A stretch of DNA of 64,000 nt from Gammaproteobacteria bacterium (GCA_015488885.1 WFMW01000018.1:888-64887), one strand, 5' to 3'. Positions 1 to 64,000 are shown, counted from the stretch's first letter. Translations and numbers: made by a program. The notes: generated by a model not told the origin, from the sequence alone.

Positions 1-787
1 GAATAAGAATTTCCGCCGCACGCGAGCGGTCGACTCTGCCGCCTGAACGTAAACAGCCACGCTTGCGCCCTATTGCATCCAGTAGCTCAACGGATGATTC
101 AGGCAGTTTTTGCAAACGAAACCGTTTCTTTAATCCTTGCGGGCAGGCATGTAACAGATAAGCGGCGGCATAATCGGCAATATCTTCGAAATCAATCGCG
201 GTATTTTTTATTGCCCCGGTTATAGCCAGACGATAACTGCTGTTCTCATTGTCTATTTTAGGCCAGAGTATGCCCGGCGTGTCGGCCAGGCTGATGCCGT
301 CACCGAGCATAATACGCTGTTGTGGTAATGAAACATTTTTGGTCACTGCCGGTTCATCACCGACTTTTGCCGCGACCTTACCGGCCAGTATATTAATGAT
401 GGTTGACTTGCCGACATTGGGAATGCCCATTACCATCAAGCGAATATTTTTTGCTGCCGTGTTACGCTGTGGCAGCATTTTCTGACATAAAGCCGGTATT
501 TTTTTTATTGCTGCCGGTGCCTGCATGGATACGGCCAGGGCTTTAACCCCCTGCTGTTTTTCCAGATATTGCAACCAGCGTTGGGTGATAAGCGGGTCGG
601 CCAGGTCATATTTATTTAATAATTTAATGCAGGGGCGGTGTTTGCGTAACGCGGCAACCATCGGGTTTTCACTGCTGAATGGAATACGCGCATCCATGAC
701 CTCAATTACCAGATCAATATCGGGCATGGTTTCAGCGATTTTGCGGCGGGCTTTATGCATATGCCCTGGATACCATTGTACAGCCAT
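1..787 (-). CDS. ylqF: Ribosome biogenesis GTPase YlqF/RbgA (3' end runs off the window; not in ORF track)
   Basis: Manual translation from ATG at 787: MAVQWYPGHMHKARR, EVMDARIP, NKYD (G4), GIPNVGKST (G1), DTPG (G3), i.e. circularly permuted GTPase order. Confidence 0.95.
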   Translation of the reverse strand, partial: MAVQWYPGHMHKARRKIAETMPDIDLVIEVMDARIPFSSENPMVAALRKHRPCIKLLNKYDLADPLITQRWLQYLEKQQGVKALAVSMQAPAAIKKIPALCQKMLPQRNTAAKNIRLMVMGIPNVGKSTIINILAGKVAAKVGDEPAVTKNVSLPQQRIMLGDGISLADTPGILWPKIDNENSSYRLAITGAIKNTAIDFEDIADYAAAYLLHACPQGLKKRFRLQKLPESSVELLDAIGRKRGCLRSGGRVDRSRAAEILI

Positions 788-826
788 AAAATTTTGCAAC
801 AGAAAGTGAAGGATGAAATATTCGGC

Positions 827-3097
827 TTAACGAGTTTGCCGCATAGTATGTTCTATGGCAATGGCACTCATATTAACCAGACCACGAACCGTGGTAGATT
901 GTGCCACAACATGGACAGACTTTTCCATCCCCATCAACACCGGGCCGATAAGCACACCACCACCAAGTATTTTCAATAGATTGGCAGCTATATTTGCCGC
1001 GTCCACATTAGGCATAACCAGCAGGTTGGCACTGCCCTTGAGTTTTGAACCCGGATAAAAGCGCCTGCGAATTGTTTCAGACAAAGCTGCATCGGCATGC
1101 ATTTCACCATCCACTTCCAGCGTGGGAGCAAGCTGATGCAGTTTAATCACAGCCTGCCTGACTTTTATGGCCGACTCATCGGCCAGTGAACCAAAATTGG
1201 AATGCGAAACCAGGGCGACTTTAGGGGTAATCCCAAAATGTCGAATTTCTTCAGCTGCCAGCAATGTCGCTTCGACCAGTTCATCCGGGGACGGGTTGCT
1301 GGTGACATGAACATCACACAGAAACAGGGTTTTGCCAGGTAACAAATGTGCCACCAGTGTCGATGCCTGCGTCACCCCCGGCGCTTTATCAATAACTGCC
1401 ATGATCGCATTAAGATGATGTCGGAAGCGACCAACCACGCCTGCAATCATCGCATCGGCATAACCTTCCCTGACCAGCAAGGCGGCAAATACCGCCGTGG
1501 TGTTGCGCACGACATATTCCGCCGCTTCCGGGGGTACGCCATTACGCCCCATTAACCGGTGATAGGTGGCAACATAATGGTTTAAGCCGGAAAAGGTCTG
1601 TGGATCGATAATTTCAATATCTTTATCCACGTTGATACGCAGGCCGAGTTTATGCATACGTTTCACAATAATTTCTTTATGGCCAATCAGTACAGGGCGG
1701 GCAATACGATTATCAACAACCTGCTGGGCAGCCTGTAAGACACGGTTATCTTCACCTTCTGCAAACACCAGTTTCCTGCCACTATCACAGACATGATCAA
1801 ATATCGGGCGCATAAAAAACCCGCTATGATAATTAAAGTTTTGCAGCTTGAGGCGATATTCATATAAATTTTTAATGGGCCGGGTTGCCACGCCGCTATC
1901 CATGGCTGCCCGGGCGACCGCGCATGGCAGTTCCACCATCAGCCGGGGATCAAAAGGTTTGGGAATCAGATAGTCGCGGCCAAAGATATCCGCCTTGCCA
2001 CCATACGCCTTGATGACCTGCTCTGAACTTTCCTGTTGCACCAGCCTGGACAACGCATTAACACAGGCAAGTTTCATGGCTTCATTAATGGTGGTCGCGC
2101 CTACATCCAGCGCGCCACGAAAGATAAACGGAAAGCACAGCACATTATTGACCTGGTTGGGATAATCGGAACGACCGGTACAGATCAAGGCATCCGGGCG
2201 GGTCTGCCTGACCAGTTCGGGAGATATTTCCGGATCCGGGTTTGCCAGTGCCAACACCAATGGATCTTTGGCCATTTTTTTCAGCATGGCGGGTTTTAAT
2301 ACATTGGCTGCCGACAAACCCAGAAAAATATCCGCACCTGCAATCACCTCATCCAGGGTGCGTGCATCGGTATCGACAGCAAATGCCGATTTCCATTTAT
2401 CCATTTGCTGCGTGCGCCCCTGATAGACCACGCCGACAATATCGGTAACAATAATATTTTCGCGGGGCAAACCCGCACTGAGCAGCTGATTTAAACAGGC
2501 CAGCGCGGCCGCACCGGCACCTGAAGTCACCAGGCGAATATCACTAATGGTTTTATTAACCACCTTCAATGCACTTAATACGGCTGCCGCAACAATAATG
2601 GCCGTGCCGTGCTGGTCATCGTGAAACACCGGAATATGCATCCGCTCACGTAACGCCTGCTCAATTTCAAAACATTCGGGTGCTTTAATATCTTCCAGAT
2701 TAATACCGCCAAAGGTTGGCTCAAGACTTGATACCGTTTCTACGAATTGTTCTATATTGGGTTGATTTATTTCAATATCAAAGACATCAATACCGGAGAA
2801 TTTTTTGAATAGAACCGCTTTGCCTTCCATCACCGGTTTGGCTGCCAGTGGGCCAATATTGCCCAGACCAAGCACCGCACTGCCATTGGTAATCACCCCG
2901 ACCAGATTGGAACGAATGGTAAAATGCGCGACCTGACTGGCATCCGCCATAATCGCTTCACAGGTGGCGGCAACACCGGGGGAATAGGCCAGCCCTAAAT
3001 CATGTTGATTCGCCAGTGGTTTGGTCGAGCTGATTTCCAGCTTACCTGGAGTCGGGTATTGATGATAGTCCAGTGCGTCCTGATCCAGCTCTGACAT
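827..3097 (-). CDS. maeB: NADP-dependent malic enzyme with C-terminal phosphotransacetylase-like domain
   Basis: 756 aa; [53 protein letters not shown]; PTA-like domain FAEGED...DGEMHAD. Confidence 0.96.
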
Positions 3098-3185
3098 AGC
3101 GTGCCCTCTACCTGATATTGATCATACCCTGTTAGTGTAGAAGTTTATTGACAAGTTTTTGAGATCGGGAAAATAAATAAGACAT

Positions 3186-3210
3186 TCTGACTGAGTTTTA
3201 TTCAGTCAGA
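3186..3210. terminator. Stem-loop downstream of the ACP gene
   Basis: TCTGACTGA-N7-TCAGTCAGA, perfect 9-bp stem. Confidence 0.5.
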
Positions 3211-3279
3211 TTTATTCATCCCTGCTCCATTCATCCTGGCTCCATTATGGCAGGCTGTTAACGGCACCATAAAGATGCA

Positions 3280-3519
3280 TCAGGCCGCTGCATTCTGACG
3301 TAATTCATCAATTTTTACCACAATATCATTTACTGTTTGCATTTTTTCTATCAACTCATTGGGTATTTCAATGTCGTACTCTTCTTCAAGATCATAAAGA
3401 ACAGTAATGGCCTTCAGTGAATCAAGACCGAGTGATGCCAATGGTGAATCAGGTTTTATTTTCTCAACGGGGCAATTGGCGGTAGTACTTATTATTTCGG
3501 CTACTTTGGAAAATATCAT
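3280..3519 (-). CDS. Acyl carrier protein (accessory, not in a fab operon)
   Basis: 79 aa, acidic; LGLDSL phosphopantetheine Ser motif, LEEEYDIEIP. Confidence 0.9.
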   Translation of the reverse strand: MIFSKVAEIISTTANCPVEKIKPDSPLASLGLDSLKAITVLYDLEEEYDIEIPNELIEKMQTVNDIVVKIDELRQNAAA

Positions 3520-3879
3520 GGTTTTTTACATCGCTATCATTTCATTATATTAAGAGCATAAAAATATAATAACAATTCATTATTGAATCTTTTAAAGATT
3601 AGATGCATTATTATATTCAGCAATATTAACATTGAAAATAAAAATAACAAAGAAATTTACATCTATTTACATTTTAAACTTAACGTTTTACTTAAACAGC
3701 ATAACCTTAACATTGTTTTATAAAATATTGATTATATTCCCTTGACATCAGTTATGAAAAAGCGTTTTATAACACATAGGGATTAATCTAAAATAAGTGT
3801 ATAGCCCAATCCAATAAGGAATCTCTAAATAAATATTGAGCAGAATTTTAAAGTTAGTTTAGTAAAGAGCATAAGATTC

Positions 3880-4926
3880 ATGAATTTTGATTCCGACTCG
3901 TTATCTTCACACAGTGAAATTGATAACAATGGCAAGTTAACAACCAATGTCAACTTTACCCAGTTCAGCACACGCTATGACTGTAAAACCCGAACCATCT
4001 GGTGCTGGTTACAGCCCAAACCTCGCCCCTGTCTTAACCCGACCCTGATAAGTGAACTTGAGCAACTACAGTGCCGCTTAAAAAATATTTATACGCATCA
4101 GCGAGATAATTCAGCCTGGCAGTTTAAACATCTCATCCTGGCTTCACGCTCGCCGGATATTTTTAATCTCGGTGGCGACCTGGGTTTATTCAAGGAACTC
4201 ATTGTTAAAAAAGATGAAATTAACCTGCAGCAATATGCCTATCGTTGTATTCAGTTGCTGCACCAGAATATTATTAACCTGGACCTGCCCATTACGATTA
4301 TCTCACTGATTCAGGGTCAGGCATTGGGTGGTGGCTTTGAATGCGCACTTTCCTGTGATGTTATTATTGCCGAACGGGGTACGCAGATGGGCTTTCCGGA
4401 AATTCTGTTTAACCTGTTCCCGGGTATGGGTGCCTATAACTTGCTCGCCAGGCGTATTGGCCCCGGCCTTGCTGAGCGTATGATATTAAGTGGCCAGACC
4501 TATAGCGCAGAAGAGTTATATGAAATGGGTGTTGTGGATGTACTGGCTGATAAAAATCAGGGCATTAAAGCTACTGAACGTTATTTAAAACATCACCAAC
4601 ATGCGCACAACACCATAGAATCAATAAAAAAAGTCAGCAAAATTGTACAGCCTGTCACTGAACAGGATTTAATAGCGATTGTGGATATATGGGTGGAATC
4701 TGCACTGCAATTAACCGATAAAGATCTGAATAAGATGCAGCGCCTTATTGATGCACAAAATACCCTGCATCAAAATAAAATCCATGCGCAGTCAAAACGG
4801 GTTATTCGACAGGGAGAATGGCGTAAAAACGATACCGTCGATTTCCCGTTATTAACACATTTGGGCGAAACAGTTTTACATAATCGCCGCCACAATCAGG
4901 CTGGCCGCCGGGCCGGTAATTTTTAA
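3880..4926 (+). CDS. rpfF: Crotonase-family RpfF-like DSF synthase with C-terminal extension
   Basis: PKPRPCLNP, FNLGGDLGLF, ALGGGFE and GFPEILFNLFPGMGAY (both catalytic Glu present), WVESALQL; about 50 extra C-terminal residues. Confidence 0.85.
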   Translation: MNFDSDSLSSHSEIDNNGKLTTNVNFTQFSTRYDCKTRTIWCWLQPKPRPCLNPTLISELEQLQCRLKNIYTHQRDNSAWQFKHLILASRSPDIFNLGGDLGLFKELIVKKDEINLQQYAYRCIQLLHQNIINLDLPITIISLIQGQALGGGFECALSCDVIIAERGTQMGFPEILFNLFPGMGAYNLLARRIGPGLAERMILSGQTYSAEELYEMGVVDVLADKNQGIKATERYLKHHQHAHNTIESIKKVSKIVQPVTEQDLIAIVDIWVESALQLTDKDLNKMQRLIDAQNTLHQNKIHAQSKRVIRQGEWRKNDTVDFPLLTHLGETVLHNRRHNQAGRRAGNF

Positions 4927-4982
4927 GCCCTATACTTTGCCCGGAGAAAAGTACCAATAATGGCAGCACGCAGCAAAAATAA

Positions 4983-5345
4983 ATGTCTGCCTTAATTTTC
5001 AGGCTGAATAATGTTCCCGAGGACGAAGCTGTCGATGTCCGACAGCTATTGGATGATAACGATATAGATTATTATGAAACCTCGGCAGGTAACTGGGGGA
5101 TTTCCATGCCTGCCATCTGGGTCAGACAAAAAAATCAGGTCGATCAGGCAAAACGGCTTATTGAGAACTATGAACAACAGCGTTACCTGCAGGCACAGCA
5201 GGATTATCAAAACAGAAAAAACCATGGCCAACAGCAAACATTATTAACCAGCTTTTTACAGGCACCCATACGTTTTCTTGTTTATTTTTCTGCTATTATT
5301 TTAATATTATATTTATCGTTTAAATTTATTTATGAACTGGCATAA
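4983..5345 (+). CDS. DUF6164-like small membrane-anchored protein
   Basis: FRLNNVPEDEA, YYETSAGNWGISMPAIWV; one C-terminal TM helix. Confidence 0.75.
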   Translation: MSALIFRLNNVPEDEAVDVRQLLDDNDIDYYETSAGNWGISMPAIWVRQKNQVDQAKRLIENYEQQRYLQAQQDYQNRKNHGQQQTLLTSFLQAPIRFLVYFSAIILILYLSFKFIYELA

Positions 5346-5397
5346 TAGTAAATAGCTTTATTTTATCCAGAGCTATAGAACGTTTATTACTGGCGGT

Positions 5398-6795
5398 TTA
5401 CCAGACAAAGAACATCATTACCCAGCTCAAACCCACCAGGCTGCTAGTTGTCATAATAACTGCCCAGGCAGCCAGTTGTTGCCTGCTGGTAGCTTTGCTT
5501 TGTATCAGTTTCTGCCTTAACAGGTAACCACTCCAGAGATAAGCCAGCACTAACAGCGCTATGCGTAAAGCCGGTACGCCCATCAATACAATATGTTCAC
5601 TTTTTATCATACTCAACGTTAACCCGGTCAAACCAAGAAAAACGCTGAGGCCAGCCAGTGGCGTAAGTGCATAACCCAGTGACCAGGGAATCGGCTTTTT
5701 ATATTTCAGAATACGAGCGGCCAGCCACAGGCCAGCAAAAATAAGCCCGCCTACACAGATTGTAGTGCCAGCCAGGTATAATAATATACTGAGGCCATCG
5801 AGCCAGCTAAACACATCGTTGGTTTGCGGGTAGTGTGTCAGCAACCACCATGGGGCATTATCATCCAGCATCCACATTATATTATGATTGATCAGCCAGG
5901 CTGCCAGGCTTTGTTTCATTGCCACAAACCAGGGTGATGCTGACCACTGAAAAGCACCGGTGGCAACACCTAACATGCCAAATAATAATAAGAAAATATC
6001 CCAGTGACTGGATGTTTTGTCATCAATGGAAAGTATTTCTGTATTGGCTGAGCGTGCCTGTAGCGCTACCGCATCACGATGGCCGCTGCAACGCCCACAC
6101 ATATGGCAGGCACTATCACCCGTCATGGTACGAATACTGATTAACGGTGCACAATCCACCGCTGGTGTCCGTCGAGGAGCTTGATCCCAGGCCTCACGAT
6201 CAACCTGAAAATGCACGGGTGCCAAACGCGATAACAGTGAAAAGACCCCATTTGCCGGGCACAGGGAACGACACCATACACGTTTGCCACGTCCGTAAAT
6301 AAAACCAACGATCATTGCCGCCACCGTCGAACCACCAAGAATCAATAATGCTGCTTTGGGGTATTCGTATACACTGATTAACTGGCCATAAATCGTTGTC
6401 GTCATAAAAGCAACAAACGGCCAGCCACCCCAGCGCATCCAGCGAGGGATCGCCCGTCCCAGACCATGACGGCTCGACCACTCACTCAACGCCCCTTCGG
6501 GACAGAAGACACCACACCAGACCCGCCCCAGCAGAACCATACTGAGCATGACAAATGGCCACCAGATTCCCCAGAATATAAACTGCGCAAACAAAACCAT
6601 GTTTTGATAAAAGTGTACATAATCTTTTGGCATTGGTAGCAACGCCGGCCAGATCAGCAAACCAAGATAGAAGACAACAACAGCCCACTGTATGCTCTGA
6701 ATCAGACCACGCCTGGCTTGCATAAAGTCACCCAGTCGTTGCAGTAACGGCCGCGGCTGACAGGGTAATTGTGTTGTCATTTCGTTCATGAACAA
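5398..6795 (-). CDS. ftrD: Polyferredoxin-like 4Fe-4S membrane protein FtrD
   Basis: GRVWCGVFCPEG, WCRSLCP, CHMCGRC; many TM helices; last gene of the ftr operon. Confidence 0.85.
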   Translation of the reverse strand: MFMNEMTTQLPCQPRPLLQRLGDFMQARRGLIQSIQWAVVVFYLGLLIWPALLPMPKDYVHFYQNMVLFAQFIFWGIWWPFVMLSMVLLGRVWCGVFCPEGALSEWSSRHGLGRAIPRWMRWGGWPFVAFMTTTIYGQLISVYEYPKAALLILGGSTVAAMIVGFIYGRGKRVWCRSLCPANGVFSLLSRLAPVHFQVDREAWDQAPRRTPAVDCAPLISIRTMTGDSACHMCGRCSGHRDAVALQARSANTEILSIDDKTSSHWDIFLLLFGMLGVATGAFQWSASPWFVAMKQSLAAWLINHNIMWMLDDNAPWWLLTHYPQTNDVFSWLDGLSILLYLAGTTICVGGLIFAGLWLAARILKYKKPIPWSLGYALTPLAGLSVFLGLTGLTLSMIKSEHIVLMGVPALRIALLVLAYLWSGYLLRQKLIQSKATSRQQLAAWAVIMTTSSLVGLSWVMMFFVW

Positions 6796-7655
6796 CCCCG
6801 TTTTTTCACCGAGGCGGACTGACTGGAACGCTGTAACAAAACACCAACCACAATCCAGTAGCTAATATAAGTTAGCAATATTGTTAATGCCGGTTGTGAG
6901 CGATATCCGGTGAAAGATGCCACAACGCCACCCAAACGACTACTGTCATCCAGTAAAAAACTGCTGTTCCATACAGGATCAATCACTGCAGGAATCCAGC
7001 CAAGACCAATCATTCTGTCTACCCCGTCAATAACTAATGCAGCAGCCAGTAGTAACAATAAAGTTTCACTAAAACGGAAAAATAATCGCCAGGAAAAAAA
7101 ACGGGTACTGCGTGATAATAGCCAGAAAGTAAGAAAGGCAAGCATAAAACCACTGGCCGCCGACACAATAAAAGACATTAAACCATGGTTATTAGCCAGC
7201 CCGGCACCGTATAGAAAAATGACTGTTTCAGCCCCTTCCCGGCCAACTGCAATAGCAGCCAGCGTAGACATACCCCACCAGTTTGCCTGCTCACGTGCTC
7301 GTTGCAAACCCGATTCAAGATCGCTTTTAAGGGTACGACCGTGGCGGCGCATCCATAACACCATTTGCACAATCAAAACTGCAGCAATGAGCATAATGGC
7401 AATCTGGAAGTCTTCCAGTGCTTCACCTGCCAGTTCACTTTGTATGCTTAACATTATAAAAGCCAGAGCAGACGCTAAAACGATGCCGGCCACGACTCCT
7501 GCCCACAAAAAACGCATGCCTGTTCTGGCTTCTACTGGATTATCACAGGCCTGATTTTTTAACCAGGTATATAAAATGCCAATAACCAGCATAGCCTCAA
7601 TACTTTCGCGCCAGACAATAAAAATTGTGTTACTCATAAAAAAAGTATTACTCAT
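6786..7655 (-). CDS. ftrC: FTR1-family iron permease FtrC
   Basis: Two RExxE motifs (RESIE, REGAE). The true start may be the second Met at 7637 because of an 18-bp duplication (MSNTFF-MSNTIF). Confidence 0.92.
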   Translation of the reverse strand: MSNTFFMSNTIFIVWRESIEAMLVIGILYTWLKNQACDNPVEARTGMRFLWAGVVAGIVLASALAFIMLSIQSELAGEALEDFQIAIMLIAAVLIVQMVLWMRRHGRTLKSDLESGLQRAREQANWWGMSTLAAIAVGREGAETVIFLYGAGLANNHGLMSFIVSAASGFMLAFLTFWLLSRSTRFFSWRLFFRFSETLLLLLAAALVIDGVDRMIGLGWIPAVIDPVWNSSFLLDDSSRLGGVVASFTGYRSQPALTILLTYISYWIVVGVLLQRSSQSASVKKRGCS

Positions 7656-7678
7656 AAAATTTAACTCAACAATAAACC

Positions 7679-8014
7679 TTATTTAACAAAAATAATGCCC
7701 TGTGCTGTTTGCATATGAAACTCACCAAAAAATCGGTATCGACCCGGTTTTAATGGCGCAAAGACCACCGAACGGGTGACTCCCTGAGCAATCACTGACT
7801 CCTTGCGCAGCGCTTTACTTTCAAATTCCTCAGGCCCGGGCCCAAGATTTGAAATTACAATTTTAAAACGTGTATGAGCAGGTACAGTAATCGTTTCCGG
7901 CTGAAAATATCCTGCTTTAATAATCAATTTATAAGCAGGCAAACCCGCCTGGGAAACAGAGCTGAAAAATACGCCGCTAAACAACAAAAATAGTACTGGA
8001 TAAATTTTTTTCAT
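7679..8014 (-). CDS. ftrB: Periplasmic cupredoxin-like protein FtrB
   Basis: Signal peptide; EEFES..LRKE, PLKPGRYRFFGEFH. Confidence 0.88.
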   Translation of the reverse strand: MKKIYPVLFLLFSGVFFSSVSQAGLPAYKLIIKAGYFQPETITVPAHTRFKIVISNLGPGPEEFESKALRKESVIAQGVTRSVVFAPLKPGRYRFFGEFHMQTAQGIIFVK

Positions 8015-8104
8015 TATTCATTAACCTGTCTATACATTTCAGAAAAACTACTTTGCAATAATAATATTGAACAATCCGTTTAAAATTATCCTGAAGACCC
8101 AAAA

Positions 8105-9517
8105 TTAAAAATTCAGCTGGGTTCGCAATCCATAGGCGGTTAGGGTAGTGGCAAGCTGATTACCACCAGGATGGCGAATAAACTGCAAATCGGGTGAAAC
8201 CGTAAACTGCCTGTTAATCCGGTAACGGTAAAAAAGCTCAACAAGCTGTTCAGCACCACTGCGATGAAACCCCACAGGTGTCGTTGATGCCTGTTTGTAT
8301 GCATCACTAATGAATAAGCCACCAACCGCCAGACCTATCGCATCATTGCCCCGATTCCAGTAACTTCCTCCAACATCAACACCAATGGTTAAAGCCCGGT
8401 CAAATTTCACCTGACCTTCAGTTTGCTGTCCATAACGGGCAAACAGAGTTGCATAGTCAGCAACCTTCTGGTCAATGCTTAATCCCAGACCCGCGTGCGT
8501 TTGTCGTTCACCATACAAATTTTCACCCCGACCATTCTGCCAGTAATACACACGATAGTTACCACTCAGACCGACAAAGGGATTCTGATGCGTTGTTGCC
8601 TGCACAATAACAAAAGGTCTGGATAACGAGTTTTCAAAACTGGCGCCTTCACCGGCACCAAAAACCCCTATCGACAATGTGTATTGCTCAGGTTTTAATT
8701 TATTATTAACCCACGCCAGGCGAAAACCCGGGGTAAAACCAAAATCATCAACACCAATATCGCCACCCACATCCAGCAACGGATTATGAAGAAATGCCTG
8801 GTTAATAAAACCCTGTGTTTCATCATCAGCAATAGTATTCTGATCAAAAAAAACGAATGGGTCGATTTTGCCAAAGTTAAATTCCAGATGTTGGCGTGAA
8901 AGATCTGAATTACCCCCCAGAGGTAAGGGTACTTTTAACTGATACCATAACTGTGCCAGCAATACCGTACTGTCTGAAGTATCCGTCCCCGGGCGTTGAA
9001 AACTGGTGCTGTTAACGGAAGCAAACGCACCACCCGGATTTTCTAAACCGGTTCCCTGCCCCATACGAAAATGGGTAAATAGAAAACCTTCTGCTGAACC
9101 AATACTCCCGGCAGGTAAACTCACGGTTACATCTCCACGATAATTTAATTGTGAAGGTTTATGGTTGACAGCAGGTTCACCCGATACGCCCTGTGCAGCC
9201 ATAGTAAAACCGGCACTGGCCTCTATACCCTGAAGAGTTTCAATCGTCCGTGCCGCTTTCCGATGACTATTCGCCAGTGACTCAACCGCTTTTAGACGGG
9301 CTGAAAGTTCGGGCTCATCATTACTGATATACGGTTTATCCAGTGATTTATTTAGTTGGACATTTTCTGACTCCAGTTTTTTGATGCGCTGTTCCATCTG
9401 TCGAAGTCGTTTTTCCAGTGTGGTCGGTGAATTTTCCGCCATTACCGGCAGACTCAGACTGATCATCAATACAACGGTAATAATGCTGAACAGATTGCGC
9501 TGAGACAAACATAGCAT
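8105..9517 (-). CDS. OprB-like porin with N-terminal coiled coil (FtrP-like)
   Basis: Signal peptide, coiled coil, beta-strand pattern, GKIDPFVFFDQN, ELFYRY..SPDLQFI, C-terminal Phe. Confidence 0.85.
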   Translation of the reverse strand: MLCLSQRNLFSIITVVLMISLSLPVMAENSPTTLEKRLRQMEQRIKKLESENVQLNKSLDKPYISNDEPELSARLKAVESLANSHRKAARTIETLQGIEASAGFTMAAQGVSGEPAVNHKPSQLNYRGDVTVSLPAGSIGSAEGFLFTHFRMGQGTGLENPGGAFASVNSTSFQRPGTDTSDSTVLLAQLWYQLKVPLPLGGNSDLSRQHLEFNFGKIDPFVFFDQNTIADDETQGFINQAFLHNPLLDVGGDIGVDDFGFTPGFRLAWVNNKLKPEQYTLSIGVFGAGEGASFENSLSRPFVIVQATTHQNPFVGLSGNYRVYYWQNGRGENLYGERQTHAGLGLSIDQKVADYATLFARYGQQTEGQVKFDRALTIGVDVGGSYWNRGNDAIGLAVGGLFISDAYKQASTTPVGFHRSGAEQLVELFYRYRINRQFTVSPDLQFIRHPGGNQLATTLTAYGLRTQLNF

Positions 9518-9519
9518 GA

Positions 9520-10077
9520 TTAATAACCGCCACGTTTACCAATGCCGGCGTAGATAAAGTTATATTCCACATCAAATGTTTTGAACCACGGACGAACACC
9601 GGTAAGGCGATCTGTATGGCGTCCAAAATGTTCACAACCGGGTTTAACATCTGCATTAGGCGGGTAAATAGTGAATTTAACTTTGTATTTACCCGGCCCC
9701 ATCAACTTGACATTATCACCATAATGCGGGCCATCATTCGCCACCATTGGCATAAAATCACCTTTTATATGTTTATCAGAACCCTGTTTAGTGACATCAT
9801 ATTTCACATGTAGATAAGGTATCCAGTCGCCCTCAGCAAATCCATTAGCGTTAATATCAAGCGCATGAATATCGGCTTCCAGATGAATATCTGATTTTTC
9901 AGAAGGCCGCATCATCCCCGCGGGTTCCATACGTACTGGCTGCAAATAAATGGCGGCAATTTCCATACCATTACGCTGCTCCGGGACACCAACCGGATAT
10001 TCTACTGACCATGCTGGCATACCAATAGAATATAAACAGAGTGTTAACAGAACATTTTTAATATTAAAGTAAGACAT
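9520..10077 (-). CDS. ftrA: Periplasmic Fe/Cu-binding protein FtrA (P19/Tp34 family)
   Basis: IAAIYLQPVRMEP, DIHLEADIHA, PMVANDGPHYGDNV, FGRHTD. Confidence 0.93.
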   Translation of the reverse strand: MSYFNIKNVLLTLCLYSIGMPAWSVEYPVGVPEQRNGMEIAAIYLQPVRMEPAGMMRPSEKSDIHLEADIHALDINANGFAEGDWIPYLHVKYDVTKQGSDKHIKGDFMPMVANDGPHYGDNVKLMGPGKYKVKFTIYPPNADVKPGCEHFGRHTDRLTGVRPWFKTFDVEYNFIYAGIGKRGGY

Positions 10078-10100
10078 AACACAGCTCCATAAATACGAAT

Positions 10101-10120
10101 ATACATGATAATTATTATCG
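10101..10120. promoter_or_regulatory. Fur box upstream of ftrA
   Basis: ATACATGATAATTATTATC matches GATAATGATAATCATTATC at 14/19; 7-1-7 core TGATAAT-T-ATTATCG; about 25 bp upstream of the ftrA start. Confidence 0.8.
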
Positions 10121-10222
10121 TTCGTATATTATAGATTAATGATATATTTGTCAAACAGACTGATAGAGTAAGGTGTAATTAGCACCAGTTCAAAATGCCA
10201 ACTATATGTAACAAGCCTTACC

Positions 10223-10290
10223 GTTAACTTAAGCCCAAGCGGTTAACTTAAGCCCAAGCGGTTAACTTAAGCACAGGCGGTTAACTTAAG
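10223..10290. repeat. 19-bp tandem repeat, about 3.6 copies
   Basis: GTTAACTTAAGCCCAAGCG at 10223 and 10242, GTTAACTTAAGCACAGGCG at 10261, partial copy at 10280. Confidence 0.95.
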
Positions 10291-10389
10291 TCCGATAATT
10301 GAAACAGTCGCCTTCTCTCACAAATCAACTATAATTAGACTGATTGTCTATTTACAAATATTTACATAAAAAATTCATAATAAAAATAA

Positions 10390-13300
10390 TTGGTTATATC
10401 TATAAGAACGATGAGAATGCGAAACAATTATCGCCTGCGGGTATGGTTAGCCGGTATCTGTCTGCTTTTCAGCCAGAATATTCTAGCTATTAATGTGGTG
10501 GATGTTGCCACCGGCGGGATTACCCCTGCCATGCTGGCATCGGTATTACAGGGTGGTGGCGTAACCATTTCTAATCTTACAGTTACCCATGTGGCAGGGT
10601 GCAATTCAAACGCTGGTGTGGGGATATTTACACAGGGTACCTCTCCAACCGGCCCCGGACCTGTCCTGGCTGTGCCAACGGGGGTTATCATTTCAAATGG
10701 AGCATTTAATGCTTCAGTAAACCCGTTGAACTCAGCAAATAACAGAGCAGATTCAACTAACCTTTTATGTTCAGGCACAGCCAGTGATACCGATATGAGA
10801 TCACTGGAACCCGCAACGGTTAATGGTGAATATGCCGCCATTGAATTTGATGTTACTCCTCAGTATGCAACATTAGCTATTCCATTTCAGTTTGGTTCAG
10901 ATGAATTTCCTGAATATGTCTGTACCGCTTTTAATGATGTTGTCGGTATTTTTGTCAGCGGAATGGGTATTAACGGGCCCTATTCTGGTAGTTTAAAAGC
11001 AGAGAATTTTGCTAAAACAGCTTCCGGTGATTTATCATCGATCAACTGGGTAAACACAGGTGTTGTTGGACAGTATGGAAACATTACTTCCTGCGGCAGT
11101 TTGCTGAATGCCCCCTATTACACCGATAATAGCAATGGTAATCCACTTGGTGGAAATACAACGGTTGCAACGACTAACACAAATCTTCAGGTTGATGGCT
11201 ATACCAATACCTTATATAAACCGATTAGCGTTGTACCCGGTCAGACCTACCACGTTAAAATAGCCGTTGCAGATGCGGGCGATCGGATCTATGACTCATC
11301 TGCTTTCATTCAGCCAATCTTTAGCAGTGGTACATTTAGTGGTTTTGATTTTGGCGACGCTCCGAACAGTTATCAGACATTAACATCAAATGGTGGAGCC
11401 AGCCACGGTATTAACGGTGCTATCTATATGGGAAATAATGCGCCGGATACAGAGGTTACCGGCTCACCTTCCATCAATGCAGATGCGGATGATATTAGCG
11501 GAATTGATGATGAAGATGGTATTAGTTCTTTTCCGTTGCTGACCACCTCAGCAAGCAGTTATAGCGTAACGGTAAAAGTTACTAATAACACAGGAAAAAA
11601 TGCCCGGCTTGTCGGCTGGATAGATTTTAATAAAAACGGTCGCTTTGATGCAACGGAAGGTGCTAGTCTGTTTGTACCCAGCGGGATGAACGGTACTAAT
11701 GTCACCCTGAACTGGACGGGTTTAACCGGCCTGGTTGCCGGTAAAACCTATGCACGTTTTCGGCTATCTACCGACAATAATTTATCAACCTTATTGCCAG
11801 GCAGCACCCTGTCTGATGGTGAGGTGGAAGATTATCCGGTTACTATTTATGGGGTAAAATTCACTAAATATACCAGTACTAACCCCACCTGTAATGATAC
11901 CCTGACAACCTTAACTGTTGCACCCGGCAGCAGTATTTATTATTGCTACACAGTAACGAATCCGAATACTATTCCGTTTACGATAAACCCCGGTAATACC
12001 AGCGACGATCATGGGCATAATCTGTCTGCGCTGGAGCAGAACTATTCGCCTGGTGCCAGTAAAACAGTAATTATTGGCCCTATTCTGGCAGGCAGTAGCC
12101 AGTTGCCTGATGGCGGTACCACGGTTAATACGGCACAGGTAATTGCGACATTCGGCAGCAATAATACGACCCACATTGCGAGCGCAACGGTGACCGTTAT
12201 TAAAAACCCACCAGCCAGTGGTATCAAACAGCTTTACCTTGATACGCTTAATGGCACACCTGAACTTACCCGAGTGGTTCCCCAGAATAATACCCGAAGC
12301 AGTAATATAAATGCAGGCCAGTCAATGAGCATTAATCAGCTTATTCATTTTCAACTTCCTTTTGTTATTAGTAGCGGCAGTACGGTAAATATTAAATTAT
12401 GGTTGCGTAATCGTGGCGGCAGTGGCAATCGTACAGCACAGGTGACTTTGTATCATGGTCAAACCGGTACTTTGATTGGCAGTGCCTCACAAACCTGGAC
12501 AGGACGACAATATTTAAGCTTTCCCGTCAGTATCACAGGTGCCCAAACTTTTGCCAAGGGTGATTTTATCCGGCTTGTTATTAAAAACATTAGTAGTAAT
12601 GGTCGGGATATTCGCATCGAATCCATAAAAAACGGTAATATTTCACAATTGCAGATACAGACAACAACCGTCATTAATGTTGATAGTATAAAAGTCTATT
12701 CAACCGCATGGCCAGCAACAACGAGCTTTCCCTCCTATAAACCGGGTAGTACGGTATTTATCCGTGCATCTGTCAGTGATCCGTTTGGTTATGCCGATAT
12801 CAATAGTGCTACCATGACATTAACTGATTCTGCGGCGGGGCTTGTGCTGAATAATGTGAGCATGACATCAGTTGCTACCCCATCTGGTTCAAGCCGGGTG
12901 TATGAATACGCCTACACGATTCCAGCCGCACCACAGGGAATCTGGACAATTAAGGTTAAGGCGAATGAAGGCACAGAAGGAAAAATTTCACACACAGCTC
13001 AGGCTACCATGGTTGTTGGATTACCAGCCATTACTATCAGTAAAAATACCGCAGTGTTATCCGACCCGGTTAATACCTCAAAACCAAAATCCATACCTGG
13101 TTCAATTATAGAATATACGGTTAATATCAAAAACTCGGGGTTTGGTTATGTGGATGCAAATTCAATTGTTATTACCGACCCTGTGCCGGCAGGTACAACT
13201 TTTTATTTTGGTAACCCACTAAAGCCGGTTACGTTTATTGATGGAGCAACGCCAAGTGGAATCAGTGGAATCAACATTAGCAGTCTGGCCAGCACCACAG

Positions 13301-13485
13301 ATGATATTGATTTCTCCAATGATGGTGGTACAACATTTATAACGCCACAGGTTGACAGTAATGGTTTTGATATAACAGCACCGCCAATTAATTTTATTCG
13401 TATAAACCCTAAGGGTATATTTAATGGTAGTGACGGTATTAATCAACCATCAATGAACATCAAGTTTAGAGTTCGGGTAAATTAA
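10390..13485 (+). CDS. Large secreted surface protein: choice-of-anchor L, GEVED (CshA-like) and DUF11 domains
   Basis: Signal peptide (true start probably ATG 10411/10417); FGSDEFPEY..FNDVVGIFVSG..IAVADAGDRIYDS; DFGDAP..GWIDFNKNGRFD..GEVEDY; PKSIPGSIIEYTVNIKNSG..ITDPVPAGT; Thr/Gly/Asn-rich. Confidence 0.8.
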   Translation: MVISIRTMRMRNNYRLRVWLAGICLLFSQNILAINVVDVATGGITPAMLASVLQGGGVTISNLTVTHVAGCNSNAGVGIFTQGTSPTGPGPVLAVPTGVIISNGAFNASVNPLNSANNRADSTNLLCSGTASDTDMRSLEPATVNGEYAAIEFDVTPQYATLAIPFQFGSDEFPEYVCTAFNDVVGIFVSGMGINGPYSGSLKAENFAKTASGDLSSINWVNTGVVGQYGNITSCGSLLNAPYYTDNSNGNPLGGNTTVATTNTNLQVDGYTNTLYKPISVVPGQTYHVKIAVADAGDRIYDSSAFIQPIFSSGTFSGFDFGDAPNSYQTLTSNGGASHGINGAIYMGNNAPDTEVTGSPSINADADDISGIDDEDGISSFPLLTTSASSYSVTVKVTNNTGKNARLVGWIDFNKNGRFDATEGASLFVPSGMNGTNVTLNWTGLTGLVAGKTYARFRLSTDNNLSTLLPGSTLSDGEVEDYPVTIYGVKFTKYTSTNPTCNDTLTTLTVAPGSSIYYCYTVTNPNTIPFTINPGNTSDDHGHNLSALEQNYSPGASKTVIIGPILAGSSQLPDGGTTVNTAQVIATFGSNNTTHIASATVTVIKNPPASGIKQLYLDTLNGTPELTRVVPQNNTRSSNINAGQSMSINQLIHFQLPFVISSGSTVNIKLWLRNRGGSGNRTAQVTLYHGQTGTLIGSASQTWTGRQYLSFPVSITGAQTFAKGDFIRLVIKNISSNGRDIRIESIKNGNISQLQIQTTTVINVDSIKVYSTAWPATTSFPSYKPGSTVFIRASVSDPFGYADINSATMTLTDSAAGLVLNNVSMTSVATPSGSSRVYEYAYTIPAAPQGIWTIKVKANEGTEGKISHTAQATMVVGLPAITISKNTAVLSDPVNTSKPKSIPGSIIEYTVNIKNSGFGYVDANSIVITDPVPAGTTFYFGNPLKPVTFIDGATPSGISGINISSLASTTDDIDFSNDGGTTFITPQVDSNGFDITAPPINFIRINPKGIFNGSDGINQPSMNIKFRVRVN

Positions 13486-13515
13486 GTTGAGATAGTCTTA
13501 TTTTTAATAATATTC

Positions 13516-16014
13516 CTATGCAGCCAGTGAATGAATAACTTTTCCTAAAGCAAAATCGAAAGCAGAGTGATCGGCAATGAGTTTTGAGCGACCATCATTT
13601 AATTCTTCTATAAATTGACTGGCATCTTTTTCTATTACCTTAACACCACGACGATCAACAAATATGAGTCTGGCCGATTCTGTTAAGATCACTGATAGTT
13701 TTAAGCGACGTACAGCTCTACCTTCACCATTGTATATTTCATACCAGTCACCGGGACGTGCCTGGTTACCAAGTTGTGCAATTTTATCTTTTGCCAGATT
13801 GATTTTTTCCTGTACAGTTTGAGCTTCACTGTCAAGAGCTTCATCATTATCCTTGATTTCGATAAATATTTTATCTTCATTGTCGTTATGTTGATTACCC
13901 GCTGAATCGCTGGTTTTATCAACAAATGACAGAACATTATCCAGAGACGATTCATCTGCAACAGATGATAATTGCTGGTCTTTTTCCTGAATAATCTTAA
14001 AGTCGTAATCATCAATCATATTTTTAAATATATGATCCAGTAAAGTTATCTGATGATTAACTTCTTTTTGTTCCTGATCGGTTTGAGACAGCTCATCATT
14101 CACCGCCTCTATAAGAGCCTGATGATTATTTTTTAATAACATATATTGTGTTTTTTCATTAACGGGTTGCACACATTTAAGAAGTAGTTTTAGTAAGAGT
14201 ACCGATTGTAGCCATTCAATACTATCTTTGCCTTTTTTGATATATTGATTTAACATCAATGTTGACCAGTGTTTTAACACCAGAGGACGAATTTTCCTCG
14301 GTAGTTTTTTTCGGGATGAAAGAATTTTCAGTTTACCCACCACGACTTCACGCGCATGCGCTTTGATAATGGCACGCTGTTCAGCCCGTTCAGTTTCTTT
14401 AACCAGTTTTTCCTCATTAGAAATTAATTGCTGTAGTGATTCAACCGCTTCTTCAAAGACAGCCATGTCAATGTCAAAGGTATCGATTATATGGTTTACA
14501 ATAAGTTCTAGCTCACCATAAACGCGATCGGCTTCACTGGTTATGCCTTTACCAGCATCTGTCACCAGATTTAAAACATGTCGTGCTGGATGATTTTCGT
14601 GGGTAAATAAAGACTGGTCAAGCATAGCAACTTTTATAACAGGTATCTGTAAGCGCATAATCAGACTACTAATAACCTTAGAGATACTTTCATCACTGGT
14701 AATGGCATTAAACATCATACCAACAAAATCGATACTTCTTTCATCAAGCACATTTACCTGTTTATCAACAATCCCACCGTTCTGTGTGCCAATGTCAGCA
14801 AGTAATTCACGTTTAATTGACTCCGCATCAATTAACTGAGTATTAATCGTTCTTTGTGGTATTTCTCCGTCAGTATTGTCTGATGTGGCTGTGGTTTCCT
14901 GCATTAAGTTATGTTGCAACCGAGATAAAGCCAGCATAACTTCATTACGTTTATAATAATGTTTTCCATCTGCTGCAGTCTGACTGGCTAATCTGGAGAA
15001 AGAATCAGGAATGCCGGGGCCCTGTATTACTGCATCACCATTTAAAAACTGGGTAATAACCTGGCTGGTTTTATTGTATAGCGGATTATTAACAAAACTA
15101 TCCTGACTATTCTTAAATAGCCCCGCAGCAGTCTGATTATTGCATGATTCGTCGTTGTCTGAATGATTGCTTGCTGATGAAAAAGCTGATGCATTATGCT
15201 CTGTACTGGCAGAACCACCATGATAATCTTTTTGTTGATGCTGGTTGATATTTTCGTTATATACTTCACCGGATTTTCTGACTACTTTTGGGGTGTTTTC
15301 TGTATCTTCCTCATCGTCAAAAAAGACATCGTCTTTTGAGGTTTTAAGCACGATTTCAGGCAATACGCCTGCATCAATGAATAATTTATTTAATGCTTTA
15401 TAGAGTACCCCAAGTTTACTGTTTATTGAATCATTATACAGGCGAAACAAAATTAATTTTGTTTCTATACTCTGATCCATGTCAATAAGTGTTCGAGAAT
15501 ATATTTCACATAAACTTTTCGGTTCGATAGACGTTTTGTCAAACACATCAACAGCATTAATTTCCAGATATTCCAGACGTGCCTGGAGATGATTAATTTC
15601 ATCACTGAATCTATTCATTGCCTGTGAATGCATTGTGGTTATGGCCACCATTTCTTCCATCTCATCCTGACCGACCAGGCTAAGCTCATCATTACTGGAA
15701 GATGTTACCGGGGTTTCGTTATTTGCCCCGAGTGATTGATTTAAGGTAACGAAAAACTGGTTTTTTATTGTTGACTGATGTTTGTTGAGAAACTGAATGG
15801 TATCCAGATAAAGCATCTGTTTTTTATTGGAGCTGGCTTTTTCAGAAAGTCTGAATAAGCGGTCACCCGCTGTTTTAAGCATTTGATTTATTAAAATTAT
15901 CAAATGCTCATTCAGGCAGGTATAAAGATTTTCAACCAGCGTGTTGTAGTCTTTCTGTACCGGCGTTGAAGTAGCTGAAGAGGTAAGTACCGACGATTGA
16001 CTATATGGACTCAT
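13516..16014 (-). CDS. DUF1631 family protein
   Basis: 832 aa; ELSLVGQDEMEE, LQIPVIKVAM..FTHENHPARHVLN, C-terminal PGDWYEI..LKLS..FVDRRGVKV. Confidence 0.85.
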   Translation of the reverse strand: MSPYSQSSVLTSSATSTPVQKDYNTLVENLYTCLNEHLIILINQMLKTAGDRLFRLSEKASSNKKQMLYLDTIQFLNKHQSTIKNQFFVTLNQSLGANNETPVTSSSNDELSLVGQDEMEEMVAITTMHSQAMNRFSDEINHLQARLEYLEINAVDVFDKTSIEPKSLCEIYSRTLIDMDQSIETKLILFRLYNDSINSKLGVLYKALNKLFIDAGVLPEIVLKTSKDDVFFDDEEDTENTPKVVRKSGEVYNENINQHQQKDYHGGSASTEHNASAFSSASNHSDNDESCNNQTAAGLFKNSQDSFVNNPLYNKTSQVITQFLNGDAVIQGPGIPDSFSRLASQTAADGKHYYKRNEVMLALSRLQHNLMQETTATSDNTDGEIPQRTINTQLIDAESIKRELLADIGTQNGGIVDKQVNVLDERSIDFVGMMFNAITSDESISKVISSLIMRLQIPVIKVAMLDQSLFTHENHPARHVLNLVTDAGKGITSEADRVYGELELIVNHIIDTFDIDMAVFEEAVESLQQLISNEEKLVKETERAEQRAIIKAHAREVVVGKLKILSSRKKLPRKIRPLVLKHWSTLMLNQYIKKGKDSIEWLQSVLLLKLLLKCVQPVNEKTQYMLLKNNHQALIEAVNDELSQTDQEQKEVNHQITLLDHIFKNMIDDYDFKIIQEKDQQLSSVADESSLDNVLSFVDKTSDSAGNQHNDNEDKIFIEIKDNDEALDSEAQTVQEKINLAKDKIAQLGNQARPGDWYEIYNGEGRAVRRLKLSVILTESARLIFVDRRGVKVIEKDASQFIEELNDGRSKLIADHSAFDFALGKVIHSLAA

Positions 16015-16410
16015 ATCAAATGCTCCAAAACAACTTGATTACAAAGTAACCATAAATATTCTGGTAAAATATTAAAAAATAGCTGAAATCGCTATTTATA
16101 ATTTAATAATCCAGTCAAATATTTAATGATTATTTATTGTTTTAAGCATTTTTTCTGTTTGTTGTGAGGGTTCGTTCAAACAGATGTAAGTAATGAATTA
16201 CGTTAACTCTACTTTGTATATTATTGATATTTAATGATTATACTTATTTTAAAGGCAGTTGAAACTAAAAGGCCACCTGTTAATGTAGTAACTATAGAGA
16301 AACCTTGACGAAATTTCAACAAAAATTGTGAATACTCAACAGCTATTTCACGATGAACTGACAGACGGTATATAACTGATAAATAATCCGACAGTTTTTA
16401 TGATTAATGA

Positions 16411-16668
16411 TTAATTATTCTTATCAAATAAAAATTTAAAAATAATCAACAATGTACTCATTAAAAAAATTAGTGCAGCACCAACCAGTAACGGTGTATT
16501 ACCAGTTATGGAAGCCTGCAATACCCAGAAGCCATTACCAATAACCGATAATATGAGCATCGATAGAGAAAGATCACGAGTCTTTCTGCTTTGTAATGCC
16601 TTAATGATTTGTGGTACCAGAATCAAGGTACAAAAAAATGATGCCAGCCAGCCAGATATAACTTCCAT
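16411..16668 (-). CDS. SemiSWEET/PQ-loop small transporter
   Basis: 85 aa, 3 TM; LVPQIIK..TRDLSL. Confidence 0.85.
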   Translation of the reverse strand: MEVISGWLASFFCTLILVPQIIKALQSRKTRDLSLSMLILSVIGNGFWVLQASITGNTPLLVGAALIFLMSTLLIIFKFLFDKNN

Positions 16669-16803
16669 AAATTTTCTCTTAGAAATAGAACAGGCTAATA
16701 ATACTAAAATTAACAGTATCTATTTCATCTATTTTTAATGGCTAATTAAATGATAGGATACGAATAAAATTAACATCGTCTGAAAACTTAAATAAACCTT
16801 CTG

Positions 16804-18141
16804 ATGCAAACAATTAGTCATTTTATTCAGCAACTTAATGCCCTTGTATGGGGGCCAGCAATGCTGGTGCTTATTTTAGGTACGGGTCTGTATTTAATGA
16901 CAGGCTTGAAACTGCTGCCATTACGCCGACTGAAATATGGCTTCAGCATGTTGTGGCAGGGGCGTTCTTCTTCGGGCGATGGTGACATTGCGCCCTTTAA
17001 TGCACTGATGACTTCCTTATCCGCTACCATTGGTACCGGAAATATTGCTGGTGTTGCCACGGCCATCTTTCTGGGTGGTCCTGGCGCTCTGTTCTGGATG
17101 TGGTGTACCGCACTGGTAGGAATGGCCACCAAATATGCTGAAGCGGTTCTTGCAGTGCACTTCAGAGAAGTAGATGCCAATGGGAATTTTATTGGTGGGC
17201 CTATGTTTTACATCAAAAATGGTCTGGGTACCCACTGGAAATGGTTGGGCACAGGCTTTGCCATATTTGGCGGTATTGCCGGCTTTGGTATTGGCAATAC
17301 CATTCAGGCCAATTCTGTTGCTGATGCACTGCAACGTCAATTTGAAATCCCCCCTTTTTTAACCGGACTGGTAATGGCAGGCCTGGTTGCACTGGTTTTA
17401 ATTGGTGGTATTCGTCGGATTGCTGACGTAGCAGGTAAGCTGGTGCCGGTAATGGCAATCAGTTATTTCATTGCGGGTATTGTAGTGCTGGCGCTGAAGT
17501 TTAATAACCTGCCTGCCGCTTTCGATTTAATTCTTAGCCATGCTTTTACGCCGGTTGCCGCCAGTGGCGGTTTTGCTGGTGCAGCGGTCTGGGCGGCGAT
17601 TCGGTTCGGGGTGGCACGGGGTATTTTTTCTAACGAAGCTGGTCTGGGTAGTGCGCCAATTGCTCATGCCGCCGCTGCCACGGATAATGCGGTGCGTCAG
17701 GGAACGATTGCCATGCTGGGCACCTTTATTGATACGATTATCATCTGCTCGATTACCGGTCTGGTTATTATTGTCAGTGGCAGCTGGAACAGTGGTGCAA
17801 CGGGTGCAAGCTTATCAACACAGGCATTTGAACACATACTGCCGGGTATTGGTGGTTATATTGTTTCATTGGGATTAGCCGTATTTGCTTTTACCACGGT
17901 TATTGGCTGGAGTTTTTATGGCGAGAAATGCAGTGAATATCTGTTTGGCATTCGTGCCATTATTCCTTTTAGAATTCTCTGGGTACTGGTTATACCGCTG
18001 GGTGCCAGTGCGAATCTATCATTTATCTGGCTGATAGCTGATACTCTGAACGCACTGATGGCTATACCTAATCTGATTGCATTGATTTTATTAAGTCCTG
18101 TTGTATTTAAATTATCACAGGTTTATTTTCAAAAGCATTGA
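16804..18141 (+). CDS. Sodium:alanine/glycine symporter (AgcS family)
   Basis: ATIGTGNIAGVA, GGPGALFWMW, GGPMFY, RGIFSNEAGLGSAP, LMAIPNLIAL. Confidence 0.95.
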   Translation: MQTISHFIQQLNALVWGPAMLVLILGTGLYLMTGLKLLPLRRLKYGFSMLWQGRSSSGDGDIAPFNALMTSLSATIGTGNIAGVATAIFLGGPGALFWMWCTALVGMATKYAEAVLAVHFREVDANGNFIGGPMFYIKNGLGTHWKWLGTGFAIFGGIAGFGIGNTIQANSVADALQRQFEIPPFLTGLVMAGLVALVLIGGIRRIADVAGKLVPVMAISYFIAGIVVLALKFNNLPAAFDLILSHAFTPVAASGGFAGAAVWAAIRFGVARGIFSNEAGLGSAPIAHAAAATDNAVRQGTIAMLGTFIDTIIICSITGLVIIVSGSWNSGATGASLSTQAFEHILPGIGGYIVSLGLAVFAFTTVIGWSFYGEKCSEYLFGIRAIIPFRILWVLVIPLGASANLSFIWLIADTLNALMAIPNLIALILLSPVVFKLSQVYFQKH

Positions 18142-18169
18142 CTTTGTATATTTAATTGACGTATTAAAC

Positions 18170-18187
18170 CGTTCAGCTTTCGTTCAG
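18170..18187 (+). promoter_or_regulatory. PhoP-type direct-repeat box
   Basis: CGTTCAG-CTTTC-GTTCAG fits the Pseudomonas PhoP consensus GTTCAG-N5-RTTCAG; about 60 bp upstream of the His-rich gene. Confidence 0.75.
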
Positions 18188-18248
18188 CCGTTTAACGATA
18201 ATCTACCTGCATCGGGTAATCACCCGGTATGAATATGATTATTGGAGA

Positions 18249-18677
18249 ATGGTTATGAACATTATCAAAGCATCTAAATATAACGCTAAAATCCTGTCTG
18301 CCAGTGCGCTGCTACTTGCCGTTGCCAGCCTGATATTTACACCCCTGACTGTATCGGCGCATGAACATGAAGACCATCATGGCAGGCAGACAGCGAATTA
18401 TGGTCATCACGGACACAGAATCGGGCATGTTAATCAACAGCACCACTGGCATAAAAAGGCGCATAACAGGTATAATCGCCACAATAGAAGACATCATTCA
18501 TATAAACATTATGTACGCAATGAGTATTATTATCCACGTCCCCGCTACATTGATCGTGATGATTATATTATTATTGAGCATAATGATTACTACCCACGTT
18601 CCTACCGTTTACTCGATCGTCTGGGCTTTTCACTGGGTTTGTATGGCGATGATTTTGATATTATTCTGCATGATTAA
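18249..18677 (+). CDS. Secreted His/Tyr/Arg-rich hypothetical protein
   Basis: GGAG RBS; signal peptide ending VSA; 18 His in the roughly 105-aa mature part. Confidence 0.75.
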   Translation: MVMNIIKASKYNAKILSASALLLAVASLIFTPLTVSAHEHEDHHGRQTANYGHHGHRIGHVNQQHHWHKKAHNRYNRHNRRHHSYKHYVRNEYYYPRPRYIDRDDYIIIEHNDYYPRSYRLLDRLGFSLGLYGDDFDIILHD

Positions 18678-18717
18678 AATGGCGCCAGTTAAGGCAGCTC
18701 TGAATACGATAATTTTT

Positions 18718-18759
18718 ACCGGGGATGCCCTGACTGATCAGAGTATCCCCGGTTTATTT
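18718..18759 (+). terminator. Intrinsic terminator between the His-rich gene and pepSY-phoPQ
   Basis: ACCGGGGATGCCCTGA...TCAGAGTATCCCCGGT stem followed by TTATTT. Confidence 0.7.
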
Positions 18760-18785
18760 CAACGGGTTAAATACCCCTTACTGTA

Positions 18786-19034
18786 ATGAAATCCAGGCTA
18801 TATTGTTTTTTTCTCTTGCTGGTATTGGCCGCTCCGGCAATCTCTGCACAGACAGATTTACTGAGCAAACAGCAGGCTGTAAATATAGCCAGACAAGTTT
18901 ATCCCGGGCGTGTGCTGGCAGTAAAACAAAACGGTACTATATTCAGGGTTAAAACGCTTAGTAAAAATGGCGATGTCCACATTATTATTATTGATGCTCG
19001 CAGTGGTGAAGTCATCAATCATCCTGATGACTAA
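18786..19034 (+). CDS. Small secreted PepSY-domain protein
   Basis: Signal peptide; LSKQQAVNIA..PGRVL..IIIDARSGEV. Confidence 0.85.
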   Translation: MKSRLYCFFLLLVLAAPAISAQTDLLSKQQAVNIARQVYPGRVLAVKQNGTIFRVKTLSKNGDVHIIIIDARSGEVINHPDD

Positions 19035-19076
19035 TGCGGATACTGTACAGCAGTAACGACTTTTGAGGGATTCTCA

Positions 19077-19763
19077 GTGCGTATTCTTGTTATTGAAGAT
19101 GAACCGGCGTTACTGGCAGCGATAAAAAATCGTCTCCAGGCTGAAGCCTACATGGTCGATACCAGTAATGACGGCAATGAAGGCTATTATTTTGCCACTG
19201 AATATCCACTGGATGCCGCGATTATCGATATTGGTCTGCCCGGCATGTCCGGCATTGAGATTATAAAGAAACTCCGTGCTGAGGGTAACCTGCTTCCTGT
19301 CTTGATTCTGACAGCACGTAGTCGCTGGCAGGAAAAGGTAGAAGGACTGGAAGCCGGCGCTGATGATTATCTGGTCAAACCTTTCCAGACAGAAGAACTG
19401 TTGGCACGTCTGAAGGCACTGTTACGCCGCGCCAGCAGGAGTCCTACCACCGAGTTAAGCTGTCGTGGCATTACGCTTAAACCTGATACGCAACAGGTTT
19501 TCCGCGATATCTCTCAGCACCGGCAACCGATTGAGGTGACTGCGTTTGAATATCGTCTGCTGGAATACCTTATGCGCCACTCAAATGAAGCGGTATCCAA
19601 AATCAGGTTAGCGGATTATCTCTACCCGCATGACGATGATCGGGACAGCAATGTTATTGAAGTATTAATCGGGCGTTTGCGTAAAAAACTGGACCCTGAT
19701 GGTAGTCTGTTACCGATTGAAACCCTGCGTAACCGGGGCTATCGTTTCACACTGTGTGATTAA
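19077..19763 (+). CDS. phoP: OmpR-family response regulator, PhoP-like
   Basis: GTG start; IEDE, IDIGLPG, LTARSRWQEKVEGLEAGADDY, RDSNVIEVLIGRLRKKL. Confidence 0.85.
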   Translation: MRILVIEDEPALLAAIKNRLQAEAYMVDTSNDGNEGYYFATEYPLDAAIIDIGLPGMSGIEIIKKLRAEGNLLPVLILTARSRWQEKVEGLEAGADDYLVKPFQTEELLARLKALLRRASRSPTTELSCRGITLKPDTQQVFRDISQHRQPIEVTAFEYRLLEYLMRHSNEAVSKIRLADYLYPHDDDRDSNVIEVLIGRLRKKLDPDGSLLPIETLRNRGYRFTLCD

Positions 19764-19800
19764 AATGAAATTTACCAGCCTGACCTGACAATCGCCGTTT

Positions 19801-21138
19801 ATGTCACTTAGAAAACGCATTATTATTAGCGCAAGCCTGGTGCTGGCTGTTTTTATCAGCCTCACTGTTATGGCGCTTGACCGGGCTTTTATCGACAGCA
19901 CCGAAAGTGCATTGCACGATAAGCTGGTCAGTCAGGTGTATGCTTTAATGGCTGCCGCCGATATCACTGATAACAGCATACAGATGCCATCAAACCAGCT
20001 CGATGCCCTGCTCGGCCTGCCTGCTTCGGGCATGTATGCATTCATTACCGATGCCCATAATACTGTCCTCTGGAAATCCGCCTCCGCGCTGAATGCCACA
20101 CCACCCCGGCCGCTCAGTCTGGCAAAAGGTCAGCATTTATTTAAAAGAATCAGTCACAACCATAACAATTATTACCTGTATGCCTACGGCGTGAACTGGA
20201 TTACGCAACAGCAGCCACTGGCATTGACCTTTAATATTATCACCGATACAAAAAGTTTTACCAGGCAGATTAATCACTATCGGAAAACTTTATGGAGCTG
20301 GTTACTGGCGATGGCTGTGCTGCTATTGGTCAGCCAGGCAATCATCCTGCGCTGGGGATTATCGCCATTAATGCAGGTTAGTGATGAACTGAGCGCCATT
20401 GAATCCGGCAAACAGCAACACATAATACAGCAATATCCGCAGGAAATTAAAAGACTTAGCAATAAGATCAATAGCCTGTTAAAGCACGAGCGGGAGCAGA
20501 AAACCCGCTATCGAAATGCTCTGGGTGATCTGGCGCACAGTTTAAAAACCCCGCTGGCTATTTTACAAAACAGTATCAATGACATGTCTATCGAGCAGAT
20601 AGAAAACAGCAGGCAGCAAATCAGCCGGATGAATACCATTATTGAGTACCAGCTACAACGTGCTGCCACCAGCGGTGCAACCGGCAGTAGCAAAAATGTC
20701 AATCTGGAAAAGGCCGTTACCCGGATTACTGATGCTTTACAGAAAGTCTACCGGGATAAAAACATTCATGTTGACATCCAGGTAGACAAGGCCCTGTTTT
20801 TTTATGGTGATGAGGAGGATCTCATGGAGTTGCTGGGTAACCTGCTGGATAACGCATTCAAATGGGCCAGGCATAACGTCGACATACAGGCCCGGCAAAA
20901 CACACAGGATCAAAACCTTGTAATACACATCAGTGATGATGGCCCTGGTATCAAATCCGCACAGATAAATAGCATATTACAGCGCGGCATACGCGCCGAC
21001 CAGTGTACTGCCGGACAGGGTATTGGTCTGTCCATAGTGAAGGATATCGTCGATGCTTACAATGGACGTTTAATAATTGAAAAAAGCCAGCCGGGTGGCG
21101 CCAGAATAATAATCACACTGCCACTATTATCGCACTGA
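19801..21138 (+). CDS. phoQ: Sensor histidine kinase, PhoQ-like
   Basis: Two TMs, HAMP, RYRNALGDLAHSLKTPL, GNLLDNAFKW, DDGPG, GQGIGL. Confidence 0.85.
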   Translation: MSLRKRIIISASLVLAVFISLTVMALDRAFIDSTESALHDKLVSQVYALMAAADITDNSIQMPSNQLDALLGLPASGMYAFITDAHNTVLWKSASALNATPPRPLSLAKGQHLFKRISHNHNNYYLYAYGVNWITQQQPLALTFNIITDTKSFTRQINHYRKTLWSWLLAMAVLLLVSQAIILRWGLSPLMQVSDELSAIESGKQQHIIQQYPQEIKRLSNKINSLLKHEREQKTRYRNALGDLAHSLKTPLAILQNSINDMSIEQIENSRQQISRMNTIIEYQLQRAATSGATGSSKNVNLEKAVTRITDALQKVYRDKNIHVDIQVDKALFFYGDEEDLMELLGNLLDNAFKWARHNVDIQARQNTQDQNLVIHISDDGPGIKSAQINSILQRGIRADQCTAGQGIGLSIVKDIVDAYNGRLIIEKSQPGGARIIITLPLLSH

Positions 21139-21155
21139 TACTCTGCAATACATTC

Positions 21156-21173
21156 TGTTCAGCCTTCATTCAG
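21156..21173 (+). promoter_or_regulatory. Second PhoP-type box
   Basis: TGTTCAG-CCTTC-ATTCAG, about 75 bp upstream of the 21248 start. Confidence 0.7.
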
Positions 21174-21247
21174 CTAGTTCATGCTGAAATAACCACGTCG
21201 TTAATATGAATCACTGGATTCATTATATCTAATCGTGGAGAAAAATC

Positions 21248-22105
21248 ATGGCTAACAAAATGATGGTTAACAAAATAACAACTCACAGATTCACAACTCA
21301 GGTAATAATAAAAATTATTGTATGGACCGTTTTTTTTGTTTTTCTTGCTCTTAGCGCGATGCCTTTAATAGCTCGGGCTGGTATTGATACAATATCACAG
21401 GCACGAATATCAAAATCTATCAGTTTTACCCTTAATACCGGCATTAATGCAGCAACCAGAGACACGCTATTGCAACAGGCAAAACCAGATATATGGGCAG
21501 CACTTGTCAAGCAGGGTTATCGTAATGAAACAAAAGTCATGGCGGCTTTAACGGTTAATACCGATTACACGACAGGCAATGAGATTAGTATTTATAATGT
21601 GAGTATGGATTTAATCAGCGATCTTAACGAGGATGGTTTTTATCATCGTTTCAGTATTGCTATTGATGCCGATACCCTTTATGACAGTATTTATGTTTAT
21701 GCAAAAGTCTATTTAAGTTTTGAAGGTGGCCCGTGGAATGAATATGCCAGTAGTGATATCTATCAACTGCACAGGGATACGTCTGCGGACAGCTTTACCA
21801 TTGAAACCGAACTGGCTGATGGTTTTTCACCGGGTTATTATGATATTCGGATAGAACTTTATGATGCAGATACTGATCAATGGTTATTAACGTATGATGC
21901 CAATGATAATCCATCACTCAGTGCCCTGCCTCTGGAAGACAGTTATTATGATAACAGTGAACTGGCTGTGGTTGTTCCGGCCCAGACGGATCTGATTGTA
22001 AGTGGCCAGGGTTCGGTAAACGGGGGGGGATTACTGATAGTGGCGGCAGTATTATTTTTGCTGAGAAGAATGAAAAAACAGCCAGAGATTAACGCTACAC
22101 TGTAA
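21248..22105 (+). CDS. Choice-of-anchor H family protein with GlyGly-CTERM-like sorting signal
   Basis: DLNEDGFYHRFSIAIDAD, GYYDIRIELYDA, LPLED; C-terminal GQGS..GGG, hydrophobic helix, RRMKK. Confidence 0.75.
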   Translation: MANKMMVNKITTHRFTTQVIIKIIVWTVFFVFLALSAMPLIARAGIDTISQARISKSISFTLNTGINAATRDTLLQQAKPDIWAALVKQGYRNETKVMAALTVNTDYTTGNEISIYNVSMDLISDLNEDGFYHRFSIAIDADTLYDSIYVYAKVYLSFEGGPWNEYASSDIYQLHRDTSADSFTIETELADGFSPGYYDIRIELYDADTDQWLLTYDANDNPSLSALPLEDSYYDNSELAVVVPAQTDLIVSGQGSVNGGGLLIVAAVLFLLRRMKKQPEINATL

Positions 22106-22109
22106 AACT

Positions 22110-22820
22110 TTATGTTGTTTTCTGTAATAAATCCACACGCATAGGCATGAGAAAATGCGCACCATCATTCCCCAGGTGAGATTCAAATTTCTGTTTTACC
22201 TGTTGATACAGTTTATCATCCAGTGAATGCGGACTGTGAGTTACGTTAATGGTTTTAGTTTCAAATTCAGCAAAACTTTCAAACCGCATGCTGGCATTAA
22301 AAAAAACTTCTTCAACAAGTTTAAATAAACCGCTATCGACCGCTTTTTTCAGGGCATTGAAAGCTGCTTCACGTACTTTCTGTTCGTCATGAAAGAGACG
22401 TAAAATATCGTTAAACTCCCCGGCAAAAATCGGCTCGGAGATATATGCAGAACCACCGGTTTTTAATACTCGTTTAATTTCCTGCATGGCGGTATCCATT
22501 AGCTCAACAGGTACGTGATGCAGGGACTTGAACATAAAGACCACATCAACGGATTCATCCTCCAGCGGAATAGATTGCGCACCGGATAATTTAAAACTTA
22601 CATTGGGTAAATCAGTGAGCTGCTGGTTTTTCTGGTGAGCGATTTCATCAACTTCCAGTGCAGTAATCTGCCGCTCGCTACCAGCACTGGCAATCTTGCG
22701 GGTAATTTCAGCACTGCCGCAACCCAGCTCAAGAATCTGTTTGTTATCAAGCGATAATAAACGGTTGTAGAGATCGGCTTCATTATAGTTTAAGTAGATA
22801 TTGTCAGCACTGATTTTCAA
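22110..22820 (-). CDS. Class I SAM-dependent methyltransferase
   Basis: ILELGCGSA, DVVFMFKSLHHVP, RVLKTGG. Confidence 0.9.
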   Translation of the reverse strand: MKISADNIYLNYNEADLYNRLLSLDNKQILELGCGSAEITRKIASAGSERQITALEVDEIAHQKNQQLTDLPNVSFKLSGAQSIPLEDESVDVVFMFKSLHHVPVELMDTAMQEIKRVLKTGGSAYISEPIFAGEFNDILRLFHDEQKVREAAFNALKKAVDSGLFKLVEEVFFNASMRFESFAEFETKTINVTHSPHSLDDKLYQQVKQKFESHLGNDGAHFLMPMRVDLLQKTT

Positions 22821-22926
22821 TTTTTTAAGCTCTTTAATCTTATATGTTTATCATCATGATATTGCGATATTTTTGTGTTGATTTCAAGCTGTTTCTATTT
22901 TTAGCTGTTCCATTCACTGGTCGGGG

Positions 22927-23901
22927 TTAACCATTCGGGCAGATTATCTTCATCACTGCTGCCGCCTGTTCCCCGGCCTTTTCCATTAACGCAGGCAGGA
23001 TAGTTAAATCCAGCCCAATAACGTTTAAAGTTTCTGGTTCAAATGCAATCATGTTTTCCAGCAGATGTTCATCAACAGGAGCACCCGGTTCCAGTGAATT
23101 AACGATGGCATCAGCAATGTGTAAAATTGCCGTTTCCAGAGGATAAAGTTTGGCGTTTAATGGTGTGTGATGGTAAGTGATTATTTCTTTTAGCGTATCA
23201 GGTAAACCCCAGGCCTCCATCAGTGCACCACCAACGGCTGCATGAGTAAAGCCAATAATTGCTTTCTCCGCCTGGTACAGCATACCATTAGCTTCAGCTG
23301 CCTGTATCAGTACCTGCTCACTCAGTTGCGGTTCTTTATAATACAGAATCAACTTACCGATATCATGTAACATACCGGCAATAAACAGGCGTTCACCATG
23401 GAGAATATTGCAATGACGGGCAAGCAGGCGAGCGATAATACCGGTATAAATACTGTGTTGCCAGAACTGATTAATATTTAGTAACTGATTAGGAATACGT
23501 GCCAGCGTTTCTACTGTCGATGTCGCCAGCACCAGATTGCGCAGTTCATCTTCCCCAAGTAAAGGAATCGCCCTGCTGACCAGTTCGACTTTAACCGCCA
23601 GCGCATAATAAGCACTGTTAACAATTCGCAATACACGCGCAGTTAATGCCGGGTCATGCCCGATTAACTCACCCAGTTGCTGTGCATTATGCTCAGGATC
23701 TTCGATTAATTGATTAACACGTAAATAAATTTCGGGTAAGGAGATAAGATCTACGACACCATTAACCATGTCTTTTGCAGAGTCTTTTGCAGAGGCTATC
23801 ATTGTATTTGTATTCCGTTTATCTGTGGTTATGGCTATATCATTATTCATATTGAACCATTTATAGTAAATGACGGTCAGGTGTATTGATAAGCCTGTCA
23901 T
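22927..23901 (-). CDS. Stand-alone HDOD-domain protein
   Basis: SLPEIY, DPALTARVLRIVNSAYY, FWQHS, AGMLHDIGKL, HAAVGGALMEAWGLP; start may be downstream (about 23850). Confidence 0.9.
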   Translation of the reverse strand: MTGLSIHLTVIYYKWFNMNNDIAITTDKRNTNTMIASAKDSAKDMVNGVVDLISLPEIYLRVNQLIEDPEHNAQQLGELIGHDPALTARVLRIVNSAYYALAVKVELVSRAIPLLGEDELRNLVLATSTVETLARIPNQLLNINQFWQHSIYTGIIARLLARHCNILHGERLFIAGMLHDIGKLILYYKEPQLSEQVLIQAAEANGMLYQAEKAIIGFTHAAVGGALMEAWGLPDTLKEIITYHHTPLNAKLYPLETAILHIADAIVNSLEPGAPVDEHLLENMIAFEPETLNVIGLDLTILPALMEKAGEQAAAVMKIICPNG

Positions 23902-23940
23902 GGACAGGCTCCTAGACCGTTAAACATCAGGAAGCTAATT

Positions 23941-24525
23941 ATGCACCGTATTTTTCACACTACCCGTTTATACATGATACTGCTACTCTGTAGTGGACTG
24001 GCAAGTTTTACATCATCAGCGCTGGCTGCAAACGGGCATTCGACAGGTGTAGCTGAAAAAATACTGGCCAATATCGAGCAGACAACCGGAATTCAGGAAG
24101 GAAAAAATCATCGCGTTGTTTATATCTTCTTTGACCCCAACTGCCCTTATTGCCACCGCTTATATGTTAATACACGCAACTGGGTGAGACAGAACACCAT
24201 CACATTCCGCTGGATTCCAGTCGGTATTCTAACAACAACCAGTTTTGGCAAGGCAGCCGCTATTCTCGATGCTAAAAACCCATTGAAGGCATTTTATCGG
24301 AATGAAGCACACTATGCGATGAAAAAAGGTGGTGGCGGTATTGATGAAACACTGGCATTAGACAAAACAGAAAACGAGCTGAACATAAACGCGAAGGTGT
24401 TGAATCTAAGTGGTTCCAGTGCAGTACCATTAATGTTATTTCGTGCTACCAATGGCCAGGCAATTATGATTCATGGTGCCCCGCCTATAAAGAGGCTTAA
24501 GCAGGTTTTACATTATGTCAAATAA
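23941..24525 (+). CDS. DsbG/DsbC-like periplasmic thioredoxin-fold protein (short form)
   Basis: Signal peptide; FFDPNCPYCH, WIPVGIL, cis-Pro motif AVP. Confidence 0.8.
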   Translation: MHRIFHTTRLYMILLLCSGLASFTSSALAANGHSTGVAEKILANIEQTTGIQEGKNHRVVYIFFDPNCPYCHRLYVNTRNWVRQNTITFRWIPVGILTTTSFGKAAAILDAKNPLKAFYRNEAHYAMKKGGGGIDETLALDKTENELNINAKVLNLSGSSAVPLMLFRATNGQAIMIHGAPPIKRLKQVLHYVK

Positions 24526-24534
24526 CCCTGAGCT

Positions 24535-25056
24535 TTATTTTGATTTTGACAACGCTTTTATTTTATTAATCAAGGTATTATCGTCCCAGTTTACACCACC
24601 GAATAAGGTATAGCGTATCTTACCCTGTGGGTCAATAATAAAATTCGAGGGTACGGCAAAGACTTTCCAGCTGGTAATACTATCGCCCGCTTCGTCCAGC
24701 AGTATAGTGAATCTGGGCTTGACTTCACTAACAAATTTTTTAACCTCTGCTTTGCTTTCACCCATGTCAACAGCCAGAATTTTAAATGGCACAGACCCCA
24801 TTTTTTTCATCATCTTATTCATCGTAGGCATTTCCTGACGACATGGACCGCAGTAAGTTGCCCAGAACTGTACCACAACCACCTTACCCTTATAATCACG
24901 CAAATCATGTGTTTTACCCTGTAAATCCTGCAAAATCAGAGGTGGTGGTACGGGATTACCGCTGAATGCTTTTAATTCAGCGGCCTGCAACAAACCACAG
25001 AAACATAACAATAAAATAAAAGCAGATAACGTCTTTTTCAATAACCAATTTTTCAT
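24535..25056 (-). CDS. TlpA/ResA-family thiol:disulfide oxidoreductase
   Basis: GKVVVVQFWATYCGPCRQEMP, VPSNFIIDPQG; signal peptide. Confidence 0.9.
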   Translation of the reverse strand: MKNWLLKKTLSAFILLLCFCGLLQAAELKAFSGNPVPPPLILQDLQGKTHDLRDYKGKVVVVQFWATYCGPCRQEMPTMNKMMKKMGSVPFKILAVDMGESKAEVKKFVSEVKPRFTILLDEAGDSITSWKVFAVPSNFIIDPQGKIRYTLFGGVNWDDNTLINKIKALSKSK

Positions 25057-25799
25057 TTTTCATATTCCTTAATGTAAAATAAACTAACTTTAATTAGACC
25101 AGCCATTTGTGAGGTAACAACCTCCTCGGTACGGTTATTATCCTTGCTGGAGAATAAATGACCACGTATTTCGGGGATGATTTTTGAGATTACCTTACTA
25201 CCACCTTTTTCCAGTGCCTGCTTTAAAGGGGTCAATTCCCACCGGGCAGGCGTATGCCCGCCTTCCAGCAACATAATGGGTAGCCGTGTGGTGCCAACTG
25301 CATCAACATACTGTGGCATTCTACCTGGATCAGGTTCACCTTTAAACAGGCGAGGAAAAATCAGGATGGCGCCCGCTAATGGCGTTTTATGTTGTCTTGA
25401 CCATTGTGCAGCACCACGCAATACTAACCGGGTATGCGGGCCACTGGCGACCAGATAAACCTTTTTTCCAGTTTTAACCGCTGCGCTTATTATCGCCAGT
25501 AAAGCAGCACTGGGAATGTCTGCCAGGCTACTGCGTAAATTGGGTAACATAAAGGCTGATAACATATCAGGCATCCAGACTTCAATGCCATCTTCTGCCA
25601 GTGCGGCAGCCGTTTTTTCTTCAGTAATGCTCTTGCCTTCATCACAGGCAAACCCCAGTAACAGCGTATCTCCTTTTGCGGAAAAAATGCGCACATCAAT
25701 ATCTGTATCGCCAGCGTTTATAGTTCGAAGTGTTTTAGCCTCTGCCGAGAGACTGAAAACAAGTACAAGAAAAACAAGAAAGTTACTTAAAATATTCAT
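25053..25799 (-). CDS. Exported hypothetical protein, possibly a degenerate alpha/beta-hydrolase fold
   Basis: Signal peptide; GIEVWMPD, KVYLVAS, LAGAILIFP; 4-nt overlap with the TlpA gene. Confidence 0.6.
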   Translation of the reverse strand: MNILSNFLVFLVLVFSLSAEAKTLRTINAGDTDIDVRIFSAKGDTLLLGFACDEGKSITEEKTAAALAEDGIEVWMPDMLSAFMLPNLRSSLADIPSAALLAIISAAVKTGKKVYLVASGPHTRLVLRGAAQWSRQHKTPLAGAILIFPRLFKGEPDPGRMPQYVDAVGTTRLPIMLLEGGHTPARWELTPLKQALEKGGSKVISKIIPEIRGHLFSSKDNNRTEEVVTSQMAGLIKVSLFYIKEYEK

Positions 25800-25882
25800 G
25801 GTTTTGTTAGTATGACGCTATGTTTAATTTTACGTTGAATTTAAATAATGTATAACGATTCAGCAAGTATTCAAGCTTAACA

Positions 25883-26003
25883 GTAAGCACTCAGATTGAC
25901 GCTGAAAATTAGTCAGGTCAGGGCAAAAATTCTGATGGACAAGTGTCAATGTCCGTTTTTCACCGTAGAGCTGGCGGATTTCATCGATTAGCTGAGTAGT
26001 TAC
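25883..26003. mobile_element. MITE-like hairpin element (121 bp)
   Basis: Terminal IRs GTAAGCACTCAG / CTGAGTAGTTAC (10/12); internal complementary arms (TGAAAATT/GATTTCA, GGACA/TGTCC). Confidence 0.55.
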
Positions 26004-26048
26004 GATAATGTTAAGCTATAAAGATTCAGGCATTATAGATAAATATAT

Positions 26049-26729
26049 ATGAAAAAACAGAATTTTATAACCGGTTTACTTTTACCCGGTTTGTTTTTAC
26101 TCAGTTTGCTTTTATTTTGTGTTACTGCCAGTGCGACTGAGAAAATACCGCATACTCCACCAGTTGCCAACAACAAACTAAGCCAGGCCATCGCTCTGCC
26201 TGCTGATATTGAACGGGGCAGAAAAATTTATCGTTTATGTGCCAGCTGCCACCTGAAAAATGGCTGGGGTAAAAAAGATGGCAGTTTCCCGGTTATTGCT
26301 GGCCAGCATCGTAATGTGCTGATAAAGCAACTGGAGGATATACGCTCAAAAAACCGGGATAATCCTACCATGTATCCATTTACTGAACCGGGTTCAATTG
26401 GTGGTTTACAGGGGATTGCTGATGTCACTGCCTATATTGCATTGCTGCCAGCCGATCCAGATCCCGGAGTGGGTAGCGGGCATCATCTGGCGCTGGGTAA
26501 ACGTATTTATCGGCAGTACTGTTTACAATGCCATGGTAAAGATGCACTGGGTAATAATGCGGCTTTTTTTCCGCGTTTAAAAGGCCAGCATTATGCCTAT
26601 TTATTACGTCAGTTAAAGTGGATACAAAATGGTTACAGAAAAAACGCTAACCCGGAGATGATTCGCCGGGTAAAAACCCTGTCTGATACCGATCTGGATG
26701 CGGTGGCAGATTATTTATCACGCCGTTAA
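26049..26729 (+). CDS. Di-haem cytochrome c4/c553-like
   Basis: Signal peptide; CASCH and CLQCH; FPVIAGQH and FPRLKGQHYAYL; Met ligands NPTM and NPEM. Confidence 0.9.
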   Translation: MKKQNFITGLLLPGLFLLSLLLFCVTASATEKIPHTPPVANNKLSQAIALPADIERGRKIYRLCASCHLKNGWGKKDGSFPVIAGQHRNVLIKQLEDIRSKNRDNPTMYPFTEPGSIGGLQGIADVTAYIALLPADPDPGVGSGHHLALGKRIYRQYCLQCHGKDALGNNAAFFPRLKGQHYAYLLRQLKWIQNGYRKNANPEMIRRVKTLSDTDLDAVADYLSRR

Positions 26730-26744
26730 TTCATTTTAACCCCG

Positions 26745-27668
26745 TTAATCACGCGCATATTGCACCCATAAATGGTGGTCTTTACCGGGTTCAATGGTTA
26801 CAACATCCTCAGCGGCATTACTGGACTCGACACAGAGCATTTTTTTATACCCCTGCTCACCTAAATCCCCCATTCTTCTCGCCGTTTCTTCCCACGGATT
26901 CCACACCACGGTTGAATGACTACCACATTTTATAATGATTATATTGCGCTTGAGGTGTTTATCCTCCAGCACACAATCGGTGGTAGTATCGAGATAGATT
27001 CGATCAACTTCCTTATCAATGACAATCGGGCCATGTTGATGTTTACGTTTAAAATCATCCAGTTTATCCAGATAATCAGTATCTGCCAGCCCGTGTAATA
27101 TGACCTGACTGATATCTCCTACTTTAAAGTAGGTATGAAATGCCTGACCAATGGTAATCATTTCAGTACCATGATTATGCGTAATCAGTTCTATTTCAAG
27201 TTTTTTACCAATAGTTATCTGTACTAACACACTGGTTTGTGACGGCCACATCTCGACATTTTCAGGCCGTGGTTCCATGGTTAAACAAATTCGGCTACTG
27301 CCATCATCCAGAGTTAGTGTACTTTCAATTTGCCAGCGTGTGGTACGTGCAAACCCATGTGCCGGGAAGTTTTTACGGGTTGAATGAGGGCCAAACCAGG
27401 GCCAGCAGATGGGGATACCACCACGTACGGATTTGCCGGGTAGAAAACTGGCCTTATCTGATACCCAGATAACTTCTTCAAATTCACCTGTAGCTGTCTT
27501 TGGTGCCCAGCTCAACACTTGCGCACCCTGCAGGCTGATACTGGCTTTTGCCTGAGAATTTTTTATATTAATCAGTGGGATACCACCTTCACCAGTGATA
27601 AAAACAAGTTGCTGGTCGATCCCGTGCTGTGCATTAAGTTGATCCTGATGCATATTTTTCTCTGCCAT
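26745..27668 (-). CDS. D-hexose-6-phosphate mutarotase (YeaD-like)
   Basis: QGAQVLSW, VRGGIPICWPWFG, AHGFAR, AFHTYF, VVWNPW, MLCVE. Confidence 0.93.
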   Translation of the reverse strand: MAEKNMHQDQLNAQHGIDQQLVFITGEGGIPLINIKNSQAKASISLQGAQVLSWAPKTATGEFEEVIWVSDKASFLPGKSVRGGIPICWPWFGPHSTRKNFPAHGFARTTRWQIESTLTLDDGSSRICLTMEPRPENVEMWPSQTSVLVQITIGKKLEIELITHNHGTEMITIGQAFHTYFKVGDISQVILHGLADTDYLDKLDDFKRKHQHGPIVIDKEVDRIYLDTTTDCVLEDKHLKRNIIIIKCGSHSTVVWNPWEETARRMGDLGEQGYKKMLCVESSNAAEDVVTIEPGKDHHLWVQYARD

Positions 27669-27750
27669 TGTTGTTATGATGCGTGACAGTATTATGCCTC
27701 AGGCCTTATACTGTAAGATAGTCATTTATAAGAAAATACAGGGCATTTTA

Positions 27751-27919
27751 GCTAGGAGTCTGTCGGACTTAACACAACCTGCTGCGTAAAAGCCGAATTT
27801 GGCCATATTTCCCGTTATTTTTCGTTAAATAGTCGTACTATTCGCCTCAAAATAACGAAAAATCTGTCTCAAATCGGCTTTTCCTCGCTACGATTGGTTA
27901 AGTCCGACAGACTCCTAGC
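27751..27919. mobile_element. MITE-like element, 169 bp, with perfect 23-bp terminal inverted repeats
   Basis: GCTAGGAGTCTGTCGGACTTAAC (27751-27773) / GTTAAGTCCGACAGACTCCTAGC (27897-27919); CTAG at both ends; interior is an imperfect palindrome; no ORF. Confidence 0.85.
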
Positions 27920-27971
27920 CTGAAATAATCAGGGTTAAATAGCGTATCCACATATTAATTAAGGGGAAAGT

Positions 27972-28220
27972 ATGAATTTTACACAGCAACAAACCGCCGA
28001 ACTAAATGTACTGATCAATTTTAATCTGGACTCAACCCTTAATGGTATTAAAGTTCATTCTACTGCGACAACCGAAATGCGTGATGCCGTAAAACGCCTG
28101 TATCAGAAAGGGATGTTATCGTCCATTGATGGTGGTTATTTAACCAGCCTTGGTCATACTGCAGCAGAACATGCGCAGACATTACGATTATTACTGGCTA
28201 ATACCGAACAGCTTGCATAA
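27972..28220 (+). CDS. TIGR02647-like small putative DNA-binding protein
   Basis: ELNVL..F..GIKVHS..RLYQKG...DGGYLTSLGHTAAEHAQ. Confidence 0.8.
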   Translation: MNFTQQQTAELNVLINFNLDSTLNGIKVHSTATTEMRDAVKRLYQKGMLSSIDGGYLTSLGHTAAEHAQTLRLLLANTEQLA

Positions 28221-28323
28221 AACAGCTATTATAAGACAGGTCGCAAACAACAGCTGGCTGTTTGTGCTTGATGTCCAGCTTACATAGGTTCTTGTGTGAT
28301 AGCGACACAAAAGAAAAAACACC

Positions 28324-29031
28324 ATGATTTTACAGATATCCATGACAGATAAATATACAGACAATACTATTAAAACAAGCCTGAAACAGCACCATCTTTT
28401 TTCCAGACTGACCAGTTTACAACTTGGCAGGGTCATTCGGTACAGCAAAATTCAGCATCTAGATGAAAGTGCAAATCTGTTTAATCAGGGTGAAACCGTG
28501 GCCGGATTTTATATGGTTTTAAGCGGTAAAATGAAGTTATTCCGCATCTCCCCTGACGGTCAGGAAAAAATTATCGAAATTATAAAAACCGGGGAAGTCT
28601 TTGCTGAAGCATTAATGTTTACCGATCAGACCGACTACCCGGTTAGTGCGGCTGCACTGGCAGAAACTGAAGTGCTAAAAATTGATGCAAAAAAATTCAA
28701 ACACATGTTATGGGATTCACCGGATACCTGTTTTTTGCTTTTGGGTGCAATGAGTGTACGCTTAAGGGGGCTGGTGGAAGAGATTGATACCCTTACTTTA
28801 CACAGTGGAACCTGCCGGGTAGCTACCTATCTGATACATGAAATGCCGGAAAATACGGATCGATTTGAACTCGATACAGCTAAAAATGTTATTGCTGCAC
28901 GCTTGTCTATAAAACCGGAAACGTTCTCCAGAATCATTAAAAATCTGAAAAATGAGGGCGTGTTGACCATTGAAGGTAATACCGTCTGTATTTATGATAT
29001 AGCTGGTTTAAAAGAACACAGTATTATCTAA
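28324..29031 (+). CDS. Crp/Fnr-family regulator, Dnr-like
   Basis: LFNQGE, DGQEKII, FAEALMF..YPVSA, HTH KNVIAARLSIKPETFSR; no FNR Cys cluster. Confidence 0.85.
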   Translation: MILQISMTDKYTDNTIKTSLKQHHLFSRLTSLQLGRVIRYSKIQHLDESANLFNQGETVAGFYMVLSGKMKLFRISPDGQEKIIEIIKTGEVFAEALMFTDQTDYPVSAAALAETEVLKIDAKKFKHMLWDSPDTCFLLLGAMSVRLRGLVEEIDTLTLHSGTCRVATYLIHEMPENTDRFELDTAKNVIAARLSIKPETFSRIIKNLKNEGVLTIEGNTVCIYDIAGLKEHSII

Positions 29032-29043
29032 GGAAGCTCAGAA

Positions 29044-29904
29044 TCAGTTTCCCGGGTTATTAAGTTCCAGTAAACGCTGCCGATACGTCTGTACCCGTTC
29101 ATCGTCTTTTCCAAGCATAATAAACAGGCCGTGCATACATAAACTGGCTAACTGATTATTCCAGTTTCTATCCTGCCTGATTATGCCAAGCAGGAGATTC
29201 ATGGCAGAAGAATAATCACTCTCCAGCATTTTATAGCTACATAGCTGGAACAGTTTATTAATACTCTGCTTATGTTCAAGTGCTTCTTCCAGCTTATCCA
29301 CCGCTTCTGAAGTTTGTTGTGTGGCCAGAAAAATGGCATTTGTCATCAGTACAACTGCCTCATCACTTTCCTCTCTTAAAGGCGTTTTTTCAAGCAGATC
29401 AAATGCCTGTTGATAAGCCTGTTCACGCATTAATAGCTTGGCATACGTTAAAAATATGCGATTATTTTCCGGATCAATAAAAACCAGTTTATTTAAATGG
29501 TCAAAAGCAGACTGTTTATTTCCCTGCTGATAATCTGCCACCGCCGCTGCAAGCATTTTATCCGACTCACGTGCCAGGTATTTATCTAACATCTTTTTAA
29601 AGCTATCTGCTGAGTCATAGCCGTAAATCTGCTCAACAACCTCACCATTGATAAAAAGCTTTACTGCAGGTACGCTGGTTACGCCATAATCATGTGCAAG
29701 TTGTCTATTTTTATCGGTATTGATATTAACCAGTAAAAACTGCCCGGCATAGTCATTTGCCAGTTTTTCGAGTACCGGCCATAAACGCAGACACGGCCCG
29801 GCATTTTTTGACCAGTAATTTACCATCACCGGACCTTTGTGAGAGTTACTCAGCACTACATCAGTAAAATTTTCCTGTGTTACATCAAGAATAAACTGAC
29901 TCAT
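29044..29904 (-). CDS. Thioredoxin-TPR co-chaperone (YbbN/CnoX-like)
   Basis: DVTQENF..PVMVNYW..AGPC (single Cys), GVTSVP, TPR-like helices, YRQRL end. Confidence 0.85.
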   Translation of the reverse strand: MSQFILDVTQENFTDVVLSNSHKGPVMVNYWSKNAGPCLRLWPVLEKLANDYAGQFLLVNINTDKNRQLAHDYGVTSVPAVKLFINGEVVEQIYGYDSADSFKKMLDKYLARESDKMLAAAVADYQQGNKQSAFDHLNKLVFIDPENNRIFLTYAKLLMREQAYQQAFDLLEKTPLREESDEAVVLMTNAIFLATQQTSEAVDKLEEALEHKQSINKLFQLCSYKMLESDYSSAMNLLLGIIRQDRNWNNQLASLCMHGLFIMLGKDDERVQTYRQRLLELNNPGN

Positions 29905-30674
29905 TCACATACTCCAATTGAATCACTGCTACAACGTTTATAATTTGACCAGATGGTACCTTTCAAAACAGCCTGTTTGAATATAGATTCTTCAATTCTA
30001 GCATCTCGAAATGAAGCCTGCGCTAAACTGGCATGACTGAAATCTGTATATCGGCAATTGCTACCATCAAATACTGCCTTATCAAGCATAGCGGCCTGAA
30101 AATTTGCCGACAGCAGACGAGCACCTGTTAATACTGCATTTAACATTTTTGCATGGCTAAAAACCGCCCGTGTTAAGTTTGCCTGTTCAAAGTCAGATTG
30201 CTGTAAGTCAGCTGCTGAAAAATTGGCCTGTTTTAGTTGTGACTGGTAAAAATTAGCCCCTTTCAAATGTGCCCGAATAAAAACTGTTTGATTAAGCTGT
30301 GCGCGTGCAAACCTGGTTTTTTGCAGATAAGCACCACTGAAATTAGCTGAATTTGCTTTAGCAGCGATCAGGATTGCCTTATTCATCCATACACGGCTGA
30401 AGTTTGCTTTTTCCAGTTTGGCAAAACTAAGATCTACTCTGGCCATTTGTGCCCCGGTAAGATTTGCCCCACTCAGATTAATACCCGTCAGTGTGGCTTC
30501 AGTCAGGTCAGCTGATGCCAGATTAAGCCCGGCTTTATCACAATTACTCCAGTTAACGCGGGGAGCAGGTTTATCATTACAGGCTGCATACACATAAGAC
30601 TGGCACTGTCCCGTAGCCAGCAAAAAAACGATCAATGATAATTTTATAGAGGGAAAAACCCTGTTTTTTCTCAT
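29901..30674 (-). CDS. Secreted pentapeptide-repeat protein
   Basis: Signal peptide; A(D/N)(L/F)xx repeats throughout; Cys caps (CNDKPAPRVNWSNC; C-terminal CSSDSIGVC). Confidence 0.92.
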   Translation of the reverse strand: MRKNRVFPSIKLSLIVFLLATGQCQSYVYAACNDKPAPRVNWSNCDKAGLNLASADLTEATLTGINLSGANLTGAQMARVDLSFAKLEKANFSRVWMNKAILIAAKANSANFSGAYLQKTRFARAQLNQTVFIRAHLKGANFYQSQLKQANFSAADLQQSDFEQANLTRAVFSHAKMLNAVLTGARLLSANFQAAMLDKAVFDGSNCRYTDFSHASLAQASFRDARIEESIFKQAVLKGTIWSNYKRCSSDSIGVCE

Positions 30675-30690
30675 AATTTATATAAAAACC

Positions 30691-30717
30691 TAATTAAAAC
30701 TGATTACTTGCCGATAA
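30691..30717 (+). promoter_or_regulatory. Possible sigma28 (FliA) promoter for the ccp-DAHL operon
   Basis: TAAT-N15-GCCGATAA (perfect -10, 3/4 -35). Confidence 0.45.
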
Positions 30718-30835
30718 ACTCCAGAAGAAGATGATTTTACTCAGATGATTTTACTCAATTGAACATAAAGATTCAGTTATTTATTACTGGCATGCAAGCA
30801 TGCTCTTATTGAGGCAATATAAATAGTGGTACTGT

Positions 30836-31828
30836 ATGAATAATTTGATGTATATATTAACAAATAAACTAGCCTGGCTGTTATACATGATGGTATTGAT
30901 TTATACCTTTATTTATACCTTTAATTGTGAAGCAGATCCTCTTGTCGCTTTACCGTTATCAACATCAAAAGCATTAAACATGGACAAGGTTAAGTTAGGT
31001 GGAAAATTATTTAATAATAAAGCCCTGCTAAAAGCTAAATCAAGCTGTGCAAGTTGCCACCAGCTGTCTCAGGGGGGTGATAGTGGGCATCAAAAAGATA
31101 TGTCACATGGACAATTTTCCTATTTAATTAATACGCCAAGTATTTTTAATGTCCGCTACAATTTCAGACAGGACTGGGATGGATCTGATCATTCACTTAA
31201 AAGTCAGCTTGAAAAAATATTTAATAATCCAGCTCTGGTAGATAATCAGCATTTAATTATCCGTCGATTAAAACAGGATGCTGAAATTAATGCCAGCTTT
31301 AATCATATTTACAGACAGGGAATAACTATTGCAACTATCATTGACAGCCTTGTGGAATTCGAAAAATCACTGGTTACACCCAATTCCAGGTTTGACCAGT
31401 ACCTAAATGGAAACAAACATGCATTAACGGATGATGAAATAGCTGGCTATCATCTTTTCAGGGAGCTGGGATGTGTTTCATGTCATCAGGGTATCAATAT
31501 TGGGGGAAATTTATTCCAGAAATTCGGTATTTTTTATAATTATCTAGCGCAACGCGGCCATATTAACCATGCAGACTATGGAAGATTCAATATTACCGGC
31601 CGAAAAATGGATAAATTTGTTTTTAAGGTGCCATCATTACGTAATGTGGCAGTTACCGCACCCTATTTACACGATGGCAGTGCAAAAACACTGGAACAGG
31701 CAATATTGATAGTCGGTCGTACGCAACTTGGTAGAAATCTTGATACCTATCAGATCCATCTGTTAAAAACATTTCTGTTAACACTCACCGGTCAATACAA
31801 TAATAGATTTCTGGTTGATGATCAATGA
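30836..31828 (+). CDS. Di-haem cytochrome c peroxidase/MauG-family protein, catalytically divergent
   Basis: CASCH, CVSCH, NTPSIFN, WDG, FKVPSLRNVAVTAPYLHDG; NPALV where peroxidases have NPxEM, IVG where they have IMG. Confidence 0.9.
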   Translation: MNNLMYILTNKLAWLLYMMVLIYTFIYTFNCEADPLVALPLSTSKALNMDKVKLGGKLFNNKALLKAKSSCASCHQLSQGGDSGHQKDMSHGQFSYLINTPSIFNVRYNFRQDWDGSDHSLKSQLEKIFNNPALVDNQHLIIRRLKQDAEINASFNHIYRQGITIATIIDSLVEFEKSLVTPNSRFDQYLNGNKHALTDDEIAGYHLFRELGCVSCHQGINIGGNLFQKFGIFYNYLAQRGHINHADYGRFNITGRKMDKFVFKVPSLRNVAVTAPYLHDGSAKTLEQAILIVGRTQLGRNLDTYQIHLLKTFLLTLTGQYNNRFLVDDQ

Positions 31829-34800
31829 ATATAAAAAGAAAAGTAAATCATTGGACGGGTATTATTCTGCTGATTTCAGTAATATGTTTTTTATTTTATA
31901 AAAGCGTATTAAATGAAACCCCATTTTCAGATGCACTCAATTCAATAGAAATCATTAATAATTTACAGGTTCAACTACATCGTGATTTATTGAGATACAG
32001 AAATAACCAGATACAGCAATATGATTTACTCAATAATACAATCAGTAAGTTACGCCAGCATATAAATGCTATGCTGAAAAACAAGGTTATGCAAACCAGT
32101 ATATCACCATACAAACTCGATTCATTAAACACCTGTATACATAACGAAGAAAAACTCATTGAAGATTTTAAAACCCATCTTTCAATTGTAAAAAATTCGC
32201 TATCCTATCTATACAAAGCGGCAAATACGATATATTCCGAAGAAAACCTGTATAAAAAAATACCCACAGACAATACTTCTTCCGAATTAATTACTTTATT
32301 ACTGGAATACAATAACAACCCAAAAACAAGTATCGCCAAAAGAATCTATCCGCTTATCGACCATTTAAATCATAACCCTGATATTGACACAAATTCATTG
32401 ATTATCCATAGTTTGTTAATGATTGAGAGACTACCCGTTATCGACAATATATTAAATAATTTCAACACATTAAATACAGAGAAACAAATTATTAATATAA
32501 AAAATACAATCATCAAACTACAGAAAAAACAAAATGAACAATCGCATATTTATAACAGTCTGCTATTTCTTTTTAGTTTTTTTCTTATCGGATATATCGC
32601 CTATATTTTTATTCGCCTGAGGAAAAACAGGCTGCACTTATCGACTATAAATAATCGATTAAATAATGAAGTCAAACAACGCACACAAACTGAAAACGCA
32701 CTCTACAAACTTGTTGAAATAGATGACATAAATAATAATGAAGATGATGATATTAAAAACCTGTTAAATGCTATCTGTAATGCATTAAATGTATGTTGTG
32801 CTTACATAAGCCTTATTGATAAATCAGAAAAAAATGGTGAGATCGTTGGGATTGTATGCAATCATACTTATTCTACCAATATACCTTTTAAGCTTAGGGG
32901 CACCCCATGTGAAGATGTGATGAAAAAAGACAGACTGGTATTTAATAAAGATATCCAAAAATATTATCCAGACTGGGATTTTAACTACCTTTCATCACCA
33001 GAAGGCTATATAGGCGTTTCACTTAATGATAAAAATAGAAAGATATATGGTTTATTAACCGTTGTTGATAATAAAGAAATATTTGATACTGTACTGATGG
33101 AAGGGATTTTAGGTTTAGCAGCTCCCAGAGCTATTATTGAGTTACATAAACAAATTGAATCAAACAATACTTTACGTTATCAACGTGGTCTAAAACTGAT
33201 TGATGAGTGGATAGTAAAGATTATCAGTAATGGTTTTAACCAGAAAAAGTTCTATGAGAATATCTGTATTGCAGCCAGTGAAATTACGCAATCTCAATTA
33301 GCGGTATTTCCAGTTATTAAAAAATCAGTACACGAATGCTATTTTATTTCCGCAGCAGGAATAGATGCTAATCAACTGTATAATACCCGCCTGCCGCTTA
33401 AAGCTGATGGTTTATGTGCATGGACAATAAATAACAACAGCAATTTGTTGCTTAATAATCTTGATACTGATCCAAGAACAGAACAGATATTTATAGATAA
33501 TATTAAAATGAAATCTGCTTTATTTACACCTGTCAGCATAAAAGGTGATCCTTATGGTGCCATTGGTGTTTTCAGAAATAATCAGGATTTTGATACAATT
33601 GATGAACAACTTATTACCCAGTTCAGCCAGAGCGTACAAATGGCTATTATTAATATGCAACTGGTTAATGACGTTCAATCTGAACGTGAACGCGCAGAAG
33701 TTACTCTACATTCAATTGCTGATGCAGTTATAACCACGAATATTAACGGCAATATTGAATATATGAACCAGGCTGCAGAAACAATAACTGCCTGGAAATT
33801 TGAAGATATAAAAAATAAGGCAATACAGGATATTTTTCGTATTCTTGATATTGATACACGTGAACCTTTTCATGATATTGTTAAATCATGTCTTAACGAA
33901 GGCATAAGTATCAATAAAAGTAAACTTATCCTGCTTACCAGAAACGATAATGAAAAAGATATTGAAAGTTCAATATCACCTATCTTAAATTCGTCCGGTC
34001 AGGTTGAGGGAATTGTTATTGTCTTTCATGATGAAACTCAGCGTCGCCAGCTTGAAAATACCATTATACACCAGGCTTCACATGACCCGCTTACCGATTT
34101 GTTAAATCGTGCTTCATTTGATCAGGAATTAAACAGACACGTCTTTGATGTAAGAAATTCGGACAGGATACATATATTATGTTATCTTGATCTGGATCGT
34201 TTTAAACTGGTCAATGACACAGCCGGACACTGCGCAGGTGATCAGTGTCTGATTGAAATTGCATCGCTTATTCAGTTATCAACCCGCGGTGATGATATCT
34301 TTGCACGCCTGGGCGGTGATGAATTCGGCCTTATTCTAAGAAACTGTAATATTGATGCAGCAGTTAAAATAACAAATAATATTATCAATGCGGTAAAATC
34401 ATTCCAGTTTAACTGGGATGCCTGTGATTACAATCTTGGCGTCAGTATTGGTATTGTTCCCATCAGTCAATCCACAAAAGATCCGGCAGAAGCGATACGT
34501 AAAGCAGACCTGGCCTGTTATACGGCAAAAGATCAGGGACGTGGGCAGGTTTATGTTTATGAGGAACAGGATAATGAACTTATCAAACGCCAGAAGGAAG
34601 CATATTGGGCCAGTCGTATGCGTGAGGTGCTGGATAATGATCGTATTAAATTATATGCCCAACCTATTGTACCATTAAGTAATAAACTCCCGCAGAGCAG
34701 ACATTTTGAAATACTGGTGCGTCTGGTTGATGAGAATAAACAGCTTATTCAGCCAGATGCGTTCATTCCCGCAGCTGAACGATATAACCTGATGCATGAT

Positions 34801-35418
34801 ATAGATAAGCGTATCATACACGACACTTTTAAATTTATCAGCGAGCAAAAAACGGTCTGTAATAATAGCCAGTTTTCAATCAATCTTTCAGGTAATTCAC
34901 TTAGCGAAGGTGATATCGCTGCTTATATTGAATTATTACTTAACCAGTATGATATTAACGCCAGAAAGATCTGTTTTGAAATAACAGAAACTGCGGCAAT
35001 AAAAAACATGAAAACCACCATGCAGTTAATCAGAAAATTAAAATCCATTGGTTGTCAGTTTGCACTGGATGATTTTGGTACAGGTCTGTCATCATTTCAG
35101 TACCTGAAGAATATGCATGTTGACTACCTTAAAATAGACGGCAGCTTTGTGCATGATATGGTAAATAATAAAATCGATCAGGCAATGGTTGCTGCTATTA
35201 ATCAGGTTGGCCATATTATGGGAATAAAAACTATTGCCGAATATGTTGAGAATGATGATATTATCCATATACTTAAACAACTTAATGTTGATTATGCTCA
35301 AGGATATGGCATTAAAAAACCTCAGCCACTGGCTGATTTTTTTGTCGGAGCTGAAAAAAGAACTGCCATCAATATTCAACCAGCACCTACGCTCAAACTG
35401 GTTAAAAATAAATCTTGA
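31825..35418 (+). CDS. Membrane DAHL-GAF-GAF-PAS-GGDEF-EAL signalling protein
   Basis: TM, RDLLRYR..YDLL..EDFK..NSLSYL (DAHL-like), TM; GTPC-type GAF; second GAF; PAS (TLHSIADAVITT); RGDD I-site plus GGDEF; EIL, DDFGTG, AEYVE; ATGA overlap with the upstream gene. Confidence 0.9.
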   Translation: MNIKRKVNHWTGIILLISVICFLFYKSVLNETPFSDALNSIEIINNLQVQLHRDLLRYRNNQIQQYDLLNNTISKLRQHINAMLKNKVMQTSISPYKLDSLNTCIHNEEKLIEDFKTHLSIVKNSLSYLYKAANTIYSEENLYKKIPTDNTSSELITLLLEYNNNPKTSIAKRIYPLIDHLNHNPDIDTNSLIIHSLLMIERLPVIDNILNNFNTLNTEKQIINIKNTIIKLQKKQNEQSHIYNSLLFLFSFFLIGYIAYIFIRLRKNRLHLSTINNRLNNEVKQRTQTENALYKLVEIDDINNNEDDDIKNLLNAICNALNVCCAYISLIDKSEKNGEIVGIVCNHTYSTNIPFKLRGTPCEDVMKKDRLVFNKDIQKYYPDWDFNYLSSPEGYIGVSLNDKNRKIYGLLTVVDNKEIFDTVLMEGILGLAAPRAIIELHKQIESNNTLRYQRGLKLIDEWIVKIISNGFNQKKFYENICIAASEITQSQLAVFPVIKKSVHECYFISAAGIDANQLYNTRLPLKADGLCAWTINNNSNLLLNNLDTDPRTEQIFIDNIKMKSALFTPVSIKGDPYGAIGVFRNNQDFDTIDEQLITQFSQSVQMAIINMQLVNDVQSERERAEVTLHSIADAVITTNINGNIEYMNQAAETITAWKFEDIKNKAIQDIFRILDIDTREPFHDIVKSCLNEGISINKSKLILLTRNDNEKDIESSISPILNSSGQVEGIVIVFHDETQRRQLENTIIHQASHDPLTDLLNRASFDQELNRHVFDVRNSDRIHILCYLDLDRFKLVNDTAGHCAGDQCLIEIASLIQLSTRGDDIFARLGGDEFGLILRNCNIDAAVKITNNIINAVKSFQFNWDACDYNLGVSIGIVPISQSTKDPAEAIRKADLACYTAKDQGRGQVYVYEEQDNELIKRQKEAYWASRMREVLDNDRIKLYAQPIVPLSNKLPQSRHFEILVRLVDENKQLIQPDAFIPAAERYNLMHDIDKRIIHDTFKFISEQKTVCNNSQFSINLSGNSLSEGDIAAYIELLLNQYDINARKICFEITETAAIKNMKTTMQLIRKLKSIGCQFALDDFGTGLSSFQYLKNMHVDYLKIDGSFVHDMVNNKIDQAMVAAINQVGHIMGIKTIAEYVENDDIIHILKQLNVDYAQGYGIKKPQPLADFFVGAEKRTAINIQPAPTLKLVKNKS

Positions 35419-35557
35419 TGGATGAATCAGTCTGGTAATGGTAAAATTCACCACTGGTGATAAACCCCACTGCATCACTACTGGAGTAATATCTGTCATC
35501 ATAATATTTTCTGAATAGTTTCCAGAATTCATAAACACATTATAAAACATCATCACT

Positions 35558-36277
35558 ATGTCACTTGAAAATAAAACTCTGTTAATTACCGGGGCCAGCG
35601 ATGGTATCGGCAAAGCTGTCTCGATGCGTGCTGCTGCACAAGGTGCTACTGTTATAATCCATGGCAGAAACCAGCCTAAACTTGAAAAATTATATGATGA
35701 TATTGTTGCACAGAATTACCCTGAACCCGTTATTTACCCCCTTGATCTGGAAAAGGCGACGCCAGACGACTTCGGCACTATGCAACAGGCAATTGAAAAA
35801 GAATTTGGCGAACTTGATGGATTGATCAATAATGCCGGCTGGTTTGGTGCTTCGACACCAGTGCAGCATTTTGATGTTTCACTCTGGCACCGTGTTATAC
35901 AGGTTAATCTCAATGCTGCATTTATGCTTACCCAGGCATGTTTGCCCTTATTAAACAGAGCCAGCGAAGCATCAATTATTTTTACGGTTGATAATAAAAG
36001 CACGGCTTACTGGGGCGCTTATGGTGTCGCCAAGGCCGGGCTGATAGCCTTTATGCAGATTCTTAATGACGAAACTGAAAATACCGGTATTCGTGTTAAT
36101 GCAATAAACCCGGGGACGATAAGAACCTCTTTTAGAAGCCGTGCTTTTCCCGGTGAAGACCCTGGGCAGCACCCTCTTCCAGAAACCGTCGCACCCTTTT
36201 ATATACGCCTGCTGGGCGATGAGTTTAAAACCAGCCGAGGCAGAATTTTTGAGTTAGAAAAAATGGATTCAAAATAG
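35558..36277 (+). CDS. yciK: YciK-like short-chain dehydrogenase
   Basis: LITGASDGIG, NNAG, YWGAYGVAK, RAFPGED; yciK neighbourhood. Confidence 0.8.
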   Translation: MSLENKTLLITGASDGIGKAVSMRAAAQGATVIIHGRNQPKLEKLYDDIVAQNYPEPVIYPLDLEKATPDDFGTMQQAIEKEFGELDGLINNAGWFGASTPVQHFDVSLWHRVIQVNLNAAFMLTQACLPLLNRASEASIIFTVDNKSTAYWGAYGVAKAGLIAFMQILNDETENTGIRVNAINPGTIRTSFRSRAFPGEDPGQHPLPETVAPFYIRLLGDEFKTSRGRIFELEKMDSK

Positions 36278-36430
36278 ATAATTCAAAATAGGTAGAGGGA
36301 CGCAAACTAATATTCCCTCACTACGGTTTTACTGGTTCCCACGCTCTGCGCGGCCACCCAATACCTTAGTTAGACTTTTCCCGCTCAGGAATGACGATAA
36401 AATATAAAGAGACCTTTTGTTCAATACGCC

Positions 36431-37489
36431 CTATTCCATTAGATTAATTTTAACACCCTGTTTCCGTAAGCGGTTAGCCCTGCTTTCTACATAACGCTGA
36501 AAATTGGCTTGTGTTTTATAACTGTTTGATGATATATAATCCATGACCGATTGTGTATGAAAGGCTTTAAGATAGGCGTCGGTACGAAAGACCTCCTTGC
36601 CATGTGCATCAAAATAAAGCATAGCAGGTACAAAATTAATGTTCTTTTTACTTGCCCATTCTCTAACTGTCGCGCTCGCGCCGTCAGGGGTAATAATCCT
36701 TTTATTTGACCACCTGTCCAGCACTACAATATTAAAATGCTTTAATAGTTTTTTACTGATAGCACGTTGTAAAACATCCTGATGTAATTTATCACAGGCT
36801 GCACATTGCTTCTGTTCAAACATCACCAGCAGGTGTTTGTTCTTACTTAAGGCCTGCTGCAGGTTGTTTGGGTTTGATATATTTGTCAGTTTTGAATGCA
36901 ATTTACCCGTTGCCGCTTCCGGTGAAACGTTTGCCAGATAATCAAGGAAAGATAATCGGGATTCTTTGTGTTGGCCGATATAATCGAGTACCACATTAAA
37001 TTTTTCAGGTAAGTAATAACCATTTTCACGAAATACTGCCTTATGTTTTTCATTGAAAAAAATCAGGGTTGGCGTGTACTGCACCTTTAGAGCTTCAGCA
37101 AATTTCTTTTCAGTATAAGTATGATTACCCACCGTTACTTCCCGATCCCCCCATATATTGATCGCAATAACATCAAAATATTTCTGTGTTTTTTCTACAA
37201 TATTACGTTGGGTGAAATTATCTTCCAGTAATTTTTTACAGTAGGGACATCCATCCTGATAAAAAAAAAGTATTACCCGTTTGTGGTTTTCAGTGGCTTC
37301 ATCAATATCCTCAAACAGGTTAAGAAAACTGACTTTGAACCAGCCGGGTTGTTGCTCGTGACCGGGGTTTTCCAGGGCTGGTGTTAATGAACCTTCCTGC
37401 CTGGCCTGTGTTGAGAAATTAACCAGCATTAAAAATAACACGCATATGACAGGTGGGGAAAAATGACTTATAAATGTTGGCTTTTTCAT
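36431..37489 (-). CDS. soxW: SoxW-family tandem thioredoxin
   Basis: PGWFKVSFLNL.EDI.EA, QDGCPYC, AINIWGDREV, YTPT; second domain EQKQCAAC. Confidence 0.8.
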   Translation of the reverse strand: MKKPTFISHFSPPVICVLFLMLVNFSTQARQEGSLTPALENPGHEQQPGWFKVSFLNLFEDIDEATENHKRVILFFYQDGCPYCKKLLEDNFTQRNIVEKTQKYFDVIAINIWGDREVTVGNHTYTEKKFAEALKVQYTPTLIFFNEKHKAVFRENGYYLPEKFNVVLDYIGQHKESRLSFLDYLANVSPEAATGKLHSKLTNISNPNNLQQALSKNKHLLVMFEQKQCAACDKLHQDVLQRAISKKLLKHFNIVVLDRWSNKRIITPDGASATVREWASKKNINFVPAMLYFDAHGKEVFRTDAYLKAFHTQSVMDYISSNSYKTQANFQRYVESRANRLRKQGVKINLME

Positions 37490-37498
37490 GGTATGCGC

Positions 37499-38362
37499 CT
37501 ATCGGTGTCTTTTTTTATGGTTCTGGTTATGCCCTGTTTTTTTATGTTTTAAGCCAGTACTGACTTTTTTCAATGATCGATTTTCGCCCCATATCGATCT
37601 GCTATGCTCTACTGTTCGTTCGACCCATTGAAGATTAACCTGCTGAAATAACGTCTTGATTTCATCTAATGATAATTCAAGACGATGCTTCTGTCTTAGA
37701 CTACGTGGTAGTAAAACGTTCGCATAGCGCACACGAATCAGACGGCTGACACGTATATCCTGCGACTGCCAGATACGACGTATTTCGCGGTTTCTGCCTT
37801 CGTGTAAAATAACATGGTACCAGTGATTAGCACCCTGTCCGCCGGCATCCGTAATGCGATCAAATTTCGCCATGCCATCTTCAAGTTCTACCCCTGTCAG
37901 CAGTTGCTTCAGGATTTCTGCGGTGACTTCTCCATTAACCCGAACCGCATATTCACGTTCTACTTCGGTTGAAGGATGCATCAGGCGATTTGCCAGTTCC
38001 CCGTGATTGGTGAATAATAGTAAACCACTGGAATTAATATCCAGTCGGCCAACACATATCCAGCGGCCATGATGGGGGTCGCTCAGCCTGTCGAAAACGG
38101 TTGGCCGTCCTTTTTCATCGTTGCGTGTACAGATTTCACCTTCGGGTTTGTTGTATACCAGCACACGTATGCGTGAAGCAGCCGGGCTGATAATGACGCG
38201 CTGGCTGCCAATATTGATTTTATCTCCTTCATTAACACACGCACCTGGTTCCGCCTGCTGCCCGTTAATACGGATGTGGCCATTTTTTATCAATGCCTCA
38301 ATTTTACGGCGTGAGCCAAAACCCATACGTGCCAGTGCTTTTTGAACACGTTCTGCAGCCAT
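37499..38362 (-). CDS. rluB: 23S rRNA pseudouridine synthase B
   Basis: S4 domain; NKPEGEIC, VGRLDINSSGLLL, EGRNREIRR. Confidence 0.93.
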   Translation of the reverse strand: MAAERVQKALARMGFGSRRKIEALIKNGHIRINGQQAEPGACVNEGDKINIGSQRVIISPAASRIRVLVYNKPEGEICTRNDEKGRPTVFDRLSDPHHGRWICVGRLDINSSGLLLFTNHGELANRLMHPSTEVEREYAVRVNGEVTAEILKQLLTGVELEDGMAKFDRITDAGGQGANHWYHVILHEGRNREIRRIWQSQDIRVSRLIRVRYANVLLPRSLRQKHRLELSLDEIKTLFQQVNLQWVERTVEHSRSIWGENRSLKKVSTGLKHKKTGHNQNHKKRHR

Positions 38363-38380
38363 TTTTTTACTCCGAATTAA

Positions 38381-39094
38381 TCAGTGAAGTCGAGTTGCTG
38401 CTGGTCGAATTTTTTTATCATTTACCCTGGTTTCTGCATTGATTGTCTGCTTAATATCCACATTACTGTCTGTCAGTGAGCTGATTTCGGTTGTCTGTGT
38501 ATCTGTATCAGCCGATTCATCTACTTCAATATCCTCATTCAGGGCCAGTTCAGGATGAATGCTATCCAGATCTTTTATTTCTGCCAGGGTAGGTAACTCA
38601 TCCAGTGATTTAAGATTAAAATAATCCAGAAATTTAGCGGTGGTGCCATATAAAGCAGGTTTTCCTGGCACATCTTTATGCCCCAGTAGTTTTATCCATT
38701 CACGTTCCAGTAATGTTTTGATTATACTGGAACTAACACTGACGCCGCGAACTTCTTCAATTTCACCACGAGTAATGGGTTGTCGATAGGCGATCAGTGC
38801 AATGGTTTCCAGTAATGCACGGGTATACCGGACAGGTTTATCCTCCCATAAACGTTCAACCCATTTTACATAATCCTGCCTGACCTGCAGGCGAAAACCA
38901 CTGGCTACCTGTTTTAATTCGTAGCCGCGCTGCTGATAATCGTCAGTCATTTCGTGTAATGCCTGACGAATTTCATCACGACTAGGGCGGTCATCATCCT
39001 GTTCAAATAATGCATCCAGCTGTAATACACTTAGGTTATGCTCGCTCGCCAGTAAAACCGCTTCGAGTATTTTTTTTAATTGCTTAATCTGCAT
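38381..39094 (-). CDS. scpB: SMC-Scp complex subunit ScpB
   Basis: [42 protein letters not shown]. Confidence 0.96.
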
Positions 39095-39183
39095 GTTATT
39101 ACCTGTTTGTGGTTATACCTTTATTATCCACTACTATTATCCTCTATCTGTTTTATATCATGTTCAGAGGTTTCTTAAGTCGT

Positions 39184-40044
39184 TTAACCTGGCGGTATGG
39201 TTATTTGCTGGGATGATGAAGCCGCTTTGATATGAATGGGAGCAAATGCCTCTGCCTGCACCAGATCAACCAGCTGTTCTTTTACCAGTTCGAGTATTGC
39301 CAGCAATGTCACCACCACACCACGACGACCTTCATCAATACTAAACAAGCTGGTATAGTCGGTAAAATCGTCCGCACTGATTGCCGACAGAACCCGAGTC
39401 ATACGCTCACGTACGGAAAGCGCCTCGCGTTGAATATGGTGATGACTATACATCTGTGCACGTGCCATTGCATCCTTGAACGCAAATAGCACATCCTGCA
39501 AATCAACCTCGGGCAATGGCCGTGAACAGGCTAAAACCGGAGGTTCAATCTGAGGGAGATAAATTTCACGACCAACTCTTGGCAGTTCATCAATAACCAC
39601 TGCAGCTTGCTTAAAACGTTCGTATTCCTGCAATCGACGTACCAGTTCAGCACGTGGATCATCTTCTTCTTCACTTTCAGCTGGCCGGGGCAATAACATG
39701 CGTGATTTAATTTCTGCCAGCATGGCAGCCATTAACAAATATTCTGCTGCCAGTTCAATACGCATATTCTGCATTAATTCTATATACTGCATATATTGCC
39801 GGGTGGTTTCTTCCAGAGGTATTTCCAGAATGTTCAGATTCTGCCGTTTTATCAGATAGAGCAATAAATCCAGTGGCCCCTCGAATGCCTCCAGAATGAC
39901 TTCCAGTGCATCAGGTGGAATATATAAATCCTGAGGGATGACGGTAAGCGGTTCGCCCTGCACCAGGGCAAAAGGCATTTCCACCTGCTTACTACTGGTT
40001 TCGGTGCCTGTGTGCTGAACTGAAGATTTATCTGAGATGGCCAT
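39184..40044 (-). CDS. scpA: Segregation and condensation protein ScpA
   Basis: LEAFEGPLDLLLYLI, AAEYLLMAAMLAEIKSRMLLP, LLAILEL. Confidence 0.96.
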   Translation of the reverse strand: MAISDKSSVQHTGTETSSKQVEMPFALVQGEPLTVIPQDLYIPPDALEVILEAFEGPLDLLLYLIKRQNLNILEIPLEETTRQYMQYIELMQNMRIELAAEYLLMAAMLAEIKSRMLLPRPAESEEEDDPRAELVRRLQEYERFKQAAVVIDELPRVGREIYLPQIEPPVLACSRPLPEVDLQDVLFAFKDAMARAQMYSHHHIQREALSVRERMTRVLSAISADDFTDYTSLFSIDEGRRGVVVTLLAILELVKEQLVDLVQAEAFAPIHIKAASSSQQITIPPG

Positions 40045-40050
40045 ATATAT

Positions 40051-40089
40051 TTATATTATTTATTTATATTATTTATTTATATTATTTAT
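40051..40089. repeat. Three perfect all-AT 13-mers
   Basis: TTATATTATTTAT x3, immediately upstream of the scpA start. Confidence 0.9.
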
Positions 40090-40164
40090 ATTATTTAATT
40101 ATCAGTGAAATGGATGTGAAAAATATCTGCCAGACAGGTTAAATATTCGGGTTAAATATCTAAA

Positions 40165-41382
40165 TTAGATATAGTTAATACCCATGGCTTTCCTTACATC
40201 CTCAAGTGTATCATGGGCAACCTCTCTGGCATTTTCATTGCCTTCATTGATAATGGCTTTGACCGTACTCATGTCTTCTTCATATTCTTTTGCCCTGGCC
40301 TGAATCGGTTTTAATTCTGCAAGTACATGATCAATAACCGGTTGTTTACAATCCACACAACCTATTGAAGCACTATGACAGCCATTTCTCACCCAGTCAC
40401 AGGTAGATTCATCGGAATAGATTTTGTGAAACTGCCATACCGGGCATTTTTCAGGATCGCCCGGATCAGTACGGCGGATACGTGCCGGATCCGTTGGCAT
40501 TGTACGTAGTTTTTTCACCACGGTATCAACATCATCACGTAGAGAAATAGTGTTGTGATAGGATTTGGACATTTTACGTCCGTCAAGCCCGGGCATTTTT
40601 GCCGCTGGTGTTAATAAGGCCTGTGGTTCAGGTAGAATAATTTTACCCGAACCTTCAAGATAACCGAATAAACGTTCCTTATCGCCAATAGAAATATTCT
40701 GTTGTGAATCAATTAAGGCACGTGCAACTTTTATCGCTTCCTGATCACCTTTTTCCTGAAATCTTTTACGATAGTCACGAAACATACGCGCATTTTTTTT
40801 GCCCATTTTTACAACGGCCTGCTCAGCCTTGTCTTCAAAACCCGGTTCACGTCCATAAAGATGATTAAAGCGGCGTGCAACTTCCCGGGTTAATTCCACA
40901 TGTGCAACCTGATCTTCACCTACGGGTACCAGTCCGGCTTTATACACTAGAATGTCAGCACTCTGTAATAATGGATATCCCAGAAAACCGTAGGTTGCCA
41001 GATCTTTTTCTTTCAGAGCTTCCTGCTGATCTTTATAGGTGGGTACGCGTTCGAGCCAGCCCAATGGGGTAATCATTGACAGTAATGTGTGTAACTCGGC
41101 ATGTTCAGGTACCTGTGACTGGATAAACAACTTGGCTGACCCCGGGCTGATACCTGCAGCCAGCCAGTCAACCACCATATTCCAGACACTTTTTTCGATA
41201 ATCGACGGATCTTCATAATGCGTTGTTAAGGCATGCCAGTCTGCCACAAAAAAGAAGCATTCATACTCATGTTGAAGCTTTACCCAGTTTTTGAGTACCC
41301 CGTGATAATGCCCCAGATGTAAAAGCCCGGTAGGCCGCATCCCCGATAATACCCGCTGATGCTGTATTGCAACTGTATTCAA
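40165..41382 (-). CDS. trpS: Tryptophanyl-tRNA synthetase
   Basis: SGMRPTG.LHLGH (HIGH), VPVGEDQ, KMSKS; TTG start. Confidence 0.96.
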   Translation of the reverse strand: MNTVAIQHQRVLSGMRPTGLLHLGHYHGVLKNWVKLQHEYECFFFVADWHALTTHYEDPSIIEKSVWNMVVDWLAAGISPGSAKLFIQSQVPEHAELHTLLSMITPLGWLERVPTYKDQQEALKEKDLATYGFLGYPLLQSADILVYKAGLVPVGEDQVAHVELTREVARRFNHLYGREPGFEDKAEQAVVKMGKKNARMFRDYRKRFQEKGDQEAIKVARALIDSQQNISIGDKERLFGYLEGSGKIILPEPQALLTPAAKMPGLDGRKMSKSYHNTISLRDDVDTVVKKLRTMPTDPARIRRTDPGDPEKCPVWQFHKIYSDESTCDWVRNGCHSASIGCVDCKQPVIDHVLAELKPIQARAKEYEEDMSTVKAIINEGNENAREVAHDTLEDVRKAMGINYI

Positions 41383-41491
41383 AATAGCTTCCTAAATGTA
41401 ATGTATATTATTAAGTTTATTATGTAAATATACTGTTATATATTTATTCTATATATATTTATTCATATTAATACTTGTGCCGGGCATGTTG

Positions 41492-42145
41492 TTAAACACC
41501 AAAAACAAAGCCAATAAGTTTAATGAAATGAATCACCATCGGCCACATTATTTTACCCAGAATTCCACTAACAAGTAAGAGTACAATAATTATCAGACCG
41601 TAGGGTTCAAGTTTCATAAAACTGGTTGCTATATTACGTGGTAACAGGCCAGCTAAAACCCTGCCGCCATCCAGTGGTGGAACAGGCAACAGGTTTAATA
41701 CCAGTAAAATAACATTAATGAGAATCCCGTTATGCCCCATGCGTACCAGGAAAACACCCGTTTCAGTCTGTCCGGCCAGTTTCAGGCTTAGCATTGCAAA
41801 TAATGCCCAGACACAGGCCATTAAGAAATTTGATAACGGGCCAGCCACTGCAACAATGGCCATATCCAGTAATGGTGACTTAAAATAGCGTGGATCAACA
41901 GGAACCGGTTTGGCCCAGCCAAAGACAAAACCACCGGCTAAATAGGTAATTATCGGAATGACAATCGTACCCATTATATCAATATGATTGATCGGGTTAA
42001 CCGTAATACGGCCAAGTTTCTGTGCGGTAGGGTCACCCAGTTTTGAAGCCACCCAGCCATGAGCCGCTTCGTGTAAAGTAATGGCGAATAACACCGGAAA
42101 TAACCAAACGGCCAGGTTGTAAATAAATTGTGCTAAGGATGGCAT
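41492..42145 (-). CDS. Site-2 protease (M50 family)
   Basis: LHEAAHG, GWAKPVP, AGPLSN, NLLPVPPLDG. Confidence 0.93.
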   Translation of the reverse strand: MPSLAQFIYNLAVWLFPVLFAITLHEAAHGWVASKLGDPTAQKLGRITVNPINHIDIMGTIVIPIITYLAGGFVFGWAKPVPVDPRYFKSPLLDMAIVAVAGPLSNFLMACVWALFAMLSLKLAGQTETGVFLVRMGHNGILINVILLVLNLLPVPPLDGGRVLAGLLPRNIATSFMKLEPYGLIIIVLLLVSGILGKIMWPMVIHFIKLIGFVFGV

Positions 42146-42148
42146 AGA

Positions 42149-42769
42149 TTAATCCAGCCCATGATCCCGGCCTTTCCCCTGTCGGCGAATTTCTGGGGCA
42201 TCATCGGTCATACGAATAACGGTAGTCGGTTCAATACCACACGGCCCGGCATCAATAATTAAATCAACATGTTTTTCCAGCTTGCGACGTATCTCATCGG
42301 TTTCAGTTTCTGGTAGATCCTCCCCGGGCATAATCAATGTACAGCTCATCAATGGCTGTTCCAGTTCACTCAGTAATGCATTCACCACCGGGTGATCAAC
42401 CACCCGAATACCGATGGTACGACGTTTTGGATGCATCAGTCGTCGTGGTACTTCGCTGGTTCCTTTAAGTAAAAAAGTATATGGCCCTGGTGTTAGCGAT
42501 TTTAATAGACGATAATCACTGTTAGTCACTTTTGCGTAAATGGAAAGCTCAGATAAATCACGACATACCAGAGTAAGGTTACGTTTTTCATCAATCTGTC
42601 GAATACGACGGATACGTTGCATGGCATTTTTATCACCAAGATGACAACCCAGCGCATAACTGGAATCTGTAGGATACACAATCACCCCGCCCCGGTGAAT
42701 AATATCCACGGCCTGTTTAATTAAACGTGGTTGTGGATTTTGTGGGTGAATCTCAAAATACTGGCTCAT
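42149..42769 (-). CDS. yciO: YciO / Sua5-YrdC family protein
   Basis: HPQNPQPRL, YPTDSSYALGC, PGPYTF, TIGIRV. Confidence 0.92.
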   Translation of the reverse strand: MSQYFEIHPQNPQPRLIKQAVDIIHRGGVIVYPTDSSYALGCHLGDKNAMQRIRRIRQIDEKRNLTLVCRDLSELSIYAKVTNSDYRLLKSLTPGPYTFLLKGTSEVPRRLMHPKRRTIGIRVVDHPVVNALLSELEQPLMSCTLIMPGEDLPETETDEIRRKLEKHVDLIIDAGPCGIEPTTVIRMTDDAPEIRRQGKGRDHGLD

Positions 42770-42778
42770 TGTCGTCTA

Positions 42779-42869
42779 AACTATAACTGTATCGTAACTA
42801 TAATTGTATCGTAACTACCTGGATATCTGAGTAGTTGCTGTTAATTTTAACTACTCACAGAGTAGTTAC
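42779..42869. repeat. 17-bp tandem duplication plus a cluster of (T)AACTACTC / GAGTAGTT motifs
   Basis: AACTATAA(C/T)TGTATCGT x2 (42779-42812); CTGAGTAGTTGC 42827, TAACTACTCA 42848, CAGAGTAGTTAC 42858. Confidence 0.75.
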
Positions 42870-43010
42870 ACTGTATCAAGCATATAGTTTAACCGAAATA
42901 GTGAACGAATAGTCTGACGATACGAGCGACATTTAGGTATAATCCTGAATTAATCGCTTATGGAAGACATGTACAACCATCAACATATAATTAGACATTA
43001 CTTAAGATAA

Positions 43011-43652
43011 ATGAAATTACTCTTTGATTTCTTTCCAATTATCCTGTTTTTTATCAGTTATTATCAGGCTCATTTTCTTATCGATAATACCTTTATTGGG
43101 CAACTGATTAATCCTGATAAACCTGATTTTATTAATGCTACCATTGTGGCAACGGCGGTTGCTATTATCGCCAGCTTTATCCAGGTTGGCTATAACTGGT
43201 TCAGTCAGCATAAACTGGAAAAAATGCACCTGTTCTCGTTAGTGCTCATTTCAGTCCTTGGCGGTATTACGATTATGCTAGGTAACCCTGCTTTTATCCA
43301 GTGGAAACCCACCGTACTCAACTGGTTGTTCGCTATTGTCTTTTTTGGCAGTCAGTTTATGGGTAATAAGCCATTGATTCAGCGGGCAATGGACAAACAG
43401 ATTGAATTACCCGCAGCCATCTGGAAGCGGCTTAATTTCGCCTGGGTGATATTCTTTTTTATCAGTGGCGCAGCTAATCTTTATGTCGCCTTTTATTATC
43501 ATACCGAACGCCTCGCCAGTGTGCGTATGGATACCTGGGTAAACTTTAAACTGTTTGGTCTAATGGGGCTTACCATTGCTTTTGTTATTCTCCAGGCGAT
43601 TTATCTGGCTCGCTACATCCCTCAGGATGATGATGAGACATCCGATCAGTAA
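43011..43652 (+). CDS. yciB: Inner membrane protein YciB (intracellular septation protein A)
   Basis: MKLLFDFFPIILFF, FIQWKPT, WVNFKLFG. Confidence 0.94.
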   Translation: MKLLFDFFPIILFFISYYQAHFLIDNTFIGQLINPDKPDFINATIVATAVAIIASFIQVGYNWFSQHKLEKMHLFSLVLISVLGGITIMLGNPAFIQWKPTVLNWLFAIVFFGSQFMGNKPLIQRAMDKQIELPAAIWKRLNFAWVIFFFISGAANLYVAFYYHTERLASVRMDTWVNFKLFGLMGLTIAFVILQAIYLARYIPQDDDETSDQ

Positions 43653-43709
43653 GCAGGTGTCAACAAGCAAGCTGATTCAGTTGAGTAATTAAACCGGGAT
43701 ATACCAACA

Positions 43710-44009
43710 ATGTTATACGCTATTATTGCTGAGGATGTTATCGATAGTCTGGCCGACAGACTGAAAGCAAGGCCCGCACATCTAGCACGATTATTAACAT
43801 TGCAGAATGAAGGCCGCCTGATACTGGCTGGCCCTAATCCTGCTATTGATACTGAAGATCCGGGCGCAGCGGGCTTTAGCGGTAGCCTGATAGTAGCTGA
43901 ATTTGACAGTCTGGCAGCAGCCCAGCAATGGGCAGATAGCGACCCCTATGTGGCGGCGGGGGTTTACAGCAGCACTCAGATTAAACCTTTTAAACAGGTA
44001 TTCCCATAA
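43710..44009 (+). CDS. yciI: YciI family protein
   Basis: [24 protein letters not shown]. Confidence 0.94.
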
Positions 44010-44074
44010 GCCTTTCCTGATACATCCAGGCGATTGTTTTTTTATACATTAAGACCAGCAGCCCCCCCTGATAG

Positions 44075-44179
44075 TTATAAAAACGTCTTAACAACCAGAT
44101 AAGTCATTGCTATGATCAATGACCACGCAGCTATCTCAGTAAATATGACCTCTTTATGATTCTTTTTTTTGTATTTCAT
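44075..44179 (-). CDS. Unannotated 34-aa single-TM peptide MKYKKKNHKEVIFTEIAAWSLIIAMTYLVVKTFL
   Basis: AGGAG RBS 9 nt before the ATG; sigma54 promoter 50 bp upstream; basic N-terminus followed by a hydrophobic helix. Confidence 0.6.
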   Translation of the reverse strand: MKYKKKNHKEVIFTEIAAWSLIIAMTYLVVKTFL

Positions 44180-44228
44180 TAAATTAATCTCCTAAAAAAA
44201 TTATTTTTTTATCTGTCAGCTCAGTTAA

Positions 44229-44244
44229 AGCAAAGCTCATGCCA
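44229..44244 (-). promoter_or_regulatory. Sigma54 -24/-12 promoter
   Basis: Minus strand TGGCAT-GAGCT-TTGCT, with correct GG/GC spacing. Confidence 0.75.
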
Positions 44245-44592
44245 GAAAAATAATTTTATGTAGAAAATAATAAATGAATAGTGACGCTATCGTAATGCTT
44301 ATGCTGTGGGGGTTTAGCTGACGCAATAATTAATCAGTAAGCTTGAATTTTTTATACCAGTTTAAATATTTGAGAATGCTATAAGCTAACATGTCTGTTT
44401 TTAGTCAAAGCTGTCGCAGACATGACAATGACTAAACAGTTATGTTAACTTCTACTAATTTGTATGCTCTGCCTTTGGGTGACCCTATACCTGGTACCCC
44501 TATATTTTTGCGACCCTATACGCTGTATCATCTTTCAGAATCAGCGGCAGTGAATATTCCCTATAAAAGTCAGCTTCATGGAAATATCTTTA

Positions 44593-45942
44593 TTAAACGG
44601 CTATTTTCAACTTTTTGATCAGATCGTACAATGTAGGACGACTAACACCCAATAGTTCTGCTGCAGGCGCGACTTTACCATTAACATTTGTAAGTGCACG
44701 TAATATTGCCTGACGCTCGGCTTTTTCCCGAATCTCTCTGAGATTAAAATTCATGGCTTTAGTCGCAGTTTTGTCCAGCTCCAGATCGGTCGCTGAAATC
44801 TGTTTGCCGTCTGACATAATGACGGCACGTTTAATTCGATTCTGAAGTTCACGTACATTACCCGGCCAGGAATAAGAGTCCATCGTACTTAAGGCATCTT
44901 TAGTGAAACCGCGTAACTTCCTGCCATGATCCTGATTAAATTTACCAAAAAAGAAGCGAGCCAGTACAATAATATCGCCTTCACGATCTCTTAATGGTGG
45001 AATTTCTAGTGGAATTTCACTTATCCGATAAAACAGATCTTCTCTAAATTCACCCTGCTCTATTTTAGCCCGTAGATTCTGGTGTGTGGCACAGACCACG
45101 CGCACATTGACCGGAATAGAGGCATGTCCGCCGACACGCTCGATGACACGCTCCTGTAAAAAGCGCAAGAGTTTAGCCTGTAACACCATGGGCAAATCAC
45201 CCATTTCATCAAGAAACAGCGTACCACCTTCAGCATATTCAATTTTACCCACAGTCTGCCTGTTTGCACCGGTAAATGCGCCCTTTTCATAACCAAATAA
45301 TTCACTCTCCAGCAATGTTTCCGGGATTGCAGCACAATTAATGGCAACAAAATTACCACTTTTATTCCGCCCAAGACTATGCAAAGCCCTGGCACAAAGT
45401 TCCTTACCTGTACCACTCTCACCAAGCAGTAAAATAGTTGCATCAGACGGTGCAATTTTCTCAACCGCTTTACAGACACTTTGCATTTGTGGACTACAGG
45501 CAATAACACCATCAAAAGGTTCGTGAACCTCTCCCTGTTGAAGACGTTGGTTATCGTTTTCGAGTTCCTGAAGGCGAAAAGCACGGTTAACAATCAGGCT
45601 GATAATTTCTGGTTCAAAGGGTTTCGCATAAAAATCATAGGCGCCCAGTCCAATCGCCTTTACTGCATTTTCTCGATCATCCTGTCCGGTAACGACAATC
45701 ACTTTTACCGCTGGGTCAATATCCAGAATCTGCTCCAGAGTAGCCAGCCCCTCTGTCGGATCATCTTCATGAGGAGGAAGCCCCAGGTCTAAAGTTACCA
45801 CCGCTGGCTGATGTTTTTTTACCTGTTCCAGCGCCGATTCGCGGTCATCAGCAAGAAATACTTCGTAATTTTCGAAACACCATTTTATCTGGCTTTGTAA
45901 ACCCAGATCATCCTCTACCACCAGTAATTTATTATTATTCAT
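44593..45942 (-). CDS. prsR: PEP-CTERM-box sigma54 response regulator PrsR
   Basis: LLVVEDDLGLQSQIKW, VVTLDLGLPP, GESGTGKE, GAFTGA, Fis-type HTH GVSRPTLYDL. Confidence 0.92.
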   Translation of the reverse strand: MNNNKLLVVEDDLGLQSQIKWCFENYEVFLADDRESALEQVKKHQPAVVTLDLGLPPHEDDPTEGLATLEQILDIDPAVKVIVVTGQDDRENAVKAIGLGAYDFYAKPFEPEIISLIVNRAFRLQELENDNQRLQQGEVHEPFDGVIACSPQMQSVCKAVEKIAPSDATILLLGESGTGKELCARALHSLGRNKSGNFVAINCAAIPETLLESELFGYEKGAFTGANRQTVGKIEYAEGGTLFLDEMGDLPMVLQAKLLRFLQERVIERVGGHASIPVNVRVVCATHQNLRAKIEQGEFREDLFYRISEIPLEIPPLRDREGDIIVLARFFFGKFNQDHGRKLRGFTKDALSTMDSYSWPGNVRELQNRIKRAVIMSDGKQISATDLELDKTATKAMNFNLREIREKAERQAILRALTNVNGKVAPAAELLGVSRPTLYDLIKKLKIAV

Positions 45943-46068
45943 AGGTGCCTATATATAACATATTTTTGTTTAAAATGTCGAAATATCTTACACCAGTTTG
46001 TCAATGTTGACATGTTTAATTGCCAGAAAACCCGTCAATTATTTAGCAGCATAATAATTTTTAACTGA

Positions 46069-48129
46069 TTATTTTGCTGGAGGAAAGGTTAGTTTGAATC
46101 GTGTGCCTTCACCGGGTTGACTAAAAACTTCAATATCACCTCCTAATGCATAAACAATTTCTCTGGATTCATAAACGCCAATACCCATGCCTTTACTGCC
46201 TTTCGTTGTTTTAAAGGGTTTGAACAGCTGGTTTTTAACAAAGCTTTCATCCATTCCACAACCATTATCAATAATTTCAATAATAACGTTGCCTTCACCC
46301 TGTTTCTGTATAATGGATATTTTACCGTCATCATCGGTTGCATCCTGTGCATTCTGAACCAGATGACCAAGTATTGCCAATAACTGGTTTTTATCTGCTT
46401 TAACAGAATAGGTATGTGATGCACAGTTAAGTACCGGCACGGGTTTACCACCTGCTACTTCACGCTGATGAACCAGTTCTTCGAGTACGCCGATAATGTT
46501 TACTTCCCTCGAATGCGTAACATCCGTTTTATTATTCAGTACCCCCATCATTTTATTCATTTTTGTAACCGAGTTATTGATGGTTTTAAAAACATCCAGC
46601 ATAAAAAGCGGATTATCTTTATGCTTTTCAGCATTGCTGGCAATAAGGGTTAACTGTGCAATCAGGTTCTTGATATCATGCACAACATAAGTTGAAACCT
46701 TATTAAAACTTTCAAATTGTCTGGCTTCTGCCAGTGCATTGGATGCATTAATCTGTTCCAGAAATGTTGCTACCTGTCTGGCGGCTGTTTTGAGTAAATC
46801 ACTGTCTTCCCAGTTAAAGGTTTTCTGCCTTGCTGGTGAACTATCCAGCACAATAAAACCAATTAATAATTCATTATTGATTAATGGCACGATTAACCAG
46901 GGGTGCAGTTCTTTTATCCAGTCAGGTAATTCGAGAAATCCAAGTCGATTGTAAACTTCGGGTTTTTCTTCAAATTCATCAACACTGATAACAAATTCAT
47001 TTTCCTGCATAAAGACAGGAAATGAACTACCCCCAGGTTCTCTTATATTTATTACCGGCATTTTCCAGGCTTCTACACAATGAAAAAAACCATTATTTTG
47101 TCTTAACCAGAGCATGCCTCCAGGGCTATCAATAATCTGTGCAATAGATTTTATGCTTTGTTGATAAATAGATTCATCATTGTTTTTTGTCGATAAAGTA
47201 TGAATAAAACGTAACCACTCTTCTCTATAGTCATATTTATACGGATAAAAATGTTTATTCAACAACACATAAACACGAGCACGAATTCTTCTTGAGGTAA
47301 TAAATATAATCAGGGTAAGGATAGTGGCGAATAAAAGGATAGCCTGTGCGACCAGCCCCCAGCTTCCGCCATACTCTCTTACGTAATAACCGGCAAATCC
47401 CATTACCATGAGATAAATACCACTGCTTAGTAAAGCCGTTGTATGAAAGACAACTCGCCGAGAAATAAAAATCTCCGGTGACCATAAAGGATCACGGGAT
47501 ACACTTATACCAAGCAATGGTACAATCAATGCGTAGACAAATCCACGTGACTGCCATAAAACCGGGTCAAGACGCTGGTAAAGAAGGCTGTCGGAATACA
47601 TATAAAAGTCAAACACACTCATGCCCAGTAAACCCAGGCAGAGATATTTAATTGCCCATTTTTGCTCAGTGCGTGTATTGCGATAAATTTGCTCTATCAT
47701 GGCGATATTCAAAACCGCTAACAGTAAAAATATAGAACTTAGATAGTTAATATTTTTTATATAAGGAATGGTATCCAGATAGGGTTTAAATAACACGGGC
47801 AAAAAAAGAATACTCAGAAAAACCATGAATATAGTTTTAAGCCGATGTCTCATTGCCAAATTATATCGTTCACGATAAGTAAGGCTGAGTAGTCGTCCCA
47901 GAAAGAAAAGCCAGCTGACACTTTTTATATATTCAAAAACATCAGGAGAAAAACTGTCCATGCTTTCAGGTGAAAGATAAACAAGAAAAAACGACCATAA
48001 ACAGCTAACAGCTACCGCAATCAGTAATGCCTGCTTGGTTGAGCCTTGATGTTTATCCGTTAGCAGAATGGCAAAGAAAACCAGAAAAGTAAAAGCGCTT
48101 ACGGAATAACTGATTGCGCCTAAATTCAT
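46069..48129 (-). CDS. prsK: PEP-CTERM system histidine kinase PrsK
   Basis: Multi-TM N-terminus; RVVFHT, KHFYPYKYDYREEWLRF, GAF, VVHDIKN, NAQDA, GMGIGVYE. Confidence 0.93.
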   Translation of the reverse strand: MNLGAISYSVSAFTFLVFFAILLTDKHQGSTKQALLIAVAVSCLWSFFLVYLSPESMDSFSPDVFEYIKSVSWLFFLGRLLSLTYRERYNLAMRHRLKTIFMVFLSILFLPVLFKPYLDTIPYIKNINYLSSIFLLLAVLNIAMIEQIYRNTRTEQKWAIKYLCLGLLGMSVFDFYMYSDSLLYQRLDPVLWQSRGFVYALIVPLLGISVSRDPLWSPEIFISRRVVFHTTALLSSGIYLMVMGFAGYYVREYGGSWGLVAQAILLFATILTLIIFITSRRIRARVYVLLNKHFYPYKYDYREEWLRFIHTLSTKNNDESIYQQSIKSIAQIIDSPGGMLWLRQNNGFFHCVEAWKMPVINIREPGGSSFPVFMQENEFVISVDEFEEKPEVYNRLGFLELPDWIKELHPWLIVPLINNELLIGFIVLDSSPARQKTFNWEDSDLLKTAARQVATFLEQINASNALAEARQFESFNKVSTYVVHDIKNLIAQLTLIASNAEKHKDNPLFMLDVFKTINNSVTKMNKMMGVLNNKTDVTHSREVNIIGVLEELVHQREVAGGKPVPVLNCASHTYSVKADKNQLLAILGHLVQNAQDATDDDGKISIIQKQGEGNVIIEIIDNGCGMDESFVKNQLFKPFKTTKGSKGMGIGVYESREIVYALGGDIEVFSQPGEGTRFKLTFPPAK

Positions 48130-48187
48130 CGTACTAAACTCATTTAAATTAAATTGACAGTTATTTTTGACAGTTATTTAAAAAAAA

Positions 48188-48235
48188 TTAAGGATGCACT
48201 AATCAAGCAGAGATAGTTAATTAGTGCATCCTTAA
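48188..48235. terminator. Perfect 16-bp inverted repeat between prsT-like and prsK
   Basis: TTAAGGATGCACTAAT / ATTAGTGCATCCTTAA; on the minus strand followed by a long T run. Confidence 0.7.
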
Positions 48236-48268
48236 CAGACGCTGTCTCCAGCCGCTGATTAATGCTTA

Positions 48269-50650
48269 TTAAAGACTCTTTATGGCCTCCTCAGCTTTGC
48301 CTCTGGCAGCAAAGTTTTTATTATTACTCAGACTTTTTTCCAGGTAATGTCTGGCATTTTTTTTATCACCTGCAGCTTTATAAGCCATACCAAGATGATA
48401 ATTAAAAACATTGATATTTGGTGCAGTTGTAACCGCCTGATTCAGGCTAACAATAGCTGTTTTGTAATCGCCGTTTTTATAATATACCCAGCCGACCGTA
48501 TCCTGAATAACCGGTTGCTTAACCACCTTGAGCTTATCGGCTAATGTTTTAGCGCGATTCAAGCTGCTTTTATCCTGTCGATGATCCGATAAAATAGATG
48601 CCAGATTATTCATCGCCAGCAGATTATCTTTATGTTTTGTAAGTATCGACTCATATACATTGATAGCTTTATCATACTGACCTTTTGACTCATATATGAT
48701 AGCCAGTGCCATTGAAAGTTTAATATTATCAGTAGCTTGACTCCCTGTTTCCAGAATCTTCAGCCTTTTATCTTTTTTGCCCTGTTTGTTATATATATCG
48801 GCTAATAACATATAGGCTTCGGCAGTATCTGGCTTTTGCTGAATAATCGCTTTCAGCTCGGTTTCAGCATTTGTATTATTTTTATTGGCCATATGAATTT
48901 TGGCTAATAACAGTTTAAGGTCAATATCATCCGGGTGTTTTTTAATTGCCATTTGAACCCGATTTAAAGCTTCCTGAGTATTGCCCATTGACACCTGTAT
49001 AGATGTTAACAACTTAAGTATCTGACGATTATTTTTAACTTTTGCATAGCCCTGTTTTAATAAACTAACGGCCTGTTTGGTCTTTTTACTGTTTGCCAGA
49101 TAGGGAACCGACTGTATATAGCCATTGGCCTTATCAGAGAATTGCTTTACCAGTTTTATTGCTATGGGTTTTACCGCATCAAATTTCTTTTGTTTGTTTA
49201 ATAGTGCCGCTTTCATCGATAGAACTTCATAATTTGAGTCATTGATGGCGAGATAACTATCAAGCATTTTTTCGGTCTTTGCCATATCCTTGATACTGGC
49301 ATAATACTTGGCCAGCTTGATTAACGCACCAGGATTAGATCGGTTATTTTCAAATGCATTATTTAATACGGCTTTTGCCTGTTCTTTTTCCCCTAATGCC
49401 TGGTGTGTGGCTGCGAGTAGAAAATAGGCTTCAATATTTTCCGGTGCTTCCTTTACCACAATACGTAAAGCGATGACTGCGTTCTGATAATCTTTATCGA
49501 CTATATCAATCCTGGCGAGCAGAAAATTAACTTTCGGGTTATTGGGTGAGATAGCGATTGCATCGTGTAATTCCTTCAAGGCTTTCTGTTTTTGTTTCTC
49601 CTGCATGTATAATGTTGCCAGTGCAATCCTTGAATTAATACCGGTAACATCTTCAGAGAAATCTTTTACTGCTGCCTGGAAAACCTGCTTTGCCTGATCA
49701 ATTTTCCTGTCTAGTACATATAAATTTCCCAGTATAAGCCTGAGTTTGCCCATAGCAGGTGATTTTTTAATTAAAGCTGTTAACTCGGTTTCTGCCGCCT
49801 TATTACTTTTTATTGACTGTATATATTTTACCAGCGTTAGCTGTCTGTCCACATCATCGGGTTTGTTTTCAATTGCTGCCCTGAGAGTAGCTTCTGCTTT
49901 TTCCTTATTACCTGTTATATTATAAAAAGCAGCAAGTTCAGTATAACTGACAAAATCATCTGGTTTTTTCTGTAATAAATCCTGGTAGATTTTTTCTGCT
50001 TTTGTATAACTTTTGTTTATAACCAGTATCTTTGCCAGTAAACGAGTTAACTGTATATTATGCTGATTTTTTTTCAGTGACTTTTCAAGAACTGTAACAG
50101 CCTTTTCATTCTGTTTTTTCTGCAGGTATAAACTGGCAAGAAAGCTGGCATTCTCAACGTGGGACGGATCTCGCTTAAAAATACTCTGTGATATCGAAAA
50201 AGCTTCATCTGGTTTTTTATTGAATATATCAATCCCGGCTTTTAGTAGTAAACCATCTATGTTCTTCGGGTCTTTATTGAGAATAAGATCACGTTTTTCT
50301 TCGGCCTTTTTTTTGTCATGAGCCAAAAGCAAATAAAAACGTCCCAGTTTTGCCTGAACCTTAAAGTTAGCCGGATCTAATTCAGCGGCTTTGGAATAAT
50401 TACCAAAAGCCTGGCGGTAGTCTTTTTTCTGCTCATAGATTTTTCCAAGCTGGTAATAGGCATTAGCAAATTTTGGATCAATCTGTAAAACATTTTTTAA
50501 TTCGATGCGGGCTTTTTCCAGATTGCCTGCTGCAATCGAGATTTTTGCTTTTTCAAGGTAAGCAGCTTTACGTTGATCAGCACCCCCACAGGCGGTAACA
50601 ATGGATGCTAAAAAACTGATGAGAACAAAAATTTTAATAAAACGGGGCAT
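48269..50650 (-). CDS. TPR-repeat lipoprotein, PrsT-like
   Basis: Lipobox VTAC, ARIELKNVLQIDP, many TPRs, NNLA..DTVGWVYY; adjacent to prsK/prsR. Confidence 0.85.
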   Translation of the reverse strand: MPRFIKIFVLISFLASIVTACGGADQRKAAYLEKAKISIAAGNLEKARIELKNVLQIDPKFANAYYQLGKIYEQKKDYRQAFGNYSKAAELDPANFKVQAKLGRFYLLLAHDKKKAEEKRDLILNKDPKNIDGLLLKAGIDIFNKKPDEAFSISQSIFKRDPSHVENASFLASLYLQKKQNEKAVTVLEKSLKKNQHNIQLTRLLAKILVINKSYTKAEKIYQDLLQKKPDDFVSYTELAAFYNITGNKEKAEATLRAAIENKPDDVDRQLTLVKYIQSIKSNKAAETELTALIKKSPAMGKLRLILGNLYVLDRKIDQAKQVFQAAVKDFSEDVTGINSRIALATLYMQEKQKQKALKELHDAIAISPNNPKVNFLLARIDIVDKDYQNAVIALRIVVKEAPENIEAYFLLAATHQALGEKEQAKAVLNNAFENNRSNPGALIKLAKYYASIKDMAKTEKMLDSYLAINDSNYEVLSMKAALLNKQKKFDAVKPIAIKLVKQFSDKANGYIQSVPYLANSKKTKQAVSLLKQGYAKVKNNRQILKLLTSIQVSMGNTQEALNRVQMAIKKHPDDIDLKLLLAKIHMANKNNTNAETELKAIIQQKPDTAEAYMLLADIYNKQGKKDKRLKILETGSQATDNIKLSMALAIIYESKGQYDKAINVYESILTKHKDNLLAMNNLASILSDHRQDKSSLNRAKTLADKLKVVKQPVIQDTVGWVYYKNGDYKTAIVSLNQAVTTAPNINVFNYHLGMAYKAAGDKKNARHYLEKSLSNNKNFAARGKAEEAIKSL

Positions 50651-50705
50651 TTTTTCACCTTAATCGTTGCGGTAATTGAGTATATTCTACTTTATGTTTT
50701 AGCTA

Positions 50706-52424
50706 TTAGGTAATGTATCCTTCACGTACAAGATACAGATATATCTCCTGAGCAGCCTGGATCGGGCTAAGATTTTCGGTATTGATACGCAGTTCCGGTA
50801 ATTGTGGCGTTTCGTATGGATCGCTAATACCGGTAAATTCAGGAATAATACCTTTTCTGGCTTTTGCATAAAGCCCTTTTCTGTCGCGTTTTTCACATTC
50901 TTCCAGTGATGTGGCAACATGAATTTCAATAAATGCGCCATATTGCTCAATTTTATTACGTGCTTCACGCCGCATAACCGTATAAGGTGCTATTGGTGCG
51001 CAAATTGCGACGCCCTGATTTTTGGTGATTTCACTGGCAACATAGGCAATACGGCTCACATTTATCAGCCGATCTTTTCTGGAAAAACCAAGTTCACTGG
51101 AGAGATTCTGGCGCACGACATCACCATCCAGCAACGTAACCGGGCGTTGCCCTTCTTCAATAAATTTGGCATAAATGATTCTGGCCAGGGTTGATTTACC
51201 CGAACCTGACAAACCGGTAAAAAACAGGGTAAAACCTTTTTTTGAACGTGGTGGACAAACTTTTTTCAGCACAGCCAGCACATCAGGAAAACTTACCCAA
51301 TCAGGTATATCTTCATCTTTGGCTATTGCATCGATAATTTTTTTATTGGAGAAAGATAAACGACTGCAATGTGGATTATTTTCCAGTTTGCGTTCTATAT
51401 AACGATTCTTTTCTTCATCAAAGCACAGTTCTTCCATGGCTATGACCTGTATTTCCAGTTCATCGGTAAATTGCTGAACATAACTTTGTGCACTTCCCGT
51501 AGCATAAAAACGCCCGGCATTATCGCGTACATTGGGTGGTGCCGCGTGTTCTGTACCTACAATATAATGTGTGCAACCATAATTTTGCCGGATAATGGTA
51601 TTCATCAGGGCTTCTTTTGGTCCAGCCATACGCATGGCCATCGGTGACAATGACAGGGTAACAAGGCTTTGAGGGTAATGTTTAAGAATAGCCTGGTAAC
51701 AATGCACCCTGGCATAATATTGCAGATCCCCAGGTTTTGACATGCCAATAACAGGATGAATTAATATATGTGCATTGGCCTTTTTTGCAGCACGCATGGT
51801 CATTTCATAATGAACACGATGCATCGGTTTGCTGGTATGAAAGGCAATAATATTAGACCAGCCTAATTTGACAAACTTTAAGCGTAAATCTTCAGGCGTA
51901 TTACGTAATGTTTCAAAATCATAGGAAAAAGGTAATTGCAAACCTTCAATTGTGCCGCCAACATAAACGTTATTAACCGAATTAAATAAATAGTCAACAC
52001 CGGGATGTGTCGGATCCTGAGTACCATATATGGCCTGCGCTTCTTTTTGTTTATCAGCTACCCAGATACTTTCTACTGTCAGTACGGCTGGCATAAAACC
52101 TTCAGCATCCCGCAAAGCCAGACGACTACCAATCACCAGCTCTTCAGCCTGAACCTCAGAAATATCCAGATAATAGGGAATGGGCCATAACACACCATTA
52201 GGTAAGCGAGAAGATTCCAGTACGCAATCATACACTTCTCTGGTCATAAAACCGCTTAATGGTGACAAGGCACCATTCATTAACATTTCGAGATCACATT
52301 GCTGTCGTTGCGACAGGGTAATTGCCTGAAATTGCTCTGACTCAAGTTTTAGTGCTTCGGCGCTGGCTTCCTCCAGCAGGCAGTTTGTTAGTTTCCCCTG
52401 ATAAGGTTTAATTAAGTGATCCAT
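50706..52424 (-). CDS. cysC: Sat-CysC fusion: degenerate ATP-sulfurylase-like domain plus intact APS kinase
   Basis: Kinase: GLSGSGKST, LDGD, RDRKGLY..FTGISDPYE. Sat domain: FHTSKPMHRVH (normally FQTRNPxHxxH), VGTEHA (normally VGRDHA). Confidence 0.88.
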   Translation of the reverse strand: MDHLIKPYQGKLTNCLLEEASAEALKLESEQFQAITLSQRQQCDLEMLMNGALSPLSGFMTREVYDCVLESSRLPNGVLWPIPYYLDISEVQAEELVIGSRLALRDAEGFMPAVLTVESIWVADKQKEAQAIYGTQDPTHPGVDYLFNSVNNVYVGGTIEGLQLPFSYDFETLRNTPEDLRLKFVKLGWSNIIAFHTSKPMHRVHYEMTMRAAKKANAHILIHPVIGMSKPGDLQYYARVHCYQAILKHYPQSLVTLSLSPMAMRMAGPKEALMNTIIRQNYGCTHYIVGTEHAAPPNVRDNAGRFYATGSAQSYVQQFTDELEIQVIAMEELCFDEEKNRYIERKLENNPHCSRLSFSNKKIIDAIAKDEDIPDWVSFPDVLAVLKKVCPPRSKKGFTLFFTGLSGSGKSTLARIIYAKFIEEGQRPVTLLDGDVVRQNLSSELGFSRKDRLINVSRIAYVASEITKNQGVAICAPIAPYTVMRREARNKIEQYGAFIEIHVATSLEECEKRDRKGLYAKARKGIIPEFTGISDPYETPQLPELRINTENLSPIQAAQEIYLYLVREGYIT

Positions 52425-52475
52425 AGTTTTTTTGTTATTTATTCCACAGAATAACGACCTGATAGAAGGCAGGAT

Positions 52476-53258
52476 TTAATATTTAGACTTATTTAATACG
52501 GTGCCGATAATATTGGTATTAGATAAATATTCGACTGCCGTTTTTAAATCAACTTCTCGCGTAACATCATCTTCGACAACCAGCAGGGTTGCATCGACAC
52601 ATGGAACAAAGGACAGGGTATCAGCCGTACCTATAACTGCAGGTAAATCAAATAATACCATGCGCTTCGGGTAACGTTCTTTTAGTTCCTCAACCAGTGA
52701 ACACATCTTCGGGGAAGATAACATTTCAGCAGAGTTCAACAAAGCCTGCCCAGCAGGTAATATGACGAAATGATCTATATTTTCCGGTTTAATTAAAATA
52801 TCAGACAGATCAATCCGGCCGTTTAAGTAATCACTTAAGCCATATTCTGGCTGAATACCAAAATATTTGTGCAGTGCTGGTTCACGTAAATTAGCATCTA
52901 CAACCAGAACCGTATACTCAACCTCTTTAGCAATACTTACTCCAAGGTTAATGGTTGTGGTGGTTGTCCCTGCCCCGCCACTGACACCGGCGACAGCAAG
53001 TGACTTCCAGTGATTTTCTTCCATACGCTGAACAATCTGCGTACCCAGGATCTTAAATGCATCAGCATAAGCATTATGTATACCGAGATTTATAATACGA
53101 TTTTCAATTTGCAAATCAACCGGGCTGTTAACCTGTTGTGTTTTTGTATACTTTATTGTTGCAGCGCTGTCGGTTGCATTTTTATGATGTGATTGACCAT
53201 CCGGCTTGCCTTCTCTTGATGAACGTGCTTTATCAATGGCCTGTTGAATTTTTTCCAT
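52476..53258 (-). CDS. CpsD/CapB-type BY-kinase domain, Walker A degenerate
   Basis: AFKILGTQI, GGAGTTTTT (no Lys), VDANLREP, FDLPAV, IGTVLNK. Confidence 0.85.
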   Translation of the reverse strand: MEKIQQAIDKARSSREGKPDGQSHHKNATDSAATIKYTKTQQVNSPVDLQIENRIINLGIHNAYADAFKILGTQIVQRMEENHWKSLAVAGVSGGAGTTTTTINLGVSIAKEVEYTVLVVDANLREPALHKYFGIQPEYGLSDYLNGRIDLSDILIKPENIDHFVILPAGQALLNSAEMLSSPKMCSLVEELKERYPKRMVLFDLPAVIGTADTLSFVPCVDATLLVVEDDVTREVDLKTAVEYLSNTNIIGTVLNKSKY

Positions 53259-53317
53259 GACATAATTCTCAATAGTTGGTAGTAATCATTGCTTATAAAT
53301 TAGTAAAAATAATTGAA

Positions 53318-55075
53318 TCAGGAAGTAAGCAGTTCTATTTTACGCAGGATTCTGAACCATAATACATCTAAAGGTGAAATCACAAAATGAATAAATAATA
53401 AGGCAAGTATAATAGTTAGAATGAATAAAATAATAATACGTTTTCGTATGCGTTTTTTTCTGCTTATGTCTGCAAGATTTAGCTCAAAAGGAATAATAGA
53501 TAAGGGTAAAGCGCCAAGCAATGTCTGTATACTCTTTCCTCCTCGTACGGTTCCACTAATTGCATCGGAAACAAAGGCAAAACCGATTCCGCAGCCAGTA
53601 GCCAGCACAAAGCCAAGAAAAATAATAGCGGGACGATTAGGGCTGATCGGTTCTTCAGGCAGAGCGGCGGGATCAATCAGTGTAAAACGCTCGCCTTTAC
53701 TTTCTGATTCAAGCTGTTTGGCAACATCTGCCTGCATTTTTTTGCCTTGAACATCCTGATATCGTGCTACTGCATTATCATAATCTCTTTTTAATACCAG
53801 GTAATTGCGTTCCACCTGAGGCGTTTTATACAGATTTTGCTCCATTACCTTAATTTTTTTCTTAAGCTGTGTCTGCTGAATGGTAACGGCTTTTATCTGG
53901 CTATCGACGCCATCCAGTTGAGCCTGAATCGTTAAATAGCCAGGGTTGTCCGGTTGTTGCTGGTAAGCCTGTTTCTCAACCGATTTTTTTGACTGTTGTT
54001 GATTCTGTTTGAGGGCTTTTTTCAGGGCTTTAGTTAAACTGGCAATCTTCTTTTTAAGGGCAATAACATCAGGGTGGTCAGGAGTATATTTCTTCTCATC
54101 CTGTTTTAGATCATCACGCAGGCTGGACAGTTCATCTGCCAGTGCAGAGGTATCAACAACGTTATGTGTCTGTTTTTTCAGTAGATCAATAGCACGTCTA
54201 AGTCGGATAACATCTGGATGCTGGCTGGAATATTTTGCCCTGGCTGTCGCATACTCTGCCTGCAGTGACTTTAATTGTGCCGCAGCATCTGGAATAGAGG
54301 GATTGCCTGGATTCATCTGTGCCAGTTGTCCACCTAAATAAAAGCGGCGCTCATTTAGTGAATTTAAATTTGTACTCAGGGTTGATAAATCGGTTTCCAT
54401 CTTTTGCAGAACCTGCATATTCAGGGTTTGCAATTCAGGTAGTGAATTAGCGTTATCCTGCTTGAATTTAGCCAGTTTTGCTTCCAGTTTATTAATCTTC
54501 TTGCTTAATCGTGTTGACTCCTGTTGAAAGAATTTTGCTGTGTCAGCAGCTTTATGTGAACGCGTCGTTAAATTTTCATTTAAATATAATGAAGATAACT
54601 CACTGGCTACTTTCTGCACCTGCCCCGGATATTCACCTTCATATGAGACTGAAAAGGCAATCGTTGCAACAGTGGGACGTCCTGTTCTTGGATCAACCAC
54701 ATCTGCACTGATAACATTCAGCCCTACATCATCCTGCATTTCCTCAATAATTTCATCGGTCGTTTTAAATTCACGCTCATTTTTATAGAGATTAAATTTA
54801 TCAATAATTTTTAATAGATTAGTTCGGGTCATTACCCGTGCCTGAATAGTCTGGATCTGCTGGTCTGCAAAACTGGTTACCGTTGACTGCACCAGGTCAG
54901 TGGGTATTTCCTGTTGTTCAATCAGTATGGTAGCACTGGACTTATAGTTAGGCGGTATGATAAATGCGATAACAACTGTTAGTAGAAATACGACTGAAAT
55001 AATAGTAATAACAGCGGCTTTTCGTTTCTTTATCGCGATCAGGTAATCTTGTAGATCTTTAGTCTGTTCTTCCAT
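53318..55075 (-). CDS. Polysaccharide co-polymerase (GumC/Wzc N-terminal part)
   Basis: YKSSATILIEQQEIP, two YxxxHPDV motifs, coiled coils, GERFTLIDPAALPEEPISPNR, TMs. Confidence 0.9.
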   Translation of the reverse strand: MEEQTKDLQDYLIAIKKRKAAVITIISVVFLLTVVIAFIIPPNYKSSATILIEQQEIPTDLVQSTVTSFADQQIQTIQARVMTRTNLLKIIDKFNLYKNEREFKTTDEIIEEMQDDVGLNVISADVVDPRTGRPTVATIAFSVSYEGEYPGQVQKVASELSSLYLNENLTTRSHKAADTAKFFQQESTRLSKKINKLEAKLAKFKQDNANSLPELQTLNMQVLQKMETDLSTLSTNLNSLNERRFYLGGQLAQMNPGNPSIPDAAAQLKSLQAEYATARAKYSSQHPDVIRLRRAIDLLKKQTHNVVDTSALADELSSLRDDLKQDEKKYTPDHPDVIALKKKIASLTKALKKALKQNQQQSKKSVEKQAYQQQPDNPGYLTIQAQLDGVDSQIKAVTIQQTQLKKKIKVMEQNLYKTPQVERNYLVLKRDYDNAVARYQDVQGKKMQADVAKQLESESKGERFTLIDPAALPEEPISPNRPAIIFLGFVLATGCGIGFAFVSDAISGTVRGGKSIQTLLGALPLSIIPFELNLADISRKKRIRKRIIILFILTIILALLFIHFVISPLDVLWFRILRKIELLTS

Positions 55076-55154
55076 TTTTATATTGCCCGGTCAATAAAAG
55101 TTTGTTTATTATTTTGATTCATTATAAGTAATTAATATAATAGCTTAAGAATAA

Positions 55155-56429
55155 TTAAAATGTAGATAAGGTTGGGAAATTATACGTCATGCCAAGATAA
55201 ATCCGGTTAGAATGCGGTACGCTACCACTGTTGTTTACATTGGTAAATTTTCGTTTCACATAACGATAGGAACCATTAACCGACCATTTTCTACTCAGTG
55301 CATAAGACATCACGGTTTCAAAGAATAAAACCTGACGGTCTGTTGAGCGTGTCCCTGTGCTGATTGCGGTGACATTTTCATAGCGGGTATTTACTCGATA
55401 CCGCCATAAATTAGACAACCGGTGATTATAATTGAGCTTTATTGTATCTACCTGATTAAGCCCTCCGAATGAGTTGGTGGTATTGTTCCGACTAATACGT
55501 GCATCGACTTCACCACTCTCCAGTATTTGCTTAACCCCCGCATCAAGAACAAGGCCTCTGTTGGTTAAGTTAACCTCTCTGGTTTGTATAATAATATTAC
55601 CAAAAAAACCAAAACTTTGTGTAACCAGATTAGTGCTTTTCTGTCTCGATACACCAGCCAGAAAGTCTGCTGATAGCGTTTCCGAAAACTTGTGCTCGAT
55701 ACCAAAACGTGAATCTAACAAAGTATAGGTAACCAGATCATTGCGGCTATTATAGTCAACACCCTGCAGGCTTAAGGTAAGTTTATCTTTTTCGGTCAGG
55801 TTGTAAATTAGTGAACCGGAAGCTGTCTGGGCAATATAGGGGGTAAATCCGGTGTTTTCTGCCTCCAGATAATCCACATCACTGTAACGATAGGAAAGAA
55901 CCAGCGCCAGTCGCTCGGTCAGTAGCCGTGTATAGCCAGGGGAAAAGCTCTTTTTTCTGCTCTTCACTCTGCGCCCAACCAGGCCGAAATCACTGGATGC
56001 TGTATTCAGACTACTATCCAGATCATAGTTGGCATTGAGGCTAAAGATATTACGCTCGCCATTGTATTTGCCGGTCAGATCAAAGAACTTGTCATTGCTA
56101 TTGAGATTGTGATCAGAATAGTTATTGCTTTGAATATGTGCATTAATATCAGCCTGCCACTGCGCTTCCTTGATAACACCATCAATAGATGGGATAAGAG
56201 TAAGCGCTGTGACACTGTTATGATCGGTATTGGTAACAAAAATATTATCGTCATATTCTGTACGCGCACTGATATCTGACTTAAAGGAATATTCGGCTGC
56301 ATCAACCTGGCTTGTTGCCAGCAGGCAAAATAAGCATAGCAGGCAGTAAGTTATCAGGCTGATGGTTAGCCTGGTGAGAATACCGTGAGTCACAACAGAT
56401 GGGGACATGAAAGCAATTAGCTGGAACAA
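55155..56429 (-). CDS. Outer-membrane beta-barrel associated with EPS export
   Basis: EYDDNIF, alternating beta-strands, C-terminal NRIYLGMTYNF; located between wza and wzc. Confidence 0.8.
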   Translation of the reverse strand: MFQLIAFMSPSVVTHGILTRLTISLITYCLLCLFCLLATSQVDAAEYSFKSDISARTEYDDNIFVTNTDHNSVTALTLIPSIDGVIKEAQWQADINAHIQSNNYSDHNLNSNDKFFDLTGKYNGERNIFSLNANYDLDSSLNTASSDFGLVGRRVKSRKKSFSPGYTRLLTERLALVLSYRYSDVDYLEAENTGFTPYIAQTASGSLIYNLTEKDKLTLSLQGVDYNSRNDLVTYTLLDSRFGIEHKFSETLSADFLAGVSRQKSTNLVTQSFGFFGNIIIQTREVNLTNRGLVLDAGVKQILESGEVDARISRNNTTNSFGGLNQVDTIKLNYNHRLSNLWRYRVNTRYENVTAISTGTRSTDRQVLFFETVMSYALSRKWSVNGSYRYVKRKFTNVNNSGSVPHSNRIYLGMTYNFPTLSTF

Positions 56430-56440
56430 AACAGCGTAAA

Positions 56441-57079
56441 TCAGGGCACAACAACCGTATCACCGGCTTTTAACACAATATTGGTTCCCAGTTGTTCACC
56501 GGATGCCACTTCATCATAATCAAAGTGAAAGACTTTTGTGCCGGTAGACGTTCTTCTGACTATTTTTATTTCACTGGCATCGGCATACGGTGTTACCCCA
56601 CCTGCCAGGCTTAATACCTGCAGGACATCAAGATAACCCGTAGCTGTATATTCACCAGGACGGGCAACTTTACCAACCACATAGACCTTGTTGCTCAAGG
56701 ACTGCAACACACTGACTGTCACAACCGGATCGGGAATATAACGTTTTAATTTGCTGACCAGTTTCTTACGTAACTGCTCAGTGGTTAAACCACTGGCCTT
56801 GATTTCGCCTGCAAGCGGATAACTAATGCTGCCATCAGGTGCAACCAGCACCTCAAGCTGCATATTGTCTTCCTTCCAGACTGAAATACTCAGATGATCA
56901 CCTGGACCAATTAAATAAGAAGATGGCATACTGGCGGGCATTGTTTTACTTACTGTTTTACCTGTAGCCGGTCTGGTAGCTGCACAGGCTGAACACAATA
57001 AAGCCAGAAAGATAAAACAGAAAGTAAAAGCTCGTAAACGGATAGCAGAGTGAATGAGTCTCATAGTTTGTATAATCAA
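56441..57079 (-). CDS. Short Wza/OPX-family polysaccharide export lipoprotein
   Basis: Lipobox CSAC; YLIGPGD.LSISVW, PDGSISYPLAG, VYVVGKV.RPG, AGG; no C-terminal OM helix. Confidence 0.9.
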   Translation of the reverse strand: MIIQTMRLIHSAIRLRAFTFCFIFLALLCSACAATRPATGKTVSKTMPASMPSSYLIGPGDHLSISVWKEDNMQLEVLVAPDGSISYPLAGEIKASGLTTEQLRKKLVSKLKRYIPDPVVTVSVLQSLSNKVYVVGKVARPGEYTATGYLDVLQVLSLAGGVTPYADASEIKIVRRTSTGTKVFHFDYDEVASGEQLGTNIVLKAGDTVVVP

Positions 57080-57173
57080 TGATAAAGTATTAAAAGTTAA
57101 TGTTCTTATAGACCAGCTTATAAAACAATGCCAGTTTATCTACAGCAACGCCAGTTTATATTGTATAAGACAT

Positions 57174-58553
57174 TTATAAAGACATAAACTGCTGTCGCAC
57201 ACGCTGGTGAATTTGTATAAGGTTATTTTTATTTTCCAGAGGTAAAGACTGTAATGCCTGAACCTGGCGGGTATAGTCTTCGGTTACCTTTAACATGTGT
57301 TCGATACGATTAAACAAGCGGTTTGAAGTAAGCCCCAGTCGTTTGGCAAATTGTTTAATTGCCGTTGCAAAATCAACAAACCCGTCATCTTTGGGGGAAA
57401 TATCACCATAACCACCAAAACTCATGCCCGGCGGGAACAGTTCATTATGAATAAAATAAGCCCGCATTGGCACCGGATCATATACCGGACTGAATGACAG
57501 TACACCGTTGGTATCGATGATTGCAAGATTCTCCAGATGCAAATCACCATTACCCGATAAGATGGCAAGTATCAAACGGTCTAATAAATGCTGTTTGGCG
57601 GCTTTACGGTCTGTCACTAATTGTACATACGGATTATCCAGCGCACGACCGATATGATCATAGGTCGTGCTGTAATGGTGAGTAATTTTTGTGCTGCCTG
57701 AAGCCAGTATAGAATAGATTGATTCCATAAAAACGGTACTGCCATTGGTGCTGCGATCAAAACGTTCAATCGCTAACGCCCGTAACCCTTTAATTATTAC
57801 CGGCCAGAAGCGTGGCACCTCAAATCCCGCCTGTTTATGTATGTTCAACCCCAGTTGTTCCAGTTCGATAATACCCGGATAAACCGCACTATTCTCAAGC
57901 TTCAGTAAAATATCGGTACGTCCACTATCACCAAAGCGCGTTGGCATACCAATATAACCATCCCAGCCTGAACGATTAATGGACAGAGGTATTTTTGGAA
58001 TGGCACCGCCAACGGTGGGGGTCGGGCCGAGCATATCAATAATCATTTCAGCATCACCATCAAACCAGGTCATAAATTCTTTCAGGCTAAAACCAAATTT
58101 TTCATCCAGCTCAACCAGACCTTTTTTAGAGGGTGTTGCATACCACTGCTGTGCGGCTTCATCACTCTCAAACACATCAAGATGACCAATAGCACCGTGA
58201 CCGGCCCGTAATAAAATCTGCCAGTCAGTATCAAATCCCGGTTGGGTATCCAGTTTAATATGTGCCAGATATTTTAATAACAAAGCACGCGTAAAATTGC
58301 GTGTTGAACGCGGCGGAATTAATGCCTGTAGAGGTGGATGTAAATCGAAGAATTCATTGCGCTCACGCACAATCGTGTTGTTAAAAGCCGCAGCAGGGTA
58401 AACCAGCCCCAGTCCACGTAAACCGGTTTTTTCATACGCCGATTCGTAGCTAAAGCGTGCCTGAGTGTCGGTCACCACCAGCGTACCCATTTTAACCGGT
58501 TGCGGGCCGAGCCTTGTCCAGATAACCGCGTATTGATCTTTCATTATTTTCAC
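57174..58553 (-). CDS. HipA-family kinase toxin
   Basis: HipA_N-like RFSYESAY; TVGGAIPK, LLKLE, IERFDR, GNGDLHLEN, SPVYD. Confidence 0.85.
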   Translation of the reverse strand: MKIMKDQYAVIWTRLGPQPVKMGTLVVTDTQARFSYESAYEKTGLRGLGLVYPAAAFNNTIVRERNEFFDLHPPLQALIPPRSTRNFTRALLLKYLAHIKLDTQPGFDTDWQILLRAGHGAIGHLDVFESDEAAQQWYATPSKKGLVELDEKFGFSLKEFMTWFDGDAEMIIDMLGPTPTVGGAIPKIPLSINRSGWDGYIGMPTRFGDSGRTDILLKLENSAVYPGIIELEQLGLNIHKQAGFEVPRFWPVIIKGLRALAIERFDRSTNGSTVFMESIYSILASGSTKITHHYSTTYDHIGRALDNPYVQLVTDRKAAKQHLLDRLILAILSGNGDLHLENLAIIDTNGVLSFSPVYDPVPMRAYFIHNELFPPGMSFGGYGDISPKDDGFVDFATAIKQFAKRLGLTSNRLFNRIEHMLKVTEDYTRQVQALQSLPLENKNNLIQIHQRVRQQFMSL

Positions 58554-58585
58554 CCATATGGATTAACGGGTTATGGATTAACGGG

Positions 58586-58831
58586 TTAAAACAATTCCCC
58601 CCTGCTCACCAGTGTTTGTATATCGGTATTATCATCGACCCAGATAAGTTTTTTGCCCAGTACCTTGCCCAGCTCTGTAAGTGTGCTTAACCGGGCATCA
58701 TGAGCTTTTTTCAGGCGTGACAAGGCTACTTCGCCAATGGCAGAGGCCTGAGCCAGGTCTTTTTGTGAAAAACCGCGTGTTTTGGCCGCCTCAAGTGCTT
58801 CGGCCACTAATTGATGTAATGATGTTACCAT
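58586..58831 (-). CDS. HipB-like XRE HTH antitoxin
   Basis: 81 aa; GFSQKDLAQAS..ALSRL..LSTL..LG; directly upstream of the HipA gene. Confidence 0.75.
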   Translation of the reverse strand: MVTSLHQLVAEALEAAKTRGFSQKDLAQASAIGEVALSRLKKAHDARLSTLTELGKVLGKKLIWVDDNTDIQTLVSRGELF

Positions 58832-59005
58832 AAATTAACCTATATGCTAATTCCTTGCCTGTATTATGGCATGCATTATCATATATGGCAATTTTAAATA
58901 TTATAAATAAAGCTAATTGATGTTATTTTGGGGGATGTTTTCATCACATGTTCTTTGCTAATATACTCATCCATTTATCTATCGACTTAAAATCATCATC
59001 GTTTC

Positions 59006-61915
59006 ATGCCTGTCTCCAACTTTGATTTAAAACCCGGGCAACGCTGTATCAGTAATGCTGAACTCCAGATGGGGCTTGGCACAGTGCTTAGTGTTGCATC
59101 ACGCACCATCACGGTGGTTTATCTGGCAACGGGCGAAACCCGTACCTACGCCAGGCAAAGCGCACCTCTCACTCGCGTTATATTTACCGTTGGTGATACT
59201 ATTCAGAGCCATGAAGGCAGCCGCCTGAAAATTAACCAGGTTGATGAAGAAGATGACTTATTGTATTACACCGGTATGGATGACAAGGGCCGGAAAATCA
59301 CCATTGGTGAATCATCACTGGATAATTTTTTACAGCTTAACCGACCAGCTGAACGCCTGTTTAGCGGCCAGATTGATCAGGATAAATGGTTTGAATTACG
59401 TTATCAGACACTCGAGCAACGCAATCGTCTGTCACGTTCTGAACTGTATGGCCTGACTGGCTGCCGCACCAGTTTAATTGACCATCAGTTATACATCGCT
59501 CATGAAGTAGCACGACGATACGCTCCCAGAGTCCTGCTGGCCGATGAGGTTGGCCTGGGAAAAACCATTGAGGCAGGGCTGATTCTGCATCATCAATTAC
59601 TGACTGAACGTGCACATCGCATCTTGATTGTTGTACCAGAAACCTTGCTACATCAATGGCTGGTGGAAATGCTGCGGCGTTTTAATCTACATTTCAAAAT
59701 TTTTGACCAGAATCGCTGCGAAAATATTGTTCAGGACGGCAATTTCAACAATGTATTTTTTTCAGAACAACTGGTTTTGTGCAGCCTGAAATTTCTCACG
59801 GATAATGAAACCATATTTCAGCAATGCCTTGAAGCACAATGGGATTTAATGGTTGTTGATGAAGCTCACCACCTACAATGGACCCCTGTACACAGCAGCA
59901 TCGAATATCAATGTATTGAACAACTTGCAGAGCAAACAAGAGGTGTTTTATTACTTACTGCAACCCCTGAACAACTGGGTAAGGAAGGCCATTTTGCGCG
60001 TCTTCGCCTGCTCGACTCAGACCGCTTTCCAGATTATACCCAGTTTATTGAAGAAGAAAAAAGCTATGCACCAATAGCACAGATTATTGAACATTTACTT
60101 GACAATAAACCCCTGCAGACCGACCAGTTAGCATTGCTACACGACACAATTGCCGATGACGACCAGCAATCATTGCTGGATACTATTTATCACAAAAACA
60201 ATAATGAGGTTAACGACAATAGTAACAGCAATATTGACCTGGCCAGCAGACAACTGGTTGAACATCTGCTAGATCGGCATGGAACAGGACGGGTATTATT
60301 CCGTAATACCCGGGCAGCTATTAGCGGTTTCCCACAACGCCTGTTACTTGCCAATGCCCTGCCCGCATGCCCTGACTACATAAATACAACGGATACAGAT
60401 ATAAGCAAACGGCTCAGCCCCGAGCTTGGCCATCCACCAGGCGACAAGCTGACTCATTGGCTCAATATTGATCCACGTATAAAATGGTTAACGGATACCC
60501 TGCTGCAACTGGCCCCGCAAAAGGTACTGGTGATTACCGCACACGCCACCACCGCACTGGCTCTGACCCGGTATATAAAGACAAAAACAGCAATACATGC
60601 AACCGCTTTTCATCAGGGCTTAAGTATTATAGAGCGCGACCGGGCAGCCGCTTTTTTTGCCGATCAGATAACCGGAAGCCAGGTATTAATCTGTTCTGAA
60701 ATCGGTAGCGAAGGACGTAATTTTCAGTTTGCTCATCATCTGATTATGTTCGATCTACCAGCCAATCCCGATTTACTTGAACAGCGTATCGGGCGACTGG
60801 ATCGCATTGGCCAGACCGAGACCATTCATATTCATGTCCCCTACATTAAAAACAGCGCACAGGAAACACTGTTTCGCTGGTATCACGAGGGGCTACAGGT
60901 ATTCGAGCACATTTGCCCCGCTGGTCAGACCATTTATCAACAGTTTAAACCCGCATTACAGCATCTATTAGTATCTCAGACGGATAACAATGCAACTGAA
61001 AAGCTGAATGCATTGATAACAGAAACACAACAACAACAGCAACAACTTACTGCTGCTCTGCATCGGGGACGAGATCGACTGCTTGAATACAATTCGTGTC
61101 GCCCTGAAGCCGCCACACAACTCAAACAACAGGCATTAGCTGAAGATACGCAGACGACTATCAGCACCTATATGGAAAAGGTATTCGACAGTTTTGCTAT
61201 CGACACTGAGATTCACAGCGAGGGTTGTTTTATTATTACCCCGACCGAACACATGATTAATCATTTCCCCGGCCTGAGCGATGATGGTTTAACCATTACT
61301 TATCAACGTGAAACCGCACTCAGTTTCGAAGATACCCAGTTTATAACCTGGGAACACCCGCTATGCAGCAACGCAATGGAAATGGTATTGAGCAATGAAA
61401 ATGGTAATACTGCGGTGACTGCAATGAAATATCCTGGCATAAAATCCGGTAGCATTCTGGTTGAATGCCTGTATGCGCTTGAAGCCGCACCAGTCGAAGC
61501 CCTGCAAACTCACCGCTACCTGCCGCCAACCATGATCCGTGTTTTCTGTGATGAGCGCGGCGTTGATTATCACAAAAAATGCCCGCACGGGTATATCAAT
61601 GACAATCATCAGTTTGTTGAAAGTGGCATTGGTAAAAAAATTGTTCATGCAAAGACTAAAATACTGAAAGCCATGATTAAGCATTGTGACGCTTATGCCG
61701 ATACCCAGGCCAAACAGATTCTGGCTCAGGCCAATAAAGATTCAAACGAAACAATATTAAATGAAATCAATAGGTTAAAATCATTATCTAAAGTTAATCA
61801 TAACATAAGAGATGATGAAATTAGTTTTTTTGAACAGCAACTGGCATCACTGAATCGCGTATTGAATTCGGCTAACTTACGTCTTGATGCCGTGCGGGTA
61901 GTGGTTATTATATAG
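59006..61915 (+). CDS. rapA: RNA polymerase-associated Swi2/Snf2 ATPase RapA
   Basis: GQRCISNAELQMGLG, LADEVGLGKT, DEAHH, TATPEQLG, SEIGSEGRNFQF, EQRIGRLDRIGQ. Confidence 0.97.
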   Translation: MPVSNFDLKPGQRCISNAELQMGLGTVLSVASRTITVVYLATGETRTYARQSAPLTRVIFTVGDTIQSHEGSRLKINQVDEEDDLLYYTGMDDKGRKITIGESSLDNFLQLNRPAERLFSGQIDQDKWFELRYQTLEQRNRLSRSELYGLTGCRTSLIDHQLYIAHEVARRYAPRVLLADEVGLGKTIEAGLILHHQLLTERAHRILIVVPETLLHQWLVEMLRRFNLHFKIFDQNRCENIVQDGNFNNVFFSEQLVLCSLKFLTDNETIFQQCLEAQWDLMVVDEAHHLQWTPVHSSIEYQCIEQLAEQTRGVLLLTATPEQLGKEGHFARLRLLDSDRFPDYTQFIEEEKSYAPIAQIIEHLLDNKPLQTDQLALLHDTIADDDQQSLLDTIYHKNNNEVNDNSNSNIDLASRQLVEHLLDRHGTGRVLFRNTRAAISGFPQRLLLANALPACPDYINTTDTDISKRLSPELGHPPGDKLTHWLNIDPRIKWLTDTLLQLAPQKVLVITAHATTALALTRYIKTKTAIHATAFHQGLSIIERDRAAAFFADQITGSQVLICSEIGSEGRNFQFAHHLIMFDLPANPDLLEQRIGRLDRIGQTETIHIHVPYIKNSAQETLFRWYHEGLQVFEHICPAGQTIYQQFKPALQHLLVSQTDNNATEKLNALITETQQQQQQLTAALHRGRDRLLEYNSCRPEAATQLKQQALAEDTQTTISTYMEKVFDSFAIDTEIHSEGCFIITPTEHMINHFPGLSDDGLTITYQRETALSFEDTQFITWEHPLCSNAMEMVLSNENGNTAVTAMKYPGIKSGSILVECLYALEAAPVEALQTHRYLPPTMIRVFCDERGVDYHKKCPHGYINDNHQFVESGIGKKIVHAKTKILKAMIKHCDAYADTQAKQILAQANKDSNETILNEINRLKSLSKVNHNIRDDEISFFEQQLASLNRVLNSANLRLDAVRVVVII

Positions 61916-62396
61916 CGATATAACTGTAGCCGGCTTCCTGTAACTGCATAATATCATCCACCCCGACCGGTACAACCATAGCCATATCCAGCAAATCAAT
62001 TTTTTTCCAGCCCAATGATTTCATCGTGTTCGCGCAGGCGTGGAATTCAACCCCATACATGTCCAGTGACTGTACCCTTTGCTGATGAATTTTTTTTACC
62101 GGAAAAGTTGGGTTTTCACCAAGTAGTTGCAGACCAGGCCCAAAAGCAGCAACTACCACCTGTATATCATCGCCGTATTTTCTAATCATTTCGCCGACTG
62201 AAAATAGAATGTGGTTAAAATAGTCGTTGTCGGCCTTATTACACTGGTAAACCACCTGATGCGTGCTTCTGGTTTCAAAACGGTCATCAGTATTACCAGC
62301 CTGAGCCGCTTTTGATACCAGCCCGATACCACCCAGCCCCAGCAGAGAAACAAAACGACGACGAAATTTATTATGTGAATGCATCGCTACTCCCAA
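61908..62396 (-). CDS. Tat-exported DsrE-like protein
   Basis: RRRF twin-arginine signal; HQVVYQ, VAAFGPGL, FHACANTM, VPVGV..LQEAGYSYI. Confidence 0.82.
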   Translation of the reverse strand: MGVAMHSHNKFRRRFVSLLGLGGIGLVSKAAQAGNTDDRFETRSTHQVVYQCNKADNDYFNHILFSVGEMIRKYGDDIQVVVAAFGPGLQLLGENPTFPVKKIHQQRVQSLDMYGVEFHACANTMKSLGWKKIDLLDMAMVVPVGVDDIMQLQEAGYSYIAI

Positions 62397-62462
62397 CTAT
62401 GTTAATGTTTACTGGTAAAATAAAATCATCCATTAATTTTTGATAACCCCATTAGATCCACT

Positions 62463-63785
62463 ATGTCTTTTTCAGCTTTCCTGTTGCACGATACCTTAAA
62501 TGATGCCATCAATAAAATGGGATTCAAACAGCCCACTGAAGTTCAGGCAGCCTGCCTGCCACCTGCGCTTGATTATAAAGATATACTGGTGAGCGCATCA
62601 ACGGGTAGTGGCAAAACGCTGGCTTTTTTAATTCCCTTAATCCAGCATTTACTTGATGATACTACCGGAACTGGCAGCAGGATAAAAGCATTAATTCTAG
62701 TACCTACTCGTGAACTCGGGCGACAGATAAATAAACAGGTTCAGTTATTAACGCAATTTACCAACCTGCACAGTGAACTTATTATGGGTGGTGAAGACCC
62801 AAAATATCAGCTTCTACGTCTAAAAAAACAAACACCGGATATTCTCATTGCGACCCCAGGTCGTTTGCTTGAACATATGTACCGCGAAACTATCGACCCC
62901 GGCAATATTCAGCTGCTGGTACTTGATGAAGCCGACCGCATGTTATCACTGGGCTTTATCGATCAGGTAAAGGAAATTATCGCTTACTGTAATCCACAGC
63001 GCCAGACCATGCTGTTTTCTGCCAGCCTCAATCATAAGCATTTCGAAAACCTGATCGAGCTGCTGCTCCATCAGCCTGAAAAAATTATTATTCATACCAT
63101 CAGGCAAAAAAATCCTCATATCCATCACCAACGCATTCTGGCCGACAGTCTGGATCACAAATACAAACTACTCAGCAAGCTGCTTATGCAGTCGGGTCAG
63201 AACCCGTCGAGCTACAATAAAATACTGGTATTTGCCAACACCCGCGCCCAGGTGGAAGCACTGGGTATTTATTTACAGCAACAGGCTATTCCAGTCGGCA
63301 TTCTGCATGGCGAACGCGAACCAAAACAACGTAACGAGATTGTCAGCAAATTCCGTAATGGGCAGGTGAATATACTGGTGGCGACCGATGTGGCGGCACG
63401 CGGTCTTGATATACCCGGTGTTGATTGTGTGATTCACTTTAACCTGGCCAGAAACGGTGAAGATTATGCGCATCGCAGTGGTCGAACCGGACGTGGTGAC
63501 AATACCGGGATAGCGATTGCGCTGATTGATGCCAATGAATGGGACAGGATGATAAAAATCGAGCATTTCCTGGACATGCAATTTGAACCGGTCAGTGTTA
63601 ATGGACTGAAAGCCAATTATCAGGGGCCAAAAAAAATAAAATCATCAGGGAAAGCAGCTGCCATGCATAAAAAACCGTCTTCCAGTCATCATCACAGCAA
63701 GCAAACCGTTCGTAAGAAAAATCGCCTGCGCGATCGTAAAAACATTGGCAAACGGCGTCAGCCATCCAGGAATCTCAGTAAATAA
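62463..63785 (+). CDS. srmB: DEAD-box RNA helicase, SrmB-like
   Basis: Q motif, TGSGKT, PTREL, TPGRL, DEAD, ARGLD, HRSGRTGR; basic tail GPKKIKSSGK. Confidence 0.8.
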   Translation: MSFSAFLLHDTLNDAINKMGFKQPTEVQAACLPPALDYKDILVSASTGSGKTLAFLIPLIQHLLDDTTGTGSRIKALILVPTRELGRQINKQVQLLTQFTNLHSELIMGGEDPKYQLLRLKKQTPDILIATPGRLLEHMYRETIDPGNIQLLVLDEADRMLSLGFIDQVKEIIAYCNPQRQTMLFSASLNHKHFENLIELLLHQPEKIIIHTIRQKNPHIHHQRILADSLDHKYKLLSKLLMQSGQNPSSYNKILVFANTRAQVEALGIYLQQQAIPVGILHGEREPKQRNEIVSKFRNGQVNILVATDVAARGLDIPGVDCVIHFNLARNGEDYAHRSGRTGRGDNTGIAIALIDANEWDRMIKIEHFLDMQFEPVSVNGLKANYQGPKKIKSSGKAAAMHKKPSSSHHHSKQTVRKKNRLRDRKNIGKRRQPSRNLSK

Positions 63786-63867
63786 AATAATATACCGGGT
63801 ACCTGGAAAAAACCATCCCTGTTTTTTTCCCACAACAATGCTTTTTCTATATGCTTTACTCTATGTA

Positions 63868-64000
63868 CTATAGTGCTAATCTTTTTGCCACAAAATCAAC
63901 ATCCTTATCACCTCGACCGGAAAGATTAACCAGTATAGACTGATCGCTGTTCATTGTTGCCGCCGTACGCATTGCATAGGCAATCGCATGCGCACTTTCC
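63868..64000 (-). CDS. trpB: Tryptophan synthase beta subunit, 3' end only (not in ORF track)
   Basis: Manual translation [33 protein letters not shown]; NLSGRGDKD is the TrpB C-terminal signature. Confidence 0.88.

Follow-up and report, generated by a model that had tools for sequence, protein, structure and literature searches.

A di-haem peroxidase homologue is probably the periplasmic sensing subunit of a DAHL-GGDEF-EAL receptor

Does a peroxidase homologue that is encoded together with a membrane receptor act as an enzyme, or as a part of the receptor? This question is raised by two genes near the middle of a 64,000-nt stretch of DNA from a Gammaproteobacteria bacterium (hereafter the window). 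An initial annotation, made from the sequence alone, described them as overlapping; both open reading frames were found at the coordinates given in Table 1, and the start of P0002 and the stop of P0001 share 4 nt (ATGA at 31825). Residues about 1–33 of P0001 form a hydrophobic, signal-like N-terminal segment. Adjacency taken alone would also fit a co-expressed enzyme. The genome encodes a single DAHL protein, the one paired with P0001, and a separate canonical CCP in which the Glu and the Met discussed below are both kept.

Table 1 Features of the gene pair and its neighbour (positions in the window)
Feature	Position	Strand	Remarks
P0130, pentapeptide-repeat protein, signal-like N-terminus	29901..30674	-	Divergent from the gene pair
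P0001, CCP/MauG-family di-haem protein, 330 aa	30836..31828	+	Member of the DAHL-linked clade
First CxxCH, C71-H75, N-terminal ('P') haem site	31046..31060	+	H75 in 206/206 aligned sequences
His91, at the distal His ligand position of activatable CCPs	31106..31108	+	Alignment to 1iqc
Leu134, replaces the catalytic Glu of NPxEM	31235..31237	+	4/4 alignments to solved CCPs
Second CxxCH, C213-H217, and clade-specific motif CHQGINIGGNLFQKFG, residues 209-233	31460..31534	+	Core of the predicted DAHL-contact surface
Val293, replaces the axial Met ligand of the C-terminal ('E') haem	31712..31714	+	4/4 alignments to solved CCPs
P0002, membrane receptor, 1197 aa: TM, DAHL, TM, GAF, GAF, PAS, GGDEF, EAL	31825..35418	+	
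Periplasmic DAHL, residues 34-243	31924..32553	+	Pfam, 81 bits (cut-off 38)
First GAF, residues about 306-469	32740..33231	+	Fold only, no Pfam match
Second GAF, residues 477-608	33253..33648	+	Pfam
PAS, residues 625-742	33697..34050	+	Pfam
GGDEF, residues 751-907, with RGDD I-site and GGDEF	34075..34545	+	Pfam
EAL, residues 932-1166, motif EIL, with EITE, KID and QGY	34618..35322	+	Pfam

P0001 matches the Pfam family PF03150 (CCP_MauG) at 9e-36, and among solved structures, the best match is to the N. europaea CCP (1iqc; 5.6e-58), MauG matching at only 1e-13. The pair of CxxCH sites, the inter-haem Trp and the Ca-site TAP reported in the initial annotation are all present, and they are invariant or nearly so among 206 aligned relatives, with W114 and P276 in 206/206 and T274 in 205/206. 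The same annotation had proposed, by eye, that the catalytic Glu and the Met ligand of the electron-transfer haem are replaced by Leu134 and Val293; HMMER alignments to four solved CCPs (1iqc, 3o5c, 9qdt and 1zzh) bear out both replacements in every case. Canonical CCPs of the tree set have the Met in 23/23 and the Glu in 23/23. The assignment of the distal-His position also stands: His91 matches the His of IGH in the alignment to 1iqc, the sole alignment read for this residue.

The initial annotation expected DAHL-adjacent CCPs to form a clade lacking the Glu and the Met. The clade itself exists: canonical CCPs are split from the rest with an SH-aLRT of 99.5, P0001 falls on the DAHL-linked side, and none of the 240 tips of the DAHL-linked FastTree clade is a canonical CCP. 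The expected losses, however, do not characterise it. Met is kept by 226/240 tree tips, 29/29 haem proteins sampled DAHL-first, 76/80 from metagenomes and 145/149 of the wider family, and the corresponding counts for Glu are 155/240, 23/28, 59/80 and 73/149; loss of Glu by itself is not unusual in the wider family. Both residues are lost solely in a nested subclade of 14 sequences, which includes P0001 and also carries the distal His. These Met-less sequences are monophyletic (FastTree support 1.0; SH-aLRT 100) and nested among Met/Glu-keeping relatives (SH-aLRT 99.2 and 99.9) on a long stem (0.31), and the changes fixed on this one branch are at positions 83, 88, 91, 134, 171 and 293. All 14 have P or L at position 134 and Val or Ile at 293; His91 is present in 14/14, and in 0/28 of the partners sampled DAHL-first. 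A Glu or Met in a shifted register, which the initial annotation had named as evidence against its own reading, was looked for across the 14 sequences, as was any other ligand-type residue, and no conserved substitute was found. There is likewise no subclade-specific conserved Tyr of the MauG type, the position of which we take to be equivalent to that of the CCP Met. In sequence terms, the E haem of P0001 would have neither Met nor Tyr at its ligand position, whereas this haem is described as having His-Met ligation in the canonical enzymes and His-Tyr ligation in proteins of the MauG type (PMC11892367). Gene context within the subclade is known for two species, that of the window and that of genome G081. 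A further member, L187, has motifs identical to those of G081 and perhaps belongs to that species. Two other sequences, L200 and L244, represent a second, independent Met-less lineage, in which the Glu is kept.

Recurrence of the CCP-DAHL adjacency in other genomes, which had been thought probable, proved to be general. A DAHL receptor is encoded directly downstream of the haem gene at 75/78 assessable genome loci (80 loci, 2 of them cut by contig ends and 3 without DAHL); these 75 comprise 58 downstream ORFs with a Pfam DAHL and 17 recognised by an HMM built from those. Pfam DAHL was found in 29/30 downstream ORFs in one set and in 29 of the first 30 in another. Metagenomes gave 73/76 assessable loci (80 loci, 4 without room downstream and 3 without DAHL), and all 29 best matches from the organism's own order have a DAHL gene downstream. 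The reverse test, which began from 29 DAHL loci sampled from 301 genomes of the phylum, found a haem gene directly upstream in 29/29. At canonical CCP loci, used as a control, a DAHL gene was nearby in 0/23. The outputs of the paired receptors vary, and include c-di-GMP enzymes, cyclases, kinases, chemoreceptors and a phosphatase. We conclude that the genes for the haem protein and the DAHL receptor are coupled, and that the pairing is obligate and holds whatever the receptor output. Consistent with the initial annotation, a literature search found no paper describing a mechanism for it.

The domain order DAHL-GAF-GAF-PAS-GGDEF-EAL that had been proposed for P0002 was recovered from Pfam domains, with the addition of the first GAF by fold. 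This domain has no Pfam match; its AF2 model has a mean pLDDT of 79.8 and Foldseek matches to GAF domains at E about 1e-6 (TMt 0.70-0.72). The motifs called intact in the initial annotation are present, RGDD being followed by 5 residues and GGDEF, and the EAL domain (2e-63) appears to have its full catalytic set, with ExL reading EIL, EITE, DDFGTG, KID and QGY. GGDEF, I-site and EAL motifs are kept in 13/13 orthologues checked. The N-terminus of P0002 also matches a VirA-like kinase model. Conserved residues of the DAHL domain are Y66, D67, F115, K116, N124, S125, Y128 and H195, most of which lie in the interface predicted below. The folds nearest to the DAHL model by VIA-align are LytS-N in its XylFII complex (Z 16.5) and McpS (Z 16.4); TorS, alone or with TorT, gives Z 13.3-15.4, and helical bundles score only a little lower by chance. 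For two of these fold neighbours, the signal is delivered by a periplasmic protein that docks on them.

Docking of the haem protein on DAHL, as the initial annotation suggested, is supported by a model of the complex. The score was 0.89, against 0.01 for the best of three controls; it is the model's own confidence, reached by 116/157 solved complexes and 2/215 mismatched pairs, and was obtained with unpaired alignments and the two haems included, unlike the calibration. Agreement between runs covers 98% or more of contacts, with a partner pLDDT of 83 or higher. The haem-side interface is predicted to be formed by a clade-specific motif that follows the second haem site, CHQG(I/V)N(I/V)GGN(L/M)(F/Y)QK (CHQGINIGGNLFQK in the window), and by residues 297-301, which follow Val293. 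Q218, G219 and N225 are present in 241/241 clade members and Q228 in 227/241, and the interface residues Q218, N225 and Q228 differ in canonical CCPs. The predicted DAHL side includes D67 and H195 (44/44) and N124 (43/44), the neighbour of which, S125, is invariant.

As had been noticed at the outset, the region is AT-rich, the pair having a GC content of 0.344, the remainder of the window 0.421 and the genome 0.445. We rejected recent import as the meaning of this, since the pair is more AT-rich than its flanks at 9/9 orthologous loci and the synteny around it is conserved in one genome of the same genus. The pentapeptide-repeat gene P0130 adjoins the pair across the organism's family and has been retained even in a same-genus genome without the pair; it is therefore a possible accessory, not a proven part of the system.

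We consider it reasonably probable that the gene pair encodes one sensory unit, in which a docked di-haem co-sensor has a C-terminal haem without a sixth ligand and does not turn over peroxide. P0001 lacks two key residues, is made with the receptor and is predicted to dock on it; it is therefore probably the periplasmic sensing subunit of the receptor and not a detoxifying enzyme. Exported P0001 would dock on DAHL in the periplasm with its C-terminal haem domain, where two loops would make the contact, CxxCH-QGINIGGNLFQK and the one in which the Met ligand normally lies; the complex model leads us to expect this binding in the cell. The state of the haem protein would then be relayed across the membrane and through GAF-GAF-PAS, and the output would be the balance of c-di-GMP synthesis by GGDEF against hydrolysis by EAL. 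The partner in this lineage has been remodelled along a single long branch, with Met giving way to Val/Ile and Glu to Leu/Pro, and with a His at the position that blocks the N-terminal haem in activatable peroxidases; from these three changes we infer that P0001 no longer turns over peroxide. His91 is no proof of a blocked haem, since a distal His is found as well in the N. europaea enzyme, which is constitutively open. The C-terminal haem is expected to be open, with no sixth ligand from the protein itself, and at the receptor interface it would signal by binding a small ligand or by a change of spin or redox state; its sixth position could be filled by water, hydroxide or a receptor side chain.

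This last point leads to a reading in which P0001 is still a docked co-sensor but reports the signal common to the family, be it peroxide or the redox state of the periplasm. The effect of Val293 and Leu134 would be confined to a retuning of potentials or kinetics, and water, hydroxide or a receptor residue would keep the C-terminal haem six-coordinate. The interface and the partner are predicted to be the same as in Met-keeping orthologues, the invariant H195 of DAHL sits in that interface beside Met-loop residues 297-301, and the independent Met-less lineage keeps its Glu. The several changes fixed together on one long branch nevertheless suggest more than tuning, and a His-Met c-haem without its Met normally changes strongly in spin state and potential; we regard this reading as unlikely. 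A maturation enzyme is less plausible still. Such a protein, like MauG or MbnH, would use H2O2 to modify a DAHL side chain (for example an invariant Tyr or His) as a one-off event and not as continuous signalling. The best NCBIfam match of P0001 is MbnH (TIGR04039), and a predicted tight complex with invariant DAHL residues Y66, Y128 and H195 would fit an enzyme and its substrate; MauG and MbnH, relatives of bCcP, are described as oxidising partner proteins encoded alongside them (PMC11892367). However, the scores fall far under the cut-offs (145 vs 363 bits for MbnH; 90 vs 444 bits for MauG, TIGR03791), the nearest solved relatives are canonical CCPs (1e-58 vs 1e-13 for MauG), no Tyr stands in place of Met in the subclade, the distal Glu is also absent in this lineage, and the model places the contact at the C-terminal haem instead of the peroxidatic N-terminal one.

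It is very unlikely that P0001 is an ordinary periplasmic peroxidase or other redox enzyme, merely co-transcribed with a regulator that it never contacts. Membership of the CCP family, with both haem sites, Trp and Ca site intact, is as such an enzyme would have it, but the pairing spans receptors of every output listed above, 29/29 sampled DAHL loci have a haem gene, the genome already carries a canonical CCP, P0001 has lost both Glu and Met, the predicted complex passes its controls, and docA, the CCP homologue of Campylobacter jejuni, is described as giving no H2O2 resistance (PMC3156733). We give hardly any credence to the idea that, in this lineage, the haem protein is turning into a remnant without function. 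Decay would accommodate the loss of two residues important for function, the AT-richness of the gene pair and the fact that a same-genus genome has lost the whole pair; against it, the frame is open, and 14 sequences ranging down to about 52% identity keep the haem sites, the interface motif and the subclade's own residues S83, D88, H91 and S171. Because the haem sites, the Trp and the Ca-site residues are kept and tip distances are near those of the sister clade (0.86 vs 0.79), the subclade looks like a case of changed function and not of decay.

The closest known case to the sensory unit that we favour is docA-docB of C. jejuni, in which the gene for a CCP homologue lies immediately upstream of a DAHL receptor gene. 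DocA (Cj0020c) is a putative cytochrome c peroxidase and DocB (Cj0019c) is the chemoreceptor Tlp10, which is described as bearing a DAHL domain (PMC9796306). The Tlp10 DAHL is the founding domain of that name. The CCP homologue is described as conferring no H2O2 protection, yet as mattering in colonisation (PMC3156733, PMC5656828). The comparison with DocA is by description, not residues; the output there is chemotaxis and that of P0002 is c-di-GMP, and direct binding of small ligands is reported for Tlp10, unlike the sensing through P0001 proposed here. Our literature search found no publication that connects DocA with signalling by Tlp10. Canonical CCPs (N. europaea 1iqc, Shewanella 3o5c and the P. 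aeruginosa type) share with P0001 the fold family, two c-haems, the inter-haem Trp and the Ca-site residues; P0001 differs in lacking the E-haem Met and the catalytic Glu, in its separate DAHL-linked clade, and in the clade-specific surface motif after its second CxxCH. MauG, MbnH and BthA, like P0001, are bCcP relatives; they are said to work on or with a partner encoded nearby, as is proposed for P0001, and are described as poor general peroxidases (PMC11892367); P0001 departs from the MauG type in having Val where the E haem would be His-Tyr, and in scoring well under the family cut-offs.

On the receptor side, TorS-TorT and LytS-XylFII resemble P0002 in that a helical-bundle sensor receives, or in P0002 would receive, its signal from a soluble periplasmic partner, which in those systems is a solute-binding protein and here is a c-type di-haem protein. 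VirA-ChvE is a further sensor that reads a docked periplasmic protein. H-NOX, NosP and DosP/DosC are cases in which a c-di-GMP enzyme or a kinase is controlled by a haem protein or haem domain, as is proposed for P0001. Chemoreceptors of Geobacter are described as periplasmic c-haem PAS sensors (PMC3460858), and thus share with P0001 a c-type haem placed in the periplasm. P0001 differs from these haem gas and redox sensors in its CCP fold, its two haems, and its predicted docking on DAHL as a separate subunit.

For the family as a whole, most relatives look peroxidase-competent at the Glu and Met positions, with a His-Met C-terminal haem and, in the majority, the Glu, and their haem partner probably reports peroxide or the periplasmic redox state.

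The di-haem protein P0001, encoded directly ahead of the DAHL receptor P0002, matches the CCP_MauG family (PF03150; Pfam, 9e-36), and its closest solved structures are canonical di-haem peroxidases (1iqc, 5.6e-58; 3o5c, 6.1e-56), with MauG matching only at ~1e-13. The order DAHL-GAF-GAF-PAS-GGDEF-EAL that the initial annotation gave for the receptor was borne out by Pfam and by the fold of the first GAF. The stretch ahead of the Pfam-detected GAF has no Pfam match of its own; a model of it built with 11 orthologues nevertheless folds confidently (mean pLDDT 79.8), and its best solved matches are GAF domains (3ci6, TMt 0.70-0.72, E ~1e-6). Since this stretch folds as a GAF, the domain order stands. 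RxxD with GGDEF, ExL (as EIL), EITE, KID and QGY are present in P0002 and in 13 of the 13 orthologues checked.

Coordinates of the gene pair, receptor domains, neighbouring features and related loci
Feature	Position	Strand	Description
P0001, haem protein	window 30836-31828	+	open frame, 330 residues
P0002, receptor	window 31825-35418	+	open frame, 1197 residues; ATGA overlap with haem gene
DAHL	P0002 residues 34-243		Pfam, 81 bits, cut-off 38; flanked by two hydrophobic segments
GAF (Pfam-detected)	P0002 residues 477-608		Pfam
PAS	P0002 residues 625-742		Pfam
GGDEF	P0002 residues 751-907		Pfam
EAL	P0002 residues 932-1166		Pfam
CRP/FNR-family regulator	window 28324-29031	+	best match FtrB-like; flanks the module
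Thioredoxin-domain protein	window 29044-29904	-	286 aa, domain N-terminal; flanks the module
Pentapeptide-repeat protein	window 29901-30674	-	signal-like N-terminus; divergent, upstream of haem gene
Tandem direct repeat	window 30730-30757		two perfect 14-bp copies of GATGATTTTACTCA, in the 161-bp region between pentapeptide and haem genes
471-aa gene of same-genus genome G080	contig 8 (L184), 2029-3444	-	in the pair's place; synteny otherwise conserved
Second CCP of the window's genome (G000)	contig 72 (L145), 36519-37424
DUF29 gene, one cyanobacterial locus	L079, 3635-4069		between haem and DAHL genes
Second Met-less pair	L200, 4297-7970; L244, 1117-4829

We tested the pairing both from the haem protein to DAHL and from DAHL to the haem protein. 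At 58 of 80 species-representative haem-protein loci the gene directly downstream encodes a DAHL protein confirmed by Pfam (29 of 30 in one batch, 29 of the first 30 in another), and 17 more loci gain one through an HMM built from those 58; of the remaining five, L056 and L067 are cut by contig ends, and L029, L053 and L074 have no DAHL. DAHL also lies downstream at 73 of 80 metagenome loci (four have no room for it and three lack it), and in the organism's own order (97 genomes) it accompanies all 29 best matches and all 12 intermediate ones. Fourteen of the species-representative loci apparently recur in other haem-locus sets, given identical pentapeptide match scores and ORF lengths, so that the haem-locus counts are not all independent. 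Canonical CCP loci served as the control: 20 low-identity paralogues, two enzymes resembling that of N. europaea, and the second CCP of the genome itself. None of these 23 has a DAHL neighbour within the ~2.4 kb checked where the contig allowed, which at L146 meant only ~1.4 kb downstream. In the other direction, DAHL was matched in 51 of 301 genomes of the phylum, and at 29 of 29 fetched DAHL loci the haem gene lies directly upstream on the same strand. The surmise that CCP-DAHL adjacency recurs elsewhere thus holds both ways. The window's genome itself encodes a single DAHL protein and, besides P0001, one other CCP, which is canonical, retains both Glu and Met, and lacks a DAHL gene beside it. 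We conclude that the haem and DAHL genes form an obligate, translationally coupled pair.

A dedicated di-haem protein accompanies DAHL in every sample taken, whatever the output. The outputs behind DAHL include GGDEF-EAL, adenylate/guanylate cyclase, histidine kinases, hybrid kinases, chemoreceptors (L060, L078) and a SpoIIE phosphatase (L049). At five Pseudomonas loci (L021, L023, L042, L047, L063) the haem gene stands between an ORF of 635-694 aa, immediately upstream, and the gene for a DAHL kinase in which HisKA is not clearly matched. In the two that were scanned, L021 and L042, the upstream ORF encodes a REC-GGDEF-EAL protein, which suggests a three-gene c-di-GMP circuit. At one cyanobacterial locus a DUF29 gene separates the haem and DAHL genes.

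In all four printed alignments of P0001 to solved peroxidases, Leu134 stands opposite the Glu of NPxEM and Val293 opposite the Met ligand of the E (C-terminal, electron-transfer) haem, confirming two replacements that had been read by eye. A Glu or Met in shifted register had been named as grounds for abandoning that reading; none is conserved in the subclade alignment that we checked. His91 stands opposite the His that blocks the P (N-terminal, peroxidatic) haem of activatable enzymes, as read in the 1iqc alignment only. P0001 also retains both CxxCH motifs, the Trp between the haems and the T-x-P residues of the Ca site. One study gives the E-haem ligation as His-Met in canonical enzymes and His-Tyr in MauG-type enzymes (PMC11892367), whereas P0001 has neither ligand pair.

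The initial annotation expected the loss of Glu and Met to be a trait of DAHL-adjacent CCPs as a group, and this was not the case. Met is retained in 226 and Glu in 155 of the 240 tips of the DAHL-linked clade; the corresponding counts are 29/29 and 23/28 in the DAHL-first sample, 76/80 and 59/80 at metagenome loci, and 145/149 and 73/149 among 50%-identity representatives. The distal His shows the opposite pattern, being missing in 28 of 28 proteins of the DAHL-first sample. In the alignment of the 149 nearest representatives, Val, Ile, Leu, Ala or other residues take the place of the catalytic Glu in about half, while Met is nearly always kept. Given these swaps, many members of this CCP-like family may, judging from sequence, be poor peroxidases.

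Fourteen DAHL-linked haem proteins lack both residues: that of the window, the homologues P0003-P0014 and the protein of the same-genus genome G081. All 14 carry His91, Pro or Leu at 134 and Val or Ile at 293, together with the fixed changes D83S, G/S88D and A171S. In trees from FastTree and from a fast IQ-TREE run with SH-aLRT, this subclade is monophyletic (FastTree 1.0, SH-aLRT 100) and nested among proteins of the same bacterial family that have Met and Glu (SH-aLRT 99.2 and 99.9). Its stem is long, at 0.31, when internal branches have a median of 0.066 and a 95th percentile of 0.32; its tips lie about as far from the shared ancestor as those of the sister clade (0.86 and 0.79, respectively). 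This is the pattern of a change in function followed by conservation, not of decay. We conclude that the DAHL-linked haem proteins form a distinct clade, and that loss of the E-haem Met and the distal Glu is lineage-specific. The size of the subclade is not obtainable from the representatives search, because one 50% cluster takes in the whole gammaproteobacterial group; a metagenome scan added only L186, which is the window's own sequence, and L187, and the gene context of the subclade covers two species. A second Met-less pair, at L200 and L244, has Val or Ile for Met with the distal His present and Glu retained; these proteins are partnered by a DAHL-GAF-HisKA-HATPase-REC hybrid kinase, and upstream lies a gene for an HTH-REC regulator. 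As this pair is unrelated to the subclade, Met has been lost at least twice among DAHL-linked proteins.

We modelled the mature haem protein (56 aligned rows, two haems included) together with DAHL residues 29-245 (44 rows). The complex scored 0.89 in three runs, compared with 0.01 for the best of three controls; this mark is reached by 116 of 157 solved complexes and 2 of 215 mismatched pairs, a calibration that holds only roughly here because the alignments were unpaired and a small molecule was included. At least 98% of contacts are shared between the runs, and the pLDDT of the partner is at least 83. The model therefore supports, although it does not show, that the haem protein binds the DAHL domain, in line with the docking proposed in the initial annotation. 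On the haem protein, the predicted interface comprises residues 209-233, which hold the second CxxCH and the motif QGINIGGNLFQK, residues 297-301, just past the Met/Val position, and residues 34-37 at the start of the mature protein; the DAHL side is made up of residues 64-67, 113-131 and 187-198. Q218 and N225 are invariant (241/241) and Q228 nearly so (227/241) in the DAHL-linked clade, whereas canonical CCPs differ at these residues. Among 44 DAHL sequences that are otherwise 13-52% identical, the predicted interface includes invariant D67 and H195 (44/44), near-invariant Y66, K116 and N124, and also Y128, with F115 and the invariant S125 just beside it. Both proteins thus have a conserved surface. 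The DAHL model itself is a helical-bundle domain (pLDDT 93.3), closest by VIA-align to LytS-N in its XylFII complex (Z 16.5), then McpS (16.4), TorS alone or with TorT (13.3-15.4) and PilJ (13.8-14.5), values only somewhat above the generic helical-bundle level. Foldseek gave no match to the DAHL model at E <= 0.001, the best being 0.01 or worse.

Two other accounts of the locus were considered. The pair is AT-richer than its flanks, as recent horizontal import would make it; however, GC is lower than in the flanks at 9 of 9 orthologous loci, and G081 carries the pair at the same place with conserved synteny. The low GC therefore belongs to these genes themselves and does not mark recent transfer. 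The pentapeptide gene lies beside the pair at nearly all loci of the organism's family and might have been an obligate third part, but it is missing at distant loci, and the same-genus genome G080 has it without the pair. G080 keeps the flanking CRP-like, thioredoxin-domain and YciK genes, with the pair replaced by a 471-aa gene whose translation indicates that it is probably a membrane-bound lytic transglycosylase (solute-binding plus SLT-like). The CRP/FNR and thioredoxin-domain genes are syntenic at the DNA level in both same-genus genomes.

The 14-bp tandem repeat ahead of the haem gene may be a regulator site. Promoter and terminator scans found 22 against 26.3 expected and 6 against 3.3 expected, respectively, neither above chance. 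A search of sequencing runs with sampled words matched four DNA runs, three of them, from two studies, with at least half of the words. These three are labelled hydrothermal vent metagenome and may include the run that the assembly came from; no matching RNA runs were listed.

A canonical CCP would meet its electron donor at the E-haem domain. We infer that the haem protein would be the periplasmic input subunit of the receptor, docked through that same domain, and that in most relatives it would report peroxide or redox state. In the subclade lineage, peroxide turnover would have been lost. The E haem there would lie at the interface with no sixth ligand from the protein, and would bind a small ligand or change spin or redox state, shifting the receptor between c-di-GMP synthesis and hydrolysis. 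A more specific version, in which the peroxidase-type co-sensor became a periplasmic ligand sensor in this lineage, is tentative and, with all its parts taken jointly, rather unlikely. In that version the Met-less C-terminal c-haem would face Val or Ile at the receptor interface, comparable to cytochrome c', which has a hydrophobic distal pocket, and the acquired His would lock the N-terminal haem. The ligand would be a small molecule such as NO, CO, O2 or sulfide, candidates that would be relevant if the hydrothermal-vent label of the DNA runs is correct. Once bound, this ligand would shift the former Met loop against the DAHL helix that carries the invariant His195 and so switch c-di-GMP turnover.

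To our knowledge, DAHL is a widespread extracytoplasmic sensor domain with signals known only for Tlp10. The nearest described case is docA-docB of C. jejuni, in which a putative CCP gene lies immediately upstream of docB (Tlp10). Tlp10 is the founding DAHL receptor (PMC9796306), DocA is atypical as a CCP (PMC5656828), and the C. jejuni CCP homologues make no contribution to H2O2 resistance, while docA mutants are poor colonisers (PMC3156733). Full-text literature searches, with few subscription journals covered, found no paper in which a DAHL receptor takes its input from a CCP homologue, and gave no mechanism, in agreement with the initial annotation, which knew of none.

The predicted interface gives testable residues on both the haem protein and DAHL. 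Because the residues missing from the partner in the subclade are exactly those that catalysis and closure of the second haem require, sensing would be separable from turnover there, and the lineage is useful for testing whether the haem protein is the input. If the gas or sulfide version is true, this would be the first CCP-fold gas or sulfide sensor, and a natural experiment on how a widespread CCP-DAHL module reads haem. If the haem protein is the real input, the pair would represent a two-subunit sensing mechanism that is absent from print, by which many kinases, cyclases, chemoreceptors and c-di-GMP enzymes in numerous phyla would sense peroxide, redox state or gases. It could also account for the role of C. 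jejuni docA in colonisation, given that docA confers no protection from peroxide.
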